From the NCBI RefSeq assembly GCF_004010195.1, contig NC_057719.1, forward strand, positions 29,885,100 through 29,913,568: a stretch of DNA of 28,469 bases, read 5' to 3'. Positions 1-28,469 of the stretch are shown piece by piece (position 1 is the first letter of the stretch; each line of letters starts with the position of its first letter). A model generated the notes under the pieces. It was given only the letters and a program-made list of their open reading frames with translations. It made no database searches and was not told where the DNA came from. A program made the position numbers and the translations under genes. This stretch comes from Chiloscyllium plagiosum. Lineage: Eukaryota.

Positions 1-123
1 TTCAGGAAGATGCCCGAAACGTCGATTCTCCTGCTCCTTGGATGCTGCCTGACCTGCTGTGCTTTTCCAGCAACACATTTTTCAGCTCTGATCTCCAGCA
101 TCTGCAGTTCTCACTTTCTCCTA
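1..123 (+). mobile_element. Penelope-like element 3' terminal (pLTR) fragment, family A, with the 3' half of a hammerhead motif; truncated by the window edge
   Basis: GCCCGAAACGTCGATTCTCCTGCTCC...CTGCCTGACCTGCTGTGCTTTTCCAGCAACACATTTTTCAGCTCTGATCTCCAGCATCTGCAG closely matches the copies at 2376-2528 and 25961-26168. Confidence 0.8.
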
Positions 124-1958
124 GTCTATTGTCTACTGAAGACCAGGCATGCAGCGTTTAAGTCAGACAACCCAGACCTTTACAGTAAATGATATGACCT
201 CAGCAAGATCATTAAAGATGCCAAGAGGCAATACTGGACTAAGGTAGAGACCTAAACTAACCATATGACACCCGTACTCTGAGGCAAGGCCTGCATGACG
301 TGACTGGCTACAAAATTAAGCAGAACACTATAGCAGGCAAAAATACATCCCTCCCTGATGTGCTCAATGCTTTGTATGCTCGGTTTGAGCAGAAGGTCAG
401 TGAAACTGTGTCATCTGCCCCGACAGCCTCAGACACACCTGCCTTCTTGAGAGTGAACCCACAGAAAGTGAAAAAGAAGGAAAGATGGAATCCCTGGCCG
501 TGTACTTAGATCCTGTGTGGACCAGCAAGTGGGAATATTTGCTGACATCTTTAACCTTTCCTTGCTATAATCTGAAGTCACCACCTGCTTCAAGAAGACC
601 ATCACCATCCTGATACTATAGAAGACACAATGCACATGCCACAGTGACTACCACTCGGTGGCTGTGATCTCTATAATAAAGAAGTGCTTAGCGAGGTTAG
701 TCATAGCTCACATTAACTCTAACCTCCCAACCTGCCTCCATCCTTTGCAATTTGCCTACCAGCGCAACCGGTCCATGGCAGACACTGTTTCCATCGCCCT
801 ATCGCTCATCCCTGGAGCAACTGGATAATAAGGATACCCACGTCAGGCTTCCACTTATTGACGACAGCTCTGCTTTCAACATTATAATCCCACACAAACT
901 AATGTCCAGACTTTGAGACCTAGGTCTCTGCTCCATCTTCTGCAACTGGATCCTTGACTTCCTGACCCACAGCAATCCGTGAAGATAGGCAACAGCACCT
1001 CCTCCATGAAAATCCTCAACACCAGCACCCCACAAGGATGCATACTCAGCCCCCTACCATACTCCCTATGTACTCGTGCCTGTATGACAAAATTTCATCC
1101 AAACTCGTTCTACAAGTTTACTGACAACACTACTGTTGTAGGCCGGATATTAAACAGTGCTGAGACAAAATGTAGGAAAGATAGGGTGCTTGGTGACATG
1201 GTGCAAAGATAACAATCTTTCCATCAACGTCAGCAAACCCAAAGAGCTGATCATCGACTATAGGAAGCCTCTCTCGACGTCAATGGAGCTGGCATGAAGG
1301 TGGTCGAAACCGTCACGTTCCTAGGAGTGACAATCACCAAAAATCTGTCCTGGACCACCCATATTGATGTGATGGTCAAGAAGGCACAACAATGCCTCTT
1401 CTTCCTCAGGAAGTGAAGGAAATTTGGCATGTCCATAAGGGCCCTTATCAACTTTTACAGATGCACCATAGAAAGCATTTTATCCGGATGCATCATAGCT
1501 TGGTACAGCAATTACTTTGCCCAGGACTGTTAGAAACTACAGGAAGTTGTGAACACAGCGCAGACCATCACACAAGCCAACCTTGCCTCTATTGATTCTA
1601 TCAACACTTCTTGTTGCCAGGGAAAGGTAGCCAACATCATCAAAGACTCCTCCCAACCAGTTATCTCTTCCAACCTCTTCTTTATGGCAGAAGTTACAAA
1701 AGTTTAAACACATGTATCAACATGTTCAAGAATAGTTTCTTTCCCGCCGTTGTTAGACTGCTGAATGGACATCTCAAATTTCAGACCTAATGTTTATGTT
1801 GCTTTTTGTGCACTTTCTTTGCAGCCATAACTTTGTATTCCTTGCTCTGTTCAATCACCCTATGATCTTTGTGTCTTTGTATGTTATGATCTGCTGTACT
1901 GCAGGCAAAACAAAACTTTTCACTGTACTTAGGTACATGTGGCAATAAATCAATCAAA
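124..1958 (+). mobile_element. Rex1/Babar-type non-LTR retrotransposon, 5'-truncated, decayed reverse transcriptase
   Basis: Frameshifted peptides LLKTRHAAFKSDNPDLY, LPDVLNALYARFEQ and LNTSTPQGCILSPLPYSL..KFTDNTTVVGRI (degenerate FADD motif) match Rex1-clade RT; 3' end CACTGTACTTAGGTACATGTGGCAATAAATCAATCAA. Confidence 0.85.
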
Positions 1959-2375
1959 ATGTGATAGAATTTACCCTGCAGTTTGAGAGGGAGAAGATTG
2001 AATCAGGTATAATATTATTACAATTAAGTAGAGGTAACTACAAAGATATATGGGAAGCCAGAGTTGATTGGAAGAGAAGCCTAGCAAGGACGATAGTGGA
2101 GCCACATGGTAGAACTTTCTGGATGTAATTTGGATGGCACTATAGAAATCCAAAGGAAAGAGAAACATACCAAAGGGAGGATGAAGCAACCATGGGAAAC
2201 GACGGAAATTAGGAACAGCAATTTGGCAAAATGAAAGCATACACTGTGATGAAGATTAGTGGGAAATCAGTGGATTGTGAAACCTTCAAAAACCAGCATA
2301 GGATAACTGAAAAGGCAATAAGGTGGGGAAAAGTTGCAGGAGTTTTTTTTTAGATAGCTGAAAGGTAAGAGAGAG

Positions 2376-2528
2376 CTGAAAATGTGTTGCTGGAAAAGCG
2401 CAGCAGGTCAGGCAGCATCCAGGAACAGGAGAATCGACGTTTCGGGCATAAGCCTTTCTTCAGGAAACACATTTTCCAGCAACACATTTTCAGCTCTGAT
2501 CTCCAGCATCTGCAGACCTCACTTTCTC
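2376..2528. mobile_element. Short fold-back Penelope-terminus insertion (family A) with TSD
   Basis: Minus-strand pLTR piece joined to a plus-strand piece; flanked by CTGAAAGGTAAGAGAGAG at 2358-2375 and 2529-2546 (edges may overlap element ends). Confidence 0.85.
2431..2467 (-). ncRNA. Minimal hammerhead ribozyme motif (weak stem I)
   Basis: Reverse complement reads TTTC-CTGAAGA-A-AGGC-TTAT-GCCC-GAAA-CG-TC-GATTC: conserved core, 3-bp stem II, palindromic ACGU, GUC triplet. Confidence 0.55.
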
Positions 2529-3841
2529 CTGAAAGGTAAGAGAGAGGCAGGAGTAGACATTGGACCATTGGAAAATGAGGCTGGAGAATTAGTAATAAGA
2601 ATCAAAAGAAACTGAATATGTACTTTACATGAGTCTTCACAGGAAGACACCAGCAACACAACAAAACATGAAGAGAATTGGGGCCAGAGGTCAGTGTAGT
2701 GGCTGTCACCTGAGGTGAAGGTGTTGGGGAAGCTGAGAGGTCTGAACGCAGATAATTCATCCGTACTGGATGGGCTACACCCAGGGTTCTGAATGAGATA
2801 ACTGAGGAGATTATAGAGACATAGTGGTGATCTTTCAGGAATCGCTGGAGTCCGGGAGGGTCGAGAGACAGGAAAATGGCTAACATAATTCCTCTGTTTA
2901 AGAAGGGAGAGATGCAGAAGACAGGAAACCATAGTCTGGTTAGCCTGACCTCGGTCGTGAATAAGATTTTAGTGTTCGTTATTAAGAATGAAATTGCACA
3001 ATATTTGGAAATGCATGGTAAAATAGTGTGGAATCAGCACAGCTTCGTAAGGGGAGGTCATGTCTGACAAATCTGTTAGAATTCTTTGTAGAGACAATGG
3101 ACGTGGTCTATTTGGATTTCCAGAAGGACTTTGACAAGGTGCCACATTGGAGACTGCTAAATAAGATAAGAGCCCATGGTGTTAGGGTGAGGTACTGGCA
3201 TGGGTAGAGGATTGGCTGACTGGCAGAAGGCTGAGAATGGGGATAAAGAACTCTTCCTTTGAATAACAGTTGTGACTAAGTGGAGTTCCACAGAGGTTTG
3301 TGTTGGGACTACAACTATTAACGTTAAACATTAAGGATATAGACAAAGGAACTGAGGGTATTGTTGCTGAGTGAGCAGATGACACAAAGATAGAGAGAGG
3401 GAGTGGTAGTGTTGAGGAAGTGGGGAAGCTGCAGAAAGACTTCAAAATGCAAAGCAAGTAGGCAAAGAAGTGACAGTTGGAATATAATGTGAGAAAGTGT
3501 GAGGTTGTGTCCTTTAGTAGGAAGAATAGAGGTGTAATCTATTTTCTAAACTGGGAAAGGCTTTGGACATCTAAAGCACTAAGGGATCTGGGAGTTCTAG
3601 TTCAAGATTCTCTTAAGGTTAACGTGCAGGTTCACTTGGTATTTAGGAAGGCAAATGTAGTGTTTGCATTTATTTCAAGAGGGCTAGATTACAAGAGGGT
3701 AGATGTCCTGCTGAGGCTGTCTGGACTCTAGTCAGACTGCAATTGGAAAATTGTGAGCAGTTTTGGGCCCTGTATCTAAGAAAGGAAGAACTGGCACTGG
3801 AGGGATCCAGAAGAGGTTTATAAGAATGGTTATGAGAATGA

Positions 3842-3901
3842 TCTAGTGTGCTTCCAATTAAACCTGTTGGACTATAACCTGGTGTTGGGTGATTTTTAAC
3901 T
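3842..3901 (+). mobile_element. 60-bp Penelope-terminus insertion (family B) with 15-bp TSD
   Basis: TAAACCTGTTGGACTATAACCTGGTGTTG..TGATTTTTAACT also occurs at about 5907-5952 and 16341-16385; TGGTTATGAGAATGA at 3827-3841 and 3902-3916. Confidence 0.85.
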
Positions 3902-5004
3902 TGGTTATGAGAATGAATGAATGGCTCATCATATGGGGAACAGATGATATCTGTGTGCCTGTACTTGATAGAGTTTAGAAGGATGAAGGGGAGCGTAATT
4001 GAAACGTACAGAATATCGAGAGGCCTGTATAGAGTGAACATGGAGAAGGTGTTGCCACTAGTAGGAGAGACTAGGACATAAGGGCACAACCTCAGAATGA
4101 AGAGACATTCCTTTAAAACTGAGAGGAGGAGAAATTTCTTCAGCCAGTGGGTGGTGAAGCTATGGAAGTCATTGCTGCGGATGCCAGTGGAGGCCAAGTC
4201 ATTGAATGTATTTAAGACAGCGATAGGTTCTTTATTAGTTAAGGGATCGAAAGTTATGGGGAGAGATGGGAGAATGGGGTTGAGAAACATATCAGCCATG
4301 ATCGAAAGGTGGAGCAGACTTGATGGGCCAAATAGCCTAATTCTGCTCCTGTATCTTATGTTCATTAGGTTCCATTAAATTGGAAAATGCTGGAGTACTC
4401 TGACCAGGATTTGGGTCATGTCACAGCTTCTGCTTATTCTGTCCAAAGTTAGAAGCCAAAACAGTCTATATTGCATACAAAAATAAACTAATTTCTCTTG
4501 TGCATTTTCTTAGCTCCTACTATGCTGTTTACCATTGCCTGGCCTAAAACTCCTACACTGTGTTACTTCTGTGACTGTGACTGCAAAATGATTGGAAGCC
4601 TGTCCAATTTTAGTGGAAGACAGTAGGTGGCCTGTGAGGACGCCCTCAATCAGCTCCAAACCTGAAAGGCTCACCCTTAGACTGAGCTATCTTGGGAAAG
4701 ACAATTGTAACCAAGGTTATTTAGCTGATGAGCAATAGCAACAGAATTTGCAGAGCGGCAGGGGTGGGATCACCAGTGCTGTCATCCTTCAAGAGGACAG
4801 CAGGTTTATGCTGTACTGAACCACTACCACTGTGCTAGTTTGGTGATGGACTCCTTCGTCCTTTTTGACATTGGACATGGACTTGCTAGCAGCCAAAGTA
4901 CCAGACCTTTCATTGGGTATACCCATCAGTTGTCTTCTGCAGTCTGCTCCATTGAGTTTCTCAGCTGAGTTATCGGCAACAGAAAATGTGCTGCATTATT
5001 TGGT

Positions 5005-5510
5005 TATGCGAAGGCCACAATTAGTGTATTGTGTCTACATCTGACCACCTCTTTTTGGGCAAGGATGTATGGGTTATTAAGAGGTTACAGAGCAGACTTG
5101 CCTGAATTGTTCTAAGTTTGAGGGATTTTAGTTGTAAAATCAAATAGGAGAATGTAGAATTGTTCTCCTTGAAGCAAAGCATGTTAAGGGAGATTTGATA
5201 GAGATGTACAAGATTATGACAGATTTGAGTTTGGTTTGGTAGGCAAGGAATAATTTCCCATTAGTTTGAGTATACGAGGCCTGGGGCAAAGAGTTTAAAG
5301 TTTTGGGCAAGACATAGAAAAGGAAGAACTTTTTTAGGCAGCACATGATAACTTCGTATTCATGAAGGGATTGGATGTGAAGGTGGATCAGTGATTTGAA
5401 ACTTAAATTTGATAGATACTTGATGGAGGCAGTTTGAGGAGTGGGATTATCTGGATTGTTCCTCAGAGAACTAGCATAGGTCTGTAGAGCGGAATCATCA
5501 CTTTCTGTGT
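5005..5510 (+). mobile_element. Old CR1 3' fragment inserted in Harbinger copy A
   Basis: AGGCCACAATTAGTGTATTGTGTC (RPQLxYCV), GGGAGATTTGATAGAGATGTACAAGATTATG (GDLIEMYKIM). Confidence 0.75.
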
Positions 5511-5821
5511 TTTTAATACTCAATAACAGTTTTAGTATCTGAGCTGTAGGCTGTGAGTGTGAAAGTGAGTGCCTGCATTTCTTCTTCTTCATTGTCTTCT
5601 TGCTCTTCCACTTGTTCTTTTCAATCACTGCCTGGCCAGCTTATAGTTATTGGGTGTTTAAAAGGAGAAAAGATTGATTTCAGCAGGAAATGAGTGAAGT
5701 AAGAAGTGAATGTTTACATTGAATTAAGCTTCTAAGTCAGAAGACATTGTGGAATGAAGGATAAATGGGATGTGAGTAGGAAGAATAATTATAATGATAA
5801 TTTCTATTATGTGGAGAAGCT

Positions 5822-5952
5822 GGAGTTGGACTGGGGTGGACAAAGTCAAAAATCAAACAATATTAGGTTATAGTCCAACAGGTTTATTTGAAATTGCAAT
5901 TTCAAATAAACCTGTTGGACTATAACCCGGGTGTAATTTGATTTTTGACTTT
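5822..5952. repeat. Fold-back Penelope family B terminus containing a perfect 62-bp palindrome (5866-5927)
   Basis: GGTTATAGTCCAACAGGTTTATTTGAAATTG|CAATTTCAAATAAACCTGTTGGACTATAACC checked base by base; outer arms AAAGTCAAAAATCAAA and TTTGATTTTTGACTTT. Confidence 0.9.
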
Positions 5953-6779
5953 AATTTCTATTGTTTAAGTCCTGGTGCTGCCAAAGTCCTCAGCATTTAT
6001 CAGTTCATTGATCACGAACACCATCTCTGCAATGAGGTAAGGGAATGCAGCCACATCTATCCTTGGATCCTGCCACCTTCAACTGCCCTCAAACTCAATG
6101 TGCTGTGTGGGCCAAGGCCAGTCAAAGAAGGCTCATCAGAGCGCAGTAAGTTTATTTCTCTGCCTTCCACTACACCTAAGAGCAGACCTAAATTTCGCAG
6201 CTGGGGTGGAGAGAGGTTGCAGTTGGTGTTTGGCTGACAGACTTGGTCATATCAAGGTCATATCAAGACCTGCTGTGTGTCCTGTCCATATGTCCGCTTA
6301 CCACTCTCAGTTTGAACTTTCACAAGCATTATGATCACGGGGATGAGCGGTGGTCGAGGTGGTGTGTGGAGGGTCTATCCATCTCTGTACCTAGGGAAGA
6401 AGCTTCTGGGGGTCCTTTGTGTTGGTCCACATGCTCGGGTGAAGACCTTCCCACTGCAGCTTGCAGACCCTACAATAGAGGTACCATTACCCCAAAAAGG
6501 GTCAAGCAACATTTGCACTACACAAGTGTCAGACAGCAACCATAAGCAACAGGTGAGAATCTAATCATAATCCCATGACATTCATTCGCCTTTCATTACT
6601 TTCCCTGCTGCTATTAACATCCTTGCAGTTACTGTCAATGTTATACAGCTGCAGAAGGGAAAGAATGCTTTGTCAGGTGGGTATCTCTTAACTTGTAATG
6701 ATCTGCTGTTTCCTTTGTGAGTTATTTTCACTGTCCATGTGTATAGCTATACAAGATTAACGGTTGTGGAGAAAAGTAT

Positions 6780-7200
6780 CTGTCATTAATGTGATGGATA
6801 ACTATGATTGATTGACGGCTTCTTGAGAAAGTAAGAGGGCCAATGATGAATACAGCTATTGCTGTATTCCTAGCCTCTAACTTGTGCTTGTAGCCACAAT
6901 GTTTATATAGCTGATGCAATTCAGCTTCTAGTTGGATATTATCTTCATCAAACCATTTAGAGATGCTATTACAAACCTCGTAGAGCAGGAGGAACTTGAA
7001 TCCAGGACTCCTGGTTCATAGCTAGAGGAATTACCACAAAAGCTCCCTCAAAGAGCTGACACAGCATGCTACAGGTATTTTTAATTAACTTGTTAAGATT
7101 TGTTATGATACACCCCAATGCCTTCTGGATCAGATGTAGGATTACTACCTCAAGAGACCTAGCAAGTTTCTGGTTAGTGGTAAGCTACAGGATGTTGAAC
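6780..7200 (-). mobile_element. Degraded CR1-type LINE fragment interrupted by tRNA-derived SINE remnants (about 6960-7050 and 7105-7160)
   Basis: TATTCCTAGCCTCTAACTTGTGCTTGTAGCCACAATGTTTATATAGCTG is antisense to sequence like 14075-14130; GAACTTGAATCC is an antisense B-box-like motif. Confidence 0.5.
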
Positions 7201-7869
7201 ACCTTTTTCTTTGGTTGGTGATTCAAGGCCAGGACTAGCAGGTGATTTTGATTCCTCTATGAGGCCACAGCTCCGCCAACTTACCAAAATCGTGTGTGGT
7301 TTGAATTTGCCTATGGGCTTGCTTCCTCCATATGTCTCCTCAGTTGCCTAATATTGACAGAAACTAGAATGGGTGTGGAATTCCGAAACCAGTTCCTCCC
7401 ACCATTCTTAAACACCTACTGAGTTGACCTACTTTGGCAAAAATACAGGCACTGCTCTTGTTGTTTTTATGCTTGTATCACTTAATCCTGTACTGTGATT
7501 TGGGTGTCCATTTTCAGGGACTACTGAGTTTCACTAGCTTATATCCTCAGTTTCTATGATGCATAACCACTTGAAAACCAACCTATCAAAGGTAATTATG
7601 TACTCTATATCAGCAATCTTCATGACCTGTGGACACAGGTACATATCTATAATGATCATATGGGATGTAGAGATAATTGGCAATGTACTCCAATTTTAAC
7701 TTGATAAATATTAGTCAAATTGCATTCTCACCTGCAATAGAACACTTTTAATTGATTTTTCTGATTAGACCAAGTGAGTTTCTTCCTGCAGACTGCAGGA
7801 AATGCCCTTGTCACCCATAACCACTAACAACTTCACAATTAAGATAGTAAAACTGAAATGCTATTCATA

Positions 7870-8410
7870 GCATGTGTTGAGGGAGAATTAAGAGTTAATG
7901 CTTTGAGTCCAATATGACTTCTTCAGAGCAAAAGAGGATAGGAAAACCAACAGATTCTATATTGTAAAAAGGAAGTGGAAAGAGAAGGAGCAAGTGGAAC
8001 AGATGGTAAGGGTTTCCAAAATAAAAGGCGAGGAAAATGCTAATGGTAGGTTGAGGAAGGATATAGATGAAGCGCAGATGTTAACTGCAGAAGATGGGCC
8101 AGCTCTTCTGAGAGCATACCTATGGAAACAAGACACTTGGAGAATTGGTATTGCAGTGGGGGGGGTGTGTGTGTGCATGCATGCACATGCATGCCTTGGG
8201 GGGTGGTGGGCTGGGTGGAGGAAACCAGGCAGTAATCAAAATGGAGGACAGAGTTCATGTTGAACTCCGAGTTCAGCCCTGAAGCTCAAAGTGCCTAAGT
8301 AGAAAATGAGGTACTGATCTTTGAGCATGCGTTGGGCATCGCTGAAACACTGCTGCGACACTAGAACAGAAGTGTTATCATGAGAACAAAATTCTGTATT
8401 GATGAGGCAG
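7870..8410 (-). mobile_element. Penelope-like element 3' part (inverted arm): endonuclease C-terminus plus terminus with decayed hammerhead remnant
   Basis: ORF 8236-8424(-) SHDNTSVLVSQQCFSDAQRMLKDQYLIFYLGTL resembles the Penelope EN tail (SEAQRKLEEQHLIFRLGTL); remnant CTGAAGA-AGTC..GACTC at about 7895-7927. Confidence 0.75.
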
Positions 8411-8439
8411 AGCATTGGGTTCATGCCTGTTGAAGGTGG

Positions 8440-9590
8440 CAGAATCAGAACAGATGTGGTGGTGGCTTAGTTTTTCCTCAACTGGATTCTTCTCTCCCTA
8501 CCCCCTCCCTCAGAGATTAACAGAGTCTTCAACCAGGTCAGAACTACTTCCCACACTTCTTCCCCCATCTCTTTTCCTTATTCCCAGAACAACAATACAG
8601 TTCCCTTTTGTCATTATCTTCTACCCCACTAACTTTCACATGCAAATGATTATCCTCTGCATTGCCCATTCCCATCACTGTCAGGATGCACAACCAAACA
8701 TATATTCCTCTCTCCTGTTAGTATTGCACAAAGAAGACTGGAGCCACAGTAACATTCTTGTCCAGTCCTCTATCCTCCCAACTCCCCTTTACCACACCTC
8801 TGTGGCACCTTTCCATGCAATCACAGAAGCTGTTACACTCGCTTCTTTATTTCTTCACTCTCCAAGGCCCCAAATATACTTTCCATGTGAACCAGAGTTA
8901 GTTGTATGACTTTTAATTTAGTTCTGTATATGCTGTTCAGAATGTCATCTCCTGTACATGGTTGAAACCAAAAGTGGACTGCATGACCATTTCTTGGAAA
9001 ACCTCTGCTCTGTCTGCAAGAATGGCCCCAACCTTCTGGTCAGTTGCCATTTCAATACATTATGTGGCACTCATTGTCAGTCGTGGGCCTGTTGTAGGTT
9101 CCAGTGAAGCCCAACACAAGCTGAACGAACAGCACCATTTTTCTGCTTACGTTCTTTGCAACTTTCAAGTTTCAATGATACATTCAACACTTCAGACCAT
9201 GAACTTTCTCCTCCATTTTGATTATTCCCACTTCCTGCAACCTAACAACCCCCTAGTGTCTTGTTTGCAAGAGTTTGCTTTCAGCAGACCAGATCTATTT
9301 TGTACAATTAACAACTGCTCTTCATGTATGCCACTCACGTACCTACCATGAGCACACCCCTTCCCTTCCCTTTTGCTCTGGACATCCTTACCATCTGTCG
9401 TCCCACTTGCTCCTCCCACTTCACATTACAGCAAAAAACTCAGTGGTTTTTCAAGCTCCTTCAGTTCTGAAGAATAGTCATTTTGCATTCAAAGCATGAG
9501 CTTGGTTTCTATCTATAAATGTTGCCAGATTTATAAAGTTACTTTGTATTTTATATCTTCAACATGCGCAGTATTTTGCTTTTGCTATTA
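8440..9590 (+). mobile_element. Penelope-like retroelement, decayed linker plus GIY-YIG endonuclease and 3' terminus (family C)
   Basis: PFVIIFYPTNFHMQMIIL, GTFPCNHRSCY (Cys motif), NLVLYAVQ/LLYMVETK (GIY-YIG remnant), SSEAQHKLNEQH; AGTTCTGAAGAATAGTC hammerhead remnant at about 9463-9500. Confidence 0.85.
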
Positions 9591-9765
9591 GTATGGGCAA
9601 CAAATGCTTGTATAGCCAGCCACCCCAACATCCTGAGAATTTGTTTTGAAAATTTGGTGGTAAATCTGTTGAAAACTAAATATTACGATAAGAAAAAAGT
9701 GGACAAAATAATGTTTTATCACATTTCATTGTTTTACTGACTCTATATCTCTGTCTTTTTTCCAG

Positions 9766-9804
9766 TTGGACATTCTCCCTTGATTCAGAATCTAAGTACA
9801 AAAG
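9766..9804 (+). CDS. Candidate 39-nt internal exon of an unidentified host gene (phase-1 reading GHSPLIQNLSTK or phase-2 reading WTFSLDSESKYK)
   Basis: Branch-like TACTGAC, pyrimidine tract CTCTATATCTCTGTCTTTTTTCCAG acceptor, AAG|GTAACC donor, length divisible by 3, two open frames, inside a repeat-free AT-rich island. Confidence 0.5.
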
Positions 9805-10094
9805 GTAACCACACATATGTGTTATAATGTAAATTCAGTTTCTGAAATATCATTGAGTTTAATTGATTTGTGACATTTTCATGAAAGCTAACAAGGAAAA
9901 GAGCATAATTATTAAAACATTTCCAATAATCTCCTTACATGATTTTAAAAAGACCTACTGTATGCCTGTAAATTTATTCTGAGAAATATAATTTATTTTT
10001 GTGTAAATTAGAAACCATTTATTTCTACTGTTATAATAAACAACAGCCTAGATTGTACAGTGGCTCAGTCGCTCCCCTTCTACTTTCATCTGAG

Positions 10095-10450
10095 TGACAA
10101 TGATTGTAACAGGACTAGATAGGGTAAACGTAGAAAGGATATTCCTGATGACCAGAACAAGGGGCCACAGTCTGAGGGTAAGAGGCCATTTAGGACTGAG
10201 AGGAAGAGAAATATCATCTCAGAGATTTGATGACCTGTGGAATTCTCTTCCACAGAAAGTGATAGAGGCTAAAACATTGGATGCTTTCAAAAAGGAGATA
10301 GATATAGTTCTTCGGACAAAAGGGATCAAAGAGTGTTGGGCAAAGTAGCAACAGGATACTGAGTTGTCTGATCAGCCATGATCATATTAATTGCTGGAGT
10401 AAGCATGAAGAGCCGAATAACTTATTCCTGCTCCTAATTTCTACGTTTCT
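10095..10450 (+). mobile_element. CR1 3' fragment
   Basis: GLDRVNVERIF..TRTRGHSLRVRG..LWNSLPQK; tail TTCCTGCTCCTAATTTCTACGTTTCT. Confidence 0.85.
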
Positions 10451-10547
10451 TTGTTTGCAAGTCAGTTTGCTGAAAGTAGCAGGAAATGAAACTATGGCTT
10501 CGGTCAGTTCGAATAGTATCTGACAATACATCTATTCACTTTCTTTA

Positions 10548-10838
10548 TTGTTTGGTTCATGGAAAATCATTTATTGCCTTTCCCTAATTTCCCACTGGAC
10601 AGTTGAGAGTCCAGTCATATTGTTCACGACCTGGAGTCACAGGCCAGACCAGGTAAGGATGGCAGATTTTCTTCCCTGAAGGCCATTTATGAACAAGGTG
10701 GCTTTAGGCTAGCTTCTTATTCCAGATTTTTACTGAATTCAAATTTCACCATCTGCCAGGTTGGGATTCAAACCTGTCTCTAAAACATTAGCCTGTGTTC
10801 TGGATTACTAGTTCAGTGGAATTACCACTTCACCACTG
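10548..10838 (-). mobile_element. tRNA-derived SINE whose tail is shared with the CR1 family ending at 14657
   Basis: Antisense head (GGGATTCAAACC B-box, CTGGATTACTAGTTCAGTG); CATTTATTGCC..CCCTAATT is the reverse complement of the tail at about 14587-14611. Confidence 0.7.
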
Positions 10839-11474
10839 CCTCTCCTGAACTACGATTCTGTGAATTATGCAAACTTTGTTAATATTTTGTGACCTGAATT
10901 GAGAACATCCATTATACCTTAGTGAATCAATTGCTACATACAGTGTGCTTATAAATTCCTTGTGCAATTTTGAGCTTGGATAATTTTGGGTAGAATGTTT
11001 TGTAATTGCTAACTGATTTCCCAAGCGGTGCATTTTTGATGCAATGAACAGTGGATTTCTTACCACAACCATCCTAATCTCCTAGCCATAACACACATTT
11101 TCTCAACAATAACTGTTTGTTTGTTTGAATTATAACAACAACTCACATTCATAAGACTTATGAATTACGCTTTCATATACCATTCACAGTTTGTTCCCAT
11201 CATGTGTACGTCCAAAGAACCCAAAGATTACATTTCTCTGAGGACTGTATAAACACCCTCTGTTAATTTTCTGGACTAATTTTGCTTCTGGTTCAGTTGC
11301 CAGCTTGCTTTTTGCTCTCTGAGAAAAAAAAGTTTGATATTTGAGTTTTAGTTTGGTCTCTTGTTTCCATTCCTTTCATTCTTTGGTAAGAGGGTGATAT
11401 TTTTAAGATGTCCTTACAGGATTGCCATTCTTAAAGATGTATTAATCAGTGTAAATTCTTCTGTGTCATTTATT

Positions 11475-11830
11475 ACAACAACGAAATAAGAGATGCTAAA
11501 TATTATGATATATGGAGGGGTGATCAAAAATTTGGTCAAAGTGTGGGATTTTTGAGTGTCTTAAATTAGAAGGAAGTTTTATGAACTGCAGAACATGGGA
11601 AGAAAGGATGAACACATGGTTGGTAATGAAGCAATGGAGGGGATGCACAAAGTCTTGAGCCAGGGAATTATGCATTCCATAGGGGAGCAGAAGTAATACA
11701 GAGAGGTGAAACTATGAAAGGATTTCATCATGAGGCATTGAATTTTAAACTGGAGACTTTGAACTAGGAAGAACAGGGGTGGTAGGTCCTGAGTAGGATT
11801 CAGTAAGCTAATGTTTCCTGATTGCAGAGG
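11475..11830 (-). mobile_element. Old L2-type LINE 3' fragment
   Basis: GTGATCAAAAATTTGGTCAAAG..GTGTCTTAAA and GCATTGAATTTTAAACTGGAG resemble recalled antisense L2 3' sequence; highly diverged. Confidence 0.5.
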
Positions 11831-12359
11831 ATGAAGACCAATGATTAAACAACCTCTACCCATTTATTGTGCGTAGAACATCTTAGACCTATGTGCTATT
11901 CATTCCTTAATGTGCCTCAGATTGATGCACTTGTATTGACTTGATCACAAGATCTTAACACTAAACTCTTCAGCCATCTAACCTTTCCAGTCAGGAATTT
12001 TGGGCTATCTTAACCGTTGTGTAGGAGTGATTAATGCACAGGGAAGAGTTTCACATGAATGGAGGCAAGAAAGACTTGAAAGTCATTCTTTGTTACAAAG
12101 AATTTACTGGCAGATAATCAGATACCAAGATTGGAAATATGTAAGGGAGCTGGAATCAGTTGTGATGATACAACAGGTTATGACAGAGACTGAAGACATT
12201 TTTTTCACTTGTGGAAACTGTGACACATCCATCACTGGATATTGGAGTTAATGGCAATTCAGGAGGGGGAAGGGGAACTTTTTGCTAGTTGGATGAATAT
12301 CTGGCAGAAAGAAAGATGGTTGTGGTTGTTGAAGGTCCGTCATTTCAGCTCGAGGATAT

Positions 12360-12410
12360 AGAAGAATACAGCGCAGTACAGGCCCTTTGGCCCTCGATGT
12401 TGCGCCGATC
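12360..12410 (-). mobile_element. 51-bp extreme 3' end of a young CR1, flanked by a perfect 77-bp direct duplication
   Basis: Reverse complement GATCGGCGCAACATCGAGGGCCAAAGGGCCTGTACTGCGCTGTATTCTTCT; 12283-12359 is identical to 12411-12487. Confidence 0.85.
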
Positions 12411-13139
12411 TGCTAGTTGGATGAATATCTGGCAGAAAGAAAGATGGTTGTGGTTGTTGAAGGTCCGTCATTTCAGCTCGAGGATATCTCTGCATGTTTT
12501 CCTCAGCATAGTGTCCTAGGCCAAACCACCTTCAGCTGCTTCATTAATGACTTTCCCTCCATCATAAAGTGGGGATATTCACTGGTTGATTGTGCAATAG
12601 CCAGCACTATTCATGACTCCTCAGACACTGAAGCAGTCCATTTTCAAATGCAGCAAGACCTGAACAAGAACCAGGTTTGAGTTGATAAGTGGCAAGTAAT
12701 ACTTGATAGTGAAAATTCTGCAGTGATAATGCCATTATATGTCAAGGGGTGATGATTAGATTCCATTCTTTTGGAGATGGTCATTATTAGGCATGTGTAT
12801 GGCTTGAAGTTTTTTCACTCATTCATTCATTCATTCATGAGATACAAGCAACTCTAACAGGGCCAGCATGTATTGCCCATCCCTAGTTCTCCTTGAGAAG
12901 GTGATAGTGAGCTGTTGTCTTGAATTGTTACAGCCCATGTGCTTTTCGAGCAGGCTTAATGCCACCTTCATAAGGGCAATTTGGGATGGACAGTAAATGT
13001 TGATTCAGTCAATGACACCCATGTCCCATGAATGAATTTTAAAACAAATTGAATCTCACAATTGCCCAGCAATGACTATCTGCAACAGGAGAAAATCCAA
13101 TCACCATCCCTTGATATCCAGTGACATTATCATTGGAAA

Positions 13140-14005
13140 ATAGAGTCAGAGTCATTCAGTGCAGAAGCAGACCCTTCAGCCCAACTCATCCGTGCTAACT
13201 AGGTTTTCTAAACTGTACTGGTTCATTTATGTGCACTTGGTCCATATCCTCCTATACCTTTTTTATCTAAGTACCTGAACAAATTGTAGTGAATGGAATG
13301 AGGTCAGCCAAGTGGGCCTCACAGACCCAATCACTGAGCCCTGGCTGACATATATAAACAAGAGTGTTAGACATTCTGAGAGCTGGCTCTCAAGAGCAGT
13401 TTCAAGTACTACGAGTATGTAAATAAAAAGTGACTTGGAGATGTGATATCAGGTTCTATGGAGTTATTTCACAAAAGTCTTTTAATGTTGTAATTTTACT
13501 CACCTCAACCACTTCCTCTGGCAGCTAATTCCATATGTGCATCACCCTCTGTGGAAAAAGTTATCCTAAAGTCCCTTTTACATCTTCCCCTCTCACCTTA
13601 AAGTTATGCCCCCTAATGTTGGACTCCCCTACCCTGTGAAAAAGATCTTGACTATGCATCTTATCTATGCCCTTACTAACCATGCCTCCTATATTTTCAT
13701 CCAAATCATTAATATAAATGACAAACAACAGTGGACCCAGCATGATCCCTGCGGCATACTACTGGCCAAAGTCCTCCAGTCTGAACACAACCCTCTACTA
13801 CCATCCTCTGTCTCTTACCGTAAAGCCAATTTGGTATCAGTTGGCTGGCTGTCCTTGGATCCCATGTGATCTAACCTTACTAATCAGTATACTACATGGA
13901 ACTTCTTTGAAGGCCTTACTAAAGACTATGTTGAAAACATCTACTGCTCTGCCTTCATCTATCATCTTGATCACCTCCTCAAAAAAAACCTCAAGTTTGA
14001 GAGAG
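13140..14005 (-). mobile_element. CR1 fragment (internally deleted) nested in the preceding LINE
   Basis: Minus ORFs FFEEVIKMIDEGRAVDV..FSKAFKEVP and LGPLLFVIYINDLDEN; 3' tail AGAGTCAGAGTCAT at the left end. Confidence 0.85.
13285..13471 (+). mobile_element. Solo LTR (187 bp)
   Basis: TG...CA ends, TATATAAA and AATAAA inside, flanks CAAAT (13280-13284) and CAAAA (13472-13476); CR1 sequence resumes across it. Confidence 0.75.
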
Positions 14006-15723
14006 TCTTTCCCACATAAAAGGATCCCTACTATCAACATCATGTTGGTTACCATTGACCAGAAATTGAATGTGCCCAGCCATATATACACATACTGTAG
14101 CTACAAAAACAGGTCAAGATGAGGAATTCTGTGGCGAGTAACTCTGTTTCCTCAATGCCTGTTTACTATCTATAAGGCACAAATCAAGAATGTGATGGAA
14201 AACTTTCCGCTTTCCTGGATGGGTGCAACTCCAATAACACTCATTCAGGACAAAGCAGCTGCTTGATTGGCACCTCATCCATCACCTTAAGTATTCACTC
14301 CCTTCTTCACTAATGCAGAGTGGCAGCAGAGGATGCCATGTACAAGATGCACTGTAGCAACTCATCAAGGCTCGCCTTGACAGTACTTTCCAAACCCACA
14401 ACCTATGCAGCCTAGAAGGACAAGGACAGCAGATGAATGGGGGCATGACAATCTTATTTTTCCCAAGATATGTGTCATTCTGACTTGGAACTATATCTTC
14501 GTACTTCACTGCTGCTAGGTAAAATTTTCAGAATTCCCTTCCGAACAGCACTGTGGGTATTCCAACACTAGATATACCACCTTCCAGGGCAATTACAGAT
14601 GGGCAATAAATGCTGGCCTAGCCAGGATTGACCACTTTCCCTTGAATGAATAAAACAAGATCAGTCTGGACCTGCACAGGAATCCATCTCCCCTATTAAA
14701 AAAGGCATAACTAAAAGCTCTCCAAACCTCGCTCATGTGGTACTGATCACTTTGATCCCACTAACTTAACCTCTCATTTCTAGTTGATCAAGTTAAAGCA
14801 GTCACAATTTAAGAACATAAGAACAAGGTGCAGGAGTAGGCAATTCAGCCCCTTGAACCTGATGTGCCATTTAATACAAGCCCCTCATCTTGGCTTCAAC
14901 TTCACTCACCTGCCCACTCGCCATAATCCTTTAACCTGTTTCTAATCAAAAAAAATTTCATAAGTCTTAGAGTCATAGAGAAATATAGCCTCAGAAATTG
15001 ACCCTTCAGTCCAACTCCTCCATGCCGACTAGATCTCTGAAATTACGTTAGTCCCATTTGCCAGCACTTGGCCCATATCCCTCTAAACTCTTCCTATTCA
15101 TATACTCATCCAGATGCCTTTTAAATGTTGTAATTGTACAAGCATCCACCACTTCCTCTGGTAGTTCATTCCATACATGCACCACCTTCTGTGGGAAAAC
15201 ATTGCCCCTTAGGTCTCTTTCCCCTCTCATCATAAGCCTATGCCATCTAGTTTTGGACTCCGCCCCCCACACAACCCCCACCACAGGGAAAAGACCTTGT
15301 CTATTTACCCTATCCATGCCCCTCATAATTTTGAAAACCTCTATCAGGTCACCCCTCAGCCTCTAACGCTCCAGGGAAAACAGTCCCAGCCTGTTCAGCC
15401 TCTCTCTATAGCTCAAATCCTCCAACCCTGGCACATCCTTGTAAGTCTTTTCTGAACCCTTTCAAATTTCACAACATCCTTCCAATAATAAGGAGACCAG
15501 AATTGCATGCAATATTGCAACAGTGGCCTAACCAATGTCCTGTATACTTGCAACATGACCTCCCAACTCCTGTACTCAATACTCTGATCAATAAAGGAAA
15601 GCATACCAAATGCTTTTTTCATTACCCCGTCTGCCTGCAACTCCACTTTCGAGGAATTGTGAACCTGCACCCCAAGGTCTCTATGTTCAGTAACACTCCC
15701 CAGGATCTTACCATTAAGTGTAT

Positions 15724-15878
15724 GTTGATAAAATATGGAGCTGGAAAAGCACAGCAAATCATGCAGCAATAGAGGAGCAGGAAAGTCGATGTTTCAGGTT
15801 GGGACCCTTCATCAGGACTGGGGAGGTGGAAGGGAGCCCAGAAATAAATACAGGCGGGGGGGGGGGGAAGGGCTGGGT
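15724..15878 (-). mobile_element. Penelope terminus (family A-related) inserted in CR1
   Basis: GCTGGAAAAGCACAGCA..GAGGAGCAGGAAAGTCGATGTTTC..CCCTTCATCAGG plus a G-run; diverged flanking repeat ATTAAGTGTA/ATTTAGTGTT. Confidence 0.8.
15784..15819 (-). ncRNA. Minimal type I hammerhead ribozyme motif
   Basis: Reverse complement AGTC-CTGATGA-A-GGGT-CCCA-ACCT-GAAA-CA-TC-GACT: 4-bp stem I (AGTC/GACT), 4-bp stem II, full core; ACGU changed to ACAU. Confidence 0.65.
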
Positions 15879-16063
15879 ATTTAGTGTTTAATTCCTGCCT
15901 TAATTTGCCTTTCCCAAAATGCAGTACCTCACATTTATCTAAATCAAACTCCATCTGCTACTCATGGCCCATTGACCCATCTGATCAAGATCCCGTTGTA
16001 CTCTGACGTAACCTTTTGCTATCCACTACACCTCTAATTTTGATGTCATCTGAAAACTTACTA

Positions 16064-16282
16064 CATCCTACCTGCATCCACCTAAAGCCATCTCACTCAC
16101 CTTTCCCCAGGCCCCACCCCCCCCATTTATTTTGCAGCTCTCTTCCCCTCCCCCAGGCCTGATGAAAGATTCTGACTTGAAACATCAGTGCTACTTCTCC
16201 TCTGCTGCTTGACCTGCTGTGCTTTTTCCAGCTCCAATCCTTATCTACTGACTCTCCAGCACCTGTAGTTCTCACTGTCTCT
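16064..16282 (+). mobile_element. Penelope terminus (family A-related) with decayed hammerhead core at 16159-16186
   Basis: CTGATGAAAGATTCTGACTTGAAACATC; GACCTGCTGTGCTTTTTCCAGC; flanks AAACTTACTA (16054-16063) and AAACTAACTA (16283-16292). Confidence 0.75.
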
Positions 16283-16293
16283 AAACTAACTAA

Positions 16294-16387
16294 TAACCAC
16301 CTGATGAAGAAGCAGCATTTTGAAAGCTAGTGCTTTCAAATAAACCTGTTGAACTTTAACTTAGTGTTGTGTGATTTTTAACTTTGC
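16294..16387 (+). mobile_element. Penelope terminus (family B) beginning at its hammerhead motif
   Basis: CAAATAAACCTGTTGAACTTTAAC..GTGTTGTGTGATTTTTAACTTTG matches 3842-3901 and 5903-5952. Confidence 0.8.
16298..16332 (+). ncRNA. Minimal type I hammerhead ribozyme motif (family B)
   Basis: CAC-CTGATGA-A-GAAG-CAGCA-TTTT-GAAA-GC-TA-GTG: stem I CAC/GTG, stem II with two G-U pairs, palindromic AGCU, CUA triplet. Confidence 0.6.
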
Positions 16388-18747
16388 ATACCTCCTATGT
16401 TCACATCCAAATTATATATATAATGTTGAAAAGTAGTGGACCCAGCACCGACCCTTGTGGGACTACAAGTTTTAACTTTTCCAATTCATCAGTACTGATT
16501 TCTAATCGCTCCCGCAGTCATCTCATGGTTGTCTGTGGGAGTCTTCTGGGCTATGTGCTATTGCTATTACTGTGATCATCTTAGGCCGCCTTTCCTAATT
16601 TGTTATATGTTTCTTTAAAAACTTTTTGGGCCCTGGAACTGATGGTCCAGAACCAGGATCAGTTGCTACAGAATTCTGTCCATTTGAACCATTTTTTTGA
16701 AAAGGTATTGTCTGAGCTTGACTTATTTTGCTAGCACGCATATAATTCTTGGGTTCCTTACTGGATTTCTCTTCAACTTTTAAAAATTAAAAAAAAAATT
16801 TTATAAGGTGTTGAAATATAGAGTAAACTTTCCTCCACTCGTTCAAACTCAAAAGTAAATTAAATTGAAATCCCCTCAGCTTCATCTCCATTGAACGCTT
16901 CCAGGACAGGGACAATGATTTAAAACTCAAAGAAGAATTTCTTCTCCTTGTTGCCACTGAAAATAAATAAAGTAAAACTCCCCTCACTGACCCTATCAAA
17001 AACATCTGGGAAAAGGATGCAGGGGTTAAAATAAAAGCTCCCTGGGTTTGTTCAAGGAATCCAAAGTGTCTCTAGGGTTTCTACACAAGAGATAAGCATC
17101 TGTCCCCCTCTAGCTGACTTCCTTACAGTCCCTCTATATCCCACTACCCTTTTCCAGCTTGAGCCTTACTTGCTTTGCCGGTAGAACACCTGGCTGATGG
17201 ACCAATTGTGATCAGTGCCAGAGTCTCACACAGCTGCCCTCTTTGGGTTGAACGTGCAATGTACCAGGCATGGTTGGCAGTTTGGGTTCAGAGGGCCGTA
17301 GAATCACTTCAAACCAAAGCCTCTTAACTGGGACACCAAATGTTGTCCATTACTGTTTGAACAAGTTGCAGACAATTCCAATCAGAATGTTATGAGTGAC
17401 TTTGTCCATGTTTCCCACAATACCAAGGCGAATAAGAACACAAGCTGGTACCAAAGCAAAACATTCACACTTTATTAGGAATAAAATTACAATAATTTTT
17501 AATAATAAACATACTATCTGTAATCCTGTTTGGCCCCCTAAGGTTACAACACTTCCAGAGTGTCTTGTAAATGTACACAGTCGCTCTCTGCTATCTCCTC
17601 AAATATATTCAGTACTCTTGCATCTGCCACAACCCACAAATCCATCCACAACTCTTTGAGAGAAGCAATTCCTCCTCATTTTCTGTTTTAAAGCTGCAAT
17701 CCGTTAGCCTAAAACTATGATCCCTCATCCTAGATTGTCCCACAGGGGAGACATCCTTTATACATCTGGTTTGTCAATCAGCTTTAGCATCTTATATAGT
17801 TCAATTAGATCTGCTTTCATTTGTCTAAACTCTGGTGAGTACAGACCTATACTGCACATTAAGACAAGTTTTTCATCTCCGGAATTAATGTAGTGACCCT
17901 TCTTTTGAAGTGTTTCTAAATCTTCTTTCCTCAAATACAGGGACCAAAACTGTACACAGTATTGCAGATGCTGTCTCACCATTACCTTGTGCATTTGCAA
18001 CAACACTTTTTCTACATTTACGCACCATTCGTTTAACAATAAATGTCAAAATTTCATTTACTTTCGTTATTACCTGCTGTACCTGCATACTAGCTTTCTG
18101 TGATTCGTGCATGAGAAGACCCACATCCTTCTGCTTTAACACTTTGTGATACTACTTAGATATTTCTAAATACTGATATTTATTAAATTATGGATTCACT
18201 TGGTCTTGTGATTTAAAATCTGTTGAACATGCATTCTACCCCAATCAAGGAAACAATAAAAACGGCCTCTTCTTTATTGGTTAATAATAAAAGTTGCATC
18301 CATATTTAATTTCTATTGACCTGGTTCCTATTAAATAGGAAACCCTGGCATGCAACTAACTAATTCAAATTTCAGTTTAGTAAATCCAATTCTCAGAAGC
18401 TTTTTGTAATGTACATATTTGAAATCTGCTAGGGGTTACATTAGATAATTTCTAAAAAATACACACAGCAATTCATCTGTTCCTAACTATGGATGTTAAA
18501 GATAAAGTTGGACGAAGGGATTTAGAATTCTGGGAAGAATAGTAGTAAACGCGATGATTAGAATTGTTATGAAACTAGCAAAGGGTGATGGGAAACTCAG
18601 TGAAATTGAATAAATAGACTGAGAGTCTGAAATGTAAAAACAGATTGTAAGAGCTTTCACAGTCATATTAAAAGGAGGAGACTAGGTTCAGGAGCTTAGG
18701 AATAAATTAGAAAAATAATGAAACAAAATGTTCAGCATTACAGTCCT

Positions 18748-19052
18748 TCAAACAGTACTGAGCCCCGCCTGCAGTCCGCACCAGGCCTCGCGTCCAGTCT
18801 GTGCCAAACTCAACAGCTGACAGCCTGATGAGTGCCTGACCTGAAGCTCTGGGCCTACTGAAGCTAGGAGCTCAATCCACGCACTGCCACTGCTGCTGTC
18901 AACAATCCCCTGAAACTGCTCCGGCTTCCCCATGACATCAGAAAATGAAAGAAAAGACAAACACAAAGATAGAAAAGGGGAGAGAGAGAGAGAGAAAGAT
19001 GTGACCGGCCTGGAACAAGTACTCCCTTACCATGCCTATGCCACCATGTTGG
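18748..19052 (-). repeat. GC-richer insert with a (GA)n tract, probably the antisense 5' region of a LINE or SINE; family not identified
   Basis: Abrupt composition change that interrupts CR1 colinearity; reverse complement starts CCAACATGGTGGC. Confidence 0.4.
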
Positions 19053-19721
19053 AGGGTTATCTTGGGGAATGAGGAAGGAGGAGAGACACTGAATAAATGT
19101 TTTTTACATCTGTTTTCACAATGGAAAATGCAATAATCTCAGAAGTAAATGGTAACTAAGGGCCTAATGAAAATGAAGGACATAAGATGAAAACCAGTAA
19201 ATCCCTGGGATCTGATGGTTTGCACCTTTAAGTTCTAGGTGAGGTAGCTGCAGAAATAGTGAATGCACTTGCTCTATCCAAAATTCCCTAGATTGTAGAA
19301 TGAATTATAAATTAGCATATGACTTTACTATTCTCAAAAGGAGGGAAAGTGAGATCAGGAATTACAGCTCAGTTAGCTTGACGCCAATCATCAGGAAAAT
19401 GCTAGAACCTGACATTAAAGAATTCTTAACAGTGCTCTTAGAAAAATTATGATATGATCAGACAAGATCAACATGAGCTTATTAAAGAGATACATTATTG
19501 ATGAATTTTATTTTAAGGAAATAGGGTAAATAAATGATATGATATACAGGATTTCCAGAGGCTTTCAGTAAAGTGGCACAGTAAATGGGAATACACAAGC
19601 TTAAGGGCTCATGAAATTGGGGGTAATATATCAGCATGGATGGAAGACTGGTTTACAGATACAAGGTAGAGAACAGGAATAAACCAGGTATTTTCATGTT
19701 GGCAAGTTGTAACTAATGGAG

Positions 19722-19767
19722 AAAGTGAGGACTGCAGATGCTGTAGATCAGCAACACATTATCAGCT
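19722..19767. mobile_element. 46-bp inverted Penelope family A micro-insertion with TSD up to 19 bp
   Basis: AAAGTGAGGACTGCAGATGCTGTAGATCAG (minus piece) joined to CAGCAACACATTATCAGCT (plus piece); CAAGTTGTAACTAATGGAG at 19703-19721 and 19768-19786. Confidence 0.85.
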
Positions 19768-19844
19768 CAAGTTGTAACTAATGGAGTGCTGCAAGTATCA
19801 GTGCTGGAACCTTAGCTATTTACAATTTATACGATTAGCTTAGA

Positions 19845-20176
19845 CAACAGCATGGTGGCCCAGTGGTTAGCACTGCTGCCTCACATCACCAGGGTCCCAG
19901 ATTCGATTCCAGCCTCGGACGACTGTCTGTGTGGAGCTTGCACATTCTCCCTGTGTCTGCGTGGGTTTCCTCCCGGTGTTCTGGTTTCCTCCCAGAGTCC
20001 AAAGATGTGCAGATTAGGTGAATTGGCCATGCTAAATTGCCTGTAGTGTTAGGTGCATTAGTCAGGGGTAAATGTAGGGGAATGGGTCTGGGTGGGTTGG
20101 TCTTCGGAGGGTCGGTGTGGACTTGTTGGGCTGAAGGGCCTGTTTCCACACTGTAGGGAATCTAAGCTAATCTAAA
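19845..20176 (+). mobile_element. HE1-type elasmobranch SINE (tRNA head, V-domain, CR1-derived tail)
   Basis: A-box TGGCCCAGTGG, B-box GATTCGATTCC, central TGTGTGGAGCTTGCACATTCTCCCTGTGTCTGCGTGGGTTTCC, tail GAAGGGCCTGTTTCCACACTGTAG..AATCT. Confidence 0.9.
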
Positions 20177-20411
20177 TATCAAAATTTGCTCATGATATAA
20201 AGCAAGGTTGGTAATATAAGCTATGATGAGGACAAAAAGAGGCTGGAAAGAAATCTAAATATGTCAAGTCCATGGACAATAAGGTGGTTGGTTGAGTATA
20301 ATGTGGGGAATTGTGAGGTTATTCACTGTAAATGGAAAAAGAGAATATTCTTCAATAAGTGTAAAACTTGTAAATGTTGATGTTCAGAAAGACTTAAAAA
20401 TGTTTTTACAA

Positions 20412-20527
20412 GGCTGAAGTCACCAAGTAGGATTTTCCTTCTCAGCCTCTTCCCTCAGTTAAACCACCATCTCTCTCTAATAAGCGAGCAGCTCTATGGT
20501 CCGGTAGCTCTATGACAAGTTTACTTT
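20412..20527. repeat. Short SINE-related repeat fragment inserted in CR1
   Basis: Interrupts CR1 colinearity; CCTCAGTTAAACCACCATCTCTCTCTAAT..GAGCAGCTCTATGGTCC resembles a recalled shark repeat. Confidence 0.45.
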
Positions 20528-21807
20528 TAAAAGGAACACACGAAATTGGGGGTCTGAAGCTACAGTAAGGAACGAGGAAGGTAAATAGCACCTCAGCCTT
20601 TACTAAAAGGTGATTGGGGCTAAAGTAAAGGAATCTAGCTGCAATTGTTTAGGACTTTGAGGCCAAAACTGCAATATGCTGCACAATTCTAATTTACATA
20701 TCCAAGGAATGATGTGCATGCATTGGAGGCAGTACAGTAGAGGTTTACTGGATTGATTCCTGGGATAAGAGGGTTGTTCTATGATGATAGAGTTAACTCT
20801 CTGTAGTTTACAAGAATGAGAGGTGATGTCATTGAAACTACAAAATTATAAAATGGCATGAGAGGATAGACAAGGATATATGCCTTGGTTCTTTTGGGGA
20901 TTCTAAAACACAGTGGCTAATCCTTTGTTTAAGGAGTGATCATTTGTGAAAGAAACTAGAGGAATTTCTTCACTTTGTGAGGAATGTTTGGAATTCTCTA
21001 CCCCTGAAGCTTGTGGCTGCACTACTTATTGTTGAACATTTTGAAGATTGAGAGGCAGACTTCTGATTTTTCTGGACACAAAGACACAGAGCAACTGGGC
21101 AGGGAAATTTATCTGAGATAGAGCATCAGCGATGGTCACATTGAACGATAAAGCAGTTTCAAGGAGCCATATGGTTTACTCCTGGTTGTGGTTATGTTCT
21201 TAGCCCACAACCATTCACTTCAATACAGCAGAACATTAAATTTGTGTTCTCCATTGCACCAAAGTCATTGACTGCATGCATTAACAGAGGCCCAATATTA
21301 AGAATGGTAAGCATCACGAAAAAAATGTTCTTGACCTCTTGAAGGAGAGGCTTAACAAGAATGGTGGAATCTTTGGAGAAGTGATTCTGTTCTGTAATGC
21401 AGTAAGGAATTGCTGAAGATGTGACGTGACGTAGCGCAGACCAATAATTTCTGACGATTAACTGGATGTCCTGTTGCTGTGCAAGGGCATAGGAACATCC
21501 AATATTCTGATGATGCAGAAGACTGTCTACGTGGAAGCCCTGGTTGAAGTGGGAAGAATAACAGCAGAGGTTAATTCCTGAAGTTTAGCTCCAAGAGCAA
21601 GCTCCAAAAAGAAGTTGAACAATTTTACTCAGGTTGTCAAGGCAAATGAGCAAATGGCACTTACATCCAAATGAATTGAGAGCCTTATTGAATGCTGCTT
21701 AGTTCACTGCACCCCATCACCTACTTACCAAGAATAACTATCAATCAATACATGACCCTTCAGTTCATATGCGTTACATCACCCTTACAAGTGTAACAAT
21801 GTCATTT

Positions 21808-22154
21808 GGGCAGCACGGTGGCTCAGTGGTTAGCACTGCTGCCTCACAACAGTGGGACCTGGGTTTGATTCCAGCCTCAACTGTCTGTGTGGAGATTGCA
21901 TGTTCTCCTGTGTCTGCACGGGTTTCCTCTGGGTTTTCCGGTTTCTCCCAAAATCTGAAGATGTGCAGGTTAGGTGAATTGGCCATACTAAATTGCCCAT
22001 TATGTTCAGGGATGTGTAGTTTAGGTGCATTAGTCAGGGAAAATGTACAGTACTAGGGTAGGGTAATAGGTCTGGGTGGGATACTCTTGGAAGGGTCGAT
22101 ATGGACTTGTTGGGCCAAATGGTCTGTTTGCACACTGTAGATTCTGTGATAATT
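21808..22154 (+). mobile_element. HE1-type SINE in the first intron of the Harbinger Myb/SANT relic
   Basis: GGGCAGCACGGTGGCTCAGTGGTTAGCACTGCTGCCTCAC, B-box GGTTTGATTCC; colinear with 19845-20176. Confidence 0.9.
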
Positions 22155-22755
22155 CAAACATACACTGCACTTAAGCTCTTGCCTTTACATGAAGCCAAAT
22201 CACCCAAATATATTGCAGACTCAACTGCCACTACTTCCTCCGTCTTGCTGGAGGGAGTGATACATAGCAGGAGGTGACAGGAAAGTACTGAAGAACAAGT
22301 GGGCTTACATGTTTTAATCCCTATGGAGGAGACATACTGACCATTATGAGAAGATGCATCATTAAGATTGTAGTCACTGATGTTAGGGGAGGGATTGATG
22401 ATAAGTGTATTTCCACCTTCCTTCTGTCTTCCCATTTCCTCCTCATCACATTCTGTCTTCTGGCTCACAAGCTACAGATGGTTGAAGCACTTTTACTTTT
22501 TCCTCCTCCCACCCCACAATCCAATCTTTGTCCCTTTTTCTTTTCAAATACCCAATAATTTGAATGATCCAGTTAAAGGAGGATTTAATTTACTGTACAT
22601 ATTTTAGAGGCTAGATTATAGGATGTTTGGCAGTGGCACAAGAGTTGAAGTAGGGAACAGATAATGCAGATTGCTTGAGGGTAATACTTATTGTACTTGT
22701 TTTGAACAGGAGTCCGATGTGGACTTTAATGAACCAGGCTACAGAAGAGGGTGCT

Positions 22756-22998
22756 TAAATAAAAGCAAAAAATAGCAGATGGTGGAAATATGAAATCAAT
22801 TCAAAATGCTGGTAGCATTTGTGGAGAGAGAAAAAAGGAATTAATGTTTTGAGTGCAATGATTTCAGAAATCCAAGAACTTCTGAAGAAGAGTCTTTGGA
22901 CTCAGTGTTAATTCTGTTTTCTTTTCCTCTCTCTCTGTCTCTTAGCCGATGCTGCGAGACCAAATGCATTCCTCCAGCACTTTCTGTTTTTGATACAG
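22756..22998. mobile_element. Fold-back Penelope terminus (family C) with decayed hammerhead
   Basis: Antisense then sense terminus; CTGAAGA-A-GAGTC-TTTG-GACTC at about 22882-22903 with GAAA lost; similar to 7870-7930 and 9460-9590. Confidence 0.7.
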
Positions 22999-23426
22999 AG
23001 TAAAGTGGCTTGGTGTACACAATAAAATGACTGGTACACTGGAAAGTCTTCCAGAAAACCTGCATTCAATTTCAAACAGCTAGGAGGAGTCCAACGATAT
23101 GCAGAGCTTACTTGCAACTCATTCTTTCCTGTACAGAACAGATGGTTATGTCCATCAGCATACATATGGAATCCACCATGATACAGCCATCCAATGTCTG
23201 ATCCCATTGCAGCACAAACAGCATTTACAGAGCTGGAAGTCAACTCTATTAAAGGTTTAGGTGCTGCAATAGAAACTATGGCCTCTGCTTTGCACATTCA
23301 GAATTCTGCCATGGATACCACTGTTAAAAGGGCTTTTAGAACGTCACATCTAGACATCAATCTGTTCTCTAACAGATCAACATAGTTGATTATGTAGCCT
23401 TGGGCAGTGGTATGGTGGAACATGTA

Positions 23427-24109
23427 CAGGAGAACCTAGATTATCCGAATGTGATGGGCGGGCACTATTTCGTTCAGATAATCGATTACTTACTTGGTTA
23501 ATCGATTAAATGCCTTTCTTCTGGGGTTCAGAATTTTAAAGTCTGCACCCTGTTCAGGAGATGGCAGCAGCACACAGCGTGCAAGACCCCACATGCCCTG
23601 CCATTAACCCCGTGCAACACCGACACCATCCAACACCGCTCTACTGCCCCCAACGCCATCCGACACCGTGCCCATCCACCCCTCAACCCTGTCCAACACC
23701 GCACCCCAATCCCATCCACTCCCGCCCCATCTCCGGGGCAGCTGGACTGGACACCAACAACAAGACTGCTGCAGTTGCCTTTGTGGGGTAAGTCTTCAAA
23801 TAGCGCACACATGCAGCCACAGTCCCCCACACAACATTTTACTGCAATGTTTTGACAGGTTCCACCTTTGCCCTGTACAGGACAAATTGGAGAGATTATC
23901 TAGGGATGGGGTATGGGGTACACGTCTGTGTAGAACTCCAGGGAAAGTGTGGAGACAGAGAGAGGGTGGGCAGACAATCATTTGGAGATGGTGCCTGTTT
24001 AATTACTGTAAGCAAAAGACGCGATCACTGTTGGAAGCACGTCTTTGATGTAATGTTTCCTCGAGATCTCCTTCAGATAATTGGCATTCAGATAATTGAG
24101 GTTCCTCTG
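23427..24109. mobile_element. Non-autonomous Tc1/mariner-superfamily (Tigger/pogo-like) DNA transposon, 683 bp
   Basis: TA at 23425-23426 and 24110-24111; 24-bp TIRs CAGGAGAACCTAGATTATCCGAAT vs CAGAGGAACCTCAATTATCTGAAT (5 mismatches); subterminal TTCAGATAAT repeats. Confidence 0.85.
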
Positions 24110-24619
24110 TACTTGCTTGCCTCTCTCAGTGACTGTATTCCTGTTCCTGCCCCTGTCCCTTTGTAAGTGTCCTTGCTGTTATCTATCAGCCAACCCATAA
24201 GAATGAGGACCAAACCAATTTGTTGGTATCTAGCTAACAAATCTAGAGTATCTAGAGTAGTTTGAGATTATCCTCAAAGCCATCCACATCCCTCAATTGA
24301 AAATCAATAGCCTCCCACCACCCTTGTTGAAGCTACTGGGAAAGCACCAGGGCAGGCATAGGCCCATCGAAGGCAAACCCTAAGGGAATGTGCAGACATG
24401 ATTAGTTTAATATTGTAAGCGTTATGTAACAAGTAAGTTTAAAAACTTGGATTGGAATGTGCTGCTTCTGGTTTTTTGTTTTATTTTTGGTGTTTCCAGA
24501 AAGAGGGCAATGCAATGGTCAGTGAAAGGTAATGACTATATCACACTGACTGGGAAGGTGGGTTTGAGGAGATGGTATCACTCTAATAATTTTGCTGTGT
24601 AGACCCTGGGAAGAAAATG

Positions 24620-25090
24620 GCTATCTCCTACATGATCTCCTATCCTATTCCTGTTATTTCACTTCCTGTTGCACTTTCTTCACTTCCTCCTTTTAACTGT
24701 TTTCTTGCCCCTCAACTTGTCACTTGATAGATGTAGCAAGAGCATATGCCGACATAATGGCCAGTTCTGTATCATGTAGCATGCTATTATAAATCTTGAT
24801 ATTTTTAAACTCTGCATTAATTAACCTAGGGCTCTTCCAGACTTGTCCAGGTAATGAAACTGGCGCTCAAGGATATTAATAGTATACTTTATGGTTTTCC
24901 TTCTGACACCATAGCTTTCATTGTAGACCTTTTGTGCATGTGTGCATGGGTTACACCAAAGTCATGAGCCATACAAATGTGGAGCCCTCGATATTCAATA
25001 ACCATCCTCTGATTTTCATGTTGGGCCAAATGACGGTGACAAAGAAGACTGTCACAAATGATAAAATCATGACTAATGCTTGGATAGTGG
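24620..25090 (-). pseudogene. Fossil PIF/Harbinger (HARBI1-like) DDE transposase, C-terminal half plus acidic tail
   Basis: Minus strand with frameshifts: YPSISHDFI..QS, IRGWLLNIEGSTFVWLMT, YNESYGVRRKTIKYTINILERQFHYLDKSGRAL, ISRFIIACYMIQN.AIM, compared with family motifs PGSxHD, GWLLGDxGYP..WLMTP, YNxxH..TR..IE..G.LK.RFRCLD, CCxLHN. Confidence 0.8.
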
Positions 25091-25124
25091 GAATATGTTT
25101 GCTTTGGTTTAACATTTAATTCAG

Positions 25125-25255
25125 GACATTTTGCCTCCCACAGTACTGCAGTGACGCTCGATCCTCAGTTCAGATTTTGTGTCCAATTCTCTTCAGTGTG
25201 ACTTGACCATGCAACATCCTGACTGGGAGGAAAGGTAGTTACTCACTGAGCGATA
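25125..25255 (-). mobile_element. Old tRNA-derived SINE 5' part (SacSINE1/DeuSINE-like)
   Basis: CTCCCACAGTACTGCA..AGATTTTGTG..GACTTGA..CTGACT..CACTGAGC resembles the recalled antisense SINE head. Confidence 0.5.
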
Positions 25256-25885
25256 GCAGTCACCTTAGAGGTGCAAATTAGCTTGCATTGAAGAAAGGGA
25301 GATTAAATCATAGAATGTTACAGTTCAGATGGAGGCAATTCAACCCATTGTGTCTGTACTGGCTCCTGAAACAGCTACCCAGCCAGTCCAATTCTGCAGC
25401 TCTATCTCGGTTGCCCTGTAACTTCATCCCTTTCAAATATATTTCCAACTCTTTTGAAACTTCCTATGGAAACATCTCCGTCCCTCTCCCAGACAGGGCA
25501 TTCCAAATCCTAACAACTTTCTGAGTAAAGACATTTCTCTGCATCTCACTCCTAGCTCTCTTGCTGACAGTCTTGAAGTTGTGATCCCTAGTTATTGACA
25601 TACTAACTAGTGAAATGAGAACATCCTTCTTTAATCTGTCAACATTGTTCATAATTTTGAACACCTCACTAAACCTCTTAACCTTCTCTGCTCCAAGGAG
25701 AACAAGCCCAATCTCTCTAATATTTGCATGGATCTAAAATCATTCATTCCTGGTATCAATCTCGTAAATCTCCTTTAAACTCTCTTCAGGGCTTTAATAT
25801 CCTTCCTTAAATAAAGTGCCCAGAACTGAACACACTACTCCAAATGTGGTCTGACCAATGATTTGTAGAGATGTAGTGTCACTTA

Positions 25886-27357
25886 AGAGTCATAGAGTCA
25901 TACAGTAATACAGTATGGAAACAGGCCCTTCAGCCCAAACTGGTCCATGCTGACCATGGTCAAGATTAGAGTGGTGCTGGAAAAGTACAGCAGGTCAGGC
26001 AGCATCTGAGAAGCAGGGAAATCGACGTTTCGGGTAAAAGTCCTTCATCAGGTTTTTGCCCGAAACATCTATTTTCCTGCTTCTCAGATGCTGCCTGACC
26101 TGCTGTGCCTTTCCAGCACCACTCTAATCTTGACTCTGATCCCCAGCATCTGCAGTCCTCACTTTCGTCATGCTGACCATGGTGCCCGCACAGCTAGTTC
26201 CAATTGCCCGCATTTGCTCCATATCCCTCTAAACCCGTCCCATCCATGTACCTATCCAAATATTTTTAAAATGTTGCTATTGTACCGACCTCAACCACTT
26301 TTTCTGGCAGTCCATTCCATATATGCACCACTCTTTGTGTGAAGAAGTTGGCAGTCCGGTTCTTAAGTTTTTTTTTCCCCTCCCACCTTAAACCTATTCC
26401 CCCTAGTTTTCAAATTCCCCATCTGTGAGAAAAAGACTGTATGCATTCATCCTATCTATTCCCCTCATGATTTTATAAACCTCAATAAGGTCACCCCTCA
26501 TTCTCCTACATTACAAGGAATAAAGTCCTATTCTGGTCAACCTCTCCCTACAACTCAGGCCTACTAGTCCTGGCAACATCCTCATAAATCTTCTTCGCAC
26601 TCTTTCCAGTTTAACTATGCCTTTTTTATAACAGGGTGAACGGCACTATGCACAATACTCCCAAGTGCAGCTTCACCAACGATCTATATGACTGCTTCAT
26701 AACGTCCCAACTCTTATACTCAATGCCTCAACCAATGAAGGCCAGCATGCTAAGTGCCTTTTTCACCACCCGGTCCACCTGTGATGCTGCTTTCAAAGAA
26801 CTATGTATTGTACTCCAAGATCCCTCTGTTCCACAGCACTCCACAGAATCTTACCATTTATTGTATAAGTCCTACCTTGGTTTGACTTTCCAACGTGCAA
26901 CACCTCACATCTATCTGTATTGAATTGTGTTTGCCAATGCTTAGCTTACTTCCCTATCTGATCAAGGTCCCTCTGTAATTTTTGATAACCTTCCTCGCTA
27001 TCAATGATACCTCTAAATTTTGTATCATCACAAACTGACTAATCATACCTTTTACATTCACATCCAGATCATTTATGTAAATAAGAAATAACAAAGGTCC
27101 CAGCACCGACCCCAGTGGCACGCTACTAGCTACAGGACTCCAATCCAAAAAACAATCCTTCAACCATCATCCTCTGCTTCCTCCCATTGAGCCAATTTTG
27201 AATCCAATTAGCTAGCTCTCCCTGGATCCTGTGCAACCTAACCTTCATGACTAGCCTGCCATATGGAACCTTGTCAAAGGCCTTACTAAAGTTCATATAG
27301 ACAACATTCATTGTCCTACCCTCATCAATCCTCTTGGTTACCTCCTTGAAAGAAATC
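25886..27357 (-). mobile_element. CR1 RT remnant with 3' UTR, nested
   Basis: VVYMNFSKAFDKVPYGRL..WIQNWLNGRKQR, SVPLGSVLGPLLFLIYINDLD; tail AGAGTCATAGAGTCAT. Confidence 0.9.
25961..26168. mobile_element. Fold-back Penelope family A insertion with perfect 15-bp TSD and hammerhead core (26021-26052, minus)
   Basis: CATGCTGACCATGGT at 25946-25960 and 26169-26183; about 75-bp inverted arms; reverse complement CTGATGA-A-GGACTTTTACCC-GAAA-CG-TC. Confidence 0.88.
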
Positions 27358-28116
27358 TAAAAAAATGTTCTTACTTTTACTTTATGCTTCTATTTATAAA
27401 CACTAGGATCCAATAAACCTTTTTAACTGTTTCAACTTACCTGGCCACCTTCAGAGAACCATGCACACAGACCCTGAAGTCCCTCTGCTCCTGCACTCCT
27501 CTCAAAGTTGTACCATTGAGCCTGTATTGCCTCTCCATGTTTCTTCTACCAAAGTGCATTACCTCACATTTCACTGCATTGAAACTCATTTGCTAAGTGT
27601 TTTCCAAGTTGGCCACCTTGTCAATGTCTCTTTATTGCTCAGCATCCTCTTCACAAATCATTATTCTCCCGATCTTAGTATAATCTATAAATGTAGAGAT
27701 TTTGTCCTGAATACCCATCTCCAAATGGTTTATGTAAGTCATAAAAAGAAAGAGTCCCAACACCAATCCATAGAGAACAGCACTTTCAACTCATCTCCAA
27801 TTTAGAAATGCACATTTCTACCTACCCTCTGTTTTTCAATTTCTGATCCATGCTGCCAAGACCACATCAGTCCCCAGCCATTTCTAATTTGCTAACCGAC
27901 CTGCCATGTGGCAGCATATCAAATGCTTGCTGAAAATCCAAATATATAACATCCACATCCCTGCTTTCATTCATTGCTTGTGTCACCTCATCAAAATGTC
28001 CAATCAATTTTGTCAGACAAGACTTGCCCTTGACAAAACCATGTTAACTCTCTAGTATTAACTTATCTTTCTCTAAGTATCTTTATTTAAACCCACATCA
28101 TGGCCTCCACCAGCTT

Positions 28117-28469
28117 TCAATAGACAATAGGTGCAGGCGTAGGCCATTCTGCCCTTCGAGCCTGCACCACCATTCAATATGATCATGGCTGATCATCCTT
28201 AATCAGTATCCTGTTCCTGCCTTATCTCCATAACTCTTGATTGCACTATCCTTGAGAGCTCTGTCCAACTCTTTCTTAAATGAATCCAGAGACTGGGCCT
28301 CCACTGCCCTCTGGGTCAGAGCATTCCACACAGCTACCACTCTCTGGGTGAAGAAGTTTCTCCTCATCTCTGTCCTAAATGGTCTACCCTGTATTTTTAA
28401 GCTGTGTCCTCTGGTTCGGCACTCACCCATCAGCAGAAACATGTTTCCTGCCTCCAGACTGTCCAATCC
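28117..28469 (-). mobile_element. Young CR1 3' end, continuing beyond the window
   Basis: ORF 28203-28466(-) RTRGHSLKIQGRPFRTEMRRNFFTQRVVAVWNAL is uninterrupted up to its stop codon; tail CAATAGACAATAG. Confidence 0.9.

What the first reader, a model, noticed from the sequence alone, without database searches (positions are those of the whole stretch)
25946..26183. Non-coding fold-back Penelope mini-elements with long TSDs behave like a mobile family of their own
Seen: a 208-bp insert made only of two oppositely oriented terminus pieces, joined at the hammerhead and flanked by a perfect 15-bp TSD. The same design appears at 2376-2528 (flank repeat up to 18 bp), probably at 1-123, and in other families at 5822-5952 and 22756-22998. 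In family A copies the inversion junction lies within a few bases of the CTGANGA core. Established: Penelope insertions often carry inverted truncated pLTRs. Inference: a short, ribozyme-delimited RNA may be the template mobilised in trans by a Penelope RT/GIY-YIG protein, a retrozyme- or SINE-like system; alternatively these are extreme truncations of full elements.
Basis: partly seen in the sequence, partly recalled or inferred. Interest (0 to 1): 0.7.

Follow-up and report, generated by a model that had tools for sequence, protein, structure and literature searches.

The report
Two-ended Penelope retrotransposon insertion stub
This 208-base hairpin with a perfect 15-base landing-site duplication is real, but it is the smallest form of a known Penelope-type jumping-gene insertion, likely built on the spot from two short DNA copies of the element's end rather than being a self-spreading, ribozyme-cut element.

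Summary
In detail: 25961-26168 is a 208-bp insert with an exact 15-bp TSD, and uninterrupted host-repeat copies carry that 15-mer once. It consists of an inverted 92-nt arm and a direct 116-nt arm whose last 36 nt (the 'tail') occur on one side only. That is the published Penelope-like (PLE) layout in miniature.

The ribozyme-delimited reading fails. The arms begin 29 and 17 nt upstream of the predicted cut, the core is decayed and lacks stem I, and it is buried in the hairpin. The four family-A fold-backs in the window have four different junctions.

Breakpoints are not smooth, though: 6 of 18 arm ends lie 1-5 nt before the core, likely the RNA's 5' end. Best reading: both cut ends of the target prime cDNA, and the two cDNAs are joined head to head. 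No autonomous partner was confirmed. This scan reported the same thing many times on other DNA.

The parts
25946..25960 (.). Left target-site duplication, 15 bp
   Evidence: empty-site joints
25961..26052 (-). Inverted, tail-less arm (92 nt); its 5' end lies 1 nt before C3 of the hammerhead core
26024..26051 (-). Decayed minimal type-I hammerhead core (CTGATGA...GAAACGTC); predicted cut between 26024 and 26023; stem I reduced to 1 bp, stem II with 2 mismatches
   Evidence: cut position from standard hammerhead numbering
26053..26132 (+). Direct arm, starts at +11 (end of stem II 5' strand/loop II), lacks CTGATGA; 73 of 80 nt identical to the left arm
26133..26168 (+). 36-nt one-sided PLE 'tail'
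   Evidence: definition in PMC8557442, PMC3846280
26169..26183 (.). Right target-site duplication, 15 bp
2358..2546 (.). Family-A fold-back, 153-bp insert, 18-bp flank repeat; left arm ends at -3, right arm starts at +66 and carries the tail
1..123 (.). Family-A fold-back cut by the window start; left arm ends at -3, right arm starts at +14 and carries the tail
19703..19786 (.).
5798..5966 (.). Family-B fold-back, TSD 13/15; perfect 31-bp palindrome centred at 5896/5897, about 1-2 nt after the predicted cut
3827..3916 (+). Family-B single-arm insert (60 bp), exact 15-bp TSD, 5' end within about 3 nt of the predicted cut
22756..22998 (.). Family-C fold-back; both arms start about 2 nt before CTGA, 10-nt filler, no clear TSD
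7860..9590 (.). Old, long family-C fold-back: arms 7893-8348 / 9098-9502 about 68% complementary, cores at 7926(-) and 9467(+), junction hundreds of nt upstream of the core; outer limits approximate
15714..15890 (-). Older family-A-like single arm running about 65 nt upstream of the core; hammerhead with 4-bp stem I; TSD 8/10
16054..16386 (+). Older family-A-like single arm (TSD 9/10 at 16054/16283) followed by a family-B copy starting 3-5 nt before its core (3-bp stem I)

Best explanation
The insert is a head-to-head pair of short Penelope-like (PLE) end pieces between a 15-bp target duplication, likely made in a single insertion event in which both cut ends of the target primed reverse transcription and the two short cDNAs were then joined. 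Inferred steps: (1) the GIY-YIG endonuclease nicks both strands about 15 nt apart; (2) one target end primes at the distal (tail) start site and the other at the proximal site 36 nt further in; (3) each cDNA runs 90-120 nt towards the RNA's 5' end, and one reaches a fixed stop just before the hammerhead core, likely the transcription start of an uncut RNA, while the other stops earlier or is trimmed; (4) the 3' ends are joined bluntly, by microhomology or with filler, and the gaps are filled. The product is predicted to be a dead-end copy, assembled anew at each site.
For: Shown in sequence: top strand reads TSD - antisense arm - sense arm - TSD, and neither arm contains the other (left alone has -1 to +10, right alone has the 36-nt tail), so neither is a plain copy of the other. 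One long end and one short end occur in 3 of 3 complete family-A fold-backs and in family B. Four family-A fold-backs have four junctions: (-1,+11), (-3,+66), (-3,+14), (+90,+71). Insert sizes with exact TSDs of 15 nt or more are 46, 60, 153 and 208 bp, and a 1.7-kb family-C copy has the same layout. Six of 18 inner ends lie at -1 to -5 of the core; binomial P about 1.6e-6 for the 16 ends within 100 nt, 6e-5 after allowing for window choice (hand-mapped, arms not independent). In DNA runs the loose-end consensus beyond the core keeps only 4-7 shared letters in 8 of 8 rows that reach it, then diverges (agreement 0.37 for the three rows that start at 26052). Both arms share a variant carried by only about 10% of family depth (26011/26082), so they had one source variant. 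Literature: anole PAc protein cuts and extends both strands, starts RT at two internal sites that bracket the tail, uses uncut RNA and needs no hammerhead cleavage (PMC11167929). Inverted pLTR + one-sided 30-40 bp tail + TSD is the standard EN+ PLE layout (PMC8557442, PMC3846280).
Against: No genome was held, so there is no junction census; n is 7 fold-backs and 18 arm ends. No transcription start was mapped. A cap-templated extra G was seen at 0 of 5 testable front-edge ends. A few fold-back joints in public contigs have multi-copy depth (289, 204, 119, 112 against about 10-30 for single-copy pieces), and one (26006->26087) recurs in two organisms (tables 5 and 5c); these could be amplified units. 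The family-B junction is a perfect zero-spacer palindrome, which self-priming explains more simply. Later deletion at the hairpin centre could also produce unequal junctions. The parent ORF was not confirmed.
Confidence: 0.7

Rival explanations
1. Fold-back by self-priming: one cDNA (or an antisense template) loops back and copies itself, as proposed for rotifer PLE palindromes, and later central deletions make the junctions unequal.
For: PMC3846280 proposes self-priming for palindromic inverted junctions. Family B at 5896/5897 is a perfect 31-bp palindrome whose arms share a 2-nt insertion. Focal arms share a rare variant.
Against: The focal arms each hold sequence the other lacks. The tail-less outer end recurs at the same family position in separate copies (2376 left, 19722 right), which suits a second priming site better than the end of a self-copy.
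Confidence: 0.13
2. A non-autonomous fold-back element (SINE- or MITE-like) is transcribed as one short RNA and mobilised as a unit in trans by a PLE protein.
For: Very high copy number: about 28,000 contig pieces on one 92-nt arm per run. A few junctions with multi-copy depth. Non-autonomous PLE derivatives and in-trans capture are known (PMC8557442, PMC3846280).
Against: 4 of 4 family-A junctions in the window differ. No listed contig spans the whole stretch, and the 409/389/354 loose ends at 26052 do not continue into this junction (listing cut). A unit RNA would be an 88-bp duplex hiding its own start sites. No tRNA head or Pol III B box.
Confidence: 0.09
3. A hammerhead-cleaved or circular (retrozyme-like) short RNA is the template.
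For: The motif is a genuine minimal hammerhead, with different stem I pairings in two families (AGTC/GACT, CAC/GTG). Three family-B ends lie within about 3 nt of the predicted cut. A 2026 preprint derives animal retrozymes from PLE pLTRs. Two contigs show a head-to-tail joint 26052->25971.
Against: No family-A or family-C arm (0 of 14) starts at the cut; focal arms start 29 and 17 nt upstream. No tandem array of the unit in the window. Arms are head to head, not head to tail. PAc uses uncut RNA. No start/end pile-up in 3,657 polyA single-cell reads (weak, since this library would miss such RNAs).
Confidence: 0.05
4. Ordinary smooth 5' truncation of cDNAs started at the 3' end of a full-length RNA, with no special stop point.
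For: Four arms run 40-1000 nt upstream of the core, and right-arm starts are scattered.
Against: 6 of 18 ends fall in a 5-nt window, and loose-end consensus is lost 4-7 nt past the core in three organisms.
Confidence: 0.03

Closest known systems
Complex insertions of EN+ Penelope-like elements: inverted 5'-truncated copy/pLTR + one-sided 30-40 bp tail + TSD (Craig et al. 2021 PMC8557442, passages; Arkhipova et al. 2013 PMC3846280, passages)
   Same: Head-to-head inverted arm, tail on one end only (36 nt), TSD, minimal hammerhead in the terminal repeat.
   Different: No ORF between the arms; TSDs here 11-19 bp against 8-10 bp in the rotifer examples seen; one arm tends to stop at the hammerhead's 5' edge, which I did not find described in the passages read.
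Poseidon of Anolis carolinensis (PAc), Frangieh et al. 2024 PMC11167929 (main text parts 1-2 of 4 read; supplements not seen)
   Same: Two RT start sites bracket the tail about 110 nt downstream of the hammerhead; both strands cut and extended; uncut RNA is the template.
   Different: In PAc the ORF starts at the hammerhead; here the ATG in the core reads into a stop within 18 codons. PAc priming is reported as non-homologous; here 0-4 nt matches are seen at outer junctions. Clade not determined.
Minimal hammerheads of metazoan PLEs (Cervera and De la Pena 2014 PMC4209133, parts 1-2 of 4 read)
   Same: Core layout with no helix III, extra base before stem II, palindromic ACGT; mostly single motifs in truncated PLEs; pairs on opposite strands 100-700 bp apart already noted in Schistosoma.
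   Different: The focal copy has only one, decayed core.
Non-LTR (animal) retrozymes (Cervera and De la Pena 2020 PMC7229834, passages; Li et al. 2026 bioRxiv 10.64898/2026.07.22.740005, parts 1-2 of 5 read)
   Same: Non-coding, type-I hammerhead, PLE pLTR-related, dependent on a PLE protein in trans.
   Different: Retrozymes are head-to-tail tandem repeats cut into linear and circular monomers; this is a head-to-head pair whose ends are not at the cut.
L1 twin priming (recalled, not read)
   Same: Both target ends prime cDNA, giving an inversion inside one TSD.
   Different: L1 arms copy non-overlapping RNA segments; here both arms copy the same segment.

Membership tests
EN+ Penelope-like element insertion | Inverted 5'-truncated copy joined head to head | tested here: met
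EN+ Penelope-like element insertion | 30-40 bp tail on one end only | tested here: met
   36 nt focal, about 33 nt at 2376
EN+ Penelope-like element insertion | Target-site duplication | tested here: met
   15/15, empty-site joints
EN+ Penelope-like element insertion | Minimal type-I hammerhead motif in the terminal repeat | tested here: met
   Motif present by own descriptor; decayed in the focal copy; Rfam found no hammerhead at E<=1; cleavage untested
EN+ Penelope-like element insertion | Parent element encodes PLE RT plus GIY-YIG endonuclease | tested here: inconclusive
   8400-9250 reads like a decayed linker/GIY-YIG end by recall only; Pfam, homologue, phmmer and atlas searches gave nothing valid. 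It belongs to family C, not A
PLE clade (Penelope/Poseidon, Neptune, Nematis) | RT phylogeny and linker motif | not testable with these tools
   No intact ORF obtained
Non-LTR retrozyme | Head-to-tail tandem units each with a hammerhead | tested here: not met
   No such array in the window; arms inverted; one tandem joint in 2 of 28,401 X1 contig pieces
Non-LTR retrozyme | Unit ends at hammerhead cut sites | tested here: not met
   Focal arms start 29 and 17 nt upstream of the cut
Non-LTR retrozyme | Linear and circular monomer RNAs | not testable with these tools
   Only a polyA single-cell run was laid; no pile-up
SINE-like non-autonomous unit | Fixed internal structure (same junction) in independent insertions | tested here: not met
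   4 of 4 family-A junctions differ; genome-wide listing cut, with a few multi-copy joints
SINE-like non-autonomous unit | tRNA/5S/7SL head or Pol III boxes | tested here: not met
   No tRNA, no such Rfam match, no B box, one loose A-box match

The most novel reading that the evidence does not exclude
These stubs record the unsolved PLE insertion cycle: both nicked target ends prime at the two internal start sites near the RNA's 5' end, the tail-less cDNA runs off a transcription start placed directly before the uncut hammerhead, and the tail-bearing cDNA follows on the same RNA and stops short. This would explain inverted pLTRs, the one-sided tail, long TSDs and the abundance of solo hammerheads in one model, and would be testable on thousands of copies.
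Probability: 0.35. Interest if true: 0.55.

Novelty: new member of a known kind. Interest (0 to 1): 0.3.

Why it matters
It is not a new mobile system. Its value is as evidence on mechanism: how PLEs make inverted ends and tails is described as undefined (PMC8557442), and these minimal insertions show both priming ends, both stop points and the TSD in about 200 bp. If the fixed stop is the RNA start, genome sequence alone maps PLE promoters. For annotation, such hairpins should not be called MITEs or microRNA precursors; the family-B copy gave weak Rfam miRNA matches far below threshold.

Tried and rejected
Exact-pattern scans of metagenome, viral and prokaryotic collections found 0 loci. Sequence look-up of earlier findings gave 0. 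The run search listed no RNA holder, which is no evidence on expression.

Using one arm as reference to count fold-back junctions largely failed: only 2 opposite-strand joints were reported among about 57,000 contig pieces, each different and of single-copy depth, so it is not a census. The 409/389/354 loose ends at 26052 are confounded, because the reference itself turns there; only their low agreement is informative. Summed contig depth was not used as copy number.

Attempts to confirm the 8400-9250 remnant as PLE protein failed: Pfam, homologue searches, atlas. The three phmmer hits were repetitive proteins and were rejected. The regex cut one base late and was corrected. My strict hammerhead descriptor missed the focal core because its stem II is decayed.

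Cap-templated G: 0 of 5 ends. A shared nick motif at TSD edges was not claimed (5 sites only). Stalling of RT at the hammerhead fold was rejected as the cause of the cluster, because RT meets the 3' side first and the cluster lies beyond the 5' side. A splice acceptor as boundary was considered (pyrimidine tract + AG before the core in the two older copies) but would give a shared upstream exon, which was not seen.

Full report
Observation. The 15-mer at 25946-25960 recurs exactly at 26169-26183 around a 208-bp insert. Exact repeats of 15 nt or more at 40-400 nt spacing number 5 in the window against 0.01 in 200 shuffles, and 4 of the 5 flank pieces of the same element class. Public contigs of three coded organisms join 25945 to 26169 with the 15-mer present once (12, 9 and 9 contigs). 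The flank is itself a repeat (76% to 15049-15204; CR1-type by recall, no Pfam match), so these are probably paralogous uninterrupted host copies. They still show that the 15-mer was duplicated on insertion. No genome was available. 'Shark-like' comes from recall and from earlier notes of the scan, not from a test.

Anatomy. The left arm (25961-26052, minus) starts 1 nt before the CTGATGA core. The right arm starts at +11 and is identical at 73 of 80 positions. It then carries 36 nt that the left arm lacks. By standard hammerhead numbering the cut follows GAAACGTC, so the arms begin 29 and 17 nt upstream of it. In this copy stem I is 1 bp and stem II has two mismatches, and the whole insert folds into one long duplex (-146 kcal/mol, z -20). 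The motif class is real: older copies keep a 4-bp (AGTC/GACT) and a 3-bp (CAC/GTG) stem I with different letters. Rfam reports no hammerhead at E<=1. Both arms share a base that about 90% of family depth lacks (26011/26082), so they come from one source variant.

Other copies. I found 7 fold-backs and 4 single arms in the window. The four family-A fold-backs have four junctions: (-1,+11), (-3,+66), (-3,+14) and (+90,+71). The last, 19722-19767, is only 46 bp, has a 19-bp flank repeat and contains no hammerhead. Family C has a mini copy with both arms at about -2 and a 1.7-kb copy whose arms (68% complementary) meet hundreds of bases upstream of the core. The inside of the long copy reads like a decayed PLE linker and GIY-YIG end, but that is recall; eight tool searches did not confirm it. 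Family B differs: a perfect 31-bp palindrome centred 1-2 nt after the predicted cut, and a single arm with a 15-bp TSD starting within about 3 nt of the cut.

Are breakpoints smooth? No. Of 18 hand-mapped inner ends, 6 lie at -1 to -5 of the core, 3 near the cut (all family B, two events), 2 in stem/loop II, 3 further downstream and 4 well upstream. For the 16 within 100 nt, P is about 1.6e-6, or 6e-5 after allowing for window choice; arms of one event are not independent. In DNA runs, the loose-end consensus past the core keeps 4-7 shared letters in all 8 listed rows that reach it and then differs between rows, with agreement 0.37 where it starts at 26052. This fits a common 5' boundary just before the core, though my reference ends there and the listings are cut. 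The boundary is not the cleavage site.

Is it a unit? In the window no junction is repeated. In contigs, 7 of the 15 listed joints (of 570) lie inside the hairpin at different positions, 12-44 nt from the core edge on the left arm. Against my reading, some joints have depth 112-289 where single-copy pieces have about 10-30, and one recurs in two organisms. Microhomology hot spots, duplication or true unit amplification could each explain this. The attempted junction census failed. In 3,657 polyA single-cell reads no start or end pile-up was listed, which is weak evidence.

Mechanism. Shown: layout, TSD, one-sided tail, unequal junctions, clustering. From the literature: the anole PLE protein cuts and extends both strands, starts at two internal sites that bracket the tail, and uses uncut RNA (PMC11167929; supplements with the genomic end maps not seen). 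Inferred: both target ends prime, giving antisense-then-sense arms inside one TSD. A start site about 100-130 nt from the RNA's 5' end makes short run-off cDNAs an expected by-product. In 2 of 2 complete hammerhead-containing family-A fold-backs the tail-less arm reaches the edge and the tail-bearing arm stops short, which suits sequential copying of one RNA but rests on very few copies. The RNA start was not mapped, and no extra G was seen at 0 of 5 testable ends. The run-off idea was taken from earlier notes of the scan.

Comparison. The layout is that of EN+ PLE insertions (PMC8557442 and PMC3846280, passages; PMC8969392, passages). Opposite-strand hammerhead pairs and solo motifs in truncated PLEs were noted in 2014 (PMC4209133). 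It fails the retrozyme tests (PMC7229834; bioRxiv 10.64898/2026.07.22.740005). In D. virilis the transcription start lies well upstream of the hammerhead, before an intron (PMC2377424 passages), so a start at the core edge is not general. Seven paper searches found no description of ORF-less fold-back stubs in cartilaginous fish or of the edge cluster; subscription papers and supplements were not covered. The scan holds 71 earlier findings with these words in at least 12 genomes.

Verdict. Real feature, known kind. What remains of interest is the mechanistic record. Interest 0.3.

Noticed in passing
window 19703-19786: 46-bp family-A fold-back with a 19-bp flank repeat and no hammerhead; smallest copy seen.
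   Followed up: yes
window 7860-9590: Old 1.7-kb family-C fold-back whose inside resembles (by recall) a decayed PLE linker and GIY-YIG end; not confirmed by any search.
   Followed up: partly
window 3827-3916 and 5798-5966: Family-B 5' ends lie within about 3 nt of the predicted hammerhead cut, unlike families A and C; cleaved templates may be used in this family.
   Followed up: partly
window 15817-15850 (-) and 16125-16157 (+): Older family-A-like copies have a pyrimidine tract plus AG ending 2 nt before the core, like a splice acceptor; D. virilis Penelope has an intron ending at helix I (PMC4209133). The young family's tail end also looks acceptor-like.
   Followed up: no
window 12283-12487: Perfect 77-bp direct repeat, 128 bp apart; recent duplication or assembly artefact.
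   Followed up: no
window 26000-26110 (joints in runs X1, X7): A few fold-back junctions with multi-copy depth (112-289), one shared by two organisms; candidates for amplified units or hot spots.
   Followed up: no
window 5851-5942: The family-B hairpin gives weak Rfam matches to plant-type miRNA precursor models (40-41 bits against thresholds 135-200): false positives.
   Followed up: yes
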